NCBI GenBank assembly: GCA_046290465.1
Contig: JBKAGP010000001.1
Span: 6,530,046 to 6,594,045, forward strand
DNA: 64,000 nucleotides
Origin: Planctomycetota bacterium
Lineage (GTDB): Bacteria; Planctomycetota; UBA1135; UBA2386
Direction: 5' to 3'
The translations under genes and the position numbers were made by a program. Positions 1 to 64,000 of the stretch are shown here, one piece after another (within the stretch, counting starts at the first letter, position 1; every line of letters begins with the position of its first letter). The notes below the pieces were generated by a model. That model was not told the DNA's origin. It was given only the letters and a program-made list of their open reading frames with translations, and searched no databases.

Positions 1-994
1 CATCACCACGAAGGTGGTCTACGGCGGCATGCTGATCCAGTCCAAGGGCATCAACCTGCCGGGCACCAAGGTCTCGGCGAGCTGCCTGTCGAAGAAGGAC
101 CTCGCGGACCTGAGCGTCGCGATCGAGGCCGAGGTCGACTTCGTCGCGCTGTCGTTCGTGCGCATGGCCTCCGACGTCGAGGAACTGCGCAAGCACATCC
201 ACAAGCGCAAGGGCGACGTGCGCATCATCTCGAAGATCGAACGTCCCGAGGCGGTCAAGAACCTCGAGTCGATCCTGGCGGTGACCGACGCGGTGATGGT
301 CGCGCGCGGCGACATGGGCGTCGAGCTGGGCCCGGAGGTCGTGCCGCAGGTGCAGAAGCGCATCATCGAGCTGTGCAACCAGGCGCGGAAGCCGGTGATC
401 ACCGCGACCCAGATGCTCGAGACGATGATCGCCAACCCGCGTCCGACCCGCGCCGAGGCCAGCGACGTCGCCAACGCGATCTACGACGGCACCTCGGCGG
501 TGATGCTGTCCGGCGAGACGGCCTCCGGGAAGTACCCGGTCCGCACGGTGCGCACGATGGAGAAGATCGTGCGTTCGGCCGAGCAGGAGGCCTACGTGTC
601 GATGAGCGACCGGCGCCGCCGGCTGCGCGACCACATCTCGCCGTCGGAGGCGACCGTGCGCGCCGCCGCGTTCGCGGCCTACAACACCGGCGCCAAGCTG
701 ATCGCGTGCTACACCGAGACCGGCTCGACGGCGCTGCAGCTGGCCGGCGAGCGGCCGCCGACGCACGTGATCGGCTTCACCCCGTCGCAGCGCACGGTCC
801 AGAAGCTGGCGCTGGTCTGGGGCGTGATCCCGCGCAAGGTCCGCGCGGGCCGGACCAGCCACGCGCTGACGCTCGACGGCGACCGGATCATGCGCGAGCA
901 GGGCATGGTCAAGCCGGGCGACCGGGTCGTGCAGATCGCCGGGACGGTGCGCCAGGCGGGCCTGACCAACACGATGAGCATCCGCACGATGTAG
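1..994 (+). CDS. pyk: Pyruvate kinase (5'-truncated by window edge)
   Basis: Motifs KGINLPG, ALSFVR, ISKIE, VMVARGDMG, TATQMLETM, PTRAEASDVANA, MLSGETA. Confidence 0.97.
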   Translation, partial: ITTKVVYGGMLIQSKGINLPGTKVSASCLSKKDLADLSVAIEAEVDFVALSFVRMASDVEELRKHIHKRKGDVRIISKIERPEAVKNLESILAVTDAVMVARGDMGVELGPEVVPQVQKRIIELCNQARKPVITATQMLETMIANPRPTRAEASDVANAIYDGTSAVMLSGETASGKYPVRTVRTMEKIVRSAEQEAYVSMSDRRRRLRDHISPSEATVRAAAFAAYNTGAKLIACYTETGSTALQLAGERPPTHVIGFTPSQRTVQKLALVWGVIPRKVRAGRTSHALTLDGDRIMREQGMVKPGDRVVQIAGTVRQAGLTNTMSIRTM

Positions 995-1087
995 GTGCGG
1001 CCGGCGGGCCCGATCCGCCAGCAGCGGCCCCGCCGCGGCCGGAATCCGGGGATCGCGGCCAAGGGCACGGCGGGCGCCGGTTCGGCG

Positions 1088-1115
1088 TTGACACGGCCGA
1101 GGATCTCGGTAGTCT
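1088..1115 (+). promoter_or_regulatory. Sigma70-type promoter of rplM-rpsI
   Basis: TTGACA (1088-1093), 16-nt spacer, TAGTCT (1110-1115), about 60 nt upstream of rplM. Confidence 0.65.
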
Positions 1116-1176
1116 GTTCGCCCCTTTCCGGTGTCTCCAGCCCCGGCTGGCGGCTCCTTCGTCGACGTATCTGATC

Positions 1177-1614
1177 ATGACCAAGACCACTTTCGCCACC
1201 GTCGAAGCGAACCACGAAGCCATGAACACGTGGCGCGTGATCGACGCTACCGGCAAGACCCTCGGCCGTATGGCCACCGAGATTGCGACGATCCTGATGG
1301 GCAAGCACCGTCCGGACTACACGCCGCACATCCTGGTGGGCGAGGGCGTGATCGTGACCAACGCCGACAAGATCAAGCTGACCGGCAACAAGGCCAACAC
1401 GCGCGTCTACACGTTCTACACCGGCCACCCGGGTGGCCTGCGCGAGAAGGTGCTGGGCGAGTACATGGAGTCGGCTCCGGAAGAGGTCGTGCGCCTCGCC
1501 GTGCGCCGCATGCTGCCGAAGAACCGTCTGGCTCGGCGCATGATCGCCCGCCTGAAGGTCTACCGCGGCGAGGCCCACCCGCACGCCGCGCAGAAGCCGG
1601 CCGCCCACAGCTAA
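1177..1614 (+). CDS. rplM: 50S ribosomal protein L13
   Basis: WRVIDATGKTLGRMA, GKHRPDYTPH, YTGHPGGL, RMLPKNRLAR, HPHAAQKP; directly upstream of rpsI. Confidence 0.97.
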   Translation: MTKTTFATVEANHEAMNTWRVIDATGKTLGRMATEIATILMGKHRPDYTPHILVGEGVIVTNADKIKLTGNKANTRVYTFYTGHPGGLREKVLGEYMESAPEEVVRLAVRRMLPKNRLARRMIARLKVYRGEAHPHAAQKPAAHS

Positions 1615-1641
1615 CCCGTCGACCCAAGCAGGAATACCACC

Positions 1642-2040
1642 GTGGCAGTAGTCAACCCGTACATCTGGGGCACCGGTCGCCGCAAGACGTCGACGGCGCG
1701 CGTGCGCATCAAGCCGGGCACCGGCAAGTTCATCGTCAACGGCAAGGAGGTCGACGCCTTCTTCGTCACCGAGGACACCCGTCGTTCGGCGATGGAGCCG
1801 CTGAAGGTGACCGAGACCCGCAACAACTACGACGTGTGGGTCAACGTCGACGGCGGTGGCGTCACCGGTCAGGCCGGCGCGACCAGCCTCGGCATCGCGC
1901 GCGCGCTGCGCACCGAGAACGAGAACTTCGAAGGCCTTCTGCGTGAGCACGGCCTGCTGACCCGCGACAGCCGCGAGGTCGAGCGCAAGAAGTACGGCCG
2001 CCACAAGGCGCGTCGTTCGACGCAGTTCTCGAAGCGCTAG
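1642..2040 (+). CDS. rpsI: 30S ribosomal protein S9
   Basis: GTGRRKTSTARV, GGGVTGQAGA, LTRDSREVERKKYG, C-terminal QFSKR; SD-like AGGA upstream of the GTG. Confidence 0.98.
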   Translation: MAVVNPYIWGTGRRKTSTARVRIKPGTGKFIVNGKEVDAFFVTEDTRRSAMEPLKVTETRNNYDVWVNVDGGGVTGQAGATSLGIARALRTENENFEGLLREHGLLTRDSREVERKKYGRHKARRSTQFSKR

Positions 2041-2048
2041 GAACTCGG

Positions 2049-2152
2049 CGCGCTGGAACGACCCCAGCGCGCTGCAACCCCGCTCGCTGGAACCCCCGCG
2101 CTGGAATCCCCGCGCTGGAATCCCCGCGCTGGGAACGCCGCGCCGGGAACCC
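2049..2152. repeat. Degenerate tandem repeat of ~14-16 bp, consensus GCGCTGGAA(T/C)CCCC, about 7 units
   Basis: Two exact GCGCTGGAATCCCC copies plus diverged neighbours immediately after the rpsI stop. Confidence 0.75.
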
Positions 2153-2282
2153 TGTTCGCACCGATCGCGCGCGCCTCTGGCCGCGGCGACGGGCGCACGC
2201 TCGGCATGGAGCCGGCCGACGGAACGGGATACGCTGGCGGCGCCCCCACTCCGCGCACGGCGCGGCTGCGACCCTCTCGAAG

Positions 2283-3050
2283 ATGGCTGGCCACTCCCAT
2301 TCCGCGAACATCCGGTTCCGCAAGGACCGCGTCGACGCGAAGCGCGCGAAGACGTTCTCGAAGCTGTCCCGCATGATCACCGTCGCCGCCAAGGAGGGCG
2401 GCGGGGAACCCGACGCCAACGCCAAGCTGCGGCTGGCGCTCGACAAGGCGCGGGTGCTGAGCATGCCGAAGGAAGGCATCGAGCGCGCGATCAAGAAGGG
2501 CACCGGCGAAGGCACGATCGGCAACTTCGAGGAGATCGTCTACGAGGGCTACGGCCCGGGCGGCGTCGCCGTGATGATGGAGATCCTGACCGACAACCGG
2601 AACCGCTCGGCGGCCGACGTGCGGATGATCATGGAGAAGTGCGGCGGCAACCTCGGCCAGAACGGCGCGGTCAACTGGATGTTCGACCGCCGCGGTCGCT
2701 GGGTCGTGCCGAAGGCGCGGGACGACGGCGACGACTGGACCGAGGAGGCGCTGCTCGAGGTCGTGCTCGAGTCGGGTGCCGACGACCTCGGCGACGACGG
2801 CGACGTGTTCGTCGTGCTGAGTGCGCCCAACGCGTTTGGCGAGGTCAACGCGGCGCTGTCGGCGGCGAACGTGCAGTTTCGCGAGGCCGGCCTCGCGAGC
2901 GTGCCGACGCAGCGCACCGAGGTCACCGATCCCGACGTCGGCAAGAAGCTGATGAAGATGATCGACGGCCTCGAGGACAACGACGACGTGCAGGAGATCT
3001 TCACCAACGAAGCGTTCTCCGACGACGTCCTGAAGGCTCTGGAGGGCTGA
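2283..3050 (+). CDS. YebC/PmpR family protein
   Basis: MAGHSH start, YEGYGPGGVAV, LTDNRNRS, LEDNDDVQEIFTN. Confidence 0.95.
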   Translation: MAGHSHSANIRFRKDRVDAKRAKTFSKLSRMITVAAKEGGGEPDANAKLRLALDKARVLSMPKEGIERAIKKGTGEGTIGNFEEIVYEGYGPGGVAVMMEILTDNRNRSAADVRMIMEKCGGNLGQNGAVNWMFDRRGRWVVPKARDDGDDWTEEALLEVVLESGADDLGDDGDVFVVLSAPNAFGEVNAALSAANVQFREAGLASVPTQRTEVTDPDVGKKLMKMIDGLEDNDDVQEIFTNEAFSDDVLKALEG

Positions 3051-3052
3051 GT

Positions 3053-4000
3053 TTGGCGGATACGAAGCGGTGGTTCTGGGTCGGCACGAGGCCCGAGGTT
3101 CGCGACGCGTTGGTCGAGGTGTTGGGCGGTCCGCCGCAGGACGGCGCGCTCGACGTCGCTGCGGGCGACCTCGTCGTGGTCGACCCCACGGCCGACGGCG
3201 AAGCCCAGGCGCAGTTGCCGTTCGGGCACGCCTACAGCGGCGTGCGCGCGCTCAAGCAGCAGCGCGGGGTCGCCGTCTACGTGTTGGTCGACGAGGCCGA
3301 CGCGCTGGGCGTGCAGCTGGCGCGGTTCGCGCTGGCCGACGGTGTGCTGACGTTCCGCGAGGACGGTTCGATCGGCACCGACGAGCTGCGCACCGGCGGG
3401 CGCACGCCGCGACGCCCGTCGGTCGACGACCTGCTGGCGCGGCTGCAGAAGGAGGCCGGCGAAGGTGGCCAGGAGAGCAGCCTGCAGCGCCTGATGCGCT
3501 TCGAGCGCGAGGACTCCCTGCTGACCAAGCTGCAGGACCCGGAGACCGGCCTGTTCGACGGTCCGTACGCGACCCTGAAGCTCGACGAGGAGTGGAAGCG
3601 TTCGCACCGCTTCCACCAGCCGCTGTCGCTGCTGTTGCTCGACCTCGGCTTCGCACCGGACTTGACCGACGTCGACCGGCGCGCGGCGCTGGCCGAGGCG
3701 GCCGGCGTGTTCCTCAACGAGTGCCGCGACATCGACGTGCTGGCCCGGTTCTCGCCCGAGGTGTTCTTGTTCTTGCTGCCGGGCACCGGCGCCGAGGGCG
3801 CCCAGGTGCTCGCCGACCGCATCGTCGGTTCGCTGACGGAGCGCCTGCAGGGGCTGGTCTCGGCACGTCCGGCGGGGGGGCTCGCCTCGGTGCCATCGGC
3901 GGAGATCTCCGATCGCAAGCGCTTCGTGGCCGTCGCCGAGGCCTGCCTGGAGCGGGCCCAGGCAGGGGGCACTGGCGGAGTTTGCAGCTCCTGGCAATAG
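3053..4000 (+). CDS. Degenerate GGDEF-domain protein with a receiver-like N-terminus
   Basis: DPETGLF, EEWKRSHRFHQPLSLLLLDL, RDIDVLARFSPEVF (SPEVF replaces GGDEF); TTG start just after the yebC stop. Confidence 0.8.
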   Translation: MADTKRWFWVGTRPEVRDALVEVLGGPPQDGALDVAAGDLVVVDPTADGEAQAQLPFGHAYSGVRALKQQRGVAVYVLVDEADALGVQLARFALADGVLTFREDGSIGTDELRTGGRTPRRPSVDDLLARLQKEAGEGGQESSLQRLMRFEREDSLLTKLQDPETGLFDGPYATLKLDEEWKRSHRFHQPLSLLLLDLGFAPDLTDVDRRAALAEAAGVFLNECRDIDVLARFSPEVFLFLLPGTGAEGAQVLADRIVGSLTERLQGLVSARPAGGLASVPSAEISDRKRFVAVAEACLERAQAGGTGGVCSSWQ

Positions 4001-4067
4001 TCGGAAGGGAGGCCGTAGGCCCGTGCTGGCTCGTCGCGCCCGGTGCGCGGGCCCGCCATCCGTTGCC

Positions 4068-6752
4068 ATGTTCGACCGCTTCATCCGCCTGGCCAGGGCC
4101 AAGAAGGCCCTGCGAGAACAGCGCTACTTCGACGCCCTCCAACAGGCCTCGGACCCGCTGATCGAAGACGATCGGCGTTCCGAGGCCATCCGTGCCGAGG
4201 CGACGCAGCAGCTGATCCGGCGGGCGGAGGCCCGTCTCGAAGGCGGCGACGTCTCGACCGCGCTGGTCGAGGCGAAGCGCCTGCGCCAGGTCACCAGCGG
4301 CGAAGCCGTCGACGATCTGGTGCGGCGGTGCGACCGTGCCGGTGAGCAGCGGGAGCAGGCTTCGGCCGAGCGGCGCACGACCCGGGCCGAGTTCCGGCGG
4401 CTCGTCGACGCCGGCCAGCTCGCGAAGGCCGACGCGCTGCTGGCGACCCAGGCGGCCGGCGCCGACGGCCTCGCCGAGATGCACGAGCACCTGGCCCAGC
4501 GTCGTCGCCAGGCGACCGACCTGCTGGCGGCCGCCGTCAAGGAGGCCGAACGCGGCCACGGCATGGCCGGCCTCGAGACCTACCGGCAGGCGGTCGCGAT
4601 CGACGACGCGCCGCTCGAAGCCGCCCGCGCGTCGGCCCTGCGCAAGCTCGCGCAAGGCTGCGTCGACGAGATCGAGGCCGCGGGCAAGGTCGCGCGCGCC
4701 GACGTCGACCAGCTGGTCGCGGCGCTGGCCGCCTTCGACAAGGCCTGCCGGCGCCTGCCCGGACTGCGCGACGAACGCGCCATGGCCGGGCTGCAGGCCC
4801 GCCTGGTCGAAGCCGTCGACCGCCACCTGAAGAAGCTCGACGCGTTCGCTCCGGCCGCGGCGCTCGGTCGCGCCGCCGCCGCGGCGGGCGTCGAACTCGG
4901 GGACGACGGGGACCGGGCCGTGGCTGCGCTGGTAGCCCTCGACGGCGACGGCAAGCCCGAATCCCGCGTCGCGGCGCTCGCACAGCTGGAGGACGCCGCG
5001 GGCCGCGCCGGCTACGGCAAGCTGGCGCGCAAGGCCCACGCGGGCCTCGCGGACAACGCGGCGGGCGAGCACCAGCTGACCGCGGCGCGCGAACTGCTCG
5101 AAGCCGGCCAGCTCGATGCGGCCCGGCAGCGGTTCGTCGCGTTCCTCGACGAGCACCCGATGCACGAGGGCGTGCGCAAGGAACTCGAACTGCTCGACGA
5201 GAGCATGGCCGACCTCGATCGCCGGCTCGCCGACGTGCGCATGGCGCTGCGTTCGGGCCGCCTGCGCGAGGCGTGCACGGCGGCGATGTCGCTGGTCGGC
5301 ACCGAGCGCATCGCCGGCGAGGCGCAGCAGATCCTGGCCGAGGCGCGCAGCCGCATGAAGCTCGTCGACAAGGGGCTCGACGAGGTGCGGGTGTCGCTGC
5401 ACGGCCGCGCGGCGGCCACGACCGAGGGCGTGCGCCACTGCCTGAAGCGGCTCGAAGAACTGCAGAAGGTGCAGGTCGACCACGTCGAGCTGCCGAAGCT
5501 GATCGCCGCGGTGCAGGCCGAGATCGACGCGCTGGAGCAGTGCGAGACGGCCGCCAGGGCGCTTGAGAACGGCAACCTGGACGCGGTCGCCAAGGCGGTC
5601 CCCGAACTGGTCGCCGTGCGCGGGGAGCTGCTCGGCGTCGAACGCATCGACGCCAAGCTATGCCTGATCGGCGACGGCATCCTGCAGCACGGCGAACGCG
5701 CGCTCGGCGACGGCCGGCTGGCCCAGGTGCAGCGCTGCGGCGGCCTGCTGCGGCAGCTCGAAGCGGTGCGCGCGGACTTCGTCAGCCGTGCCGACGCGTG
5801 GCGCAGCCAGCACGACGAGCGCGAAGCGCGCGTCGCCGAGTTGCTGCAGCAGGCCAAGGCGGCGCTCAAGGAGCGCGACCTCGCCGAGGCCGAGCGCTGC
5901 GTCGAGCAGGCGCGGCAGCAGTGGCGGGAGTCGGCCGAGGCGCAGGCCTTTGCCCACCAGCTCAGCAAGCTGCGCAAGCAGACCCACACCCTCGAACAGG
6001 TGGCCGCGATGACGGAGGAGAAGGACTTCCTCGGTGCGCACCAGAAGCTCGCCGCGATGCCGAACGTGCCCCCGATGCTGCGCACCCGCGTGTTCGACAT
6101 GAAGCAGGACCTCGCCAAGGCCCAGGGCCTGGAGGGGGCGTTCCTGCTGCGCGTCGACGAGGGCGGCGAACAGCTGGTGATGCGCGGGGAGAGCGTCTCG
6201 GTCGGCAACGTCCGCCAGGGCAGCGCCGACCTGCCGGTGCTGGCCAACCTGGCCGGTCGCCACGCCTCGATCCGTCGCAGCATGTCGTTCCACGGCGGCA
6301 TGGAGGACACCGTGGTCGCCGAGCAGGGCGAGGTGCACATCGGCCGTCGCAAGGTCGACAAGCACGTGCTGAAGTCCGGCGACCTGGTGCGCTTCGGGCC
6401 GGCCCTCGGCGCGGTCTACCAGCGCCCGACCTCGCGGTCGCTGACCAGCAAGCTGACCCTGCAGAGCGGCTTCCAGGTGGCCGGCACCGACCGGGTGCTG
6501 CTGATGAAGGACCGCGGCCGCGACGGCCGCATCCTGATCGGCCCCGGGCGCGACGTGCACGTGACCGTGTCGCGGGCGACCGGCGAGGTCGAGCTGTTTG
6601 CGAACAACAGCGGCCAGATGCGGATCTACTGCGAGGCCGGCGGTTCGATCGACGGCACCGTGTTCAAGGGCGAGCACCCGGTTGCGGCCGGGCAGATCGT
6701 CGAGGCCTGCGGCATCACGTTCCTGCTGTTGCCCTGGCAGCCGGTTCCGTAG
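4068..6752 (+). CDS. Large helical/TPR-like protein with C-terminal FHA-like domain(s)
   Basis: About 690 aa of Ala/Leu/Glu/Arg helical repeats, then a beta-rich region SVSVGN...LAGRHASIRR...LKSGDLVRFG and a second similar unit. Confidence 0.65.
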   Translation: MFDRFIRLARAKKALREQRYFDALQQASDPLIEDDRRSEAIRAEATQQLIRRAEARLEGGDVSTALVEAKRLRQVTSGEAVDDLVRRCDRAGEQREQASAERRTTRAEFRRLVDAGQLAKADALLATQAAGADGLAEMHEHLAQRRRQATDLLAAAVKEAERGHGMAGLETYRQAVAIDDAPLEAARASALRKLAQGCVDEIEAAGKVARADVDQLVAALAAFDKACRRLPGLRDERAMAGLQARLVEAVDRHLKKLDAFAPAAALGRAAAAAGVELGDDGDRAVAALVALDGDGKPESRVAALAQLEDAAGRAGYGKLARKAHAGLADNAAGEHQLTAARELLEAGQLDAARQRFVAFLDEHPMHEGVRKELELLDESMADLDRRLADVRMALRSGRLREACTAAMSLVGTERIAGEAQQILAEARSRMKLVDKGLDEVRVSLHGRAAATTEGVRHCLKRLEELQKVQVDHVELPKLIAAVQAEIDALEQCETAARALENGNLDAVAKAVPELVAVRGELLGVERIDAKLCLIGDGILQHGERALGDGRLAQVQRCGGLLRQLEAVRADFVSRADAWRSQHDEREARVAELLQQAKAALKERDLAEAERCVEQARQQWRESAEAQAFAHQLSKLRKQTHTLEQVAAMTEEKDFLGAHQKLAAMPNVPPMLRTRVFDMKQDLAKAQGLEGAFLLRVDEGGEQLVMRGESVSVGNVRQGSADLPVLANLAGRHASIRRSMSFHGGMEDTVVAEQGEVHIGRRKVDKHVLKSGDLVRFGPALGAVYQRPTSRSLTSKLTLQSGFQVAGTDRVLLMKDRGRDGRILIGPGRDVHVTVSRATGEVELFANNSGQMRIYCEAGGSIDGTVFKGEHPVAAGQIVEACGITFLLLPWQPVP

Positions 6753-6907
6753 CTGCCGTTCGCTGGCCGAAGGCTCCGTCGCGGCCGGTCTGGGCCGTTG
6801 TCCGCAGGCGCTCGCGACGGTCGCACACCCCCCGGGAGATCCTCCCACAGCAAATCCGGAATAGTCGCGCTTCGGGCCCGAAACCCCGCCCGTCCAAGGA
6901 GGTGCCC

Positions 6908-7492
6908 ATGCTCGCTTTGCTGTTGTCGACCTGCATCGTCTGCCCCGCTGCCCAACAGGAGCCCCAGTTCTCCATGGCGGCGGCCGTTGCGGTGCGCGGC
7001 GACACCGAGTTGAGTCCGGCCCAGGCCCTCGCCTCGGCCGAGGCCCGCGTCGACGAGCACGTGCGCACCGTCTGGAAGGAGCGCGCCGAACGGGCCGCCG
7101 AACGCTACCGCCCGTTCTGGATGCCGGCGATGCTGACCGACACCGCGCTCGAGCGCTGGCTCGCCGACCTGCCGGTCAAACGGCTGGTCGCGCGGGTCGA
7201 CCGCGAGGACAAGGAGCGCGTGCACGAGTTCGGCAACAGCTACCAGACCACGCTGTGGATCGCCGAGAAGCCGGCCCTGGTCGAGCGCGGCGAGCGGCGC
7301 CTGCGCGCCGAACTGCACCGCCTCGAGCGGACCACGGCGGTCAAGGCCGGCGGCGTCGCCGCGGGCTGGGTCGTGCTGGCCCTGTTGCTGGCATGGCTCG
7401 ATCGCCTCTCCCGCGGCTACATGACCGGCCGCCTGCGCGCCATCGGCCTGCTCGGCGGCGTCCTGGTGCCCGCAGCCCTGTTCCTGGTGTAG
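6908..7492 (+). CDS. Hypothetical exported protein with two C-terminal TM helices
   Basis: Strong SD AAGGAGG; N-terminal signal-like MLALLLSTCIVCPAAQ; hydrophobic C-terminal segments. Confidence 0.75.
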   Translation: MLALLLSTCIVCPAAQQEPQFSMAAAVAVRGDTELSPAQALASAEARVDEHVRTVWKERAERAAERYRPFWMPAMLTDTALERWLADLPVKRLVARVDREDKERVHEFGNSYQTTLWIAEKPALVERGERRLRAELHRLERTTAVKAGGVAAGWVVLALLLAWLDRLSRGYMTGRLRAIGLLGGVLVPAALFLV

Positions 7493-7498
7493 CATCGC

Positions 7499-8875
7499 AT
7501 GCAACCCATGGAGGCCCCTCGCATCGACTCCGAGTCCAAGAGCCCCGTCATCCGGGTGGACTGGGAGGCGTTCTATCGGAACTACCGCAAGCCCGGCTAC
7601 CTGTCGGGCTTCGAGATCGTCAACAAGCTCGGCGGCGGCATGTTCGGCCTCGTCTTCAAGGCGAGGAAGGAGTCGATCGGCAAGGACTACGCCGTCAAGT
7701 TCTTGAAGGTCGACGACGACACCGTGCGCGACGCGGTGATGCGCGAGATCGACAACGTCGGCTTCTTCGCGCAGATCGACCACCCGAACCTCGTGTCGAT
7801 CGAGGACAAGGGCACGATCGACGGCATCCCGTACCTCGTCATGAGCTACGCCGGCGAGGACACGCTGCAGAAGCGCCTGCAGGCGGGGGACCTCGATCGC
7901 GAAGGCGCGCTGCACGTGTTCGTGCAGGCCGCGCGCGGCGTGCAGGCGCTGCACGACCACTCGCTGGTGCACTTCGACCTGAAGCCGGCCAACATCTTCC
8001 TCAAGGGCGACGTCGCCCGCGTCGGCGACTACGGCCTCAGCAAGCTGGTCTCGGCGTCGCGCAACTCGCTCAGCTTCGGCCGCGGCACGCCCTACTACAT
8101 GGCGCCCGAGATGCTGCAGCGCCGCGGCGATGCGCGCAGCGACGTCTACTCGCTCGGCATCATCCTATACGAATGCCTCTACGGCGAGGTGCCGTTCCGC
8201 GGCGACTCCGAGTGGGAGGTGCTGCGCAAGCACGAGACCGCGCCGGTGGCGTTTCCGCCGACCGCGCTGCGTGAGGATCGCGAAGTGATCCTGCGCTGCC
8301 TGCAGAAGCGTCCCGAGGACCGCTTCCAGTCGGCGGCCGACCTGCTGCGCGCGCTGTCCGCGCCGGTCGCGCTCGGCGAGAGCATGATGATCGGCGCCGA
8401 CATGGTGCCGCCGCCGATGGAGCCGGTGCCGTTGGAGTCCGCGCAGTTGGAGCCGCTGCCGGCCGTGGCGCCGCCGCCGTTGCCGATCGTCGACGAGCCC
8501 GCGGCGCCGCCCCCGATCCCCGGGGCCGATGCGATTCCGCAACCGAGCCAGGCGCCGCTGCCCAACCCGGTCGACGGTCCCGCCGGGGCCGAGAGTCCGC
8601 GCGGCATGCCGTGGCAGCAGGAAGAGGTCGAACGTCCGCGCGGGGTCGTCGCGTTCTTCGTGCGCGCGATGTTCGCGCTGATCGACGCGGCGGTGCGCCT
8701 CGCGATGCTGCCGGTGCGCGCCGTCAGCGCGTTCGCCAGCCACGGGGTCGTCTGGCTGTTGCGGCTGCCGTTCCGCCTGTTCGGCTTCCTGGTGCAGGTG
8801 GTCGGCATGGTGCTGGTCGTCGCGATCATCGTGCTGATCATCGTGACGCTGTTCTCGCTGCTGGCTGCCGCCTGA
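7499..8875 (+). CDS. Hanks-type Ser/Thr protein kinase, membrane-anchored at the C-terminus
   Basis: LGGGMFGLVFKA, AVK, VHFDLKPANI, DYG, GTPYYMAPE, SDVYSLG; Pro-rich linker then hydrophobic helices. Confidence 0.93.
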   Translation: MQPMEAPRIDSESKSPVIRVDWEAFYRNYRKPGYLSGFEIVNKLGGGMFGLVFKARKESIGKDYAVKFLKVDDDTVRDAVMREIDNVGFFAQIDHPNLVSIEDKGTIDGIPYLVMSYAGEDTLQKRLQAGDLDREGALHVFVQAARGVQALHDHSLVHFDLKPANIFLKGDVARVGDYGLSKLVSASRNSLSFGRGTPYYMAPEMLQRRGDARSDVYSLGIILYECLYGEVPFRGDSEWEVLRKHETAPVAFPPTALREDREVILRCLQKRPEDRFQSAADLLRALSAPVALGESMMIGADMVPPPMEPVPLESAQLEPLPAVAPPPLPIVDEPAAPPPIPGADAIPQPSQAPLPNPVDGPAGAESPRGMPWQQEEVERPRGVVAFFVRAMFALIDAAVRLAMLPVRAVSAFASHGVVWLLRLPFRLFGFLVQVVGMVLVVAIIVLIIVTLFSLLAAA

Positions 8876-8926
8876 CGGGCATCGGACGGGCAGCGGGCGC
8901 GCCGGCCTGCTATGATGGTCGCGCCA

Positions 8927-9580
8927 ATGACCGAAACACTGCACGACATCGGCACGCTCCAGGCAATGGACGAGGCCGCCTGGGCCGGCCTGCAGGAGGA
9001 CTACTACCGGCGCATCTACTTCTACGTGAAGCGCTACGTAGGCGACCACCAGACGGCCGAGGACCTGACCCAGGACGTGTTCCTCGGCGCGGTGCGCGGC
9101 ATCGCCGGGTTCGATCCGATCTACACGCTCGACCAGTTCCTGTTCGGGATCGCGAAGAACCGCGTCATCGACCACTACCGCAAGCACAAGCTGACGCTGA
9201 TCCCGTCGAAGGCGGACGGCGACAGCGACAAGAGCCAGGTGTGGCTCGAGAACCTCGCGCCGGACACCTCGCCGTTGCCGAAGGAGCGGGTGGTCAAGGC
9301 CGAGGACGAAGGTCGCCAACGGCAGATCCTGGCGCAGATCCTGAAGGAGCACGTCGGCGAACTGTGGTCGGCCGGCGAGTTCCAGAAGCTGATGGTGCTC
9401 GAGTTCCTGTTCGTGATGGGCGGGCGCAACAAGGACGCCGCGGCGCGCTTCGGCATCGCCGACGAGAAGTCCGTCGCCGGCATCAAGTTCCGGGCGGTCG
9501 AGCGCCTGCGCGGCATGGCTCGTCAGCGCGATCCGAACCACTCCCTGTTCATCGGACTCTGGCAACCGGGGGCGCGATGA
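8927..9580 (+). CDS. ECF sigma factor
   Basis: DEAAW...YYRRIYFYV...TAEDLTQDVF...LFGIAKNRVIDHYRK (region 2); HTH-like region 4; start could also be 8912/8915. Confidence 0.88.
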   Translation: MTETLHDIGTLQAMDEAAWAGLQEDYYRRIYFYVKRYVGDHQTAEDLTQDVFLGAVRGIAGFDPIYTLDQFLFGIAKNRVIDHYRKHKLTLIPSKADGDSDKSQVWLENLAPDTSPLPKERVVKAEDEGRQRQILAQILKEHVGELWSAGEFQKLMVLEFLFVMGGRNKDAAARFGIADEKSVAGIKFRAVERLRGMARQRDPNHSLFIGLWQPGAR

Positions 9581-9906
9581 GCGGCACCGAAGACAACCAG
9601 CAGCCGAGCGACGAGCAGAACGAGCTCGACGCCAAGCTGTCGTTCACGGTCGCGTCCGTCTGGCGCGCCGAGCGGATCTCGTGCCCGCACCCGCACGTGC
9701 TGCAGAGCTTCCTGCAGGGCAGCCTCGACGGCGGCGCCCGCGACTTCGTCGAGTTCCACCTGCAGGACAGCGAGTGTCCGTACTGCAACGCGACGATCGA
9801 CGACCTGAAGGCCCGCGACGACGAGGCCAAGCAGCCGGTGCTGACGGACATGAAGGACCGCCTGCTGCGCTCGACGGTCGCCGAACTCGGCAAGAGCAAG
9901 GGCTGA
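9577..9906 (+). CDS. Putative soluble zinc-finger anti-sigma factor
   Basis: ATGA overlap with the sigma stop; CP...L..FLQGSL...HLQDSECPYC motif. Confidence 0.75.
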   Translation: MSGTEDNQQPSDEQNELDAKLSFTVASVWRAERISCPHPHVLQSFLQGSLDGGARDFVEFHLQDSECPYCNATIDDLKARDDEAKQPVLTDMKDRLLRSTVAELGKSKG

Positions 9907-10064
9907 GTCGCCGGGCGCCCGGGCGTGGTGCCCGAACCGGGGTGGCCAGGCACCCCGCGCCCGATTTTCCGGGAATGCGCGCCAAATAGTCGTCGGCCGG
10001 TCGCGAAGGCAGGACATCGGAGCCAGCGTGCTCCTGGCCTTCCTACCAAAAAGGAAACGACGAC

Positions 10065-10898
10065 ATGATTCGCAAGACCTTCAAGACGCTGCTGATCGGC
10101 AGCGTGGTGCTCGGTGGGGCAGGCTTCCTGTTCCTGGGCACGGACTTCCCCAGTTACGTCAGCACGGTTGCCACCTCGGTGCGTGAGAACGTCGCCGGCC
10201 AGATCCCGGTCGAGATCGAGCTCCGCCGTGCTGAGGACCTGATCCGCCAGATCGACCCGCAGATCGACACCTGCAAGCGAGACCTGGCCCGCGCCGAGGT
10301 CGAACTCGAAGACCTGCAGAACTCCGTCGTGCACCTCGAGAAGGTGGTCACGGCCGAGGAGAAGAAGCTCAAGATCGGCGCCGCGCTGCTGCGTGAGGAG
10401 ACCGACACCGGTGTCCGCCTGGCCGCCGACTACGGCGCCCGCCGCCGCGTCAGCGCCGACCTCAGCCGCACCAAGGACAGCTACGTCAACAACATGGCGA
10501 TCCTGAAGACCAAGCGCGCCCTGATCGAGCGTCAGACCCGCGCGGTGGGCGCCGCCAAGGACCGCCTGGCGGCGGTGCGCTACGAGCGCACGGCGCTGCA
10601 GGACCAGGTCCGGGCGCTCAAGACGCAGAAGATGCAGGTCGAGGCGATGGCCGCGTCCAGCAGCCGCTTCGATCTCGACAGCACCGCGCTGAGCCAGGCC
10701 AAGGAGGTCATCACCAAGGTCCGCAAGCGCCTCGACGTCGCCCAGCGCATGCTCGAGAACGACATGGCCTTCCAGGGTGACCCGGTCGGCGAGGTCGTCG
10801 ACGAGCGCAACATGCTCAAGGAGATCGACGAGCTGTTCGACGAAGGGCAGCCGGCCGAGGCCGCGTCGCTGACGATCGAACTGCCGGTCACGCGCTGA
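10065..10898 (+). CDS. N-terminally membrane-anchored coiled-coil protein, PspA/IM30-like
   Basis: Basic N-terminus + TM helix, then long heptad coiled coil ([17 protein letters not shown]...); SD AAAGGA. Confidence 0.6.
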
Positions 10899-10929
10899 TC
10901 GCGCGCCCGAAGCAGAGCCACCGCCCCCA

Positions 10930-10979
10930 GAACGAGCAAGGCCCGCAGCATCCCCGGATGCTGCGGGCCTTGCTCGTTC
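10930..10979. terminator. Perfect 24-bp inverted repeat, probable terminator or stabilising hairpin
   Basis: GAACGAGCAAGGCCCGCAGCATCC-CC-GGATGCTGCGGGCCTTGCTCGTTC; no poly-T tail. Confidence 0.6.
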
Positions 10980-11146
10980 GGTCGTGGGGGAGCGGTGGCG
11001 ACCGGCGCCCCTTGCCGTCCAAGTCGCTGTCGGGGCGGTCCCTACACCGGTCCACGTCGGCCGCTCCGAGCCTGGCGCCGGCGAATCTGGTGGATGCGCA
11101 TTCGACTCCGCGCGCGGCCGTCGCTACCGTCTTTGCCCCCGAAGCC

Positions 11147-12307
<1,161 letters not shown>

Positions 12308-12336
12308 ACCACGAGATACCCAAAGGAGCACAACCC

Positions 12337-13218
12337 ATGAGCGTTCTCGTCAACGGCGAAACCAAGATCCTCTGCCAGGGCTTCACCGGCTCGGCAGGCC
12401 TCTTCCACAGCAAGAACTCGCTGGCCTACGGCACCAAGCTGGTTGCCGGCGTGACCCCCGGCAAGGGCGGCCAGACCATCGAAGGCGTGCCGGTGTTCGA
12501 CACCGTCGCCGAGGCCAAGGAGGCCACCGGCGCCACGGTCTCGATGATCTACGTGCCGGCCCCGTTCACCGCCGACGCGATCTGCGAGTCGGTCGACGCC
12601 GGCATGGACCTCGCGGTCACCATCACCGAGGGCGTGCCGGTCGCCGACATGGCGTTCGTCAAGGAGTTCGCCAAGGGCAGCGACACGCTGCTGCTCGGCC
12701 CGAACTGCCCCGGCATCATCACGCCGGAGACCGACGACAGCGGCTGCAAGATCGGCATCATGCCGGCCTACATCCACAAGCCGGGCAAGGTCGGCATCGT
12801 GTCCCGCTCGGGCACGCTGACCTACGAGGCCGTGTGGCAGGTCACCAGCAACGGCATGGGCCAGTCGACCTGCATCGGCATCGGCGGCGACCCGATCAAG
12901 GGCCTCGACTTCATCGAGTGCCTCAAGCTGTTCCAGGACGACGCAGGCACCGACGGCATCATCATGATCGGTGAGATCGGCGGCACCGCCGAAGAAGAGG
13001 CCTGCGAGTTCCTCAAGGACTACGTCAAGAAGCCGGTCGTCGGCTTCATCGCCGGCGCGACCGCGCCTCCCGGCAAGCGCATGGGCCACGCCGGCGCGAT
13101 CATCAGCGGCGGCAAGGGCACCGCGGCCGACAAGAAGGCGGCGATGAAGGCCGCGGGCGTGCACGTCTGCGACACCCCGTCGGTGCTCGGCGAGACCATG
13201 AAGAAGGTGCTGGGCTAG
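12337..13218 (+). CDS. sucD: Succinyl-CoA synthetase alpha subunit
   Basis: [35 protein letters not shown] (phospho-His). Confidence 0.98.
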
Positions 13219-13228
13219 GAACACCGCG

Positions 13229-13702
13229 GTGAACCAGAACGCAGCCAAGATCGACAACTGGTTCCGCCAGGTCACGCCGCTGTTCCTGTTGGGACTGCTG
13301 GTGCTGGTCCTGGTCGAGCCGGTGTTGCCGTACGGCGACTGGCTGCGTCACCACCTCGGCGAGGACGTGGTCCTCAAGGCCGCGGTCGCGTTCCTGATCC
13401 TCTACGTGCTGTTGCTGTGGGGCGAGGCGCTGCGGCTGCAGGGCCTTCTGACCGGCTTGCTGCAGGCGTTCCAGACCTTCGACCGCGACCGCGCCGCGGA
13501 GGCCTCTGCGCCGCCGAGGGGCAAGGGCGCGAACAACCCCAAGGCGCGCATCGAGGCCGCGAAGCTGCTGATCGCGGCGATGCGGTCGGACGATGCGGCC
13601 ATCGTCGAGACCAGCCACCACAACCTGGTGCGGCTGGTCGGCCAGGATCTCGGCAAGGACCCCGATCGCTGGCAGCAGTGGCTGGCGCAGCAGGAGACTT
13701 GA
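13229..13702 (+). CDS. Hypothetical membrane protein with HEAT-like C-terminus
   Basis: Two hydrophobic helices; C-terminal L..LVGQDLGKD...W..W pattern; typical codon usage. Confidence 0.65.
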   Translation: MNQNAAKIDNWFRQVTPLFLLGLLVLVLVEPVLPYGDWLRHHLGEDVVLKAAVAFLILYVLLLWGEALRLQGLLTGLLQAFQTFDRDRAAEASAPPRGKGANNPKARIEAAKLLIAAMRSDDAAIVETSHHNLVRLVGQDLGKDPDRWQQWLAQQET

Positions 13703-13803
13703 TCCTGCGGCGGCCTCGGCGCAACTTGCCGAAAGTCGTCTGCGCCACTGGCGTTGGTCCACTTACGGCGCGATGATGTCGCGCCCTCAAAGGTAGCTCA
13801 CGA

Positions 13804-14055
13804 ATGATCGCATTTGGCATCCCCGGTGGCTGGGAGTGGATCATCATCCTCGCGGTGGTGCTGGTTCTCTTCGGGCACAGAATCCCTGGCATGGCCCGCT
13901 CGCTCGGGTCGGGCATCACCGAGTTCAAGCGCGGTCTCAAGGATGGCGACGAGAACGACAAGTCCGGCGCCGGCAAGGGCCAGTCGGGCGACCGCAAGGA
14001 CCAGCCTGGCGACCAGCTCCGCCCGGACGGCGACCCCAAGGACGGTTCGGCGTAG
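13804..14055 (+). CDS. tatA: Twin-arginine translocase TatA/E subunit
   Basis: GGWEWIIILAVVLVLFG..IPGMARSLGSGITEFKRG. Confidence 0.92.
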   Translation: MIAFGIPGGWEWIIILAVVLVLFGHRIPGMARSLGSGITEFKRGLKDGDENDKSGAGKGQSGDRKDQPGDQLRPDGDPKDGSA

Positions 14056-15062
14056 TGACGCAGACCAAGCCGCTGCACGACGTCGTCTCGCTGGTGCAGG
14101 AGCCGCTCGATCGGCTCAACCGCGAGCTGCTCGAGGATCTCGCTCCCGGGCACCCCGAGATGCGTCCGCTGATCGAGCACGTCGGCGGCTTCCGCGGCAA
14201 GCAGCTGCGCCCGGTGCTGACGTTCTTGTCGGCGATGGCGATCCGGGGCGCCAACCACAGCGGCGGCATCGGCACCGATGTCATCACGGTCGCCAAGGTG
14301 GTCGAACTGCTGCACACCGCGACGCTGGTGCACGACGACGTGCTCGACAGCGCCAGCGTGCGTCGGCGCATCGAGACGATCAACCACCTGAGCGGCGTCG
14401 AGACCGCGGTGCTGCTCGGCGACTACATCTACGCCAAGGCGTTCCACATGGCCGTGCAGCTGCCCGATCCGACGGCGGCGCGCTGGCTCGCGGAGACCGT
14501 GCGCGTCATCTGCCAGGGTGAGATCACGCAGATCCTGCACCGCTTCGACTACCAGTGGAGCGAGGCTCGCTACTTCACGGTGATCGCCGAGAAGACCGCC
14601 AGCCTGTATGCGGCGGCTTGCCGCCTCGGCGGCTGCTACAGCACCGAGGAGTCCGGCAGCACCAGCGAAGGCCGGCTGCGCGCGCTCGAGGAGTACGGCC
14701 TCGAGCTCGGCATCGCGTTCCAGATTGTCGACGACTGCCTCGACCTCGACGGTGACGAAGCGGTGGTCGGCAAGTCGCTCGGCACCGATCTCAGCAAGGG
14801 CAAGATCACGCTGCCGATGCTCTACCTGCTGCGCTCCGAAGGCCAGGCAGAGCGCTTCCGCGAACTGCTCGGCACCACCGAGGCCGAGGGCCTGCGCCGC
14901 CTGCGCGCCGAGTTCCCGCTCGAGCACGCGATCGCCTACGCGATGGAGGAGGCGCAGCGACGGATCGCCAAGGCGCAGGCGTGCCTGTCGCAGCTGCCGC
15001 CCGGCCCGGCTCGGGACGCGCTGCACAGGCTCGCGGGCTTCGTGTTGACGCGCCGCGTCTGA
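14055..15062 (+). CDS. Polyprenyl diphosphate synthase (trans-prenyltransferase)
   Basis: GKQLRP, HDDVLD...RR, AVLLGD, KTA, FQIVDDCLD, GKITLP; GTG overlaps the tatA stop. Confidence 0.93.
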   Translation: MTQTKPLHDVVSLVQEPLDRLNRELLEDLAPGHPEMRPLIEHVGGFRGKQLRPVLTFLSAMAIRGANHSGGIGTDVITVAKVVELLHTATLVHDDVLDSASVRRRIETINHLSGVETAVLLGDYIYAKAFHMAVQLPDPTAARWLAETVRVICQGEITQILHRFDYQWSEARYFTVIAEKTASLYAAACRLGGCYSTEESGSTSEGRLRALEEYGLELGIAFQIVDDCLDLDGDEAVVGKSLGTDLSKGKITLPMLYLLRSEGQAERFRELLGTTEAEGLRRLRAEFPLEHAIAYAMEEAQRRIAKAQACLSQLPPGPARDALHRLAGFVLTRRV

Positions 15063-15252
15063 GCGGTCGTTGGCGATGGCGCCGGTCCCGGATCGAAACC
15101 GGGACCGTCATCCGCTTGTCATCCGCCCGGAATCGGGCGATGGGGCTTCGGTCCGCAATTCGCAGCCCGCGCATCGGTTTCCGTTGCGGAGTTTCCCCTG
15201 GCGCTGGACAGTCGTGGTTGGCCAGCGCCGGTATCCTGGCTGCCTCGATCGC

Positions 15253-16398
15253 ATGAAGAACCCTGCCGCACTCGTCCTGCTCACGATGCTCTGTGCCTGC
15301 GGAGGCTCGACCGAGGTCGAGTTCGGTCCGCCGCGCGATGTGCCCAAGGACAAGCGGCCGATGGTCTGGGATGCGGCGATGCGCGACCGCCTCGGCGTGC
15401 CGTCGATGTCGGCTCCCGGCGGTGGCCAGCAGGGTGGCTCGCAGGCTGGCCAGCAGGCAGGCCAGCAGGCTGGCTCGCAGGCTGGCACTGCACTGGTCGC
15501 CAACACGCCCGCCGGCTGGGAGGAACTGCCCGCCAACCCGCAGCGGTTCCGCAACGCGGTCTGGCGGGTCGCCGGGCAGACCGACACCGACTGCTACCTG
15601 ACCATCGGCGTCGGCGGCGGCGTCGCGTTCAACCTGCAGCGCTGGTACGTGCAGCAGTTCGGCAAGCAGCAGGTGCCGGCGGTCGAGCAGCTGCCGGAGA
15701 TCGACTTCTGCAACCGCAAGGGCAGGCTGGTCGAGCTCGAAGGCGCCATGGGCCAGAAGCAGGACTGGGCGGCGCTGATCGCGTTCTTCCACGAAGGCAG
15801 CCAGGTCACGTCGCTGAAGTTCACCGGTCCGAAGGCGGTCGTGGCGGCCGAACGGGACGCGTTCCTGGGCCTGGCGAAGTCGATCCGCCTCGGCAGCGGC
15901 GGCGGCGCGCGCCAGGCGCCGCCGATCGACCCGAACCAGCCGATGCCGGACGGCCACGTGCCGATCGACCAGCAGCCCGGTGCCAAGGCGCCGTTCACGG
16001 CGGTGACGCCCGAGGGCTGGGTGGCCAAGCAGAACTCGCGCCGCGTGCTGCACCACACCTTCGGTCGCAACAGCGAACTCTACGTCAGCCAGCTCGGCGG
16101 CACGCTGCGGCAGACGCTCGACATCTGGCGGTTCGAACTGCAGCTCGATGCGATGAGCGAGCAGGAGTATGCCGCGCTGCCGAAGACGATGTTCCTCGGC
16201 GACGACGCGGTGCTGATGGACCTGACCGGCAATTGGCGCGGCATGACCGGCGCGCAGATCGAGGATGCCCGGGTGCTGGTGGCGGCGCGCGTCGACGGCA
16301 ACACGATCACGTTCTGCAAGCTGGTCGGCCCGAAGGACGAGGTCGACGCCCAGCGCGACGCGTTCGTGCGGTTCTGCGGCACGGTGAGGAAGCAATGA
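15253..16398 (+). CDS. Hypothetical lipoprotein with an internal domain duplication, first gene of the cytochrome c maturation operon
   Basis: Lipobox-like LCAC; two similar units (TPAGW...GG...W and TPEGW...GG...W); overlaps next gene by ATGA. Confidence 0.75.
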   Translation: MKNPAALVLLTMLCACGGSTEVEFGPPRDVPKDKRPMVWDAAMRDRLGVPSMSAPGGGQQGGSQAGQQAGQQAGSQAGTALVANTPAGWEELPANPQRFRNAVWRVAGQTDTDCYLTIGVGGGVAFNLQRWYVQQFGKQQVPAVEQLPEIDFCNRKGRLVELEGAMGQKQDWAALIAFFHEGSQVTSLKFTGPKAVVAAERDAFLGLAKSIRLGSGGGARQAPPIDPNQPMPDGHVPIDQQPGAKAPFTAVTPEGWVAKQNSRRVLHHTFGRNSELYVSQLGGTLRQTLDIWRFELQLDAMSEQEYAALPKTMFLGDDAVLMDLTGNWRGMTGAQIEDARVLVAARVDGNTITFCKLVGPKDEVDAQRDAFVRFCGTVRKQ

Positions 16399-17840
16399 GC
16401 GACGTCGACACCCGGAATACAGGCGGCCAGGAAGCAGGCAGCCAGAAGGCAGGAAGCCAGAACGCAGGCAGCCCGAACGCAGGCAGTCAGAACGCCGATG
16501 GCCAGCACCAGGGCAGCGCGTCCGCTTCGACCCGGAGCAAGCCGAAGTCGCCGGTCGGACCCGGCCGGTGGCTGCTGCAGGCGCTCGGCTCGATGAGGCT
16601 CGCGGTCGTGCTGCTGGTGCTGCTCGGCCTGCTGACCTGGCTCGGCACGCTGGCGCAGATCGAGGACGGCCTGTGGAAGGCGCAGAAGAAGTACTTCGAG
16701 TCGTGGTTCCTGATCGCGGACCTCGAGCTCGGCTGGTGGGGCAAGCCGTTGTTCGGCGGCGACTCCGGCAAGGGCCTGGTGCTGCGCATCCCGCTGCCGG
16801 GCGCCTACCCGGTGATGGCGCTGCTGTTCGTCAACCTGCTGGTCGGCGGCCTGATGCGGCTCAAGTGGAGCATGCGCAACCTCGGCGTGCTGATCGTGCA
16901 CGTAGGCATCGCGCTGCTGCTGGTCGCGGGCTTCGTCAAGATGGAGCTGTCCTACGCCGGTGGCCTGGCGCTCTACGAGCAGCCGCCCGACGGCGCCGGC
17001 GTCAGCTCGAGGCTCTACGAGTCGTCGACGTTCGTCAGCTTCCACGACTACGAACTCGCGCTGCTGAAGGACAACGGCGACTCGATCGAGGAGCGCGTCG
17101 TCGCCGAGGAGGACCTGCTCGCGGCGAAGAACGGTCGCGTCACGCTGCGCGCGGACGACCTGCCGTTCGTGGTGCAGGTGCACCACTGGATGGAGCGCTG
17201 TGATCCGCTGCCGAAGGGGCCGATGGTCAAGACGCTCGCGCCGGTCCTCGAGGACGCCCAGGGCGGCGTGTTCCTGCGCGAGCAGAAGCCGCTGCCCGAG
17301 CGCGGCCAGAACATCGCCGGCTGCTACGTCGACGTGATCGCCAAGGACGGCACCCGCCACAAGGGCATCGTCTACGGCGCCGAGTTGCGGCCGTTCGAGA
17401 AGCGCCGCTTCCCGTTCACGTTCGAGGTCGACGGCCAGCGCTGGGGCCTCGACCTGCGGCGCGTCGTCTACGACCTGCCGTTCCACGTGCGCCTGAAGAG
17501 CTTCGTCAAGAAGGACCACCCGGGCACGCTGACCGCCGCCGACTACCGCAGCTTCGTGACGATCCCCGAAGAGGGCGATCGCGAGGTGCAGATCTACATG
17601 AACACCCCGCTCCGCAAGGACGGCTTCGTGATGTACCAGACGAGCTGGGGGCCGCAGATCAACGGCCGGCCCAACGGCGGCCCGCCGTGGTTCTCGGTGT
17701 TCGAGATCGCCGAGAACCCGTCCGACAAGTGGCCCGAGTACTCGTGCTGGGTGATCGCGCTGGGGCTGCTGCTGCACTTCTCGATGAAGCTCGGCAAGTT
17801 CCTCGGATCGTCGACCCGCCGCACCCTGGTGGAAGGATGA
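16395..17840 (+). CDS. ResB/CcsB-like cytochrome c biogenesis protein
   Basis: LGSMRLAVVLL...GTLAQ, HVGIALL, LPFHVRLKSF, IYMNTPLRKDGFVMYQTSW; upstream of ccsA. Confidence 0.8.
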   Translation: MSDVDTRNTGGQEAGSQKAGSQNAGSPNAGSQNADGQHQGSASASTRSKPKSPVGPGRWLLQALGSMRLAVVLLVLLGLLTWLGTLAQIEDGLWKAQKKYFESWFLIADLELGWWGKPLFGGDSGKGLVLRIPLPGAYPVMALLFVNLLVGGLMRLKWSMRNLGVLIVHVGIALLLVAGFVKMELSYAGGLALYEQPPDGAGVSSRLYESSTFVSFHDYELALLKDNGDSIEERVVAEEDLLAAKNGRVTLRADDLPFVVQVHHWMERCDPLPKGPMVKTLAPVLEDAQGGVFLREQKPLPERGQNIAGCYVDVIAKDGTRHKGIVYGAELRPFEKRRFPFTFEVDGQRWGLDLRRVVYDLPFHVRLKSFVKKDHPGTLTAADYRSFVTIPEEGDREVQIYMNTPLRKDGFVMYQTSWGPQINGRPNGGPPWFSVFEIAENPSDKWPEYSCWVIALGLLLHFSMKLGKFLGSSTRRTLVEG

Positions 17841-19852
17841 GCAAGCAGATGATCATGTGCACGACGCGTCGGTTGTCGTTCGGGCTGCTCGGCCTGTTCG
17901 CGTTCCTGGCTTCCTGCAGCCGGCCGGTGCCGGAACTCGACGGCCCGCCCGAGCGCACCATGCCGTGGAGCGACGACGTGGTCGAGCAGGTCGCCTCGGC
18001 CCCGGTGCAGTCCGAAGGTCGCGTCAAGCCGCTGTCGGTGCTGGCCGCGTTCACGCTCTACGACGTGCACGGCCGTCGGGACCTCAAGTACGGCTATACG
18101 ACCGCGGAAGGCACGCTGCAAAAGGTCACGCTGGAGCCGACCGAATGGCTGCTCGACGTCTGGTGCTACCCGCGCCAGGCCGCCCGCTACCCGCTGTTCC
18201 GGATCGAGAACGTCGCGGTCATGGACGCGCTCGGCTTCGCCAACGACGGCCAGCGGCAGGACTTCGAGTACCTGAGCTACGCGCAGGTCTACGAGGTCGT
18301 CGACACGCTGCAGGAGCTGGCCAAGAAGTACGGCGCCGTCGAGCAGCGCAACCGCAACGCGGTCCAGGAGCACATCCTGCAGCTGTGGGGCGACTTCCTG
18401 AAGTACGACCGGCTGCAGCGCCAGCTCGGCGCGCTGCACTACTCGATCCCGCTCCAGGAGCCGGAGCTGCAGCAGGTCTTCGGCGGCGAGCGCGCCGACG
18501 TCGGCGCGATCGCGCGGCACGCGGCGGGCTTCCGGAAGCTGCTGGCGGCGCAGGATCCGCAGATGACCAGCGCGCCCAAGGGGCTGCTCGACGTCGCCGA
18601 GTTCGTCGGCAAGGCGATCACCAACGACGACGACGGCGCCGGCCTGATCGCGCCGCTCGACGGCGACGAGAAGACCTGGATGACGCTCGGCAGCAGCCTC
18701 GAGAAGGTCATCAAGGGGGCCGGTGGTCCGGTCGTCGAGGTGCTGGCCAACCTGCAGCGTGCGGTCACCGCCGAGGCGCTGGCCAACAAGGAGGAGGCGC
18801 TGGTCGCCTACCGCGATGCCGCGGTCTCCGCCGCTGCGCCCAACGAGCTGTACGATCACGACAAGGTCGAGCTCGAGACCTACTACTACCGCGCGTCGTG
18901 GCACTACCAGTCGATCCACTGGTTCCTGTTCGCGTTCGTGCTGGCGGCGGTGTCGTGGCTGATGCCGCGCAACAGGTGGGTGTGGGGTGCCAGCCTCGGC
19001 GTGACCGCGCTGGCGCTCGGCATGCTCGGCTTCGACGTGCTGCTGCGCTGCCTGATCACCGAGCGGCCGCCGATCAAGAACCTCTACGACACGTTCCTGT
19101 TCATCGCGGCGGTCGGCGTCGCGCTGGCGATCGTCGTCGAGATCGTGCTGCCGCGACGGATCGCGCTGGCGGCCGCACCGTTCCTCGGCGCGCTGCTGGT
19201 GATGTTCGCGCGCATGTTCGAGGTCGCCGACGGCTCGGACACGATGAACCCGCTGGTCGCCGTGCTCGACAGCAACTTCTGGCTGGCGACGCACGTCACG
19301 ACGATCAACATCGGCTACGCCGCCGGCATCGTCGCCGCGGTGCTGGCCAACATCTGGATCGCGATGCGCGTGCTGCGCATCAGCCACCCGGCGGATCCGC
19401 CGGCCAAGGCGCTGGTGCGGATGATCTACGGCGTGACCTGCTTCGGCCTGGCCTTCGCCGTGGTCGGCACGATCCTCGGCGGCGTCTGGGCCAACGACTC
19501 GTGGGGCCGCTTCTGGGGCTGGGACCCGAAGGAGAACGGCGCGCTGATGATCTGCCTGGCGCAGATCGCGCTGCTGCACGCGCGCTTCAGCGGCTGGGTG
19601 CGCGACTTCGGCTTCGTCGTCTGGTCGGCGATCACCGGCGCCGTGGTGGTGTTCTCGTGGTTCCACGTCAACCTGCTCGGCATCGGCCTGCACAGCTACG
19701 GCTTCTCGTCGGGCCTGCGCGACGCGGTCTGGACCAGCTACCTGGTCCAGATCGGCTTTGTTGCGGTCGGTGCCGTCGACGTGCTGCTGCGCCCCAACCC
19801 GGCGCGCAGCAAGGTTGGCGACCACGAGCCCCCGGCCGTGCCGGTCACCTGA
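17837..19852 (+). CDS. ccsA: Cytochrome c biogenesis protein CcsA/ResC with large periplasmic N-terminal domain
   Basis: GRVKPL, RPPIKNLYD, FWLATHV, WWD motif WANDSWGRFWGWDPKE, GLHSYG. Confidence 0.9.
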   Translation: MSKQMIMCTTRRLSFGLLGLFAFLASCSRPVPELDGPPERTMPWSDDVVEQVASAPVQSEGRVKPLSVLAAFTLYDVHGRRDLKYGYTTAEGTLQKVTLEPTEWLLDVWCYPRQAARYPLFRIENVAVMDALGFANDGQRQDFEYLSYAQVYEVVDTLQELAKKYGAVEQRNRNAVQEHILQLWGDFLKYDRLQRQLGALHYSIPLQEPELQQVFGGERADVGAIARHAAGFRKLLAAQDPQMTSAPKGLLDVAEFVGKAITNDDDGAGLIAPLDGDEKTWMTLGSSLEKVIKGAGGPVVEVLANLQRAVTAEALANKEEALVAYRDAAVSAAAPNELYDHDKVELETYYYRASWHYQSIHWFLFAFVLAAVSWLMPRNRWVWGASLGVTALALGMLGFDVLLRCLITERPPIKNLYDTFLFIAAVGVALAIVVEIVLPRRIALAAAPFLGALLVMFARMFEVADGSDTMNPLVAVLDSNFWLATHVTTINIGYAAGIVAAVLANIWIAMRVLRISHPADPPAKALVRMIYGVTCFGLAFAVVGTILGGVWANDSWGRFWGWDPKENGALMICLAQIALLHARFSGWVRDFGFVVWSAITGAVVVFSWFHVNLLGIGLHSYGFSSGLRDAVWTSYLVQIGFVAVGAVDVLLRPNPARSKVGDHEPPAVPVT

Positions 19853-19933
19853 GCCGCGGCGGCCGCATCGCCGGAGCGCGCCGGCTCCGTCATGTGGCGG
19901 CTCCGTGATGTGGCGGCTCCGTGATCGCAGGGA

Positions 19934-21454
19934 TCAGGGCCGCGCGACCGACCCGCCGTCCTTGCGGGTCGGGAACTGCGCGTCGCAGATCGCGAGGTGT
20001 TCGCGCAGCAGCGCGCGCAGACGGACGACGTCGTCGGGGCGCTCGCTGCTGAGATCCCGGCTCTCGCCGACGTCGGCGACCACGTCGTAGAGCTCGGCCC
20101 GGCCCGCGTCGTAGAACCAGATCAGCTTCAGGTCGCGGTGGCGGACCGCGCTGTAGGGCTCGATGCCCGGGCCGGTCACGCCCCAGTAGTGCGGGCTGTG
20201 GAAGAACAGCGGGTGGGGGATCTGCGGCTTGCCTTCGAGCGCCCGCGCGAAGCTGCGGCCATCGGGGCAGCTCGGGTCGACGTCGACCAGGTCGCACAGC
20301 GTCGGCATCACGTCCTCGAGCTGCACCGGCAGCGCCTCGACGGCGTCGGCGGCCACGTGGCCGGGCCAGCGCACCGCCATCGGCACGCGCACACCGCCTT
20401 CGTAGGCCGAGCCCTTGCCGCTCTGCAGCGGTGCGTTGTGGGTGTGCTTGTCGCCGCCGCGCGCGTGCGCGCTGAGGCCGCCGTTGTCGCTGGTGAACAT
20501 CACGATCGTGTCGTCGCCGAGACCGGTCTCGTCGAGCCATGCGAGCACCCGGCCGAGCGAGTGGTCGACGCCGCGCACCAGCGCCGCGTAGCGGGCCTCG
20601 GGTTCGGACAGGCCGCGTTCGCGGTAGCTGCCGACGAACCGTTCGTCGGGGTTCAGCGGCGTGTGCACCGCGTAGTGCGACAGGTACAGGAAGAACGGCT
20701 CGCCGTTGGCCTGCGCCGCCGACGCCGCCTGGATCGCCTCGTCGGTCAGCACGTCGGTCAGGAACCGGTCGCTGCCGTGGTAGAACTCGAGCCCGGGCAC
20801 CTGCCAGGTCTTGTCGTTCGGGTTGCGCAGGAAGCCGCGGCTCGCGAGGTAGCTCGACGGCGCGCCGGCGGCATGGCCGGCGACGTTGACGTCGAAGCCG
20901 AGGTTGGTCGGGTCCGCGCCCGGGGTGCCGATCGCGCCGAAGTGCGCCTTGCCGACCAGGATCGTCCGGTAGCCGGCGTCGCCGAGTCGCTGCGCCAGCG
21001 TCTCGGCGCAGTACGCCTCGGGCGTCTGCTCGCGATCGCTCAGGCCGCTGCGGTTCCACGCCGGCCGCAGCAGGTCCTTGCGCTGCGGGTCGGTGTAGTC
21101 GCCGTCGGCGCGCAGCGTCCAGTGGCTGACGCGGTGCCGCGCGACCGCCGCGCCCGTCATCAGGCTGACGCGCGACGGCGTGCAGACCTGGTGCGCGTAG
21201 GCGTTGGGGAACTTGGTGCCCTCGCGGCACAGCCGCTCGACGTTGGGCGTCTCGTAGCGATCGTTCCACCGCGTGCGCTCGCGCCAGAACGGCTCGCTGA
21301 CGTCCTGCCAACCGAGGTCGTCGACGAAGAACAGCACGATGTTCGGTCGCGGCTTCGGTTCGGGGGCCGGCTGCGGCCGCCGCAGCGGCGGCAGCTCGCA
21401 GGCCGCGACCAGCAGCGAGCAGGCGCCGAGGCCGAGCAGCGTGCGGCGGCGCAC
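19934..21454 (-). CDS. Sulfatase (formylglycine-dependent), probable lipoprotein
   Basis: PNIVLFFVDDLGW, CTPSR (CxPxR), GKAHFG, HYAVHTP, TSDNGG, GKGSAYEGGVRVP; MRRRTLL...LVAAC N-terminus. Confidence 0.93.
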   Translation of the reverse strand: MRRRTLLGLGACSLLVAACELPPLRRPQPAPEPKPRPNIVLFFVDDLGWQDVSEPFWRERTRWNDRYETPNVERLCREGTKFPNAYAHQVCTPSRVSLMTGAAVARHRVSHWTLRADGDYTDPQRKDLLRPAWNRSGLSDREQTPEAYCAETLAQRLGDAGYRTILVGKAHFGAIGTPGADPTNLGFDVNVAGHAAGAPSSYLASRGFLRNPNDKTWQVPGLEFYHGSDRFLTDVLTDEAIQAASAAQANGEPFFLYLSHYAVHTPLNPDERFVGSYRERGLSEPEARYAALVRGVDHSLGRVLAWLDETGLGDDTIVMFTSDNGGLSAHARGGDKHTHNAPLQSGKGSAYEGGVRVPMAVRWPGHVAADAVEALPVQLEDVMPTLCDLVDVDPSCPDGRSFARALEGKPQIPHPLFFHSPHYWGVTGPGIEPYSAVRHRDLKLIWFYDAGRAELYDVVADVGESRDLSSERPDDVVRLRALLREHLAICDAQFPTRKDGGSVARP

Positions 21455-21455
21455 G

Positions 21456-22298
21456 CTAGACCTCCGCGCCGGCGGCGCGCAGCGTGTTGCGCAGCAGCAT
21501 CGCGACCGTGACCGGGCCGACGCCGCCCGGCACCGGCGTCAGGAAGCCGGCGACCTCGTTGGCCGACGCGAAGTCGACGTCGCCGACGATCTTGCCGTCC
21601 GGTCCCTGGTTGATGCCGACGTCGATGACGCACGAACCGGGCTTCAGCATGTCGCCGTGCACCAGGCCCGGCTTGCCGACCGCGACCACGACGATGTCGG
21701 CGCGGCGGGTGTGTTCGACCAGGTTGCGGGTGCCGATGTGGCACACGGTCACCGTCGACAGATGGTGCAACAGCAGCACGGCGATGGGCTTGCCGACGAT
21801 CTCGCTGTGGCCGACGACGACCGTCTCGGCGCCGCGCAGGTCCATGCCGGTCTCGACGATCAGCTGCTGGGCCGCCGCCGCGGTGCACGGCGGCAGCAGC
21901 GGCTCCTTGTAGAGGATCGTGCCCATGTTGGTCGGGTGCATGCCCTCGACGTCCTTGTCCGGCGCGATCGCCATCTGCACGTGGCGGCCGTCGATGCCCG
22001 GTGGCAGCGGCCGCTGCACCAGCATGCCGGAGACGTCGTCGCGGGCGTTGAGATCCTCGATCCGCTGCAGCAGCTGGGCCTCGTCGGTCTCGATCGGCAG
22101 GTTCACGACCTCCATGTCGATGCCGACTTCTGCAGCAGCGCGCCGCTGGTTGCGGACATGTACAGCAGCCGCCGGGTTCTGGCCGACCTCGAGCGAGATC
22201 AGCCGCACCGGGCGATCGCCGAGGGTGTCGCGGGCCTCGCGCAGGCGTTCGCGCATGCGCTTGGCGACGTTTCGTCCGTCGAGGAGTTGGGCGGGCAC
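21456..22298 (-). CDS. folD: Bifunctional methylenetetrahydrofolate dehydrogenase/cyclohydrolase
   Basis: VQRPLP, KDVEG, PCT, IVGKP, IDVGIN, GDVDF, TPVPGGVGPVTVAML. Confidence 0.95.
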   Translation of the reverse strand: MPAQLLDGRNVAKRMRERLREARDTLGDRPVRLISLEVGQNPAAAVHVRNQRRAAAEVGIDMEVVNLPIETDEAQLLQRIEDLNARDDVSGMLVQRPLPPGIDGRHVQMAIAPDKDVEGMHPTNMGTILYKEPLLPPCTAAAAQQLIVETGMDLRGAETVVVGHSEIVGKPIAVLLLHHLSTVTVCHIGTRNLVEHTRRADIVVVAVGKPGLVHGDMLKPGSCVIDVGINQGPDGKIVGDVDFASANEVAGFLTPVPGGVGPVTVAMLLRNTLRAAGAEV

Positions 22299-22368
22299 TG
22301 GCTACGTCTCCGGTTGGGGTCTTGCCGAAAAGACTACCGGAGGTGCAGCCCGCACCCAACGGTGAGAC

Positions 22369-23220
22369 ATGAGCTACGACGGCCCCCGATTCCCCAGCCC
22401 GACCCCCGCGATCCGGCACCTGCTGATCGCCAACGCGATCGTGTTCGCGGCCAACGCGATCCTGCTCGGCCGGCTGAGCTCGCACGTCGAAGGCGGCGGC
22501 GGCCACTGGTTGGCGTTCTCGTGGGGGCTCGCGCTCGATGGCTACGGCCTCGGTGTGCTGCGCCTGGTCAGCTACCAGTTCACGCACAGCTTCGCCGACC
22601 CGTGGCACTTCCTCGGCAACATGATGGTGCTGTTCTTCATGGGCACGATCGCCGAGCCGCGCCTGGGCTACCGCGGCACGCTCAAGCTGTACCTGATCGG
22701 CGGTGCCGCAGGCGCGCTGCTGCACCTCGCGCTGGCATCGGTCCAGGGCTACGCCGACGTGCCGTTGGTCGGCGCCAGCGGCGCCTGCTACGCGTTCCTC
22801 GTCTACGCCGCCTGCCGGATGCCGAACGCGCTGGTGTTCAACCTGTTCCCGCTGTGGATCCTGGCGGCCGTGCTGGTGTTCATCGGCGCCTGTGCGACGT
22901 TCGTCGAGTTCGCGACCGGCTACGGCTCCGGCGTCTCGCACAGCGCCCACCTCGGCGGTGCCGCGATCGGCTTCCTGGCGTTCCGCAAGAACCTGTTCGT
23001 CGACTGGGCAGACCACGCCGGCGGCCAACGGCGAGGGCTGCTGGCCGGCATGCTCGACAACCTGCGGCGACGGCAGGACCGCGCCCGCGCCGACGCCGCC
23101 CAGCAGCAGGAGCACCGGCTCGACGACATCCTCGCCAAGGTCAAGCAGGACGGCATCGGGTCGCTGAGCAGCCACGAACGACGCTTCCTCGACAAGGTCA
23201 GCAAGCAGAAGCAGGACTGA
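22369..23220 (+). CDS. Rhomboid family intramembrane serine protease with C-terminal helical extension
   Basis: HFLGNM, GASG (catalytic Ser), SAHLGG (catalytic His); tail LDDILAKVKQDGIGSLS..ERRFL. Confidence 0.9.
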   Translation: MSYDGPRFPSPTPAIRHLLIANAIVFAANAILLGRLSSHVEGGGGHWLAFSWGLALDGYGLGVLRLVSYQFTHSFADPWHFLGNMMVLFFMGTIAEPRLGYRGTLKLYLIGGAAGALLHLALASVQGYADVPLVGASGACYAFLVYAACRMPNALVFNLFPLWILAAVLVFIGACATFVEFATGYGSGVSHSAHLGGAAIGFLAFRKNLFVDWADHAGGQRRGLLAGMLDNLRRRQDRARADAAQQQEHRLDDILAKVKQDGIGSLSSHERRFLDKVSKQKQD

Positions 23221-23374
23221 ACGCCGCCGCGGGCCGTTGTTGCTTCGTCGGCGTAACGATTGCGGCGAGCAGCGCCGGCAAATGTCCGGATCGCCGCGGC
23301 CGGGCACCGTTCGGGTGGTGCACTGGGACGTCTCGGCTCGGTAGGATGGGGGCGTAACCCCTCTCCCGACTGAG

Positions 23375-25492
23375 ATGCGCAACCTCACGATCCTCGTTGT
23401 CTCCGTTCTGTTCGTGCTGACATCCGCGCTGCGTGCGCAGGAGATGTCCGAGGCGGACTTCCAAAAGGCCTGGAAACAGGGCGTCGACCTCGAGGACGAG
23501 AAGGTCATGGACCGCGCGGTCAAGCAGGGCTCGCGCCACGTCATCCAGCACTTCGAGAGCCTGGCGCTGCAGGCGCGCAGCGGCACCGATGCGGTGGCCG
23601 AGCGGCAGTGCGAGCTGCTGATGGCCTCCTGGAAGCGCAACTTCGAGAACACCGACACCCTCGAGAAGGTGCAGCGCTGGGCCGACGGCGCGACCACGCA
23701 GCTCTACAACAAGCTGCAGCAGATCCGCACCACCTCGGGCCGCCTGTGGAACGACTACACCTCCAAGGTCGCGACCGGCACGATCAAGAAGGACTACCAG
23801 TCGTGCATGGAGGACTACCAGAAGCTCGCGCGCGCGGCCGAGAGCATCGGCCACTACTACGAGGCGAGCGAGCTGTGGGGCCTGGCCAGCGTCGTCGGCA
23901 GCAAGATGCCGGAGAAGACCCTCGAGGACCGGGAGGCGGTGGTGTTCGCGATCGAGCAGCAGCTGCTCAACCGCGACAACTGGGGCTACACGTTCGACAC
24001 CCACTACGCGCGCAACAAGGGCTTCGTCGAGTCGGAGATCGAGGCGATCAAGGAGGCCCGCAAGAAGGCCGACAAGCGCAAGGACGAGGGCTACGACGCC
24101 AACGCCAAGGGCATCGATGCGCTGGTCATGCCCAACGCGCCGGCGAAGAAGTACGAGCTGAAGTTCGCGCCGCTGAAGGACTGGTCGAAGGACCTCGACT
24201 ACGGCCCGCGCGGCGGACCGGTGCCGGCGTTCTGGTGGCTGGACTCGCTGCGGGAGAACGGCTCGAGCCAGCAGATGGGCTGGTTCACGGCGCAGCCGAT
24301 GTACCTGATCCGCCGCGGCACCAACAAGTTCGCGGTGCACTTCAAGCCGACCGACGAGAAGGACGCGGTCGAGATCAGCGCCAACTCGCGCGCCAAGCCG
24401 AGCACGTTCTACCTCGACGCCGAGCAGAAGCGGCCGTACTCGATGTTCTTCTGGGTCGGCACCGACCAGGAGGCGACCGGCATCACCAAGCTCAACTACG
24501 CGCCGACGTCGAAGTTCGTCAACGTCTACTACCGCAGCGCGTCGAGCTGGAAGACCACGATCGAGAAGGAGTCGATCACCTACTACGACGACGACGCGTC
24601 GGGCACGCCCGGCAACGGCGAGCCGTTCAAGGGTGAGCTGAAGTCGCACCTGGTCGGGGACCCCAACGGCGACGGCGTGCTGGTGCCGCTGTTCGACTCG
24701 ATGGAGGTCGGCAAGGGCGACCGGGTGCCGTACTCGAAGTTCCTCAAGCTGGCCGACGGCTGGCACTACCAGGAGATCGCCACCGGCTTCGACGTGTCGG
24801 TGCGCAAGCTCAACCCGGAGTACGTCAAGTCGGGCAACGTCAAGCTGTCGTGGAAGGGCTCGAAGTCGGCCAGGCCCGACCAGATCGTGATCCAGGGCAA
24901 GGGTGACTACGCCGGTGCGATCTTCGAGATCGCCGGCGGCAAGCCGGTCGAGGTGCCTGCCGGGGAATACCGCGTCATCTGGGGCCGCATCGTCAACGGC
25001 AAGGGCGCGCGCGTGCAGACCGCGCAGCTCTACCCGAGCGCCGACAGCGAGTCGTTCCTGGTCAAGGCCGGCGAGACCTTCACGCTCGAGATGGGCGAGC
25101 CGTTCGTGCTCGACTTCGAGCGCAAGGGCGACCAGACCGCGACGATCGACGCGCTGTCGATCTGCGTCAAGGAGAAGAGCGGCTGCCGGATCGTCGGCGT
25201 GCACGGCACGTCCTTGGACTGCGAGGTGCTGGCGTCGAAGACCGGCACGTCCAAGGGCGCCAAGTCGGTCGGCTCGTTCGTGCCGTTCACCAACGACCAG
25301 CTGATCGTCAAGGCGACCGAACAGTACCGCAACCTGGGCTTCCTGGTGGCGTGTTCGCCGATGCCCAAGGGCTACAAGGAGGGCGAACTGGTGCTCGAGA
25401 TGAAGCTGCCCGAGGACGGCATGAAGCTCGGCCTGGCCGTCAAGAAGGGCAAGCACAAGTTCTTCGGCAAGCTCGGTACGGTCTGGAAGTAG
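23375..25492 (+). CDS. Hypothetical secreted protein (helical N-half, beta-rich C-half)
   Basis: Signal peptide ending ALRA|Q; 705-aa ORF with strong codon bias. Confidence 0.8.
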   Translation: MRNLTILVVSVLFVLTSALRAQEMSEADFQKAWKQGVDLEDEKVMDRAVKQGSRHVIQHFESLALQARSGTDAVAERQCELLMASWKRNFENTDTLEKVQRWADGATTQLYNKLQQIRTTSGRLWNDYTSKVATGTIKKDYQSCMEDYQKLARAAESIGHYYEASELWGLASVVGSKMPEKTLEDREAVVFAIEQQLLNRDNWGYTFDTHYARNKGFVESEIEAIKEARKKADKRKDEGYDANAKGIDALVMPNAPAKKYELKFAPLKDWSKDLDYGPRGGPVPAFWWLDSLRENGSSQQMGWFTAQPMYLIRRGTNKFAVHFKPTDEKDAVEISANSRAKPSTFYLDAEQKRPYSMFFWVGTDQEATGITKLNYAPTSKFVNVYYRSASSWKTTIEKESITYYDDDASGTPGNGEPFKGELKSHLVGDPNGDGVLVPLFDSMEVGKGDRVPYSKFLKLADGWHYQEIATGFDVSVRKLNPEYVKSGNVKLSWKGSKSARPDQIVIQGKGDYAGAIFEIAGGKPVEVPAGEYRVIWGRIVNGKGARVQTAQLYPSADSESFLVKAGETFTLEMGEPFVLDFERKGDQTATIDALSICVKEKSGCRIVGVHGTSLDCEVLASKTGTSKGAKSVGSFVPFTNDQLIVKATEQYRNLGFLVACSPMPKGYKEGELVLEMKLPEDGMKLGLAVKKGKHKFFGKLGTVWK

Positions 25493-25527
25493 CGTCCGCG
25501 GCCGCGGCGGCTACACTCCGCGGCGAC

Positions 25528-26814
25528 ATGCTGGACATCAAGGTGCTGCGCGAGAACCCCGAGGCCGCCAAGGCCGGGGCCGTCAAGAAACACATGCCCG
25601 ACCGGGCCGACGCGGTCGATCGCGCGCTCGCGTTCGACGCGGAGCTGCGCGCGATGACGCCGCGCATCGACGCGATGCGCAGCGAGCAGAAGGCCGGCGG
25701 CAAGCAGCTCGGCAAGCTGAGCCCCGAGGAGCGCGCCGCGTTCCTCGACAAGCAGAAGGGCCTGAAGGCCGAGCTGCAGGTGCTCGAGGACGAGGAGAAG
25801 CTGCTGCGCACCAAGCTGCACGAGCAGCTGTCGCTGGTGCCGAACATCCCGGATCCCGAGGTGCCGGACGGCAAGGACGACGCCGAGAACACCGAGGTGC
25901 GCAAGGTCGGCACGATCCGCGAGTTCGACTTCGCCCCGCGCCCGCACTACGAGATCGGCGAGGCCCAGGGCTGGCTCGACTTCACCCGCGCCGCCGACAT
26001 GTCCGGCTCGCGCAACTACATCCTGTTCGGCGACCTCGCGCTGCTGCACGACGCGGTGCTGCGCTACGCGGTCGAGCTGCTGGTCGAGCGCGGCTTCACG
26101 CCGGTCGACCCGCCGCTGCTGGTCCGCGACGCCGCGATGTTCGGCACCGGCTTCTTCCCGGGCGGCGAGGAGCAGACCTATCGGTGCGAGAAGGACGGCC
26201 TCAACCTGATCGGCACCAGCGAGGTGCCGGTGACCTCGCTGCACAGCGGCGAGATCCTCAGCGAGAAGGACCTGCCCAAGAAGTACGTCGCGCGTTCGGC
26301 GTGCTTCCGCCGCGAGGCTGGCACCTACGGCAAGGACACGCGCGGCCTCTACCGGGTGCACCAGTTCCAGAAGGTCGAGCAGGTGATCGTCGACGTGTCC
26401 GACAAGGACCGTTCGCTCGAACACCACCAGTCGATCGTGCAGAACGCCGAGGACATGCTGCAGGCGTTCGCGCTGCCCTATCGCGTCGTCAACGTGTGCG
26501 GCGGCGACCTCGGCGTGCCGCAGGCGATGAAGTACGACATCGAGACCTGGATGCCGTCGCGCGAGAGCTACAGCGAGACGCACTCGGCGTCGCGCTTCTA
26601 CGACTACCAGGCGCGGCGCCTGAACCTGCGCTACCGCCCGGAGAAGGGCAAGCCGCTGTTCTGCCACACGCTCAACAACACGGTCGCCGCCAGCCCGCGC
26701 ATCCTGATCCCGTTGATCGAGAACCACCAGAACGCGGATGGCACGGTGACGCTGCCCGAGGGGTTGCGGCCGTACTTCGGCGGCCGTGAGGTGCTCGGCA
26801 AGCCGGTGTTCTGA
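25528..26814 (+). CDS. serS: Seryl-tRNA synthetase
   Basis: MLDIKVLRENP, VPNIP, GTSE, CFRREAG, GLYRVHQFQKVE, DYQARRL, HTLNNT. Confidence 0.97.
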   Translation: MLDIKVLRENPEAAKAGAVKKHMPDRADAVDRALAFDAELRAMTPRIDAMRSEQKAGGKQLGKLSPEERAAFLDKQKGLKAELQVLEDEEKLLRTKLHEQLSLVPNIPDPEVPDGKDDAENTEVRKVGTIREFDFAPRPHYEIGEAQGWLDFTRAADMSGSRNYILFGDLALLHDAVLRYAVELLVERGFTPVDPPLLVRDAAMFGTGFFPGGEEQTYRCEKDGLNLIGTSEVPVTSLHSGEILSEKDLPKKYVARSACFRREAGTYGKDTRGLYRVHQFQKVEQVIVDVSDKDRSLEHHQSIVQNAEDMLQAFALPYRVVNVCGGDLGVPQAMKYDIETWMPSRESYSETHSASRFYDYQARRLNLRYRPEKGKPLFCHTLNNTVAASPRILIPLIENHQNADGTVTLPEGLRPYFGGREVLGKPVF

Positions 26815-26831
26815 GCGCGAGCGGCCCTACC

Positions 26832-28403
26832 CTAGTTGATGCGCAGGTAGGGCGTCGCGGCGATCAGTTGGTCGTTCTCGTCGAACAGCTGCGCCTCGAA
26901 CTGCAGCGGGGCGCTGCCCATGCCGGAGACCGGCAGGGTCACCGTCACCTGCGGATCCAGCGGGTCGTAGTGCCACTCGATCGACAGGATCGGGGTCATG
27001 GTCGTCAGGTCGATCGAACCGGCGAACAGCACGAGGTCGCAGACGCCGGTGTTGCCCGAACCGCCGCGACCAGTGAACTGGAACGTCAACTCCGTCGACG
27101 TGAAGGCGCCGTTCTGCTTGGTGATGTCGGCGGTCGTGCGCCGCGCGATGCTCATTCCCATCGGCTGCTGCATGTGCGGCAGGAACCACTGGTCGTAGCG
27201 ATAGCCCCCCGGCACGCCGAGCGCGACCGAGGCGTCGTTCGGGGCGAGCTCGGGGTCGATCGCGCAGGCGCCGTCGACGTCGGCGTCACTGCCGGTCGGT
27301 TGGCTGGTGCCGATGCGATCGGTCACCGGCGTGGGGGACGGGTTCTGCTGGCCCGTGGTCGACGGCGGCTGGTCGAGCAGCGTCGTCGGTCCGCCGGGTT
27401 CGAGCGCCAGCAGCTGGTTCCGGCCCTGGTCGTGCGCGTGCTTGCGCGTCGAGAAGTAGACCACGTCCGGCTCGGTCGGCGGCTCGACGTATACCTGGAC
27501 CATCAGCGCGTCGACCGCCTCCTCGTGGTAGCCGGGCGCGTTCGGATCACTGATCAGGCCGAGCGCCGTGCGATTGAGGTAGATCTCGGGAGAGCTCCAT
27601 CCCCAGCTGCTGCCGTCGAACTGCCACTCGGTGCGGTAGATCACGGCCGGATCGGGCGGGAAGTTCGTGCCGCTGGCCGGGTCGCGGGCGAACGACGGCG
27701 GCAGCGCCGGATCGGGGGTCGGCGCGCCGGCGGGATAGACCCAGTCGTGCGCGACCGAGAAGAACCACAGCCGGCGGTTCGGGGCGAACACCGGCAGCAT
27801 GATGTTCGGGTTGGCCTGGATCAGTGCTGAGCCGAAGTCGAGTGCGTCCATGTCGCTGCCGGCGGGCAGGCCGGCCTCGGCGCCGGTTCGCGACAGCTGC
27901 GCCACACCCAGGTAGTCCTCGGCGAAGTGCACGCTCTCCTCGAAGAAGTAGCTGACGGTCAGGCTGCCCTGGCTGTTGCCCGGGTCGACCGGAAACTGTG
28001 GCCACACGACCCCCGAGTCGTTGCTGACCGACACGTTGATGCCGAGCCAGCGTCCGGTCAGGTTCGGAACGCCGTTGATGGTCGGTGGGATGCCGTCGTT
28101 GCCCGAACTCATCGAGCCGAACGCGAACTCACTCATGTCGTACGCCGCGTAGTTCGCCAGCAGGCTCGCGAACGCATAGTCGCCGTGGTCGGCGTCGTTG
28201 GCCGTCATCGGCGCGTTGGGCGTGTTGTCGGGGCCGGGGTCGGTGAACCGCACCGACAGCGGGGTGCCGTGCTGCGAGAAGGCCAGCGGCAGCGCCGAAG
28301 TCATGCTGCGCATGACCTCGGGGTTGTCGACGTCGGCCTGGGCCAGCAGCGGGCCGAGGCAGAGGGACGAACAGATCGGCAGGGCGAGTCGTTGCATGTG
28401 CAT
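26832..28403 (-). CDS. Hypothetical secreted protein
   Basis: Signal peptide ending LLA|Q; acidic Pro/Asp-rich beta-type sequence with DMDALD/AVDALM/DVDGAC motifs. Confidence 0.75.
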   Translation of the reverse strand: MHMQRLALPICSSLCLGPLLAQADVDNPEVMRSMTSALPLAFSQHGTPLSVRFTDPGPDNTPNAPMTANDADHGDYAFASLLANYAAYDMSEFAFGSMSSGNDGIPPTINGVPNLTGRWLGINVSVSNDSGVVWPQFPVDPGNSQGSLTVSYFFEESVHFAEDYLGVAQLSRTGAEAGLPAGSDMDALDFGSALIQANPNIMLPVFAPNRRLWFFSVAHDWVYPAGAPTPDPALPPSFARDPASGTNFPPDPAVIYRTEWQFDGSSWGWSSPEIYLNRTALGLISDPNAPGYHEEAVDALMVQVYVEPPTEPDVVYFSTRKHAHDQGRNQLLALEPGGPTTLLDQPPSTTGQQNPSPTPVTDRIGTSQPTGSDADVDGACAIDPELAPNDASVALGVPGGYRYDQWFLPHMQQPMGMSIARRTTADITKQNGAFTSTELTFQFTGRGGSGNTGVCDLVLFAGSIDLTTMTPILSIEWHYDPLDPQVTVTLPVSGMGSAPLQFEAQLFDENDQLIAATPYLRIN

Positions 28404-28461
28404 GGGATCAGGAATGGCGGTCGTCAGAAGCGATGATGGGGGAGGTCGGGATCGGTCGCGG

Positions 28462-30921
28462 TCACGGACCGGTGCGCGAAAGCTGTTCGGTGATGGTCGC
28501 CAGCAGCCTGCGCACGGCGGCCACTTCGTCGGCGGACAGCTGCTCGGGCATCGACCGGGTCAGCTCCGCGAGTTGCCGCCAGGCCACGGGCCGCTCGGCC
28601 AGATCGGTGGCGAGCAGGCGGAACGTGTCGCTCGCATCGCCGTCCTGCAGGGCCTTGGCGATCGACCAGTATGTGGAGGACACCGCGCCGATCGCATCGG
28701 CCCGCTCGAACCGGTCGCGTGCCTTTGCGCTCAGGGCCCGGACGTCGTCGGGCTGGCCCCGTTCGTGGCTCTCCAGCGCCCGGCGCGTCGCCAGGATGCC
28801 CTGCATGATCAGCAGGTAGCGGCGGTCCGCGTCGGCTTCGAGATGCTGGCACGATGCCACCACCGAGGCGGCGTGATCGAGGTCGCCGACGTCGATCGCC
28901 GTCTGGAACATGTTCCAGTAGGCCTTGTAGTAGTCCGGGCGCAGGCGGCGGGCCAGCTCGAGGACCTCGTAGGCCTGCTCGGTCATCAGGCAGCGACGTG
29001 CCGACAGGCCCGCGTTCAATCGCATCGGGTAGGAGTAGGGCGACAGGTCGAGGCCCCGCACCGCACACCGGTACGAGTCCTCGTAGCGCTGTTGCTTGAG
29101 CAGGGCGTAGGCGCCGACGTGGGCGGTCTGGGCGGTCCACGTGCCGAGCCGTTCTTCGTGGCGGGCGACCCGTTCGTAGAGGGCGAGGCCCGCTGCGCGG
29201 GCGTCGGGCGCGCGACCGAGCCGCGCCAGCTGGACGAAGATCCGCAGTTCTTCGGCGGCGTGGTCGGAGGCGAGCAACGGGCTCGACAACGCCTGTGCGG
29301 CCGCATCGAACCCGCCGGTGCGAAGCTGCAGGTAGGCGAGCAGCAGCAGATCCTGGGCACCGTCGGGAGCGGGCAGCTCCGCCAGCGACAGATCGGCGGC
29401 CGTGGCCTCGGCACCCAGCTCGTCGCAGCGCGCGGCGATCTGCTCGGTCAGGGCCGAGCCGACCTGGTCGGCGATCGCCCGCATGTCGGCCCGGAACCCG
29501 GTGAGGTCGCCCTGGTCCATCCGGAAGGCGGCGCGCACGGCGCGGGTCGGCACGGCTCGCAAGCAGGCAGCGACCGACGCGTCGAGCACGCGGGTGATGT
29601 AGGCGAGCTCGCCTTTGTCGCGCACCTTGCGATTCGACTGCTTCACCAGCGTCGTGTTGGCCGGCAGCTGGCGCCAGGCCTGCCAGTAGTCCCGGACCCA
29701 GCCGCGGTGCAGCGCCTGGTAGCCGAACACGCCGCCGATCCCCGCAGCGGCGAGCAGGGCGACCAGCACGCCGGCGCGAACGGCCGTGCTGCGGCCCGCG
29801 GCCCGCAGCATGCGGGTCGCGGCCGTGACCGGGCGTGCGGTGACGGGGCGGTAGTCGAGGAACGAGCGCAGGTCGGCCGCCAGTGCCCGTGCGGAGCCGT
29901 AGCGGGCCGAGGTCGAACGCGCCATGCCCTTGTCCAGCACGGCCTGCAGGTCGCGGGGGATGCCGGGGCGCAGCTGGTAGGCCGGCCGCGGTTCCCGTCG
30001 CGCGACGGCATGCAGGACCTGCGAGGGCGTGCCGCGGAACGGCGCGCGCAGCGTCAGCAGGTGGTAGAGCGTCGCGGTCAGCCCGTAGACGTCGACGGCC
30101 GGACCTGCGCTGCCCGACCCGGTCAACACCTCGGGCGCCATGTAGGCCGGGGTGCCCATCGCGCGGTCGGCCTCGGCCAGGGTGCCTTCGTCGGTGCGCG
30201 CGGCGATGCCGAAGTCGAGCAGCACCGGAACCCCGTTGCGGCGCACGAACACGTTGGACGGCTTGACGTCGCGGTGCACGATCCCGGCATCGTGCGCGGC
30301 CTGCAGGCCGTCGGCGAGCGCGGCGGTCCACGCGACCGCCGTGCGTACGTAGCTGGGCTCGATCGAGTTCGCGGCGTCCAGGTAGTCGCGGATCCAGGTC
30401 GTGTCGTCGTCGCCAGGGTCGCCGCGACGTTCGGCCTCGCCGAGCAGGTCGACCAGCGAGATGCCGTCGAGCAGTTCCATGACCAGGAAGACGTCGCCGT
30501 CGTCGGTCGTGCCGCGGTCGTGGATGCCCGCGATCGAAGGATGGTGGATCGCCGCCATCACCTCGGCCTCGCGTTCGAAGCGCGCGTGGGCTTCGCGTTC
30601 GCCGAGGATCGCGGCACGCAGCACCTTGACCGCAACGTGCCGCTCCAGCTCGAGGTCGCGGGCGCGGTAGACGACGCCCATCGCGCCGGCGCCGAGTCGT
30701 TGCACCAGTTGGTAGCGCCCGCCGAAGCAGCGGCCGGACATCGGATCGTCGTTGCCGCGGGCGACGGCCGCGATCGACTCGACGCTCTCGCGGACGGCGT
30801 CGATCAGGTCCCAGCGGGTGCCGCACAGACGTTCGTAGTCGACGCGTCCGTCTCGATCCTGTGCCTCCATCGCCCGGGCCACCAGGTCCTCGAGCAGCTC
30901 GTCGTCGTGCGGGGCGCTCAC
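28462..30921 (-). CDS. Ser/Thr protein kinase with TM helix and C-terminal TPR-like domain
   Basis: LGAGAMGVVY, AVK, HRDVKPSN, DFG, GTPAYMAPE, DVYGL; TM VLVALLAAAGIGGVFG; GTG start overlaps the ECF stop (GTGA). Confidence 0.92.
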   Translation of the reverse strand: MSAPHDDELLEDLVARAMEAQDRDGRVDYERLCGTRWDLIDAVRESVESIAAVARGNDDPMSGRCFGGRYQLVQRLGAGAMGVVYRARDLELERHVAVKVLRAAILGEREAHARFEREAEVMAAIHHPSIAGIHDRGTTDDGDVFLVMELLDGISLVDLLGEAERRGDPGDDDTTWIRDYLDAANSIEPSYVRTAVAWTAALADGLQAAHDAGIVHRDVKPSNVFVRRNGVPVLLDFGIAARTDEGTLAEADRAMGTPAYMAPEVLTGSGSAGPAVDVYGLTATLYHLLTLRAPFRGTPSQVLHAVARREPRPAYQLRPGIPRDLQAVLDKGMARSTSARYGSARALAADLRSFLDYRPVTARPVTAATRMLRAAGRSTAVRAGVLVALLAAAGIGGVFGYQALHRGWVRDYWQAWRQLPANTTLVKQSNRKVRDKGELAYITRVLDASVAACLRAVPTRAVRAAFRMDQGDLTGFRADMRAIADQVGSALTEQIAARCDELGAEATAADLSLAELPAPDGAQDLLLLAYLQLRTGGFDAAAQALSSPLLASDHAAEELRIFVQLARLGRAPDARAAGLALYERVARHEERLGTWTAQTAHVGAYALLKQQRYEDSYRCAVRGLDLSPYSYPMRLNAGLSARRCLMTEQAYEVLELARRLRPDYYKAYWNMFQTAIDVGDLDHAASVVASCQHLEADADRRYLLIMQGILATRRALESHERGQPDDVRALSAKARDRFERADAIGAVSSTYWSIAKALQDGDASDTFRLLATDLAERPVAWRQLAELTRSMPEQLSADEVAAVRRLLATITEQLSRTGP

Positions 30922-31574
30922 GGGCGGTCCTCGCTGGTTCGCTGCCGCATGCGGATGGCCAGCCGGGCGTGGGCTGCGTAGAACGCGCGCCGGGTCGCCG
31001 AGACGGATCCGAAGCCGAGTTCGACGGCAAGGTCCTGGAACTCGCGCTCGCACTCGAGCCGGCCGCGCAACAGTCGCTGGTCGCGGTCGTCGAAGTCGGC
31101 CAGCAGCTCGTCGAAGATCTGGCGCTGCTCGGCGCTGATCGCATCGGTCGCCGGGCCGTCGCGCAGGCTCGCGGCCTCGTCGTCGGACGGCGGCGGCGAG
31201 GTCCTTCGGCCGTCACGCCGGTCGGCCTCGTGGAATCGCACGACGTCCAGCAGGCGGTTGCGCACGATCGTGGTCAGGTAGTGCGTGAACAGCTCCTCGG
31301 TGCCGCCGGCGAAGCCGCCGAGGTCGGCGAGCACGCTGCGGAACACCTCCTGCACCACGTCGCCGGTGCTGAACCGCGTGGTCAGCCACGGCCGGTTGAC
31401 GCGCAGGTCCTTGGCGAGCGCGGCATGCACCTGCCGTTCGACGCTCGGGTAGAACCGCTCGAACAGCAGGGTGAGGGAGGCCTGGTCGCCGTTGCGGGCG
31501 GCGGCGAGCAGGAGCGAGAAGTCGGGCCCGTCGGAATCCGACGGTCGCGTTGGGGTTGGCATCGTCTCGTGCAT
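30918..31574 (-). CDS. ECF sigma factor (kinase-associated type)
   Basis: AARNGDQASLTLLFERFY, STGDVVQEVF, YLTTIVRNRLLDVVR, region 4 FQDLAVELG. Confidence 0.88.
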   Translation of the reverse strand: MHETMPTPTRPSDSDGPDFSLLLAAARNGDQASLTLLFERFYPSVERQVHAALAKDLRVNRPWLTTRFSTGDVVQEVFRSVLADLGGFAGGTEELFTHYLTTIVRNRLLDVVRFHEADRRDGRRTSPPPSDDEAASLRDGPATDAISAEQRQIFDELLADFDDRDQRLLRGRLECEREFQDLAVELGFGSVSATRRAFYAAHARLAIRMRQRTSEDRP

Positions 31575-31840
31575 CGTGCGTCCTCGCTCGTATGGGCATT
31601 CGGCGGCGCGCCGGCGGCGCGGAGCCGCAGAATCCGCGGAAAATGCGAGGTGGACGGGTTGGGGCGAGTTTGCGGGGGCGCTCGGTCTCCTTCGGCGCAC
31701 CGGCACGGTAGTCGATTGGCGCGGGAATCCCATGCAACCGGTGCACTACCGCGGCTGCGAACGGCTGCGTCTACGCCGATTCGTCGTGGCAGGAGCGCCG
31801 ACGGTCGGCGTCCTCGTGCCATCCGACGAACCACCAAGGC

Positions 31841-33634
31841 ATGAATATGCGACACCTTTCCCGAGCGGCGCTCGCGGCAACCGTTCTCTCCCCGATGATC
31901 CTCGCGCAGACTCCGGTCGTGCTCGGGGCCTACGACCAGACCGACGTCAGCGGCCCGATCGTGACCGACAAGCTCTACGTCGACTCGCAGGCCGGAGCCG
32001 GCGGCAACGGCACCGTCTGTGCTCCCTTCAACGACATCGCCCTGGCGATCGCCGCGGTCAACCCGACGCGCGCCACCAGCATCAACGTCGCCGGTACCCA
32101 CACGCTGGCCGTCGACATCCCGGCGCACGGTGTGACCATCGAGGGCTACACCACGCCGGCTTCGCCGAACCGGCCGCGCTTCGAGGCCCTGCCGAGCGGC
32201 GTGCCGATGGTCACGGTCGGTTCCGAGGGCAACACCGGCCTGCCGGCCTCGGTGATCAAGGGCATCGAGTTCCGCGACTTCCCGACCGGAGGGCCTGCCG
32301 ACGTCGCGGTCTTCATCAACCCGGGCACGCTGACGGCCACGGCGGCCGTCGAGGTCACCCAGTGCGAGTTCGAGAACATGGCGATCGGGGTGCTGATCGT
32401 GGTCTCGGCCGGGGAGCAGGTCAGCCGTCACGTCGTGCACGACAACGACTTCGTGTGGCCGTTCGAACAGGAGTTCCCGAGCGCCAACACGGTCGCGATC
32501 GAGGTCGACGCGGCCGGGCCGTCGTCGACGCTGGTCCGTGCGAACCGCATCTCGAACTACCAGTGGGGCTTCATCTGCGGCGGTGGCGACGCCGCGCAGC
32601 CGCGGCTGCAGAGCAACGCGATCCAGCGTGCCACGACCGGGGCGCTGTTCGCCAATGCCGATGCGGACCTGCGCGGCAACACGTTCGCCTTCGGCGCGCC
32701 GCGCGGCACCGCTACGCAGGTGGTCGGCGTGCAGGCCATCGGTGGCTCGCTGCAGCTCTACAACTCGATCCTGTGGAACCCGACGACGACCCTGCCGACG
32801 GCCGACGTGGTGACGTCGGGCGGCACCACGATCACGCAGGGAACCAACCTGTTCTTCAACGTTCCGGCCGGCTTCACGTCGCCGTTCGCCCCGGGCACCC
32901 AGCCCGATTTCGTCGGCGGCAACACCGTTTCGGGGGTGTTCCCGCCGGTCTCGCTGAACCTGCTCGAGACCTCGACGATGGTCGACGCCGGCGTCAACGC
33001 CGACACCGCGGACCTCACCGCGGCCTCGCCGGCGATGCTCGGCACGGCCGGCCTGTCGCGGGTCGATGTCGGTCTGGACGTGGACCACGATCCGCGCATC
33101 TACAACGGCACGACGGACGTCGGCTGTGACGAGGTCATGGTGCACGTCGATCCGACCAGTGGCGGCAGCTTCCCGATCTCGATCGCGCCGGCGGTCTGGA
33201 GCGGCGCCGGTCCGTTCTGGGACGCGGACGGCAACCTGCTGGCCGACACGTCCGGGCAGTGGAGCATCACGCTCGACGTGCTCGGTCCGCCCAACGCCGT
33301 CGTCGTCGTATTCGAGGGCTGGGTCTACATGGACCAGCTCAACCTCGGCGGCACGCTGGTGGCCAACGCCGACCTGCACGAACACTCGCTGTCGCCGTTC
33401 GGCAACGTCTTCTGGAACCTGCAGCCGGGCTGGCACATCCAGCAGCCGACGTCCGTCGTCGCGACCGACGCCGCCGGTGTCGGTTCGGTCACGGTCGGCT
33501 ACACGGGGCTCGGCGCCAACAACCTCGAGTCGTGCGTGACGCTGCAGGCGACGATGCTGGACCAGGCGTCGGGCCTGCACCAGAGCAACAAGGTGCGCAT
33601 CGAGATCAACGACGCCTGCGGCACCGGCCTCTGA
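31841..33634 (+). CDS. Secreted right-handed beta-helix (pectin-lyase-like) protein
   Basis: Signal ending ILA|Q; LYVD...G.GT..PF..I..AI start; repeated xxNxI/F turns; LYNSILW; DVDHDPRI...DVGCDE closing motif. Confidence 0.7.
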   Translation: MNMRHLSRAALAATVLSPMILAQTPVVLGAYDQTDVSGPIVTDKLYVDSQAGAGGNGTVCAPFNDIALAIAAVNPTRATSINVAGTHTLAVDIPAHGVTIEGYTTPASPNRPRFEALPSGVPMVTVGSEGNTGLPASVIKGIEFRDFPTGGPADVAVFINPGTLTATAAVEVTQCEFENMAIGVLIVVSAGEQVSRHVVHDNDFVWPFEQEFPSANTVAIEVDAAGPSSTLVRANRISNYQWGFICGGGDAAQPRLQSNAIQRATTGALFANADADLRGNTFAFGAPRGTATQVVGVQAIGGSLQLYNSILWNPTTTLPTADVVTSGGTTITQGTNLFFNVPAGFTSPFAPGTQPDFVGGNTVSGVFPPVSLNLLETSTMVDAGVNADTADLTAASPAMLGTAGLSRVDVGLDVDHDPRIYNGTTDVGCDEVMVHVDPTSGGSFPISIAPAVWSGAGPFWDADGNLLADTSGQWSITLDVLGPPNAVVVVFEGWVYMDQLNLGGTLVANADLHEHSLSPFGNVFWNLQPGWHIQQPTSVVATDAAGVGSVTVGYTGLGANNLESCVTLQATMLDQASGLHQSNKVRIEINDACGTGL

Positions 33635-33635
33635 G

Positions 33636-33899
33636 CTACTCGACCCGCACGACCATGCCGTCGACGAACGTCAGCCCGAGCCAGTGACGGTCGTCGTCGG
33701 TGCCGAAGTCGTATTCCCAGCGCACGCCCGACGCGCCCGCCGAAGCGCGGTCCGGCTTGCCGTAGCGCTGCAGTACGTCGGCCGTGCTCAGCAGGAACGC
33801 CTCCTGCTGGGCGCGGTCGAAGTCGTCGTTGCGGATCCGGACCAGCTCGGTCAGGGCGCGCTCGTCCCGCACGCGGCTGTGCACGAGCTGGCGCAACAC
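33636..33899 (-). CDS. Small hypothetical protein or gene remnant, SmpA/BamE-like pattern
   Basis: DVLQRYGKPD...WEY...LTFVDGMVVRVE; coding-like codon usage; start uncertain. Confidence 0.45.
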   Translation of the reverse strand: MLRQLVHSRVRDERALTELVRIRNDDFDRAQQEAFLLSTADVLQRYGKPDRASAGASGVRWEYDFGTDDDRHWLGLTFVDGMVVRVE

Positions 33900-33924
33900 G
33901 CCGCTCTCGGCCGCGCGAGCGGCG

Positions 33925-35043
33925 CTACTGCCCGCCGAACAGGCTGCCGCCGTTGCCGCTGCCGAAGAACTGCTGGAAGTTGAAGCCGGGCGGCAGCTGG
34001 GTGGGGGGCTGGCCGCCACCGCCACCGCCGGGGATGCCCGGGATGCCGGGGCCGCCACGCCCGCCGGCGCCCTGGCCACCACGGCCACCGCCACCGTCCC
34101 GGCCGCCACCGCGCCCGCCGGCGCGGTCGCCACCGCGCGCGCCGCGGCCACCGGCGCCGAACACCTCGGTCTGGGCGCCGCCCGGACCGCCGGGTCCCGC
34201 CGGCCCGGCCGGACCGCCTGCCGGGCCCTCGGGGCCCGAGCCGGCGTCTTCCATCGGCGGCGGCGGCACCACCGGGATGCGCGCGTTGTTGGCTTGCAGG
34301 ATGTTGTCGAGGCGCTTGGGCAGCACGAAGTGCCGCACGTACTTCTTCTCGGCGCCTTCGAAGTCCTCGATCTCGACGTCGCTGACGACGTTGCTGCTGC
34401 TGCGGCGACGCTCGATCGTGAACTCGATCTTGATGCGCTTGGGCAGCTTGTCCTCCTTGGAGCTGTCCCACTCGAACAGCTCTTCGGCCTCGAAGCCGAG
34501 CGTCTCGTAGTAGCGCACGCGGAACGACTTGATGCGGTCGTGCACCAGCTGGAACGTGCCCTCGCTGGCCTGCGTCGTCAGGTCGTTGTCGACCATCGGA
34601 TCCTCGCGCCGCCACAGCTCGAACACGTCGCGCAGGCGCTGGTTCGGCTTGAACCAGTAGCCGACCTCACACAGCGTCGTCTTGTGCGGCACGTTGTTGA
34701 GGTCGAGCACCTGGCCGACGCTGTCGGTCGTGGTCAGGAAGTTGATGCGGTCGGCGTCGCGGCCGTTGACGTCGGCCATGACGCCCTTGAACACCGCGTT
34801 GTTGCGCACGTTGTAGGTCCACAGCCCGCGCAGGTCGCGCTCGATCAGGTTGAGGATGCGCGGCCCCGCTTCGCTCGACTCGGCGAGGTCGTCGACCACG
34901 TCGCGCGCGTTGAGCATGATGTGGAACGTCGTGCCGACGGTCAGCATCACCGTCGCGGTGATGCCGATCGCGAGCAGCACCTCGATCAGCGTGAAGCCCG
35001 CCTGGCGGATCCGTTCGGTCGGCTCTTGCATCGTGGTCCTCAT
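33925..35043 (-). CDS. Type II secretion minor pseudopilin, GspJ-like, with Gly/Arg/Pro-rich tail
   Basis: Prepilin motif G|FTLIEVLLA; LNLIERDLR; EVGYW; LWRRE; WDS...LPKRIKIE. Confidence 0.8.
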   Translation of the reverse strand: MRTTMQEPTERIRQAGFTLIEVLLAIGITATVMLTVGTTFHIMLNARDVVDDLAESSEAGPRILNLIERDLRGLWTYNVRNNAVFKGVMADVNGRDADRINFLTTTDSVGQVLDLNNVPHKTTLCEVGYWFKPNQRLRDVFELWRREDPMVDNDLTTQASEGTFQLVHDRIKSFRVRYYETLGFEAEELFEWDSSKEDKLPKRIKIEFTIERRRSSSNVVSDVEIEDFEGAEKKYVRHFVLPKRLDNILQANNARIPVVPPPPMEDAGSGPEGPAGGPAGPAGPGGPGGAQTEVFGAGGRGARGGDRAGGRGGGRDGGGGRGGQGAGGRGGPGIPGIPGGGGGGQPPTQLPPGFNFQQFFGSGNGGSLFGGQ

Positions 35044-35777
35044 CGTCCGTCTCCGCCTCCGGGTTGACCGCCGAACGGCGACGAAGCGCCGCTCGACGAC
35101 GGGTCGGCGGTCTCGCCGTTGGCCTGTTGCAGCGCGCTCGCCTGGTCCGGCGTCATGCCGGAGATCGCCAGCGTCGACACGCGGCTCTTGATCAGCAGCA
35201 CCGACTTCTGGCCCTCGAAGGCCGGGTCGAACTTGGGGAAGTAGACGATCACCGCGCACTCCTCCAGGTCGTCGGCGCTCGGGGCCTTCTCGGCCAGCCG
35301 CTCGTTGATGTCGTCGAGCTGCTGGTCCTCGTATTCCTGCGCCGACAGGCCGCGCTCGCGGGCGCGCCGGTAGTCGTCGCGGTTGCGCGCCCATTCGACG
35401 CGGTCCTGCGCCTCGGTGTCGTCGCCGGCGGCTTCCTCGGCCACCTGGCCCTCGGCGTCGGCGACCGCGCTCTCCCCGAGCACGATCTTGAACGAGAAGC
35501 CCTCGTACTTGTCGATCGGGATCTCGAGCCCGGACTCGGGTGGCAGTTCGTGCGCGCCGGCCTGCAGCTCGGACATCTTCTCGTCGGCGATCTCGCGCGC
35601 CAGGCGCCAGTTGCGGGCGCGGGTCGCGTCGATCAGCGCGGTGCTGCGGATGCCGATGTAGGCGATCGTCACGGTCGCGACGATCAGCATCGCGACCAGC
35701 GCCTCGATCAGCAGCATGCCGCGCTCGTCGGGGCGCCGTTCGCTGGTCCCCGCTGGTTCGTGCCCTGCTCGCGTCAT
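35040..35777 (-). CDS. Type II secretion minor pseudopilin, GspI-like
   Basis: Prepilin motif G|MLLIEALVA; AREIADEKMSEL; position between H-like and J-like genes. Confidence 0.75.
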   Translation of the reverse strand: MTRAGHEPAGTSERRPDERGMLLIEALVAMLIVATVTIAYIGIRSTALIDATRARNWRLAREIADEKMSELQAGAHELPPESGLEIPIDKYEGFSFKIVLGESAVADAEGQVAEEAAGDDTEAQDRVEWARNRDDYRRARERGLSAQEYEDQQLDDINERLAEKAPSADDLEECAVIVYFPKFDPAFEGQKSVLLIKSRVSTLAISGMTPDQASALQQANGETADPSSSGASSPFGGQPGGGDGR

Positions 35778-36370
35778 CAGAACGCGCCCTCCTCGACGCG
35801 CTCGGGGCGCGCCATCTCACCGTCCTCGGACTTGGACGTCTCGATCTTGCCGGTCAGCCCGCGGATCGACAGCGACCAGACCATCGTCGGGTCGCTCCTC
35901 AGCTGCAGCGCGACGACCTGGTCGGCGGAGAAGCCGTACTCGTCGAACGAGACCCGGTAGAGGCCCTTGTGGGCGAGGCCCTTGGCGGCGTCGCCGGCGC
36001 CCGCGAAGATCACGTCGGTCTCGAGGTCGATCCAGTCCTTGTCGCGGTCGGGGATCTCGGTGTCCTGGTAGATGATCTGGTCGGTGGTCAGCCGTTCTTC
36101 CGGCGGCCACACGATCCGGTAGCGACCCTTGTCGAGGTCGAGCTCCATCTCCATGCGCTTGGCCTGGATGCGCGCCTCCGAACGGATCGTCTGCAGCCAC
36201 GAGACGATCTCCTTGCCGGAGCCGTCGAGGCGGGCCGACGGCATCAGCGCGCTGAGGTTCGGCGCGATGATGGCGAGGCCGAGGCCGACGAGGGCGACGG
36301 CGACGAGGATCTCGAGGAGGGAGAAGCCCGATTGGGGGGCGGGGGAGCGGGGGGGCGATGCGCTGGGCAT
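35777..36370 (-). CDS. Type II secretion minor pseudopilin, GspH/FimT-like
   Basis: Prepilin motif G|FSLLEILVA; L..IRSEA pattern; SF..YG; GLTG near C-terminus. Confidence 0.78.
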   Translation of the reverse strand: MPSASPPRSPAPQSGFSLLEILVAVALVGLGLAIIAPNLSALMPSARLDGSGKEIVSWLQTIRSEARIQAKRMEMELDLDKGRYRIVWPPEERLTTDQIIYQDTEIPDRDKDWIDLETDVIFAGAGDAAKGLAHKGLYRVSFDEYGFSADQVVALQLRSDPTMVWSLSIRGLTGKIETSKSEDGEMARPERVEEGAF

Positions 36371-36434
36371 CGGATGGGTAGGCTGGTGGGTGTTGGGTGC
36401 GGGTGGTGCCGGGAGGCGGGGACGCGATACGAGC

Positions 36435-36819
36435 GGCACCTCGAAGAGACGTCGGGCACGCGATGCCTTTGGCGTCGCTTTCGGCCGCGGGTTGCTACGA
36501 GGGGTTGAAGGCACCTCGCGGAAGGGTTGGGCACGCGATGCCTGCGGCATCGCTTTCGGCCGCGGGTTTCTACGAGGGGTTGAAGGCACCTCGCGGAAGG
36601 GTTGGGCACGCGATGCCTGCGGCATCGCTTTCGGCCGCGGGTTTCTACGAGGGGTTGAAGGCACCTCGCGGAAGGGTTGGGCACGCGATGCCTTTGGCAT
36701 CGCTTTCGCCCGCAGGTTTCTACGAGGGGTTGAAGGCACCTCGCGGAATGGTTGGGCACGCGATGCCTTTGGCATCGCTTTCGCCCGCGGGTTTCTACGA
36801 GGTGCCTGCGGCACCTCGT
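36435..36819. repeat. Tandem array of 5 x 75-bp palindrome-containing units (REP/BIME-like) between gspG and gspH
   Basis: GGCACC anchors at 36435, 36510, 36585, 36660, 36735 and 36810; each unit has a GCGATGCC-NNN-GGCATCGC hairpin (one mismatch in unit 1). Confidence 0.92.
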
Positions 36820-37250
36820 TAATTATCCTCGCGCTTGGACTTGCTGGAGATGTCGTCCTCGGTCTCCGGCTGCTTGTCCGGGCCGCAGCTGATGATCTCG
36901 AAGCTGTTCGGGGTGTCGCCTTCGATCAGCTCGTAGGGCGTGTCCCACGGGTCGCGCGGCAGCTCCTCGAGCTCGCTGCGGCCCTTCTCGTCCTTCTCGG
37001 CGAGCTCGTCGAGGGTGTCCGGCAGGCGGCCGTTCTTGCCGTACCAGGTGCGGACGGCGCCGGCGATCGTCTTGCAGTCGGCCAGGGCCTTGTTCTCGCG
37101 GGCCTCGTCACTCGCGCCCATCACGTTGCGGGCGACGAGCGTGGCGAGCAGGCCGAGGATCACGATCACGACCATGATCTCGACGAGGGTGAAGCCGCTC
37201 TCGGACGAACGGGCGGGGGCGGGGCGCTTGGTTTGGATCTTGGCGTTCAT
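36819..37250 (-). CDS. gspG: Type II secretion major pseudopilin GspG
   Basis: G|FTLVEIMVVIVILGLLA, LPRDPWDTPY, ISCGPDKQPETEDDI. Confidence 0.9.
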   Translation of the reverse strand: MNAKIQTKRPAPARSSESGFTLVEIMVVIVILGLLATLVARNVMGASDEARENKALADCKTIAGAVRTWYGKNGRLPDTLDELAEKDEKGRSELEELPRDPWDTPYELIEGDTPNSFEIISCGPDKQPETEDDISSKSKREDN

Positions 37251-37450
37251 GATAGGGTCTCGCCCAGTCTAGCAGGTGGCGGACGGATTCAGACCCTGAG
37301 ACGCTCCCGGGACGCGCTTCTTCCCGCCGAGCCGGGTGGCTCGATGTCCCGTTGCCGCGGGGACTTGGCCGCAGCTGCCGGCGCGTTCCGCGGGATTGCT
37401 GCCGGGTTCCGCTGCATCGGTCGGGGCCGATGCAGCAGCTGCCGCCATGG

Positions 37451-39508
37451 TCAGCGGACCAGCGCGGCGAACCGGTAGTAGCTCTGCAGCGACATCGTCG
37501 CGAGCGCGGTGCTGGCGACGCGGCCGCCCGGCTCGCCCCAGACGTCGACCGGGTCCCACGAGCCGCGCTCGGCGCCCTGCTGCTGCTGGCCGGAGGTCAG
37601 CGCCTTCGACATCGGCGTCGCCCATCGCTTCCAGGCCGCGCCGCCGTGCTGGTAGAGCGCCATGCTCGACCAGTACCAGGCGTAGTAGTCGAGGTTGCCC
37701 GCCTTCGGCGTCCACGCCGGCGGCTGCGATGCGATCAGCGTCGCGGCCTTGCTCATGATCGGGTGGTCCTTCGGGGCCTGGCCGAGCATGTAGCGCGCGA
37801 ACAGCGACGCGCCGGTCAGCGCCTCGTTCTTCGCGGTCGGGAACCGCTTGCCGTGGTCGCCCGGCATGCGCGACGAACGCTCGCCCCGCCGGGTGTAGCC
37901 GTGGCGGCCGGTCGCCGGATCGGCGACCTCGTCGTAGTAGTTGGCCGCCAGCAGCAGCGCGTTCTTGTTGACGTCGAGGCCGAAGTCCTTGCCGGCGCGG
38001 TAGGCCATCACGCACCAGGTGGTGATCGACGTGTCGTTGTCGTTGTCGCGCGGCTGGTAGCGCCAGACCGAGTACGGGTTGCGGTGCGACTCGAGGTAGT
38101 TGATCGCTCGCTGCGCCTTTGGCTTGAGCAGCTCGAAGTTCGACAGCCCATAGGCCTCGCACAGCGCCCACGTCGCGATCGCGTGGCCGTAGATGAAGTC
38201 GTGCGAGACGTTCTTGCCGATCAGGCCGCTGCGCTCGTCCTGCTGGTCGATCAGCCACTTGACGCCGCGCTTGACCTGCTCCTTGTAGGGGCCGGCGCGC
38301 ATCGTGTTGCCGGCGCCGAGGAACGCCAGCAGCGCGAGGCCGGTCACGCCGACGTCGTGCACCGGGTTGCCGGCGCCATCGCAGACCGTGTCCTTGCCGG
38401 CGTCGTGCTTCATGAAGCCGTCCGAGTCCCAGCGGCCGCTCTCGTCCTGGTGCTCGGCGAGCCACGCGAGGCCGAGGTCGACGGCGCGCGCGGTCGCCTT
38501 CGGGGCGCGGCCCTCGCGACGCGTCAGCCGGCCGCCGAACCGGCCGCCAGCGCGGCCGCCGCTGGCCGCTTCGCCGCCCGACGATCCGTCGAACGGCTCT
38601 TCGACGACCTCCTCTTCAACGACCTCCTCCTCGACGATCTCCAGCTCCTCCAGCGAGACCGAACGGGTCGAACGCGCAAACCCTGCGAACGCGCCGCGCA
38701 CCCTTGCCGGCGCCGCCGACGGCTGCTCCGAGCGTACGACCATCGGCCCGATCCGGCAGCCGACGTCCTTGCGGGCCGGGCTCGCCTGGCACAGCGCGCG
38801 CAGGTCGTGCGCCTTGGCCCACGCCCGGTTCTGTTCGGCGGTCGCGCGCACCTCGAGGTAGGTCGCGCGGATGCCGCAGCGGGCGCAGGCGTCGAGCAGC
38901 TGCATGCCCTCGCGCCAGCGCAGGTCACCGCCGGCCTGCAGGTGCACGGTCGCGCCCTCGCGCTGGGCCGGCTGCATCGCGGCGACGAACCGTCGCAGGT
39001 AGGCCTCGAGGCCGTCGACCGAACCCTCGTCGCCCGACTCGACCACCACCGGGATGATCTCGGTGGTGGCGTCGGCGGCGCCGCCGGAGTCGTACGGCAG
39101 GAACAGCGCGAACGCGCCCTCGCGGCCGTCCTCGACGTGGCTGGCGGCGAAGAAGATGCGCGGCGTCATGACCTTCGGGTCGGCGCAGGCGCGCATCAGC
39201 TTGTCGATCGCGATCGCCGGAACCGCGTCGGCGGCGCGGATCAGCACGTTGAGCCGGCTGGTCTTCATGCCCGCGACGGCGTCGCCGGGCAGCCGTTGGG
39301 CGGCGATCGCGAGCTTGGCGAGGCACTGGTCGTAGCTGAGCGGGATGCCGGCCACGCTGAGCGAGCCGGTGTCGTGCAGCTCGATCGTGAAGACCTGCTC
39401 GGTCGGGGCGTCGCCGAGCGTGCCGACGGTGGGCAGGCTGCCGCCGAGCGGGCTCTGGGCGGTCAGCAGCGAGGTGAGGAGGGCTGAGGCAAGGCCGAAT
39501 CGCAACAC
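37451..39508 (-). CDS. Secreted protein: ExbD/TolR-like periplasmic domain(s) fused to a prenyltransferase/squalene-oxidase repeat alpha/alpha barrel
   Basis: Signal ending LTA|Q; VLIRAADAVP...DKLMRAC; GLAWLAEHQDESGRW, TGLALLAFLGAG, YGHAIAT, WRYQP, DTSIT, YYAWY, GSW. Confidence 0.75.
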   Translation of the reverse strand: MLRFGLASALLTSLLTAQSPLGGSLPTVGTLGDAPTEQVFTIELHDTGSLSVAGIPLSYDQCLAKLAIAAQRLPGDAVAGMKTSRLNVLIRAADAVPAIAIDKLMRACADPKVMTPRIFFAASHVEDGREGAFALFLPYDSGGAADATTEIIPVVVESGDEGSVDGLEAYLRRFVAAMQPAQREGATVHLQAGGDLRWREGMQLLDACARCGIRATYLEVRATAEQNRAWAKAHDLRALCQASPARKDVGCRIGPMVVRSEQPSAAPARVRGAFAGFARSTRSVSLEELEIVEEEVVEEEVVEEPFDGSSGGEAASGGRAGGRFGGRLTRREGRAPKATARAVDLGLAWLAEHQDESGRWDSDGFMKHDAGKDTVCDGAGNPVHDVGVTGLALLAFLGAGNTMRAGPYKEQVKRGVKWLIDQQDERSGLIGKNVSHDFIYGHAIATWALCEAYGLSNFELLKPKAQRAINYLESHRNPYSVWRYQPRDNDNDTSITTWCVMAYRAGKDFGLDVNKNALLLAANYYDEVADPATGRHGYTRRGERSSRMPGDHGKRFPTAKNEALTGASLFARYMLGQAPKDHPIMSKAATLIASQPPAWTPKAGNLDYYAWYWSSMALYQHGGAAWKRWATPMSKALTSGQQQQGAERGSWDPVDVWGEPGGRVASTALATMSLQSYYRFAALVR

Positions 39509-39636
39509 GGGCGTTCTCCGTCTGAGGGTGAGGGGGACCGGGGTCGCAACGACGTCGCGCCGAGGCGGTTCACCCGATTCCCGAGGTAGGGAATGGTGCC
39601 GTGGCAATGGTGGCGCGCGCCAGGGATGATCCCGCA

Positions 39637-41643
39637 ATGCGCATGCTTCGATGGCTCGCCGCGGCCCTGCTGGTCGCCAGTTCGCTGTCCGCACAGAAGG
39701 TGCTGACGCCCGAGATCCTCAACACGCTGGGACGCGTCGGCAGCATGACGCTGGCGCCCGACGGCAAGCACCTGCTGTTCACGGTCAGCACGCCCGACCT
39801 GAAGGCCAACCAGGGCACCACCGAGCTGTTCCTGCTGGACCTGACCCAGGCCGGTCGCGAGCCGGCGAAGGTCGGCGTCGGTCGCTCGCCGTACTGGCTG
39901 CGCGGCGGCGTCGAGTTCGCCTGGGTCACCAAGCAGGGCATCAAGGTCCGCAACCTCTACGAGGACGGGCCGGACCGCACCATCGCGCTCGACGGCCCGA
40001 TCGCCAACCTGCACTTCGCGCCGACCAGCGACCGGTTCTCGTTCACGCGCAACGTCAAGCTCGACCAGCTGGTCACCGACAAGCACGAGGACCTGCCCGA
40101 GGCCAGCGCGCGCGCCTACGACGACCTGTTGATCCGCCACTGGGACCACTGGCACGACGGCAGCTACAGCCACCTGTTCGTGCAGTCGACCGACGCACGG
40201 AAGGCGAACGACCTGATGGCCGACGAGAAGGTGCACACGCCGCTGCAGCCGTTCGGCGGTGCCGAGCAGATCGCCTGGTCGCCCGACGGCAAGGAGCTGT
40301 GCTACACGGCGCGGCGCGTGCCGGACCCCGAGGCGAGCACCGACTCGAGCCTTTGGCTGGTGCCGGCCGACGGCGGTGCGCACAAGAACATCACCGAGGG
40401 CATGCCGGGTTACGACCAGGAACCGCGCTACTCGCCGGACGGTCGCTGGATCGCGTTCTCGAGCATGGAGCAGGCCGGCTTCGAGGCCGACCGCGTGCGG
40501 CTGGTGGTGCACGATCGCAAGACCGGCGACAACGCCGAGCTGCTGCCGGACTTCGACGCGTCGCCGCACGACGTGACCTGGTCGGCCGACAGCAAGCAGC
40601 TGTTCTTCACCGTCGACGTGCGCGGCACGACGCAGATCTACCGGACCAGCCTGTCGGCGCCGAAGGCCGTGCCGGTCACCGAGGGGCGCCACCGCCTGTC
40701 GGGCATCCAGCTGACCCCGGACGCCAAGACGATCTACTGCCTGCGCACGACCACCGAGCGCGCCGCCGAGGTCGTCGCGGTCGACGTCGCGTCGGGCGCG
40801 ATCTCGATGGTCACCGACGTCAACGGCGACGCCTACGCCGGCATGGATCTGCCGCAGGTCGACGCCGAGTGGTTCGAGGCCACCGACGGCAAGAAGATCC
40901 ACGCCTGGATCATCAAGCCGCCGAACTTCGACCCCGAGAAGAAGTACCCGATGCTGCTCTACTGCCAGGGCGGCCCGCAATCGATGGTCGGCCAGTGGTT
41001 CAGCTACCGCTGGAACTTCCACCTGATGGCCGCGCAGGGCTACGTGGTGGCGGCGGTCAACCGGCGCGGCCTGCCGGGCTTCGGCCAGGCGTGGAACGAC
41101 CAGATCAGCAGGGACTGGGGCGGCCAGGCGATGGCCGACCTGTTGACGGTCTGCGACGCGGTCAAGGCGCGCGACTACGTCGACGAGGAGCGCGTCGGCG
41201 CGGTCGGCGCGTCGTTCGGTGGCTACTCGGTCTACTGGCTGATGGGCAACGGCGGCGACCGCTTCGCGTGCATGATCTCGCACTGCGGCGTGTTCAACCT
41301 CGAGTCGATGTACCTCGCGACCGAGGAACTGTTCTTCGTCAACTGGGACCTGGGCGGGCCGTTCTGGATCTCGCCCGAGGTCGCCGACACCTACCGCAAG
41401 TTCTCGCCGCACCGCTACGTCGAGAACTGGAAGACGCCGCTGCTGGTGATCCACGGCGAACGCGACTACCGGGTCCCGTACGACCAGGGCCTGCAGGCGT
41501 TCACCGCCGCGCAGATCCAGGGCGTGCCGTCGCGCATCCTGCTGTTCCCCGACGAAGGCCACTGGGTGCTGCAGCCGCAGAACGGCGTGCTGTGGCAGCG
41601 TGAGTTCTTCGGCTGGCTCGACCAGTGGTGCAAGAAGAAGTGA
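39637..41643 (+). CDS. S9 family prolyl oligopeptidase / dipeptidyl aminopeptidase
   Basis: Beta-propeller (SPDG repeats); GGP, GASFGG nucleophile, DYRV, DEGHWV. Confidence 0.93.
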   Translation: MRMLRWLAAALLVASSLSAQKVLTPEILNTLGRVGSMTLAPDGKHLLFTVSTPDLKANQGTTELFLLDLTQAGREPAKVGVGRSPYWLRGGVEFAWVTKQGIKVRNLYEDGPDRTIALDGPIANLHFAPTSDRFSFTRNVKLDQLVTDKHEDLPEASARAYDDLLIRHWDHWHDGSYSHLFVQSTDARKANDLMADEKVHTPLQPFGGAEQIAWSPDGKELCYTARRVPDPEASTDSSLWLVPADGGAHKNITEGMPGYDQEPRYSPDGRWIAFSSMEQAGFEADRVRLVVHDRKTGDNAELLPDFDASPHDVTWSADSKQLFFTVDVRGTTQIYRTSLSAPKAVPVTEGRHRLSGIQLTPDAKTIYCLRTTTERAAEVVAVDVASGAISMVTDVNGDAYAGMDLPQVDAEWFEATDGKKIHAWIIKPPNFDPEKKYPMLLYCQGGPQSMVGQWFSYRWNFHLMAAQGYVVAAVNRRGLPGFGQAWNDQISRDWGGQAMADLLTVCDAVKARDYVDEERVGAVGASFGGYSVYWLMGNGGDRFACMISHCGVFNLESMYLATEELFFVNWDLGGPFWISPEVADTYRKFSPHRYVENWKTPLLVIHGERDYRVPYDQGLQAFTAAQIQGVPSRILLFPDEGHWVLQPQNGVLWQREFFGWLDQWCKKK

Positions 41644-42557
41644 GCGCGCGCGCGATCGTCGCGGCCGCCCTGCTGGCGCTGCTCGCCGGCTGTGCGACGC
41701 CGCCCGAATGGCAGCAGGACCTGACCGCGGCGCTGCGCGCGACGCGGCGCGACCAGCAGGAACTGGTGGTGTTCTTCGCGTTGCCCGGCCGCGAGATGAG
41801 CGACCGCATGCAGGCGCGCATCGACGACCCGGTCGTCATGCAGGCGCTGCAGCGCGGCGGCTTCGCCGCGGTGGTCTGCGACGGCGTCGAGCGCAAGCGG
41901 CTGTACGGCGCGTGGATCGGCGGCGGCGAAGGCATGGGCATCGCGGTGCTCGACGGCGAGGGCGTCTGCTACTGCGCGCGCCCCGGGCCGCAGGACCCCG
42001 AGCAGGTCGCGGCGCTGCTGGATCTGTGCGCCGCGAGCCGCGACGAACTGCGCGCCGCCCGCGCGGCGCTGGCCGAGGAGCCCGGCGACCCGCTGCGCCA
42101 GCACGCGCTCGGCTGCCTGTACTTACGGCTCGGCTGCCGCGTGCACTGTGAACCGCTGCTGCTCGATGCGGCCACGGCCGGGGTCGCCGACGCGCGCCAC
42201 CGGCTGGCGCGCCTCTACGCGCTCGACGGCAACCTGACCGCGGCCCGGCGCTGGCTACAGTCCGCGCCGCGCACGCCGGCGGCGATGGCGACCGAGGGCT
42301 ACGTGCTGTTCAAGGAACGGCGCCACCGCGAGGCGGTGAAGGTCTTCTACGAAGCGCTGGCGACCGACAGGCTCGGCGACGAGCGCCAGCGCGCCGTGCT
42401 CTACCTCGGCAAGTCGCTGCACGAGAACGAGCAGGACGACGAGGCGGTGCCGGTGCTCGAGAAGCTGGCCAACGAAGGCACTGGCAGCACCTTCGAGGCG
42501 GCCGCGCGGCACACGCTCGGGCACATCTACAACCCGGATCACGGCCACACGCACTGA
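41640..42557 (+). CDS. Lipoprotein with thioredoxin-like N-domain (no CxxC) and TPR repeats
   Basis: Lipobox LAGC; GTG overlaps the peptidase stop; TPR-like helices; C-terminal HIYNPDHGHTH. Confidence 0.7.
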   Translation: MSARAIVAAALLALLAGCATPPEWQQDLTAALRATRRDQQELVVFFALPGREMSDRMQARIDDPVVMQALQRGGFAAVVCDGVERKRLYGAWIGGGEGMGIAVLDGEGVCYCARPGPQDPEQVAALLDLCAASRDELRAARAALAEEPGDPLRQHALGCLYLRLGCRVHCEPLLLDAATAGVADARHRLARLYALDGNLTAARRWLQSAPRTPAAMATEGYVLFKERRHREAVKVFYEALATDRLGDERQRAVLYLGKSLHENEQDDEAVPVLEKLANEGTGSTFEAAARHTLGHIYNPDHGHTH

Positions 42558-42578
42558 GCGGCCGGGTAGCATCGCGGC

Positions 42579-44225
42579 GTGAAGAAGATCCTCGTCGCGT
42601 TCGCGCTCACGCTGCCGCTGGTTGCCCAGACGCCGGACGGCCTGCCCGTGGTGCGCCACGCCATCCTCGCGCCGGGCTCCGGCATCGACCTCGACAGCGG
42701 CGTGGTGCTGCCGGGCGGCGACCACGGCCCGCTGCGCGCCGATGTCACGTTCGGCCGCGACGGGCTTGGCTTCTTCGTGCAGCCGCGTCGCGAAGGCATG
42801 CCGGCGCGGCCGGCGGACTGGTTCCCGGAGGGGGAGTGGTCGCAGCAGCGGCTGCGCATCCCGCGGCGCAGCGACGGGCAGGTGTGGACGTTCTTGCGCA
42901 CCGACCACGGCGTGGCGCGGCTGTCGATCGCGATCGTCGATCCCTACAGCACCGCGTCTGCGGCGGTGTCGTGGACGGTGGTGCCGCCCAAGGATCCGGT
43001 GTTCCTGGCCGCGCCGACCGACCTGCGGCTCCGCTGGCACGAAGGCAAGCTGCTGGTCGGCTGGGACGGCACGACGCCGCAGTTCCTGGTCGAGGTGGTC
43101 TCCGGTGAGCAGCGCAGCAAGCAGGTCTGCACGGTCAACGGTTGTGAGTTCGACGGTCTGGACCAGGACGCGGTGCACCTCGTGCGCGTTCGCGGCATGG
43201 ACGGCGGCGCGATCTCGGTGCCGGCCGAGGCCGTGCAGCACGGCCGGTCGCGGCCGCCGGTCTACGAGGTGACGCAATACCCCGACCGTTGGTATGACCA
43301 GGAGGGCGGGCTCGGGCTGTCGGTGGGCGCCGACAACGCGGAGAAGGCGGAGGTCGTGTTCTATCTGTACGGCGTGTTCGTGCCGGGGGGCGGCGTGCAG
43401 AAGCTCGGCAGCGGGCGCGAGACGTTCGTGTCGACCAAGGACCTGCCGACCAGCGGCTACCTGCCGAGCTACGGCCGCCTCGACGACCACGACGTGCACG
43501 CGGTGCGGCTGCCGGACGGCCGCCGCGCGCTGCTGTGGCTGGAGCCGGCCGATGGCGACGACGTGCGCGACGGCATGAACGTGCACAGCGTGTTCCTGCC
43601 GGACGGCCGCGGCCACTTGCTGGTGCCGCCGCAACCGACGGTGGCCAGCGACCAGCGGGTGGTGACCCTGACGTGGCCGCGCGTCGAGGGCGCCAAGGGC
43701 TACGAGGTGCGCGTCGGGGGCGACAAGCCGATCCTGACCGACCAGCTGACGGCGACGTTCGACGCGCTGCCGAAGGACCGCATGCATGCGTTCACGGTGC
43801 GGTCGCTGGGGGAGGATGGCGGTTGGTCGCTGGAGCGCAAGGTGTTCGGGCACACGTTCGGAACCGCGGCCGTGTTCCGGCGCGTCACGGTGCGGGCGCA
43901 GACCAACAGCGTCGACCTGAAGACCGGCAAGACGGTGAAGCAGGGCGACCTGTCGCTCGTCGGAGGTGCCGGTGGCGCCAGCTACCTGCAGTTCGGCACG
44001 CCCTACGGATCGTGCGCCAACGGCGGCCGTGCCTTCGGCGACTTCGACGGCCTGCAGCGCGGCAAGGCCGACCACTTCGGCAGCGACGACCGCGAGGACG
44101 ACTTCGAGCAGTTCTTCGTCTGGACCAAGGACGGCGGTTGCGCCTGCGTGCGCATCGTCGTGCGCGACTGGCCGGACACGGTGGTCGAGTACGTCTGGCT
44201 GCCGCCGAAGGACGGCGGGCGCTAG
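42579..44225 (+). CDS. Hypothetical secreted protein with fibronectin type III-like domains
   Basis: Signal ending LVA|Q; APTDL...VGWD...LDQDAVHLVRVRG and LTWPRVEGAKGYEV...FTVRS. Confidence 0.7.
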   Translation: MKKILVAFALTLPLVAQTPDGLPVVRHAILAPGSGIDLDSGVVLPGGDHGPLRADVTFGRDGLGFFVQPRREGMPARPADWFPEGEWSQQRLRIPRRSDGQVWTFLRTDHGVARLSIAIVDPYSTASAAVSWTVVPPKDPVFLAAPTDLRLRWHEGKLLVGWDGTTPQFLVEVVSGEQRSKQVCTVNGCEFDGLDQDAVHLVRVRGMDGGAISVPAEAVQHGRSRPPVYEVTQYPDRWYDQEGGLGLSVGADNAEKAEVVFYLYGVFVPGGGVQKLGSGRETFVSTKDLPTSGYLPSYGRLDDHDVHAVRLPDGRRALLWLEPADGDDVRDGMNVHSVFLPDGRGHLLVPPQPTVASDQRVVTLTWPRVEGAKGYEVRVGGDKPILTDQLTATFDALPKDRMHAFTVRSLGEDGGWSLERKVFGHTFGTAAVFRRVTVRAQTNSVDLKTGKTVKQGDLSLVGGAGGASYLQFGTPYGSCANGGRAFGDFDGLQRGKADHFGSDDREDDFEQFFVWTKDGGCACVRIVVRDWPDTVVEYVWLPPKDGGR

Positions 44226-44308
44226 GAGCGCGTCCATGTAGTGGACGCGCTGCCAACCGTGATCGCGGAAGCGGCGTGTACGCTTGCGGACGGGGCTTTG
44301 CCCGCTAG
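44222..44308 (+). repeat. Dispersed 87-bp palindromic element, copy 1 (MITE/REP-like)
   Basis: CTAG-GAGCGCGTCCATGTAGTGGACGCGCT...GGGGCTTTGCCCG-CTAG; near-identical to 57462-57547 and 61785-61871. Confidence 0.9.
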
Positions 44309-44314
44309 CAGACG

Positions 44315-45220
44315 CTATTCGCCGCCGGTGTTGCCCCTGCCGGTGTTTCCCTTGCCCGTGTTGCCGCGGCCCGTGTTGCCGCGGCCGGTATTGCCGGCGG
44401 TGTTGTTGCGGCGGCTCGGCACGCGGCCGCCGAGCTTCTTGGCGCCGCGCGCCGGGATGCGCATGTCGGCGAGCATCTTCTGCTCCTTTTCGAGCAGCTT
44501 CTGCTCGGCCTTCGTGGCGGCCTCGATCTGCTGTCGGGCCTTGTTCTGCCTGGCCTTGTCGTTGCCGGCCTTGGCCTGGTCCTGCTCGGCCTCGGCCTTC
44601 TCCTCGAGCACGGTCTCGAGGTCCTGGAGCAGCTTGGTGTACTTCTTCGCGAACGACGGCAGCGTCGGCTTGAAGGCGCCCTTCGACGCGCGGTCGAGCA
44701 GCCCTTCGAGCGCACCCGGGTCGGGCTTCAGCCCGGTCATCGACACGCCCTTGAGCTCCTTGCCGTTCTTGTCGAACGCGACGAACAGCGGCGCCTTCTT
44801 GCCGTAGCGCTCCGCGAGCGCCGGGTCCTTGCTGATGTCGATCTGGCCGCAGTGGAACATGCGCAGCTTCACGCCCAGCGCGTCACCCTTGGCGTCGGCG
44901 CGGAACAGCATCGTCTCGAAGTTGCGGACGGCGCGTTCGTCGAGGCCGCCGTCGTGCAGGTAGAGCACGGTGACCTGCTCGGCGGCGGTGGCGGCGCGCA
45001 CCAGTTCGATCGTGTCGAGGTCGGCGACCTTGTTCTCGCCGTCCGTCTCGGGGCCGGCGACCTCCTGGAAGTAGACCGCCACGCGGTTGGAGATCTCCTC
45101 CGGGCGTCGCCAGGCCTGGCGCGCGTTGCGGCCACCGCGGCCGGCGCGACGCTGGGCGTCGACGACGTCAGTGGCGAGGAGGGCGGCGGCGACGGTCAGG
45201 AGCAGCGGGATCTTGCGCAT
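44315..45220 (-). CDS. Hypothetical secreted protein, thioredoxin-like fold without CxxC, coiled coil and GNTG(R/K) repeat tail
   Basis: Signal ending VDA|Q; IDISKDPALAERYG...PLFVAFDKNGKEL; C-terminal GNTGR repeats. Confidence 0.7.
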   Translation of the reverse strand: MRKIPLLLTVAAALLATDVVDAQRRAGRGGRNARQAWRRPEEISNRVAVYFQEVAGPETDGENKVADLDTIELVRAATAAEQVTVLYLHDGGLDERAVRNFETMLFRADAKGDALGVKLRMFHCGQIDISKDPALAERYGKKAPLFVAFDKNGKELKGVSMTGLKPDPGALEGLLDRASKGAFKPTLPSFAKKYTKLLQDLETVLEEKAEAEQDQAKAGNDKARQNKARQQIEAATKAEQKLLEKEQKMLADMRIPARGAKKLGGRVPSRRNNTAGNTGRGNTGRGNTGKGNTGRGNTGGE

Positions 45221-45382
45221 GGCGGGTCGGGGTTGGGGACGGGCCGGACCAGGACGAGCCGGACCAGGACGGGCCGGTTACGCACAGGTTGGTCGCGTCG
45301 ACACCGCCGGGGACTGCGTGGCTTGCATCAGGTTGGTATCGGCGCGCTACCAATCGGCCATGGCACCGAGCACACTACCGCC

Positions 45383-46444
45383 ATGCACTCCTCGTTCTCG
45401 GCGTTGGCGGCGTTGGTCGCGTTCTCGACGGTGGCGGTGGCCCAGGACCTGATCGAGGTCGGCCCGCACCGGTACCGGTGGGATGCGTCGTGGGGGCGAC
45501 CGTTCTCTGCCGGCGACTTCGGGCTCGATCAGGAAGGTACGGTCGAGCTCGGCAACACCCACGGCTGCATGGTCGTCCGGGGCGACGGCAACATCCTGGT
45601 CAACACCGACAAGGACCACGCGGTGGTGGTGTTCTCGCCGGACGGCGAGGTCGTGTCGACGTGGGGCAAGGAGTTCCACGGCGGCCTGCACGGCATGTGC
45701 CTGCGCCAGGAGAACGGCAAGGAGGTGCTCTACCTGGCGCACACCCGTCGCCACGAGGTCGTCAAGACGACGATCGACGGCAAGGTGCTGTGGACGATCG
45801 GCTGGCCGGAGCAGTCCGGCATCTACAAGGGGCCGGGTCAGTACCGACCGACCGCGGTGGCGGTGGCGCCGGACGGCCGCATCTACGTCGGCGACGGCTA
45901 CGGCAAGTCGTGGGTGCACTGCTACGACAAGGACCGCAACTACCTGAAGTCGTTCGGTGGGCCCGGGACCGAGGCCGGCAAGATGCGCACGCCGCACGGG
46001 CTGTGGATGGATACGCGCGGCGACGAACCGCTGCTGCTGGTCTGCGATCGCGAGAACCACCGTCTGCAGTGGTTCACGCTCGACGGCGCGTTCGTTCGCA
46101 AGATGGACCAGGACCTGCGCCGGCCGTGCAACGTCTGGCCGATGCCCGACGGCGGTCTGGTGGTCGCGGACCTGGTCGGTCGCATCACGTTCCTCGACCG
46201 TTCGGACAAGGTCTACGCGCACGTCGGCGACAACCCGGACCCGAAGCTGCGGGCCAAGAACGGCATTCCGCGCGCCAGGTGGAAGGACGGAGAATTCCTG
46301 TCGCCGCACTCGGTTTGCGTCGACGGCCACGGCCACGTCTACGTAATGGACTGGAACTCGCTCGGCAGGATCAGTCGGCTGACGCACCAGCCGGCGCGAC
46401 CCGCTGCGCGAGACGGTCAGGACGGCAAGCGCAAGCAGCGGTAG
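45383..46444 (+). CDS. Secreted NHL-repeat beta-propeller protein (PAL-like)
   Basis: PTAVAVAPDGRIYVGDGYG, PHGLWMD, CDRENHRLQWF, PHSVCVD. Confidence 0.85.
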   Translation: MHSSFSALAALVAFSTVAVAQDLIEVGPHRYRWDASWGRPFSAGDFGLDQEGTVELGNTHGCMVVRGDGNILVNTDKDHAVVVFSPDGEVVSTWGKEFHGGLHGMCLRQENGKEVLYLAHTRRHEVVKTTIDGKVLWTIGWPEQSGIYKGPGQYRPTAVAVAPDGRIYVGDGYGKSWVHCYDKDRNYLKSFGGPGTEAGKMRTPHGLWMDTRGDEPLLLVCDRENHRLQWFTLDGAFVRKMDQDLRRPCNVWPMPDGGLVVADLVGRITFLDRSDKVYAHVGDNPDPKLRAKNGIPRARWKDGEFLSPHSVCVDGHGHVYVMDWNSLGRISRLTHQPARPAARDGQDGKRKQR

Positions 46445-46468
46445 CGGGCAGCAAGGCACGGAGGGCGG

Positions 46469-47485
46469 ATGAACGGATGGGCGGACACGTCCGAGCGGCG
46501 GTTGTTCGCCGCTCTGGTGGCGATCGTGTTCGGAGCGGTGGTGGCGATGTTGCTGCTGGCGCCCGGAGACGATCTGCACGCGGCGCTGCTGGCGGATGGC
46601 GGACCGGATCAGGTGCCGGTCCCCGAGCGCGCCTTCGCCGCCGTCGCCACCGTGCCTGCTGCCGCCGAGGACGTCGCCCCGGTGGCCGCCTTGCCCGCGA
46701 TCCGGCGCGAGGCCGCCGGGCAGCTTCCGGTGCTCGACGATCCGCGGCTGCCGCGGCTGGTGGCCGCGCTGCGCGACGACGGCGTGCCGCGCAACGCGCT
46801 GCATGCGCTGGCGACGCTGTCGCGCTGGCCGGCCGGCCGGATCGTCGAACTCGACCACGCGCTCGGCTCCAACGACCCGCAGCTGCGCCACTTCGCGGCC
46901 GGCGTGCTGCGCAACCGCTGCCGGGACGGCCGCGACGTGCCGACGCCGCGGCTGCTGCGGGTGTCCGTCGACGCGCTGCGCAGCGACCTCGGTCGGGTCG
47001 CGCGCGATGCCTGGTGCACCTGGGTCGGGCCGATCGTGCCGCGCGCGGCGCGGTTCCTGGCCGAGTACGCGCGGGCCGCGCAGGCGCCGCTCGAGCAGGG
47101 GCTCTGCGGCTTCGACCCGCAGCAGCGGTTCTTGTGTGCCTACCTGCTGGCCCAGGCGGGCCTCGACGAACGCGCCGGCCGCATCGCCTACGTGCTGGTC
47201 GAGCACCTCAACGACAACCGCATCCCGGGCGACGCCGCGATGGCGACGCACGGGCTCTACCGACTCGGCGAGCGCGCGCTGCCGGTGCTGGCGGCCAGCC
47301 GGCGCTACCTCGACGACCAGGGCCAGCGGCTGGCGGACCTGGTCCGCGAGGATCTGACGCAGCCACCGCGGTCGCCGCGCGAGCTGCGCAGCCGCGGCAG
47401 CAGGGTGCGGGTATCGCCGATCTATCACGACCCGGCGATCGAGTACGACATCCGCCGGTCGCTGGTGCCGCAGTTCTCACCGTAG
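46469..47485 (+). CDS. Hypothetical membrane-anchored HEAT-repeat-like protein
   Basis: N-terminal TM helix; helical repeats such as LGSNDPQLRHFAAGVL and FDPQQRFLCAYLL. Confidence 0.6.
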   Translation: MNGWADTSERRLFAALVAIVFGAVVAMLLLAPGDDLHAALLADGGPDQVPVPERAFAAVATVPAAAEDVAPVAALPAIRREAAGQLPVLDDPRLPRLVAALRDDGVPRNALHALATLSRWPAGRIVELDHALGSNDPQLRHFAAGVLRNRCRDGRDVPTPRLLRVSVDALRSDLGRVARDAWCTWVGPIVPRAARFLAEYARAAQAPLEQGLCGFDPQQRFLCAYLLAQAGLDERAGRIAYVLVEHLNDNRIPGDAAMATHGLYRLGERALPVLAASRRYLDDQGQRLADLVREDLTQPPRSPRELRSRGSRVRVSPIYHDPAIEYDIRRSLVPQFSP

Positions 47486-49660
47486 GCCTTGCTGCGGCGG
47501 GGGCGCGGCTTGCGGCAGCGGCGGCGCATGGCTCGCGCGGACCACCGCGGAGTCCCCGTCGAGCCGCAGGTCGCCGTGCCGGCCTGTGACCCACAGTTCG
47601 GTGCCGAACCGGCGGGCGAGCCGGCCGAGCGCGGTGTCGCCGTCGCCGCTGGCCGCCGAAGCGAAGCACGCGCGCGGCCGGACCCGCGCCAGCAGGTGCG
47701 GGGCGTTGCGGTTGGGCCGGCCGTGGTGGGGCAGCACCAGCACGTCGGCGGCGGTCGCGATGCCGTCCGCGAGGGCCGCGGCGATGCCGAGCTCCTGGGC
47801 GTCGCCGGCGAGCAGCACGTCGACCCGGCCGATGGTCGCGCGCACCCACAGGCTGCGGTCGTTGTCGGACGCGGCCGCTGGCAGGTCCGGTGCGAACACG
47901 GTCGCAGAGCCCAGCTCGGTCCGTTGGCCGGGGGCCAGCAGCGTCAGGCGCTCGGCGACCCCGGACAGCGCCGCGTGCAGCGCGGTATCGGCGAGCGCCT
48001 GCGGCAGCACCGCATGCCGGATCCGCAGCCGCGGCAGCAGCCGTTCGACCCCGTTGTGGTGGTCCTGGTCGGCGTGGGTGACCACCAGCACGTCGAGGCT
48101 GCGTCGGGACAGCGCGTCGCATAGCTTGCGCGCCGGCAGGCCGCCGCCCTGCAGGCTGCCGCAGTCGACGGCGATCCGGGTGCCGTCGTCGCCGGTGAGC
48201 AGCGCGGCCTGGCCGTGGCCGATCGCGAACAGCTGCAGCGCCGGCTTTGCAGCGGCCCGCAGCGGCACGAACCACAGCGACGTGATCGCGAACACGCCGA
48301 CTACGATCGAACTGCGCCGGGGCCGGCACGCGACCAGCGCCGCGGCGGCGGCGGTCGCGAGCACCAGCGCCCAGACCGGCGGCACGTGGGTCGCCGGGAT
48401 CGGGGTGCCCGGCAGACCGTCGGCGGCGTGCACGATCGCCGCGTAGCAGGCCGCGATCGCCTGCAGCGGCCACGCCAGCAGCCCGGCGAGCGGCGGGCAG
48501 ATCGCCAAAAGCGTCGCCGCCACCAGCCCGAGCAGCAGCATCGCCGCGACCAGCGGCGCGCACAGCGGCGTCAGCAGGATCGTGCTCGGAGCCAGCTGGC
48601 CGAAGAACCACAGCGTCAGCGGCGTGGTCAGCAGCGTCGCCCAGAACGACGCCCGCAGGGCCTCCAGCAGCCAGCCGCGCAACCCGGCCGGGCGCCGGCC
48701 GCGCAGCGCCAGTCCGAGCCCGATCACGGCGGCGTAGCTGAGCAGGAAGCTCGGTCCGGTCAGCGCCTGCGGGTCGACCGCCGCCGTCACCAGGGCCGGG
48801 ATCAACAGCCCGCGCGCGACGCCGAACGGTCGGCCGGTGCGCGCCGCGACCGCCGCCAGCGCGAACGCGACCACGGCGCGCAGCACCGGCGGCTCGGCGC
48901 CGGCGATGCAGCCATAGACGGACAGCAGGGCCAGCACGAACCAGGTCCGGGCGCGGCCGGCGCCGAGGTGGCGGCCGCGCGTGGTCAGCCCCAGCAGGAA
49001 CGCGAGCATCGCCGCGTGCGCGCCGCTGACCGCCAGCAGGTGGCTGAGCCCGGTCGCGCGGTGGGCCTCGGTCAGCGCGAAGTCCGGGCGGGTGGCGCGG
49101 CCGAGCACCAGCGTCGCCAGCATCGCGCCGTGCGGACCCGGCACCAGCTCGAGCAGGCTGCGCTCGAACGAGCGGCGCAGCAGCGCGCAGCCGCGCGCGA
49201 AGCCGAAGCTGCCCGGCGTGACGTCGGCCGTCGCCGGCACCGCGCGCAGCCGCAGCGGGCCTTCGGGCACGGCGGCGGGACGCGCGAGCGCCAGCGTGCG
49301 CAGCCGGTCGCCGGGCACCACCTCGACGTCGTGCGCGAAGCGCAGGCGCAGCCCGCCGGCGAACGTCACGTCGGTTTGGCCGGTCTGCGGGGTGCGTCGC
49401 ACGTCGGCGACCAGGCCGTCGACGTGCACCGGTCCGGCCGCGAACGGTGTCGCCGGCGCGGCCGGCCGCGGCATCGCGCACAGCAGGATCGGCAGCGCCA
49501 GCAACCCCGCGTGCCGCAGCGGATGCCGCGTGGCGACGCACGTGCAGACGCCGAGCGCCGCCAGCAGCACTGCAGCGGGCAGGCTGATCGCGGCCAGCAC
49601 GGCGGCGGGCAGCGACCAGGCGACGGCGGCGCCGAGCGCGCGATGGGGGCCTTGTTGCAC
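47477..49660 (-). CDS. comEC: ComEC/Rec2 competence protein
   Basis: TGLSHLLAVSGAH, LRA, FLLSY; MBL domain IGHGQA, VDCG, THADQDH, GD, PHHG; start uncertain. Confidence 0.88.
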   Translation of the reverse strand: MQQGPHRALGAAVAWSLPAAVLAAISLPAAVLLAALGVCTCVATRHPLRHAGLLALPILLCAMPRPAAPATPFAAGPVHVDGLVADVRRTPQTGQTDVTFAGGLRLRFAHDVEVVPGDRLRTLALARPAAVPEGPLRLRAVPATADVTPGSFGFARGCALLRRSFERSLLELVPGPHGAMLATLVLGRATRPDFALTEAHRATGLSHLLAVSGAHAAMLAFLLGLTTRGRHLGAGRARTWFVLALLSVYGCIAGAEPPVLRAVVAFALAAVAARTGRPFGVARGLLIPALVTAAVDPQALTGPSFLLSYAAVIGLGLALRGRRPAGLRGWLLEALRASFWATLLTTPLTLWFFGQLAPSTILLTPLCAPLVAAMLLLGLVAATLLAICPPLAGLLAWPLQAIAACYAAIVHAADGLPGTPIPATHVPPVWALVLATAAAAALVACRPRRSSIVVGVFAITSLWFVPLRAAAKPALQLFAIGHGQAALLTGDDGTRIAVDCGSLQGGGLPARKLCDALSRRSLDVLVVTHADQDHHNGVERLLPRLRIRHAVLPQALADTALHAALSGVAERLTLLAPGQRTELGSATVFAPDLPAAASDNDRSLWVRATIGRVDVLLAGDAQELGIAAALADGIATAADVLVLPHHGRPNRNAPHLLARVRPRACFASAASGDGDTALGRLARRFGTELWVTGRHGDLRLDGDSAVVRASHAPPLPQAAPPPQQGLR

Positions 49661-49703
49661 ACTGCTTGGTGCTCCGCGATCGCCAGCGGTTACAGTCCCG
49701 GCA

Positions 49704-50186
49704 ATGGTTTCGGCCCTGTATCCCGGCAGCTTCGATCCGGTCACCCGCGGCCATCTCGACCTGGTCGAGCGCGCGCTGCCCCTGTTCGACCGCCTGACCG
49801 TCGCCGTCGGCATCAACAGCCAGAAGAACCCGACGTTCACGACCGAAGAGCGCGTCGAGATGCTGCGCGAGGTGCTGCCGACGAGCGACAAGCTGTCGGT
49901 GGTGACGTTCACCGGCCTGGTCGTCGAATACTGCCGGCAGCACGGCATCGGCGCGATCCTGCGCGGCGTGCGCACGATCTCGGACTTCGAGTCCGAGTAC
50001 CAGATGGCCCTGACCAACCGCCACCTGGAGCCGACGATCGAGAGCGTGTTCGTGATGCCGAGCGCGCAATACAGCTACGTGTCGTCGTCGTTGATCCGGG
50101 AAGTCGTGCGCAACGGCGGCGATGTCAGTAGCTTCCTGCCCGAAACGGTCGAGCAGCGCCTGCGCGACCGACTCTCGCAATCCTGA
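49704..50186 (+). CDS. coaD: Phosphopantetheine adenylyltransferase
   Basis: YPGSFDPVTRGH, RGVR..SDFESE, VSSSLIRE. Confidence 0.97.
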   Translation: MVSALYPGSFDPVTRGHLDLVERALPLFDRLTVAVGINSQKNPTFTTEERVEMLREVLPTSDKLSVVTFTGLVVEYCRQHGIGAILRGVRTISDFESEYQMALTNRHLEPTIESVFVMPSAQYSYVSSSLIREVVRNGGDVSSFLPETVEQRLRDRLSQS

Positions 50187-50188
50187 TC

Positions 50189-50569
50189 ATGACTCTCGAA
50201 ACCGTCCACACCGACGCCGCCCCGGCCGCGATCGGTCCCTACAGCCAGGCCGTCAAGGTCGGCGACATCCTGTTCTGCTCCGGCCAGATCCCGCTCGACC
50301 CCAAGACCATGGAGATGGTCGGCAGCACCGCCGCCGAGCAGTGCGAGCAGGTGATGACGAACCTGAAGAACCTGCTCGAAGGAGCCGGCGCCAGCCTCGA
50401 AAAGGTCGCGCGTACGACGATCTTCCTGGCCAGCATGTCCGACTTCGCGGCGGTCAACGAGGTCTACGCGAAGCACTTCGGCGAGCACAAGCCGGCGCGC
50501 GCCTGCGTCGCCGTCAAGGAGCTGCCGAAGGCAGCACTGGTCGAGATCGACTGCATCGCGGCGCTGTGA
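50189..50569 (+). CDS. RidA family reactive imine deaminase
   Basis: APAAIGPYSQA, SGQIP, NEVY, PAR, LP...VEIDCIA. Confidence 0.94.
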   Translation: MTLETVHTDAAPAAIGPYSQAVKVGDILFCSGQIPLDPKTMEMVGSTAAEQCEQVMTNLKNLLEGAGASLEKVARTTIFLASMSDFAAVNEVYAKHFGEHKPARACVAVKELPKAALVEIDCIAAL

Positions 50570-51690
50570 CGCCGGGCGCGGCGCCCGCGAACCGGAGTCC
50601 GAAGGTCGCGGCGCTGTGCTGCAGCGTGCTGGTCCTGCTGCTGCCGACGCTGGTGGTGCTGCTCTCGATCGGAGCGGACCCGGCACCGGGAGAGCTGCAG
50701 CGGCTCGAGCGCGTTGTCGAAGGACGCCCGCCGGGCGAACGCATCGACACCGGCACCTCGCGGCTGTTCCACCGCGCCGCGATCGCCGGCGCGACGTGGC
50801 CGGACGAGGCCGACGCGCAGCGGGCCCTGCTGGTCCGCGCGCGGCTGGCGCAGGTCGTCGGCGTCACCGGGCTCGTGTTCCTGACCTATCTGGTCGTGCT
50901 GCTGGCCCGCGGTCGGCTGCAGGCGCTGCTCGCCTGTGGCGCGCTGGCGCTGCTGCCGCCGGTGTTCGACGCCGGCTATGTGCTCCGGGTCGAGACCGCC
51001 GGGGCGCTGTTCGCGCTGCTGTCGGTGGTGCTGATGCAGGTGGCGGCGCTGCCGAACCCGCGGCTGCGGGCCCGGCAACCGCGGCGCGCGCTGGTCGTCG
51101 CCGGCGGGCTGATGCTGTGCGCCGCGGTCGCGATCGCGATGGCCTGCGAAGCGATGCCGTCGCTCGGCGAGTCGTTGCTGGTGCCCGGGGTGGTGCTGGT
51201 GCTCGCGGCGGTGCAGATGGCGGTGCGCGGCCGGCGGTTGCTGAGGCGACGTGGCCTGATGGGCACGCCGATCCGCGCCATCAACCGGCGGCTGATCCCG
51301 TGGACGGCGCTCGGCTTCGTGGCGCCGGCGGTCGCGCTGTGGGTGTTGCGCCGCAGCTACACGGTGTCGGTCGAGCAGCTGGCGGTGACCGTTCCGCACA
51401 GCTCGCTGCTGCCCGCAGGAACGTTCGGTTCCGCGCTGGCGACGGTGCTGCTCGCGCTCGGAGCGGCGACCTGGATCGTGCGCGTCGGCATGCGCTTCGG
51501 GGGCGGCGGCCGGATCTCGCCGCAGCTGATCCTGTTCTCGTTCTGTGCCGTGTTCCTGCTGACGGCGCTCGGCGACGACGTGCCGCACGACCCGCTGCCG
51601 CTGGTGCCGGCCGCGGCGGTGCTCGCGAGCGAGGGGGCGCACGCGCTGCTGGTGCTGCTGCTCGGCGTGCTGGCGCGCCGCCGGCGCTGA
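50566..51690 (+). CDS. Hypothetical polytopic membrane protein
   Basis: GTGA overlap with the RidA stop; many hydrophobic segments. Confidence 0.6.
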   Translation: MTPGAAPANRSPKVAALCCSVLVLLLPTLVVLLSIGADPAPGELQRLERVVEGRPPGERIDTGTSRLFHRAAIAGATWPDEADAQRALLVRARLAQVVGVTGLVFLTYLVVLLARGRLQALLACGALALLPPVFDAGYVLRVETAGALFALLSVVLMQVAALPNPRLRARQPRRALVVAGGLMLCAAVAIAMACEAMPSLGESLLVPGVVLVLAAVQMAVRGRRLLRRRGLMGTPIRAINRRLIPWTALGFVAPAVALWVLRRSYTVSVEQLAVTVPHSSLLPAGTFGSALATVLLALGAATWIVRVGMRFGGGGRISPQLILFSFCAVFLLTALGDDVPHDPLPLVPAAAVLASEGAHALLVLLLGVLARRRR

Positions 51691-51702
51691 CCGACGCGGC
51701 GG

Positions 51703-52806
51703 CTACTTGAGCGCCCGTTCGATCGTGTCGGTCAGGCGCTCGCGGCCGTCGTTGGTGCCGACGTGCAGGCCGAGGCCGGCGACCATGCCCTTGCGGTCGA
51801 TCACGTGCACGACCGGGCCCTCGACGAACCAGCGCAGCGCGACGTCGTTGAGCGGGCCCTTGCCGTCGCCGACCACGTCGAAGTCGATGCCGAGGTCCTT
51901 GACGGCCTTCTTGATCTCCTGGGGATCGCGATCGAGGCAGACGCCGAGCACGGCCAGCTGCCGGTGCTTCTTCTGCAGGTCCTCGAGCATCGCGACCAGC
52001 CGCGGCGTGTCGTAGTCGGCGGCGGTCCAGAACGCGAGCACGACGACCTCGCCCTGGTGCGCGGTCAGCGACCACGGCATCTCGTCGAGCGTCTTGGTCG
52101 TGAACGCGATCGCGTCGTCGCCGACCTTGAGCCGGGTCGCGCGCAGGCGGTCCTTGGCGACCGAACCCCAGTAGGTGCGCGGCAGGTCCTTGGCCAGCGA
52201 TTCCAGCTCGTCGAAGCCGGTGTTCTCGGGCAGGTCTTCGCGGTCGCGCAGCGCGTCGGCGCGGTGCCAGCGCACGAACGCCTTCTGCTCGTCGTCGCGC
52301 GCGTCGGCCAGCGCCTTGGTGAAGATCGCCTCGCCGTGGCTGACCTCGCGCAGCACGGTCATCAGCAGGCGGGCCATCGCCAGTCGGTCGGGCAGCGGCG
52401 CGTCCTTGGTGATGGCGTTGGCGACGAAGCTGTCGCGCAGGTCCTTCAGGCCGACGTGCTGCGCCATCGTCGCGGCGGTCACCAGCACCATCGCCGGGGC
52501 CTCGTTGTGGTCGATGGCGGCGAGCACCTCGGCCGCGGCCTCGCGCTTGCCGCGCACCAGCTCGAGGTCGGCCAGCATCAGGCGGCCGTTCCAGCGGTCG
52601 TCGCCGCGCGCCGTCGAGGCCACGAACTTGCGCAGTTCGGCGACGTGGCGGTCGAGCTGCTGGTCGCGCTGCTCGCGGCTCGGCGAGCTGGCCGCCAGCT
52701 GTTGGACCTCGGCGCGGAAGCGCTGCTCGAGTTCGGCGAGGGTCGACTGCGCCGTAAGCGCAGTGCAGAGACAGGACAAGGCGAGGAGGGCCGCGATCCG
52801 GGTCAT
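51703..52806 (-). CDS. Secreted TPR-like + TlpA/redoxin-fold protein lacking CxxC
   Basis: Signal ending LTA|Q; LKVGDDAIAFT...GEVVVLAFWTAADYD...GVCLD...VIDRKG. Confidence 0.78.
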   Translation of the reverse strand: MTRIAALLALSCLCTALTAQSTLAELEQRFRAEVQQLAASSPSREQRDQQLDRHVAELRKFVASTARGDDRWNGRLMLADLELVRGKREAAAEVLAAIDHNEAPAMVLVTAATMAQHVGLKDLRDSFVANAITKDAPLPDRLAMARLLMTVLREVSHGEAIFTKALADARDDEQKAFVRWHRADALRDREDLPENTGFDELESLAKDLPRTYWGSVAKDRLRATRLKVGDDAIAFTTKTLDEMPWSLTAHQGEVVVLAFWTAADYDTPRLVAMLEDLQKKHRQLAVLGVCLDRDPQEIKKAVKDLGIDFDVVGDGKGPLNDVALRWFVEGPVVHVIDRKGMVAGLGLHVGTNDGRERLTDTIERALK

Positions 52807-52879
52807 GGTGGGCAGCATAGCGAAATCCGTGCCGTCGTGATGCCCTGCGAGCTTGCAGTGCGGCCCGGGATTCGTTGCG

Positions 52880-54217
52880 ATGGGGCGGTTGGACGCGCTG
52901 CTGGAGGTTTCGGACTACACCCTGAAGGGCACCGGAGGGTTCGCCGTCCGGTTGCCGCAACTGCGGCTGCCGCCGGGAGGCGTGGCCGCGCTGTACGGTC
53001 CGTCCGGCTGTGGCAAGACCAGCATGCTGGTGTCGATGTTCGGGCTGCTGCAACGGCGCGGCTGGGCCGGCGAAGGTTCGGTGCAGCTGCGCGGGCAGCA
53101 GCTGGTCGGCGCGGCCGCCGGTGACCTGCAGGAGCTACGTCGCACGCAGATGGCGTTCTTGATGCAGGACGCCCACAATGCGCTCGATCCGCTGGTCCGC
53201 GTCGGCGAGCAGGTGCAGGCGGCCACCGGCAAGGGGCGCGACGACGTCGTCGCGATGCTGCAGCAGCTCGGCGTCGCCGACGCCGACGCGCTGTGCGAGC
53301 GGCAGCCGCACCGGATCTCGGGCGGGCAGGCGCAGCGGGTGCTGCTGTCGATCGCGTTTCTGCGGCGGCCGCCGCTGGTGATCGCCGACGAGCCGTCGGC
53401 CAGCCTCGACGGTGGCTCCTACGCCGAACTGGTCGCGCGGCTGCGCGAGCTGGTCGACGCCGGCTCGGCGCTGATGATGGCGACCCACGACCACCGCCTG
53501 CTGCGCGACCTCGGCGCCGAGGTCTACGCGCTGCGCGGCGACGGCTTCGAGCGCGCCGAGCCCGACCAGGAGCCGTGGCCGACGCGGCCGCCCGAGGACG
53601 TCGGCACGATCGCGGTGCTCGAGGCCGAAAGGGTGCGGGTCGCGTTCGGCGAACGTGCGGTGCTCGACGACGTCGACCTGGTGCTGCGCCGCGGCGAGAT
53701 CGTGGCGCTGCTCGGCGAGTCGGGCGCCGGCAAGACCACGTTGATGCGGGTGCTGGCCGGCCATCGTCGGCCCGATCACGGCGACGTCGTGCGGCCGCCG
53801 CGACGGGCGGCGGTGCAGCTGGTCTGCCAGGACGCGCTGGCGTCGCTGACGCCGCGCCGCACCCTGCGCAGCATGCTCGGCGAGGCCCACGCCGCCTACT
53901 TCGACGCCGGCGCCGGGGCCAGCTCGGTCCGCCTGCCGGAGGCGGTGCTCGAGCGCACCGCGGCCTCGATGTCCGGCGGCGAACGGCGCCGCGCCGCGCT
54001 GCTGCGCGCGATCGCGGTGCAGCCGGACGTACTGCTGCTCGACGAACCGACCGCATCGCTCGACCGCAGCTCGGCGGTGACCGTGATCGACAACCTGTTG
54101 ACGATGCAGCGCAGCCGCGCGCTGGCGCTGCTCGTCGCGACTCACGACGAGAGCCTCGCCGAGGCGATCGCCCACCGAAGCCTGATCCTCAAGGAGGGCC
54201 GCCTGTGCGAAGTCTGA
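52880..54217 (+). CDS. ABC transporter ATP-binding protein with two fused NBDs (OppD/F-like)
   Basis: GPSGCGKT/ISGGQ/IADEP/THD and GESGAGKT/MSGGE/LLDEP/THD. Confidence 0.9.
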   Translation: MGRLDALLEVSDYTLKGTGGFAVRLPQLRLPPGGVAALYGPSGCGKTSMLVSMFGLLQRRGWAGEGSVQLRGQQLVGAAAGDLQELRRTQMAFLMQDAHNALDPLVRVGEQVQAATGKGRDDVVAMLQQLGVADADALCERQPHRISGGQAQRVLLSIAFLRRPPLVIADEPSASLDGGSYAELVARLRELVDAGSALMMATHDHRLLRDLGAEVYALRGDGFERAEPDQEPWPTRPPEDVGTIAVLEAERVRVAFGERAVLDDVDLVLRRGEIVALLGESGAGKTTLMRVLAGHRRPDHGDVVRPPRRAAVQLVCQDALASLTPRRTLRSMLGEAHAAYFDAGAGASSVRLPEAVLERTAASMSGGERRRAALLRAIAVQPDVLLLDEPTASLDRSSAVTVIDNLLTMQRSRALALLVATHDESLAEAIAHRSLILKEGRLCEV

Positions 54218-55509
54218 TCGGAGCGTTGTGGTCGTGCGTGCTGCTGGTCGGCATCGCGCCGTCGCAGTCGCCGTGCACGTGGCTGCATCTCGACGGCGCC
54301 GACGCGACCGCGATCGGCGTGCTGTTCCCGAGCGGCTTCGACGACGACCCGAAGGGCCGCTCGGGGCTGGCGGCGGTGGTCGCGGCGGCGCGGCTCGAAC
54401 AGGGCCGCCGCGCCGGCGGTGCGCTGCTGGCGAGCGGCGCGCAGGTCGGGGCCGACCACGCGATCGTGTTCGCGGTGGTCGGGCGCGACGATCACCGCAA
54501 CGCGGTCGCGTTCCTCGAGGCGCTGCGCGGCGACGGCGGCGACCTCGACGACGACACGCTGGCGCTGGCGATCGCGCGCACGGCGCTGCTCGCCGACGAC
54601 GCCGAGTACCTCTATCCGGGCGACGTCATGCGCACGCGCGCCCGCCGCCGCCTCGGGGCCGGCACGGTGCTGGCCCGGCCGCCGCGCGGGGTCGCCGACG
54701 AGTGCATCGCGCTGACGCCGGCGATCGTGCGCAAACGGCTCGCCGCCGAGACCCCGGTCCGGGTCGCCGCACTCGGGGTCGTCGACCAGCGCTGGATCGA
54801 AGCGATCGGCGGGTTGCCCTGGCCGCAGCAGCCGTGCGCGGTCGCCGCGCCCCGGGTCTGCCAGCCGCCGCGCCGCGTGCCCGACCGCACCGAGGACGTC
54901 AGCGCGCGTGCCGACTCGCCGTACGTCGCGGTGGCGTTCGCCGCACCGCCGCCCGCGCAGCGGCCGGCGTTCGCGATCGGCGTCGAGATCGCGCGCGCCC
55001 GCGCGTTCCGCCGCTTCGACCTGCGCGGCCGCGAACTGTTCGCGCGCGCGCCGTTCGTCAGCTGGTCGTGGCTGCACCAGGATCCGCTGCTGATGCTGTT
55101 CCGTCGCGGCGAGGACCAGGTGCAGCTGCTGCCCGGCGAGCGACCGGCGGCGACCGTCGACGACGAGGTCGAGGCGACCCGGCGCGAACTGCAGGCGCTG
55201 CTCGAGGACCTGCGCAAGCTGCCGCCGAGCCCGGCGGAAGTCGCCACCGCCCGGGCCGCGCTGCGTGGCCAGCTGGCGCTGCCGGGGCCGGGCGAGGCTG
55301 CGCCGTGGGCCAAGGAGCCGGCGACCCTGCCCGGCCGGCTGCAGGTGTTGTTGCTGCGCGAGTACCACGGCGTCGATGTCGCGAATCTCGACGGCATCAC
55401 CCCGGAGATGGTGGCGAAGTCCCTGATCGAGACGCTGCCGGAGCAGCGCGCCAGCTGGCACGCGATGGTGCCGCGGCGGCGCGACCGGCTCGGCTACCGG
55501 CGACGGTGA
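54205..55509 (+). CDS. Exported M16 peptidase-like protein, probably catalytically inactive
   Basis: Signal peptide; SGFDDDPKGRSGLAAVV matches the M16 pre-HxxEH segment but lacks His/Glu; SD AAGGAGG; overlaps the ABC gene. Confidence 0.6.
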   Translation: MRSLIGALWSCVLLVGIAPSQSPCTWLHLDGADATAIGVLFPSGFDDDPKGRSGLAAVVAAARLEQGRRAGGALLASGAQVGADHAIVFAVVGRDDHRNAVAFLEALRGDGGDLDDDTLALAIARTALLADDAEYLYPGDVMRTRARRRLGAGTVLARPPRGVADECIALTPAIVRKRLAAETPVRVAALGVVDQRWIEAIGGLPWPQQPCAVAAPRVCQPPRRVPDRTEDVSARADSPYVAVAFAAPPPAQRPAFAIGVEIARARAFRRFDLRGRELFARAPFVSWSWLHQDPLLMLFRRGEDQVQLLPGERPAATVDDEVEATRRELQALLEDLRKLPPSPAEVATARAALRGQLALPGPGEAAPWAKEPATLPGRLQVLLLREYHGVDVANLDGITPEMVAKSLIETLPEQRASWHAMVPRRRDRLGYRRR

Positions 55510-55580
55510 AGAACGGGCGGCTGGGTTGCCGATGGGGGTAGTGGAGACTCCGCACGACCAAGCTCCGCTGCAGCCAATCG

Positions 55581-57455
55581 ATGGGATTCATCAACGTCGC
55601 CGAGCGCACGATCAACGCCAAGCTCGTCTGCTATGGCGTTGGAGTAGGTGGCAAGACCACGAGCCTGCAGCAGGTGCACGGCATCTTCTGCCCGCGCAAC
55701 GAGGTGCAGCTGGTCTCAATCAACACCGAGGAGGAGTCGACGCTGCTGTTCGACTTCCTGCCGATCAACCTCGGCACCGTCGGCGGCTTCAAGATCCGCA
55801 TCCAGGGCTTCACCGTGCCCGGCCAGCCCAAGTACAAGCAGATGCGCAAGTACGTGCTGCAGGGGGCCGACGCGGTGGTGTTCGTCGTCGACAGCCAGCG
55901 CAGCCGTCTGGAGGAGAACGTCGAGTCGCTGCAGAGCATGCGCGAGCACCTGCGCGAGCAGCCGGGCACCTCCGAGGACATCCCGATCGTCGCGCAGTAC
56001 AACAAGCGCGACCTCGACGACATCCTGACCGAGCGCGAACTCGACCAGCACTTCTGCTTCCGCGACGACGTGACGTCGTTCCCGTCGGTCGCGACCGAGG
56101 GCCACGGCGTGTTCGAGGCGTTCGTCGAGGCGACCTGCGCGCTGGTCGAACGCAAGGTCGAGCTCTACGGGCTGACCGACGAGGAATGCGCGCCGAGCGA
56201 GGTCGCCGAGGGCGTGCGCCAGAAGCTGTGGGCGATCTGCGACGAGGTCCGCCGCGCGCGCGAGGTCGTGCCGGTCGACGAGCTGCCGCAGACGCGCCTG
56301 TTGCAGGGCGAGGATCGCCCGCAGCAGCCAGCGGACCCGGTGCCGGACGACGTGCTCGATCTGCCCGCCGACGACGGCGGCGACGACCTGGCGGAGACGG
56401 TCGAGCTGCGCGACATGGCGCCGGTGCGCGGGCCCGCCGACGAGGTCCAGCTCGACGACGGCGACGAGGAGTCGTTCGACTTCGGCTACGAGCTGCGCGA
56501 GAGCGCCGAGTCGGCGCGCGCGCCGGACGACGTGCAGAACGGCGACGAGGTGCTCAGCGACGAAGAACTCGACCTCGACCTCAGCGCCGGCGTCGTCGAC
56601 TTCGAGGAGGCGCCGGTCGAGGAGTCCGAACCGGAGCTGCTCGACAAGACCGTGCAGTCCAACCTCGAGCTCGCCGAGCGCTACGGCGAGCTGGACGAGA
56701 AGCGGCTGCAGCTCGAACGCAAGCTGCACGAGCTGGTCGACGTCGCGCAGTGCACCGTGCACGACCTCAACCGCCCGATCAGCGCGCTGCGGCTGATGCT
56801 GTCGACGCTCGACAAGGGCTACCTGGGCGAGCTCAGCGAACCACAGGGTCAGGCGATCGAGAACGGCCTGATGGCCGTGCACCAGATGGAACGGCTGGTG
56901 CGCGACCTGCTCGACAGCTCGCGCCTCGACCACGACGGCGTGCGCCTCGAGTTCACCGAGTGCGACCTGACGCTGCTGGTCGCCGACGTGCTGCGAACGC
57001 TGCGCTACGAGCTGGACGAGTACAGCCTGTTGGTGCGCGTCGAACCGCTGCCGGTGACCAGGGTCGACCAGTGGGCGCTGACCAAGGCGCTGATGAACCT
57101 GATCGGCAATGCGATCGCATACCGGTCCAGCGATCGCACGCCGCTGGTGCGCGTGTTCGCCGAGGACCGCGGCGAGCACTGGGCGCTGGCCGTCAGCGAC
57201 AACGGCATCGGGATTCCCGAGGCCGACCGCGAACGGCTGTTCCGTCGCTTCGAGCGCGGTTCCAACACGTCGGGCATCAGCGGCACGGGCCTCGGCCTGC
57301 ACATCGTCAAGGAGATCGTGCAGGGCCACGGCGGCACCGTCGCGTTCGACAGCGAGGTCGGCCACGGCACGACGTTCTGGCTCAACCTGCCCAAGCAGCC
57401 GGTGCTCGCACCACACTCGCCGATCAGCGACGTCGGCGAGCGCGTCGGGCTGTAG
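55581..57455 (+). CDS. MglA-like small GTPase fused to a histidine kinase (HisKA + HATPase_c)
   Basis: N-terminus: GVGVGGKTT, TLLFDFLP, TVPGQ, VFVVDSQ, NKRD. C-terminus: VHDLNRP (H394), NLIGNA, DNGIGI, LFRRF, GTGLGL. Confidence 0.92.
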   Translation: MGFINVAERTINAKLVCYGVGVGGKTTSLQQVHGIFCPRNEVQLVSINTEEESTLLFDFLPINLGTVGGFKIRIQGFTVPGQPKYKQMRKYVLQGADAVVFVVDSQRSRLEENVESLQSMREHLREQPGTSEDIPIVAQYNKRDLDDILTERELDQHFCFRDDVTSFPSVATEGHGVFEAFVEATCALVERKVELYGLTDEECAPSEVAEGVRQKLWAICDEVRRAREVVPVDELPQTRLLQGEDRPQQPADPVPDDVLDLPADDGGDDLAETVELRDMAPVRGPADEVQLDDGDEESFDFGYELRESAESARAPDDVQNGDEVLSDEELDLDLSAGVVDFEEAPVEESEPELLDKTVQSNLELAERYGELDEKRLQLERKLHELVDVAQCTVHDLNRPISALRLMLSTLDKGYLGELSEPQGQAIENGLMAVHQMERLVRDLLDSSRLDHDGVRLEFTECDLTLLVADVLRTLRYELDEYSLLVRVEPLPVTRVDQWALTKALMNLIGNAIAYRSSDRTPLVRVFAEDRGEHWALAVSDNGIGIPEADRERLFRRFERGSNTSGISGTGLGLHIVKEIVQGHGGTVAFDSEVGHGTTFWLNLPKQPVLAPHSPISDVGERVGL

Positions 57456-57461
57456 CCGGGG

Positions 57462-57547
57462 ATAGGAGCGCGTCCATGTAGTGGACGCGCTGCCAACCGT
57501 GATCGCGGAAGCGGCGTGTACGCGTGCGGACGGGGCTTTGCCCGTAG
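57462..57547 (+). repeat. Dispersed palindromic element, copy 2 (86 bp)
   Basis: ATAG-GAGCGCGTCCATGTAGTGGACGCGCT...GCTTTGCCCG-TAG. Confidence 0.9.
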
Positions 57548-57559
57548 CATGCGGGGGCG

Positions 57560-58165
57560 ATGAAGGCCCTCTCGTTGCTGTGTGCGTTGTCCATGGTCGG
57601 CTGCGCGACCGGTCCGCAGTTCACGTCCATCCTGGAGCCCGGCGCGTTCGCAGGCTGGCACACCGCGCCGGGCGGCACGTGGACCTGGCGCGGCGACGTG
57701 CTGGTCGGCACCAGCCCGAAGAGCGAGCGCCGCCACGGCATCCTGCTCAGCGATGCGCGTTACTCGGACTTCGAGGTCCAGCTCGAGTTCCGCGTGCTCT
57801 CGGGCGACAGCGGCTGCTACTTCCGCGTCGACGAGAAGGGCGGCACGGTCGCGGTGAACGGCTTCCAGTCGGAGGTCGACACCACGCTGGAGACCGGCGG
57901 CCTCTACGAGACCGGCGGCCGCGCGTGGGTCGTCAAGCCGGATCCGCAGCGCATGCGCGAGGTCTACCAGCCCGGCGAGTGGACCTCGCTGCGGATCCGC
58001 GCGGTGGGTCGGGACGTCGACGTCTACGTCAACGGCTACCGGACGGCGTCGCTGCGAGACGATCCCGGCCGCACCGAGGGCCACCTCGGCCTGCAGCTGC
58101 ACGGCGGCCAGGACATGCACGTCGAGTTCCGCAACCTGCAGCTGCTCGACCTGAGCACGCGGTAG
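57560..58165 (+). CDS. DUF1080 (3-keto-disaccharide hydrolase family) lipoprotein
   Basis: Lipobox MVGC; YSDFEVQLEF, DSG, TGGLY, GEW, VNG, GHLGLQLHG, FRNL. Confidence 0.88.
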   Translation: MKALSLLCALSMVGCATGPQFTSILEPGAFAGWHTAPGGTWTWRGDVLVGTSPKSERRHGILLSDARYSDFEVQLEFRVLSGDSGCYFRVDEKGGTVAVNGFQSEVDTTLETGGLYETGGRAWVVKPDPQRMREVYQPGEWTSLRIRAVGRDVDVYVNGYRTASLRDDPGRTEGHLGLQLHGGQDMHVEFRNLQLLDLSTR

Positions 58166-58199
58166 GTGCGGTGTCCCGGTGGCTCGTGCGGCCCCGCGG

Positions 58200-59447
58200 T
58201 CAGCGCAGCGCGTGCACGGCGTCGGCGAACGCCACGCCGATCTGCGCCATCGTCTTCGCGCAGCCGAGGTAGTGGTAGCCGCCGTTCGACGCGCCGCGCC
58301 GGTAGGTGGCGTCGTCCTCGGCGCCGACGATCTCGGCGCGGTACTTCGCCAGGTAGGCCTGCTGCGCCTGCTTGTCCATCGAGCCGTCGGCGTTGGGGCC
58401 GCGCTGGTTCTCGGTGCGCAGCATCCGGGCCATCTGCTGCACCTTGCCGATGCGCTGGCCGATCTCGTCGAGCTCCTGCGACCAGTAGGGGTCGGTCGGC
58501 ACCGCGGCGACGTTGCCGAGGAACTCCTGCATCGCCGCCGGCGCCGCCATCGCGTCGCGGAAGTTCTGGTGCACGGCGCGCTTCTGCCCCGCCTCGACCG
58601 GTCCGCCGACGCCCATCACGCCGATCACGAACGGCAGCTTGGGGGCGTCGAGGTCCTTGCGCACGTCGCGGATGAAGTGCGCCAGGCACTCGCTGTAGCG
58701 GTCGTAGCCGCCCGCCCGGTCGCGCGCCGGGTAGGTGCCGCGGTCGACCATGTCGTTCCATCCCTGGAACCAGACGAACCCGCCGAGCTGGTAACCCGCT
58801 TCGGCGTCGTAGTCCGGGTGGTAGGCCTTGAGGTCGGCGAGCACCTTCTGCACGTAGGCGATGGTGCTGCGGTAGTAGCGGCCCGTCTTCGCCAGCTTGT
58901 CGGCCTTGGCCTGCTCGACGCTGGGCCCCTTGCGCTTCTCGTGTCGGTGCCGCTCGGCGATCTGCGCGAGCTGCTGCTCGGAGAACGGGTAGGGGCCGGC
59001 CGACGGCGGCCGGAAGTCGGTGTGCAGCGACTTGCCGCCCCAGGCGCACTTGATCAGCAGCACCGGGCCGTCGTGCCGTTCGGCCATGCGCAGGCCGAAC
59101 GTGAACTCGGGGCCGATCTTGTCGTCGGACTGCTGCGGGTTGCGGCGCGCACCGAAGCCCGCGGTCAGCTTGCCGGTGACCTCCTGGTCGCCGTCGCGGC
59201 CGCCGGTCAGGTAGGCGATGCGCACGTCGTCGAGCACCACCGGCGCGCCGTCGTCGTCGCGCATCCTTGCCAGCAGCGGCGCGGTCTTCGGGTCGTCGCC
59301 GAGGTAGTCGAACGTCTGGACCTTGGCGTGGCCCTGCATGTTGGACTGGCCGACCAGCACGTAGACCTGCAGCTGCTGCGCGGGCAACAGCGCGCAGCAC
59401 AACGCCGCGGCGGTGGCCGCGGACACGACGGAGCGGAGACGAAGCAT
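58200..59447 (-). CDS. Sialate O-acetylesterase-like SGNH hydrolase (SASA/DUF303)
   Basis: GQSNM, GPEFTFG, IKCAWGG, WFQG, YHY; signal ending LPA|Q; alternative start 59456. Confidence 0.85.
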   Translation of the reverse strand: MLRLRSVVSAATAAALCCALLPAQQLQVYVLVGQSNMQGHAKVQTFDYLGDDPKTAPLLARMRDDDGAPVVLDDVRIAYLTGGRDGDQEVTGKLTAGFGARRNPQQSDDKIGPEFTFGLRMAERHDGPVLLIKCAWGGKSLHTDFRPPSAGPYPFSEQQLAQIAERHRHEKRKGPSVEQAKADKLAKTGRYYRSTIAYVQKVLADLKAYHPDYDAEAGYQLGGFVWFQGWNDMVDRGTYPARDRAGGYDRYSECLAHFIRDVRKDLDAPKLPFVIGVMGVGGPVEAGQKRAVHQNFRDAMAAPAAMQEFLGNVAAVPTDPYWSQELDEIGQRIGKVQQMARMLRTENQRGPNADGSMDKQAQQAYLAKYRAEIVGAEDDATYRRGASNGGYHYLGCAKTMAQIGVAFADAVHALR

Positions 59448-59595
59448 CGTCCGCATCGTAGCGCGCCAGATCGTGTCCCGCTGGATCGTCTCGCGGTGCC
59501 GAGCGCGCGGTGCCATCGCGACAATCGGTGTAACGCGTGCGTCCGGATCGCGCCCAGTGCCTGAGCCCCCCAAGGACAACAAGAAGGAGAAACCC

Positions 59596-61788
59596 ATGCA
59601 CGGCAGACACGCCGTTGCCGCGGCCCTCAAGGTCGCGGTCGTCAGTTCCGTTCTGTACTCGTCGCTCGCAGCGCAGGGCACCTACGCCGAACACACCTAC
59701 GGCGGCTTCGTCAATGCGGTGTGGCTCGAGCGGATCCCGCTGATCAGCGGCGATCCCGACGGCTTCCGCGTCTGGACCGCCGAGGACGGCAGCCGGATCC
59801 GCTTCTACGACTCGGTGACCGACACCACGACCCAGATGAACGTGCTGTCGACGTCGCCGCAGACGCTGCACGACATCTACCTGGACCAGTACCCGGGCAC
59901 CGGCGTCGAGGCGCTGTTCGGCGTCGCGGTCGGCACCGGCGGCGAGGCCGTCTGGTGGGACAGCCTCGGCCACACCAACTGGAAGCCGTTCACGACGCCG
60001 CCGGCACCCGGCAAGGAGCTGTGGGCGTGCGCGGTCGAACACGAGGCGACCGGCACCACCATCTGGGTCAGCGGCGAGGACCACCTGCTGAAGATCTCGC
60101 AGGACCAGGGCGCCACCTGGACCGATGCGCTGTGGACCACCAGCCCGGCGCCGAACGCCGCGCTGACCTCGCTCGACTTCGCCGACTGGTCGCTTGCCGG
60201 CACCAACGGCATCGTCGGCACCGATTCGGGCGAACTGTTCTTCACGACCGACGGCGTCACCTGGACCGCCGGCACGCTCAACGGCCTGCCGTCGCCGGCG
60301 TCGCCGCTGGTCTTCTGGGACATCGACTTCCGTCCGGGCTCGACCACCGAGGCGATCGCCGTCGGCGGCCGCGTCGAGGGCGGCGGCGAGGGCTTCGCCT
60401 GGCGCACGACCGACGGCGGCCAGACCTGGAACCGCGTGCTGACCCAGCTCGACGCGGTCGGCTACACGCGCGTGCCGCAGACGGCGGTGCAGCCGGGCCA
60501 CCCGTGCACCAGCGTGCCGGGCCTGGTGCTCGGCCAGTACACCTACAACGCCTACGCGACGCTCTACGGCGTGCACATGCGGCAGAACGGCCAGGCGCTG
60601 ATCGTCGGCTACGGCAGCCAGACGTGGCGCTACCTGCCCAACAAGGGCTACACGGTGGACGCGTCGGACACCGCGTCGTTCTCGACCGGGCCGCTGTGGG
60701 GCGCGCACGGCGACGGCCAGCAGCAGATCTGGCTGTCCGGCCAGTTCGGCACCCTGCGCCGCACCAGTGACGGCGGCAACACGTTCGAGTCGATGTCGCC
60801 GAACAACTCGTCGCGGTTCCGTTCGCTGGCGTTTCCGACCAAGGACACCGGCTACGTCGTCGGCCAGAGCATGCGCATCCAGAAGACGACCGACGCCGGC
60901 CAGACCTGGACCGAGCAGCTCGCCTATAAGAGCGGCGTCAACCTCGGCCCCGGCATCGAGTCGATCGCGGCCTACGACGTCGACCACGTGGTCGCGATCG
61001 CCAACGGCTTCAACGGTTCTGACCCGGTCGCGTTCGTGACCGCCGACGGTGGCGCGACCTGCTGGACCGAGGTCGACCTGACCCAGGTCGTCGACCAGTC
61101 GCAGGGCGGCGTGGCGCTGATGGACGTCGCCTTCGGCGACCTCGACGGGGTCACCGGCCTGCCGATCTTCTACGTCTCGACCAGCACGACGTCTGCGTGG
61201 AGCGGCCTGATGCGCTCGGTCGACGGCGGCCTGACCTGGACCGAGACCCCGACGCCCGCCGGCACCGACCAGTTCAGCTGGCACGGGGTCGCCGCGCTCG
61301 GCACGACCGCGGTGGTGCTGGTGGGGCACAACGAGACGGCCAACGAGATGGCCGCCTACGTGTCGCTCGACGCCGACAACCCGACGCCGACCTGGACGAG
61401 CCTGTTCCAGAACGCGCCGAACGGCCGCCTGTTCGGCGTCGCGGTCAACGGCGCGACGATGATCGCCGTCGGCACCGGCGGCAGCGTCTACGAGTACAGC
61501 GGCGGCCTGCTGGTGCCGGCGCAGGGCAGCGTCGGCGTCACCAACGCGACGCTGCGTCGCGCTCGGCTCGGCTTCGACGGCCTGATCATCTGGGCCTACG
61601 TCTCGGGTGACGACGGCACGCTGATGCGCAGCGCGCTGACGACCAACCAGTGGGACGTGCTGCACCCGGGTACGACCGACGACATCCTCGGCCTCGACCT
61701 GCGCCTCGACAACGCCAACAACATGGACGCGTGGCTCACCGGTCGCAGCCCGCGCTGGGGCGACAGCGCCGTCATCCACATGCGCTAG
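59596..61788 (+). CDS. Secreted BNR/Asp-box (YCF48-like) beta-propeller protein
   Basis: SD AAGGAG; signal ending LAA|Q; repeats SQDQGATW, TTDGGQTW, TSDGGNTF, TTDAGQTW, SVDGGLTW. Confidence 0.82.
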   Translation: MHGRHAVAAALKVAVVSSVLYSSLAAQGTYAEHTYGGFVNAVWLERIPLISGDPDGFRVWTAEDGSRIRFYDSVTDTTTQMNVLSTSPQTLHDIYLDQYPGTGVEALFGVAVGTGGEAVWWDSLGHTNWKPFTTPPAPGKELWACAVEHEATGTTIWVSGEDHLLKISQDQGATWTDALWTTSPAPNAALTSLDFADWSLAGTNGIVGTDSGELFFTTDGVTWTAGTLNGLPSPASPLVFWDIDFRPGSTTEAIAVGGRVEGGGEGFAWRTTDGGQTWNRVLTQLDAVGYTRVPQTAVQPGHPCTSVPGLVLGQYTYNAYATLYGVHMRQNGQALIVGYGSQTWRYLPNKGYTVDASDTASFSTGPLWGAHGDGQQQIWLSGQFGTLRRTSDGGNTFESMSPNNSSRFRSLAFPTKDTGYVVGQSMRIQKTTDAGQTWTEQLAYKSGVNLGPGIESIAAYDVDHVVAIANGFNGSDPVAFVTADGGATCWTEVDLTQVVDQSQGGVALMDVAFGDLDGVTGLPIFYVSTSTTSAWSGLMRSVDGGLTWTETPTPAGTDQFSWHGVAALGTTAVVLVGHNETANEMAAYVSLDADNPTPTWTSLFQNAPNGRLFGVAVNGATMIAVGTGGSVYEYSGGLLVPAQGSVGVTNATLRRARLGFDGLIIWAYVSGDDGTLMRSALTTNQWDVLHPGTTDDILGLDLRLDNANNMDAWLTGRSPRWGDSAVIHMR

Positions 61789-61871
61789 GAGCGCGTCCAT
61801 GTAGTGGACGCGCTGCCAACCGTGATCGCAGAAGCGGCGTGTACGCGTGCGGACGGGGCTTTGCCCGCTAG
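61785..61871 (+). repeat. Dispersed 87-bp palindromic element, copy 3
   Basis: CTAG...CTAG-flanked; two substitutions relative to copy 1. Confidence 0.9.
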
Positions 61872-61935
61872 CCGATGTGGACCCGGTCGCCACCCAGGGC
61901 CGGGGAAAGCCTCGACCGGGGGTAGCCTCGACCGG

Positions 61936-61974
61936 GAAAAGCAGAAGGCCCGGCTGCAGGACAGCCGGGCCTTC
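61936..61974 (-). terminator. Intrinsic terminator downstream of tRNA-Lys
   Basis: GAAGGCCCGGCTG-CAGGA-CAGCCGGGCCTTC 13-bp stem; followed by TGCTTTT on the minus strand. Confidence 0.75.
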
Positions 61975-61979
61975 GCGTT

Positions 61980-62055
61980 TGGTACCTCCGCTAGGGCTCG
62001 AACCTAGGACCCGCGGATTAAGAATCCGCTGCTCTACCAACTGAGCTACGGAGGC
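61980..62055 (-). tRNA. tRNA-Lys (CTT)
   Basis: GCCTCCGTAGCTCAGTTGGTAGAGCA-GCGGA-TTCTTAA-TCCGC-GGGTCCTAGGTTCGAGCCCTAGCGGAGGTACCA; encoded CCA. Confidence 0.96.
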
Positions 62056-62199
62056 CGGTTGGGGGCGAGGAAGATAGCGATCGCTTCGCCTTCATGCAAG
62101 CTTCCTCTCCGGAGTCATCTCGTTGTGCTTGACGAAGGCATGGGCCGACGGCACACTCCTCCGCCTCATACTCCGCGCGGTTCGCCGGACGGAGTGCAC

Positions 62200-62277
62200 G
62201 GTGGCTATCGCTCAGTCGGTTAGAGCACCAGATTGTGGTTCTGGGGGTCGCGGGTTCGAATCCCGTTAGCCACCCCA
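62200..62277 (+). tRNA. tRNA-His (GTG) with genomically encoded G-1
   Basis: G-GTGGCTA...CCAGA-TTGTGGT-TCTGG...GGTTCGAATCCC..TAGCCAC-C-CCA. Confidence 0.96.
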
Positions 62278-62494
62278 TCTCTCCCGCGCGGCCCCGTTTG
62301 GGCCGACCCGATCGCGCGGGACGTCGGCGTCCCTGGTGGCGCCGCGTTCGGAACTGCGCCGCTGCCTAGCCGCGCGTTGCCGGCCTGGCGCGTTCCCGCG
62401 CCGCGCCGTTTCCCGGCCAGCGTCGTGCAGGCCCATCGCCGCTCGGTCCACCGCCACTTGGCCGGGGCGTTCACCCAGCGGCGCCGCCGCCGTG

Positions 62495-62863
62495 CTACAG
62501 CGTGCGCAGGAAGCGCAGCAGCGCTCCCTGGCCGGCACGTGAGCCGGGGTGGAAGCCGCCCAGGCGCGCCGTCCGGCTGGTGCGGGCATCCTGCAGTTCG
62601 GGGCCGAACGTCGCCATCGCCAGCGCCGGATCGACGGTCCCCAGCGACGTCGCCACCTTTTGCGCGAGACCCGGCCGCACGTCCGGACCGACCACCAGGC
62701 AGTCGTGGCCGCCGGCGCCGAAGAACGTCGTGCGCGCCGCCTGCAGGTCGCCCGCGGTATCGACCTGGAGGCCCTCCTCGCGCAGGGTCTGCAGCAGCGG
62801 ACCCATCGGCTTGGGGTCGCCAAGCAGCAGCAGGACTCCGAGGTTGCGGTCGTCGTTCGGCAA
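62495..62863 (-). CDS. Small pseudo-receiver-like (CheY-fold) protein
   Basis: VLLLLGD...LLQTLREEGLQVDTAGDLQAA...HDCLVVGPD pattern; TTG start uncertain. Confidence 0.5.
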   Translation of the reverse strand: MPNDDRNLGVLLLLGDPKPMGPLLQTLREEGLQVDTAGDLQAARTTFFGAGGHDCLVVGPDVRPGLAQKVATSLGTVDPALAMATFGPELQDARTSRTARLGGFHPGSRAGQGALLRFLRTL

Positions 62864-62937
62864 GACTCCGGTTTCTTCGTCCCTCGGCGCGGGGAAGGTC
62901 AAGCCCGCTTCGAGGCATGGTCGATGGCTTCCTTGCC

Positions 62938-63999
62938 ATGGTTGCAAGCACCAGTCGGGGCGCGGCGTTCGCCGCGTCGGTTCTGCTCGCCGGTTCGCTC
63001 GCCGCCCAGAACCCGATCCCGGTGCCCGCCTCGCACCTGACGATGGAGGGCACCGCCAGCACCAACGTGCCGTTCGGCCGCAGCACGCCGACACGGGTGC
63101 AGTATGCCTACGACGCGATGCTGTTCGCCGGCCCGGTCACCATCACCGGCGTGCAGTTCCGCCTCGACGGCGGCGCGGTCGCGCCCAACAAGACCGTCGA
63201 CTGCGAGATCTCGCTGTCGACGCTGCCGCTGCCGCTGGTGCAGCTGTCGACGCAGTTCGCCCTCAACCGCGGCGCGGACGAGACCAACGTGCTACCGCGC
63301 CAGATCCTGACGCTGCCCTCGCAGGCCAGCGGCACCACGCCGAACCCCTACCTGGCCGAGATCCCGTTCTCGACGCCGTTCGCCTACGACCCGGCCAACG
63401 GCGGCCTCGTCATGGAGATCGTCGTGCACGGCCAGCCGCCGGGTGCCTACTCGCTCGACGTCACCTACGTCTGCAGCAGCCCGATGTCGCCGGTCGGTCC
63501 GACCTCGTGCCTGCAGTCCAACGGCCTGCCGCTCGGCGTCGAGAGCGCCACCACCGGGGTGCAGTGGGGCCGTCCGTGGATCACCCGCGCCTACGACATG
63601 ACGCCCGGCGACATCGTGCTGATGGCGCTCGGCACGCGCGAGACCGGCACCTGGGCGGGCCTGCAGCTGCCGCAGGATCTCGCCGTCGTCGGTGCCGCCG
63701 GCTGCTTCGTCTCGATCGACGTCGCGGTCTCGTTCTTCGACACCGCCGCCATCGACGGCACCGCGACATTCCCGTTCGCGATCCCGAACAACCCGCAGTT
63801 GCTCGGCGAATGGCTACGCTTCCAAGCCGGCGTGTTCGACGCCGCAGCCAATCCCCTCGGCCTCGTCACCAGCCAGGCCCAGAAGGTCCAGGTGTGCGGC
63901 TGGGAGCCGGTCGGTCGGGTCTGGTCGAGCGGCACCTCCGCGGCGTTCGGCACGCTCGAGATCGGCCTCTCCGCCATCGTCCAATTTTCGACCCAGTGA
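62938..63999 (+). CDS. Hypothetical secreted protein
   Basis: Signal ending LAA|Q; complete ORF with TGA at 63997-63999; contains IPNNPQLLG...FQA...D...N.LG domain. Confidence 0.8.
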   Translation: MVASTSRGAAFAASVLLAGSLAAQNPIPVPASHLTMEGTASTNVPFGRSTPTRVQYAYDAMLFAGPVTITGVQFRLDGGAVAPNKTVDCEISLSTLPLPLVQLSTQFALNRGADETNVLPRQILTLPSQASGTTPNPYLAEIPFSTPFAYDPANGGLVMEIVVHGQPPGAYSLDVTYVCSSPMSPVGPTSCLQSNGLPLGVESATTGVQWGRPWITRAYDMTPGDIVLMALGTRETGTWAGLQLPQDLAVVGAAGCFVSIDVAVSFFDTAAIDGTATFPFAIPNNPQLLGEWLRFQAGVFDAAANPLGLVTSQAQKVQVCGWEPVGRVWSSGTSAAFGTLEIGLSAIVQFSTQ

Positions 64000-64000
64000 A

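Follow-up and report, generated by a model that had tools for sequence, protein, structure and literature searches.

A conserved, apparently undescribed fusion of an MglA-type G domain to a histidine kinase in Planctomycetota

We identified a gene in a planctomycete genome (a single 6.59-Mb contig, 70% GC) that encodes an MglA-like G domain and a histidine kinase on one polypeptide of 624 amino acids. The gene (P0001) occupies positions 55581..57455 (+ strand) of the window, the 64,000-nucleotide stretch of DNA that was analysed, and it was characterised by Pfam, PDB matches and a survey of homologous loci. The fusion is real and conserved, and it is apparently an undescribed GTPase-histidine kinase architecture. 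We tentatively suggest, with somewhat less than even confidence, that it represents a cross-phylum class of G-protein-gated kinases in which an MglA G domain and a conserved helix (the "SN" helix) would turn the state of a polarity switch directly into a His-Asp phosphorelay. The version found in this lineage would be a non-hydrolysing reader of MglB, with the GAP as ligand of the kinase, wiring polarity to type IV pilus control.

The open reading frame is present as the original prediction described it, and the motifs it had singled out are in place (G19-x4-GKTT, T54-LLFDFLP, T78-VPGQ82, N141-KRD and H394 in VHDLNRP). PDB and Pfam matches place a Group 1 MglA G domain, a HisKA domain and a HATPase_c domain on this one frame, in agreement with the proposed fusion of a GTPase to a complete kinase. 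No transmembrane segment is encoded, also as anticipated (top 19-residue hydropathy of 1.14). An assembly chimera, or chance read-through of two genes, would be compatible with the variable, low-complexity linker and with one frameshifted locus (L112). The original prediction had called for a look at whether homologs are split into two genes and whether the linker has independent support. We kept 80 of the 113 genome loci found, and BLAST recovered a single ORF in 72 of the 80; inspection of the other eight added three single ORFs, four that are ended by a contig edge, and L112. The fusion is thus one ORF in 75/80 loci and two genes in none. In L112 the homolog is spread over three frames (419-2285), reflecting either an assembly error or a pseudogene. 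Both kinase domains are present in 118 of the 120 best protein matches, and a 19.8-kb contig from a separate study covers positions 55300-57458, spanning the gene with 20 substitutions and zero gaps. Because this independent contig is gap-free and no locus is split, we rule out an artefactual joining, which would be exceedingly improbable. The Cys at codon 17 (window 55630), where 99% of homologs and also three other data sets have Tyr, is either a strain variant or a base error.

Selection has acted unevenly along the protein. Against ten close homologs, dN/dS is 0.12 for the G domain, 0.18 for the DHp domain, 0.23 for the SN helix and coil, 0.28 for the ATP-binding domain and 0.57 for the linker, which makes the G domain the most constrained part of the fusion. 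An AlphaFold model from 120 sequences has a mean pLDDT of 81 and a pTM of 0.51; the rise from the pTM of 0.39 obtained with 21 sequences was not counted as evidence of docking. The model superimposes on MglA (6h17) with Z 27.7 and an rmsd of 2.1 Å over 192 residues, and on kinase cores with Z of about 24. Mean-field covariation over 328 sequences (effective number 131) gave top pairs that look like noise even inside domains, and no contact between G domain and kinase was inferred from it. One RNA run over the gene yielded a 202-base piece at depth 2.8, which is no evidence of expression.

The architecture is already in databases without being recognised there. Some members are auto-annotated as [quoted passage not shown], no NCBIfam fusion model passed its cut-off among the matches listed (25 of 80), and an ESM Atlas feature search with the fusion returned kinase clusters only. 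The original prediction knew of no characterised example, and we likewise found no description of a GTPase-histidine kinase fusion in a literature search judged mostly by titles and abstract openings, with few subscription journals and no supplements. The MglA family survey of PMC4316618 left out proteins longer than 240 aa, and its tables may list long MglA-like proteins excluded from its analysis.

The G domain occupies residues 1-190 (55581..56150, +) and carries G19-x4-GKT, T54, D58, TVPGQ82 and NKRD. It had been described as co-linear with MglA over about 80 residues; that stretch holds, and the match in fact runs over residues 1-188 (PDB MglA, E 5e-45). A helical extension follows at residues 191-232 (56151..56276, +), within a region modelled as helices 177-196 and 205-227 at high pLDDT; it is also found in stand-alone relatives of 220-224 aa (the L178, L181 and L182 sequences). 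Residues K25, T26, T54, D58, Q82 and N141-K-x-D144, the predicted Mg and GTP site, are invariant in the lineage.

The site that corresponds to the intrinsic arginine finger of MglA is a serine in the fusion (S53, codon 55737..55739, +, by alignment to MglA). In MglA, the R53A substitution abolishes both intrinsic and GAP-stimulated hydrolysis and leaves MglB binding at wild-type affinity (PMC3199381). An arginine finger beside the G2 Thr is described as conserved in all Group 1 MglAs surveyed, and MglA groups 2-5 are described as also being without it (PMC4316618); one of these arginine-less groups is reported to have a GAP (PMC12236503). All 71 members of the lineage of the fusion have S, A or Q at this position and none has R (0/71), a natural A53 occurring in 27%; the residue is R in 141/141 canonical MglAs (21/21 canonical paralogs and 120/120 long MglAs). 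One of our two genome-scan patterns excluded R53; the sets gathered without that pattern agree, at 21/21 and 120/120. Further positions have changed as well: P20 is replaced by V, C or I, family-invariant sites in switch II and beta-3 depart from canonical MglA, and K84, beside Q82, is family-specific and 99% conserved. The beta-2 hydrophobic strip, which in MglA forms the interface with MglB through L55, F56, F57 and F59 (PMC3199381), retains L55, F57 and F59, with F56 changed to L.

Measured against Group 1 MglA, the fusion has the TVPGQ G3 motif and a homologous G domain, and it departs from that group in the absent arginine finger and in its length (624 aa versus a single domain of 150-240 aa). 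The roadblock genes of the genome lie 4.4 Mb away along the contig, or about 2.2 Mb should it form a circle, a distance that is not decisive against Group 1 membership because orphan MglAs exist. By its sequence, the domain would work like an MglA domain yet falls outside Group 1 MglA membership. The original prediction had called the kinase GTP-gated. In the sense of a cycling switch, this suits the wider family, in which R53 is mostly retained (139 of the 144 GAF-bearing kinases collected), but a cycling MglA-type switch is doubtful in the present lineage because the arginine finger is gone in all 71 members and R53A cripples hydrolysis by MglA.

Between the G domain and the kinase lies a variable linker (residues 241-348; 56301..56624, +) of 50-173 aa across 70 homologs. 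The very acidic composition first noted for it was borne out (36% D/E and 4% K/R over residues 241-355), and it is predicted to be disordered, with pLDDT below 50 over residues 237-325. The SN helix (LLxxAVxSNxELA) and a coiled coil follow at residues 349-392 (56625..56756, +) and run on into the first DHp helix, so that AlphaFold predicts an unbroken helix over residues 351-411, from the SN motif to His394. An HMM of the SN helix matched 328/344 proteins with G domain and kinase (it was built from the family and is circular for these positives), 0/120 long MglAs, and 2/94 kinases without a G domain, both apparently truncated members.

The DHp domain (56757..56945, +; PF00512, residues 393-451) presents the phospho-acceptor H394 in HDLNRP, and H394, D395 and P399 are invariant in 70/70 homologs. 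The HATPase_c domain (57066..57398, +; PF02518, E 4.5e-27, residues 496-606) likewise passes the Pfam cut-off, and its N, G1, F and G2 boxes are as intact as first read: N506, N510, D540, G542, G544, F557, G568, G570 and G572 are invariant in 70/70 genome-locus homologs. With a DHp histidine and the HATPase_c boxes, the protein is by sequence a class I HisKA kinase. Thr or Asn at position His+4 of HisKA domains is linked to phosphatase activity; this residue is R or K in 68/70 homologs, as in HDL[RQ]EP/HDLKAP-type kinases, and is not a defect specific to the fusion.

Named homologous records come nearly all from Planctomycetota MAGs, one of them labelled CL500-15. Scoring the fusion-type G domain at a minimum of 61% identity in 151 genomes, we found it in this genome, in 18/19 others of its own family and in 4/4 of a second family (23 carriers), and in none of 127 genomes from six other families. 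The fusion also occurs in a third family (2/2), and three family genomes, 81-85% complete, are without it. Canonical MglA is present in 23/23 carriers. One family without MglA (0/32) is also without the fusion, as are four MglA-bearing families of the order.

When 1.84 billion representatives were searched with a profile, many distant proteins that begin with a G domain came up. Pfam resolved 48 family proteins mostly as G-GAF-kinase, with G-PAS-kinase forms, GAF-less forms and one that includes a receiver. A profile of 36 members matched 622 proteins at E 1e-40 or better, with 120 among the matches listed. Named members come from Planctomycetota and Acidobacteriota (Thermoanaerobaculia, Holophagaceae) MAGs. 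The helix LLxxAVxSNxELA after the linker is common to all. On these sequence features we place the fusion in a wider family of Planctomycetota and Acidobacteriota proteins that combine a G domain, an SN helix, an optional GAF or PAS domain, and a kinase; the GAF domain of its relatives is absent in the present lineage. In other planctomycete families the gene adjoins dnaA and is arranged head-to-head with iscS; it takes the form of G-GAF-kinase, of G-GAF or of the G domain alone. Six genes of this kind are kinase-less and keep R53: L178 5220-5894, L181 5661-6323 and L182 5514-6176 encode G alone, and L179, L180 and L183 encode G-linker-GAF. They fall in the same G-domain clade as the fusion and lie beside iscS, dnaA and bacillithiol genes. 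A link to the replication origin was rejected for this genome, being true of relatives only; here dnaA lies at 4.20 Mb and the iscS/dnaA slot is empty. Other MglA fusions (P0203, P0210, P0239 and P0128) join the domain to a pentapeptide repeat and ion channel, a Ser/Thr kinase, or a roadblock domain, and one of the pentapeptide repeat and ion channel type is named Ca. Uabimicrobium amorphum.

In quick trees the lineage (support 100) and canonical MglA (99) form separate groups, and descent as a recent duplicate of the genome's own mglA was rejected (p 7e-6 by the AU test on a quick tree with 56 of the 132 rows). The state at position 53 changed at least three times on the quick trees, and no R-less group in either G-domain tree is without a kinase. 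Kinase cores are discordant with the G domain: the core of this lineage groups with HDL[RQ]EP/HDLKAP kinases, the majority of family cores with HELxTP kinases, and still other cores with HEVNNP kinases. A single clade of this lineage's core and the majority's was rejected at p 0.014, for a group named after the tree was seen and under no mixture model. The kinase core was thus probably swapped at least twice in the family, the G domain and SN helix recurring ahead of HDLxxP, HELxTP and HEVNNP core types. Three second-copy relatives without R53 are directly followed by receiver genes (L170 and L176 over the cut-off, L177 weak), and two relatives (L175, L176) have far more degenerate G domains.

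Upstream of the fusion we found a bipartite promoter-like motif, TGAAG-N16-GCCGAT (55507..55533, +), that is sigma-28/FliA-like and conserved upstream of homologs. FliA sites of E. coli are reported to have TAAAG or TCAAG at -35, GCCGAT at -10 and a 14-nt spacer (PMC4183435); the elements correspond, with a spacer here 1-2 nt longer (15-16 nt). The strict motif precedes 46/77 homologous genes and arose in 0 of 200 shuffles; a broadened pattern, drawn up after the first results on the motif had been seen, finds it at 53/77 fusion loci. Under either pattern the spacers are 15-16 nt only. It also precedes canonical mglA (the mglA-mglB operon) at 11/13 loci in fusion-bearing families and at 0/8 in other families, and control genes are without it (ridA 0/33, coaD 0/12). 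A scan for sigma-70 promoters and terminators gave none.

Across this genome, non-coding motif sites number 23 at spacer 16, 16 at spacer 15 and 0-2 at other spacers (by rough gene calls). They precede flagellin, fliD, the flgB operon, an HPt gene (C1:4250580) and several regulators, including REC-CheX, REC-sigma54 and REC-LuxR genes. In the non-flagellated genome G041, 23 of 26 motif sites have a homolog in this genome and 12/23 carry the motif in both (10/21 when mglA and the fusion are left out, with a base rate of 1.7%). The genes with the motif in both are mglA, the fusion, PilT, a PilQ-like secretin, a MshEN-PilT-like ATPase, a PAS kinase and unknowns. Each genome has three FliA/WhiG-type sigma factors, including four family genomes without a flagellin match. 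A role confined to flagella is unlikely: fliD occurs in 29/41 family genomes, and the fusion-bearing G041, G109 and G151 have no flagellin match. This distribution suggests that the fusion is co-regulated with mglAB and pilus genes. The PAS histidine kinase (C1:5559710-5561044), with the motif in two genomes, has a core that groups with HELxTP wider-family cores on a long branch. A second motif copy in the window (62899-62925, +) lies ahead of an exported-looking protein at the window end and is conserved in G041.

As the original prediction observed, the window holds no roadblock or MglB gene; its proposed search of the genome succeeded, with mglB (C1:2176126-2176644) and both of the genome's Robl_LC7 matches at C1:2.18 Mb. 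The canonical cluster there (L023 8127-14484, -; C1:2.176-2.182 Mb) encodes a DUF4388-TPR-PQQ protein, a TPR protein, a second roadblock protein, MglA and MglB. This MglA has R53, a low-complexity tail and a C-terminal hydrophobic stretch, and is probably membrane-anchored. The tail occurs in 20/21 loci of the class, the remaining one being cut.

Nor does the window hold a canonical response regulator, again as first observed, the nearest of the genome's 91 Pfam receiver matches lying 95 kb from the fusion gene. No cognate receiver was found among the conserved neighbours, which are comEC, coaD, ridA, an ABC ATPase and tRNAs, and the orphan REC-CheX gene with the motif was rejected as cognate (3/11 family genomes, 0/89 others). 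From its surroundings we class the fusion as an orphan kinase. A receiver-like gene without the phospho-Asp (62495..62866, -; 123 aa; 3a0r, E 0.006; hhalign 76%, E 2e-5; Gly/Ala opposite the Asp) is present in 12/12 family genomes and, with this query, in 0/89 others, and in 29/81 loci it is no more than about 6 kb from the fusion; it is a possible partner. Its Atlas neighbours are nameless Planctomycetota and Acidobacteriota clusters, one of them 14% Response_reg. Gene content between the fusion and the tRNAs differs from relative to relative. ARAGORN found tRNA-Lys and tRNA-His (window 61980-62055, 62201-62277) and left a tRNA-like stretch (58036-58110) uncalled. Directly after the fusion stop is an 82-bp hairpin-forming repeat (57463-57544; also 44223-44304 and 61786-61867), REP- or MITE-like, with 151 genome copies of at least 70 bp; where the copy at 57463-57544 stands here, 165 different letters are found in three other data sets.

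The reading we favour, at close to but short of an even chance, is that of a soluble orphan kinase whose G domain, GTP-bound and docked on MglB or the second roadblock protein, would place or gate the kinase in pilus motility. The G domain would bind GTP and hydrolyse it poorly, like MglA R53A, and would then expose the beta-2 strip (L55, F57, F59), through which MglB or a roadblock protein from the separate mglAB operon could bind as a long-lived, non-turnover partner. Binding would place the kinase at the site of MglB and/or shift the G domain on the SN helix, and since that helix is continuous into His394, such a shift may switch autophosphorylation. The phosphoryl group would pass to an unlinked receiver that governs type IV pilus motility or a cell-stage programme. 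In favour of this reading are the loss of R53 in all 71 members while the binding residues are invariant, the wild-type MglB affinity of R53A MglA, the presence of canonical MglA in all 23 carriers and the absence of the fusion from the MglA-less family, the promoter motif common to mglA, PilT and the PilQ-like secretin, the G domain and SN helix that precede different kinase cores in the manner of a portable input module, and the three relatives directly followed by receiver genes. Against it, the covariation signal was noise, a long linker of variable length and predicted disorder separates G domain and kinase, and the surface that would face MglB has diverged (F56 to L, with switch II and beta-3 changed). 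K84 or a partner could restore hydrolysis, the MglAB co-occurrence is among kin, with the fusion missing from four MglA-bearing families of the order, the promoter pattern was broadened after first results, and the search for a cognate receiver found none. The original proposal of a G domain that serves as input or localisation domain, coupled to polarity, thus gains from the conserved unsplit fusion, the constrained G domain, the mglB gene in the genome and the motif shared with mglAB and pilus genes; as a cycling switch it stays doubtful.

Three other readings share part of this evidence. Invariant binding residues beside a lost catalytic arginine would also suit a metabolic sensor, in which a hydrolysis-poor G domain follows the cellular pool of GTP/GDP (or ppGpp) and controls the kinase with no part played by MglB. 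In this lineage without GAF the G domain is the only recognisable input, sensing of the GTP pool upstream of a signalling enzyme has been proposed for RdcA-DgcE (PMC6510439), and an affinity for GTP like that of MglA, estimated at about 100-fold below that for GDP (PMC3199381), could yield a response to the ratio. Pool sensing by itself explains neither the promoter common to mglAB and pilus genes nor the retained beta-2 strip, and we consider it unlikely. The invariant Q82 and the 99% conserved K84 leave room for a G domain that still cycles, through K84 or a partner arginine, as an output or independent switch, with the kinase as tethered cargo or as regulator of the GTPase in the manner of conservons, whose models run from kinase to GTPase; the slot beside iscS/dnaA elsewhere holds G-only or G-GAF genes, which implies that the G domain can work alone. 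Yet the six kinase-less genes keep R53 and every R-less group has a kinase. A position at the N-terminus, ahead of a coiled coil, is moreover the usual input position in histidine kinases, and we hold continued cycling to be improbable. Finally, the loss of R53, the replacement of P20, the altered switch II and the more degenerate G domains of L175 and L176 could be those of a pseudo-GTPase scaffold, permanently nucleotide-bound and serving folding, dimerisation or fixed anchoring, with no switching. With T54 and Q82 invariant in 71/71 and the lowest dN/dS of the protein in this domain, we regard such a scaffold as quite improbable.

Such a GTPase-kinase would add a new type of input domain to histidine kinases, and it would be a sign that uncultured Planctomycetota and Acidobacteriota use MglAB-based polarity and pilus motility. 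Where bacterial Ras-like GTPases are known to reach two-component systems, they do so only via separate proteins, the direction of the conservon signal being at the stage of proposals; a soluble GTPase-kinase in one chain makes the coupling testable in vitro, and family members that have or lack R53, GAF or kinase offer natural controls.

Among known systems, Roco proteins such as LRRK2 also carry a Ras-like G domain and a kinase in one polypeptide, there as a Roc-COR tandem with a Ser/Thr kinase. The fusion differs in pairing an MglA domain with a His kinase, and COR and LRR are absent from the three Pfam matches of the whole protein. In Group 1 Rup loci, too, a small GTPase goes with a c-di-GMP enzyme or with a histidine kinase (PMC4316618), but in separate genes and with another GTPase family in which the catalytic Gln, not the Arg, is missing. 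RdcA/RdcB-DgcE of E. coli resembles the fusion in that a GTPase is the direct input to a signalling enzyme and the GTP pool is the proposed signal (PMC6510439); there a dynamin-like GTPase acts in trans, hydrolysis is needed and the output is a diguanylate cyclase.

Conservons (CvnA-D, Mfp) come closer, combining a histidine kinase and an MglA-family GTPase without the intrinsic arginine, with no adjacent response regulator. They are described as four separate genes with a Group 2 GTPase (GTPGQ, Thr for Arg) and a membrane kinase proposed upstream of the GTPase. The fusion is instead one chain with a Group 1 G domain and a soluble HisKA kinase; its locus has no cvnA-D operon and no roadblock or CvnC neighbour, and its S/A/Q with TVPGQ sets it apart from the Thr and GTPGQ of MglA Groups 2-5 and CvnD. 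The nearest likeness of the G domain itself is to Group 1 MglA/MglB of Myxococcus xanthus and Thermus thermophilus, with which it shares the fold (Z 27.7), the G1-G4 motifs, TVPGQ, T54/D58/Q82, most of the beta-2 hydrophobic strip and a regulon tie to type IV pili. Unlike those proteins, the fusion is without R53, lies away from mglB, forms a clade separate from the genome's own MglA (AU p 7e-6 on the quick tree) and is joined to a kinase.
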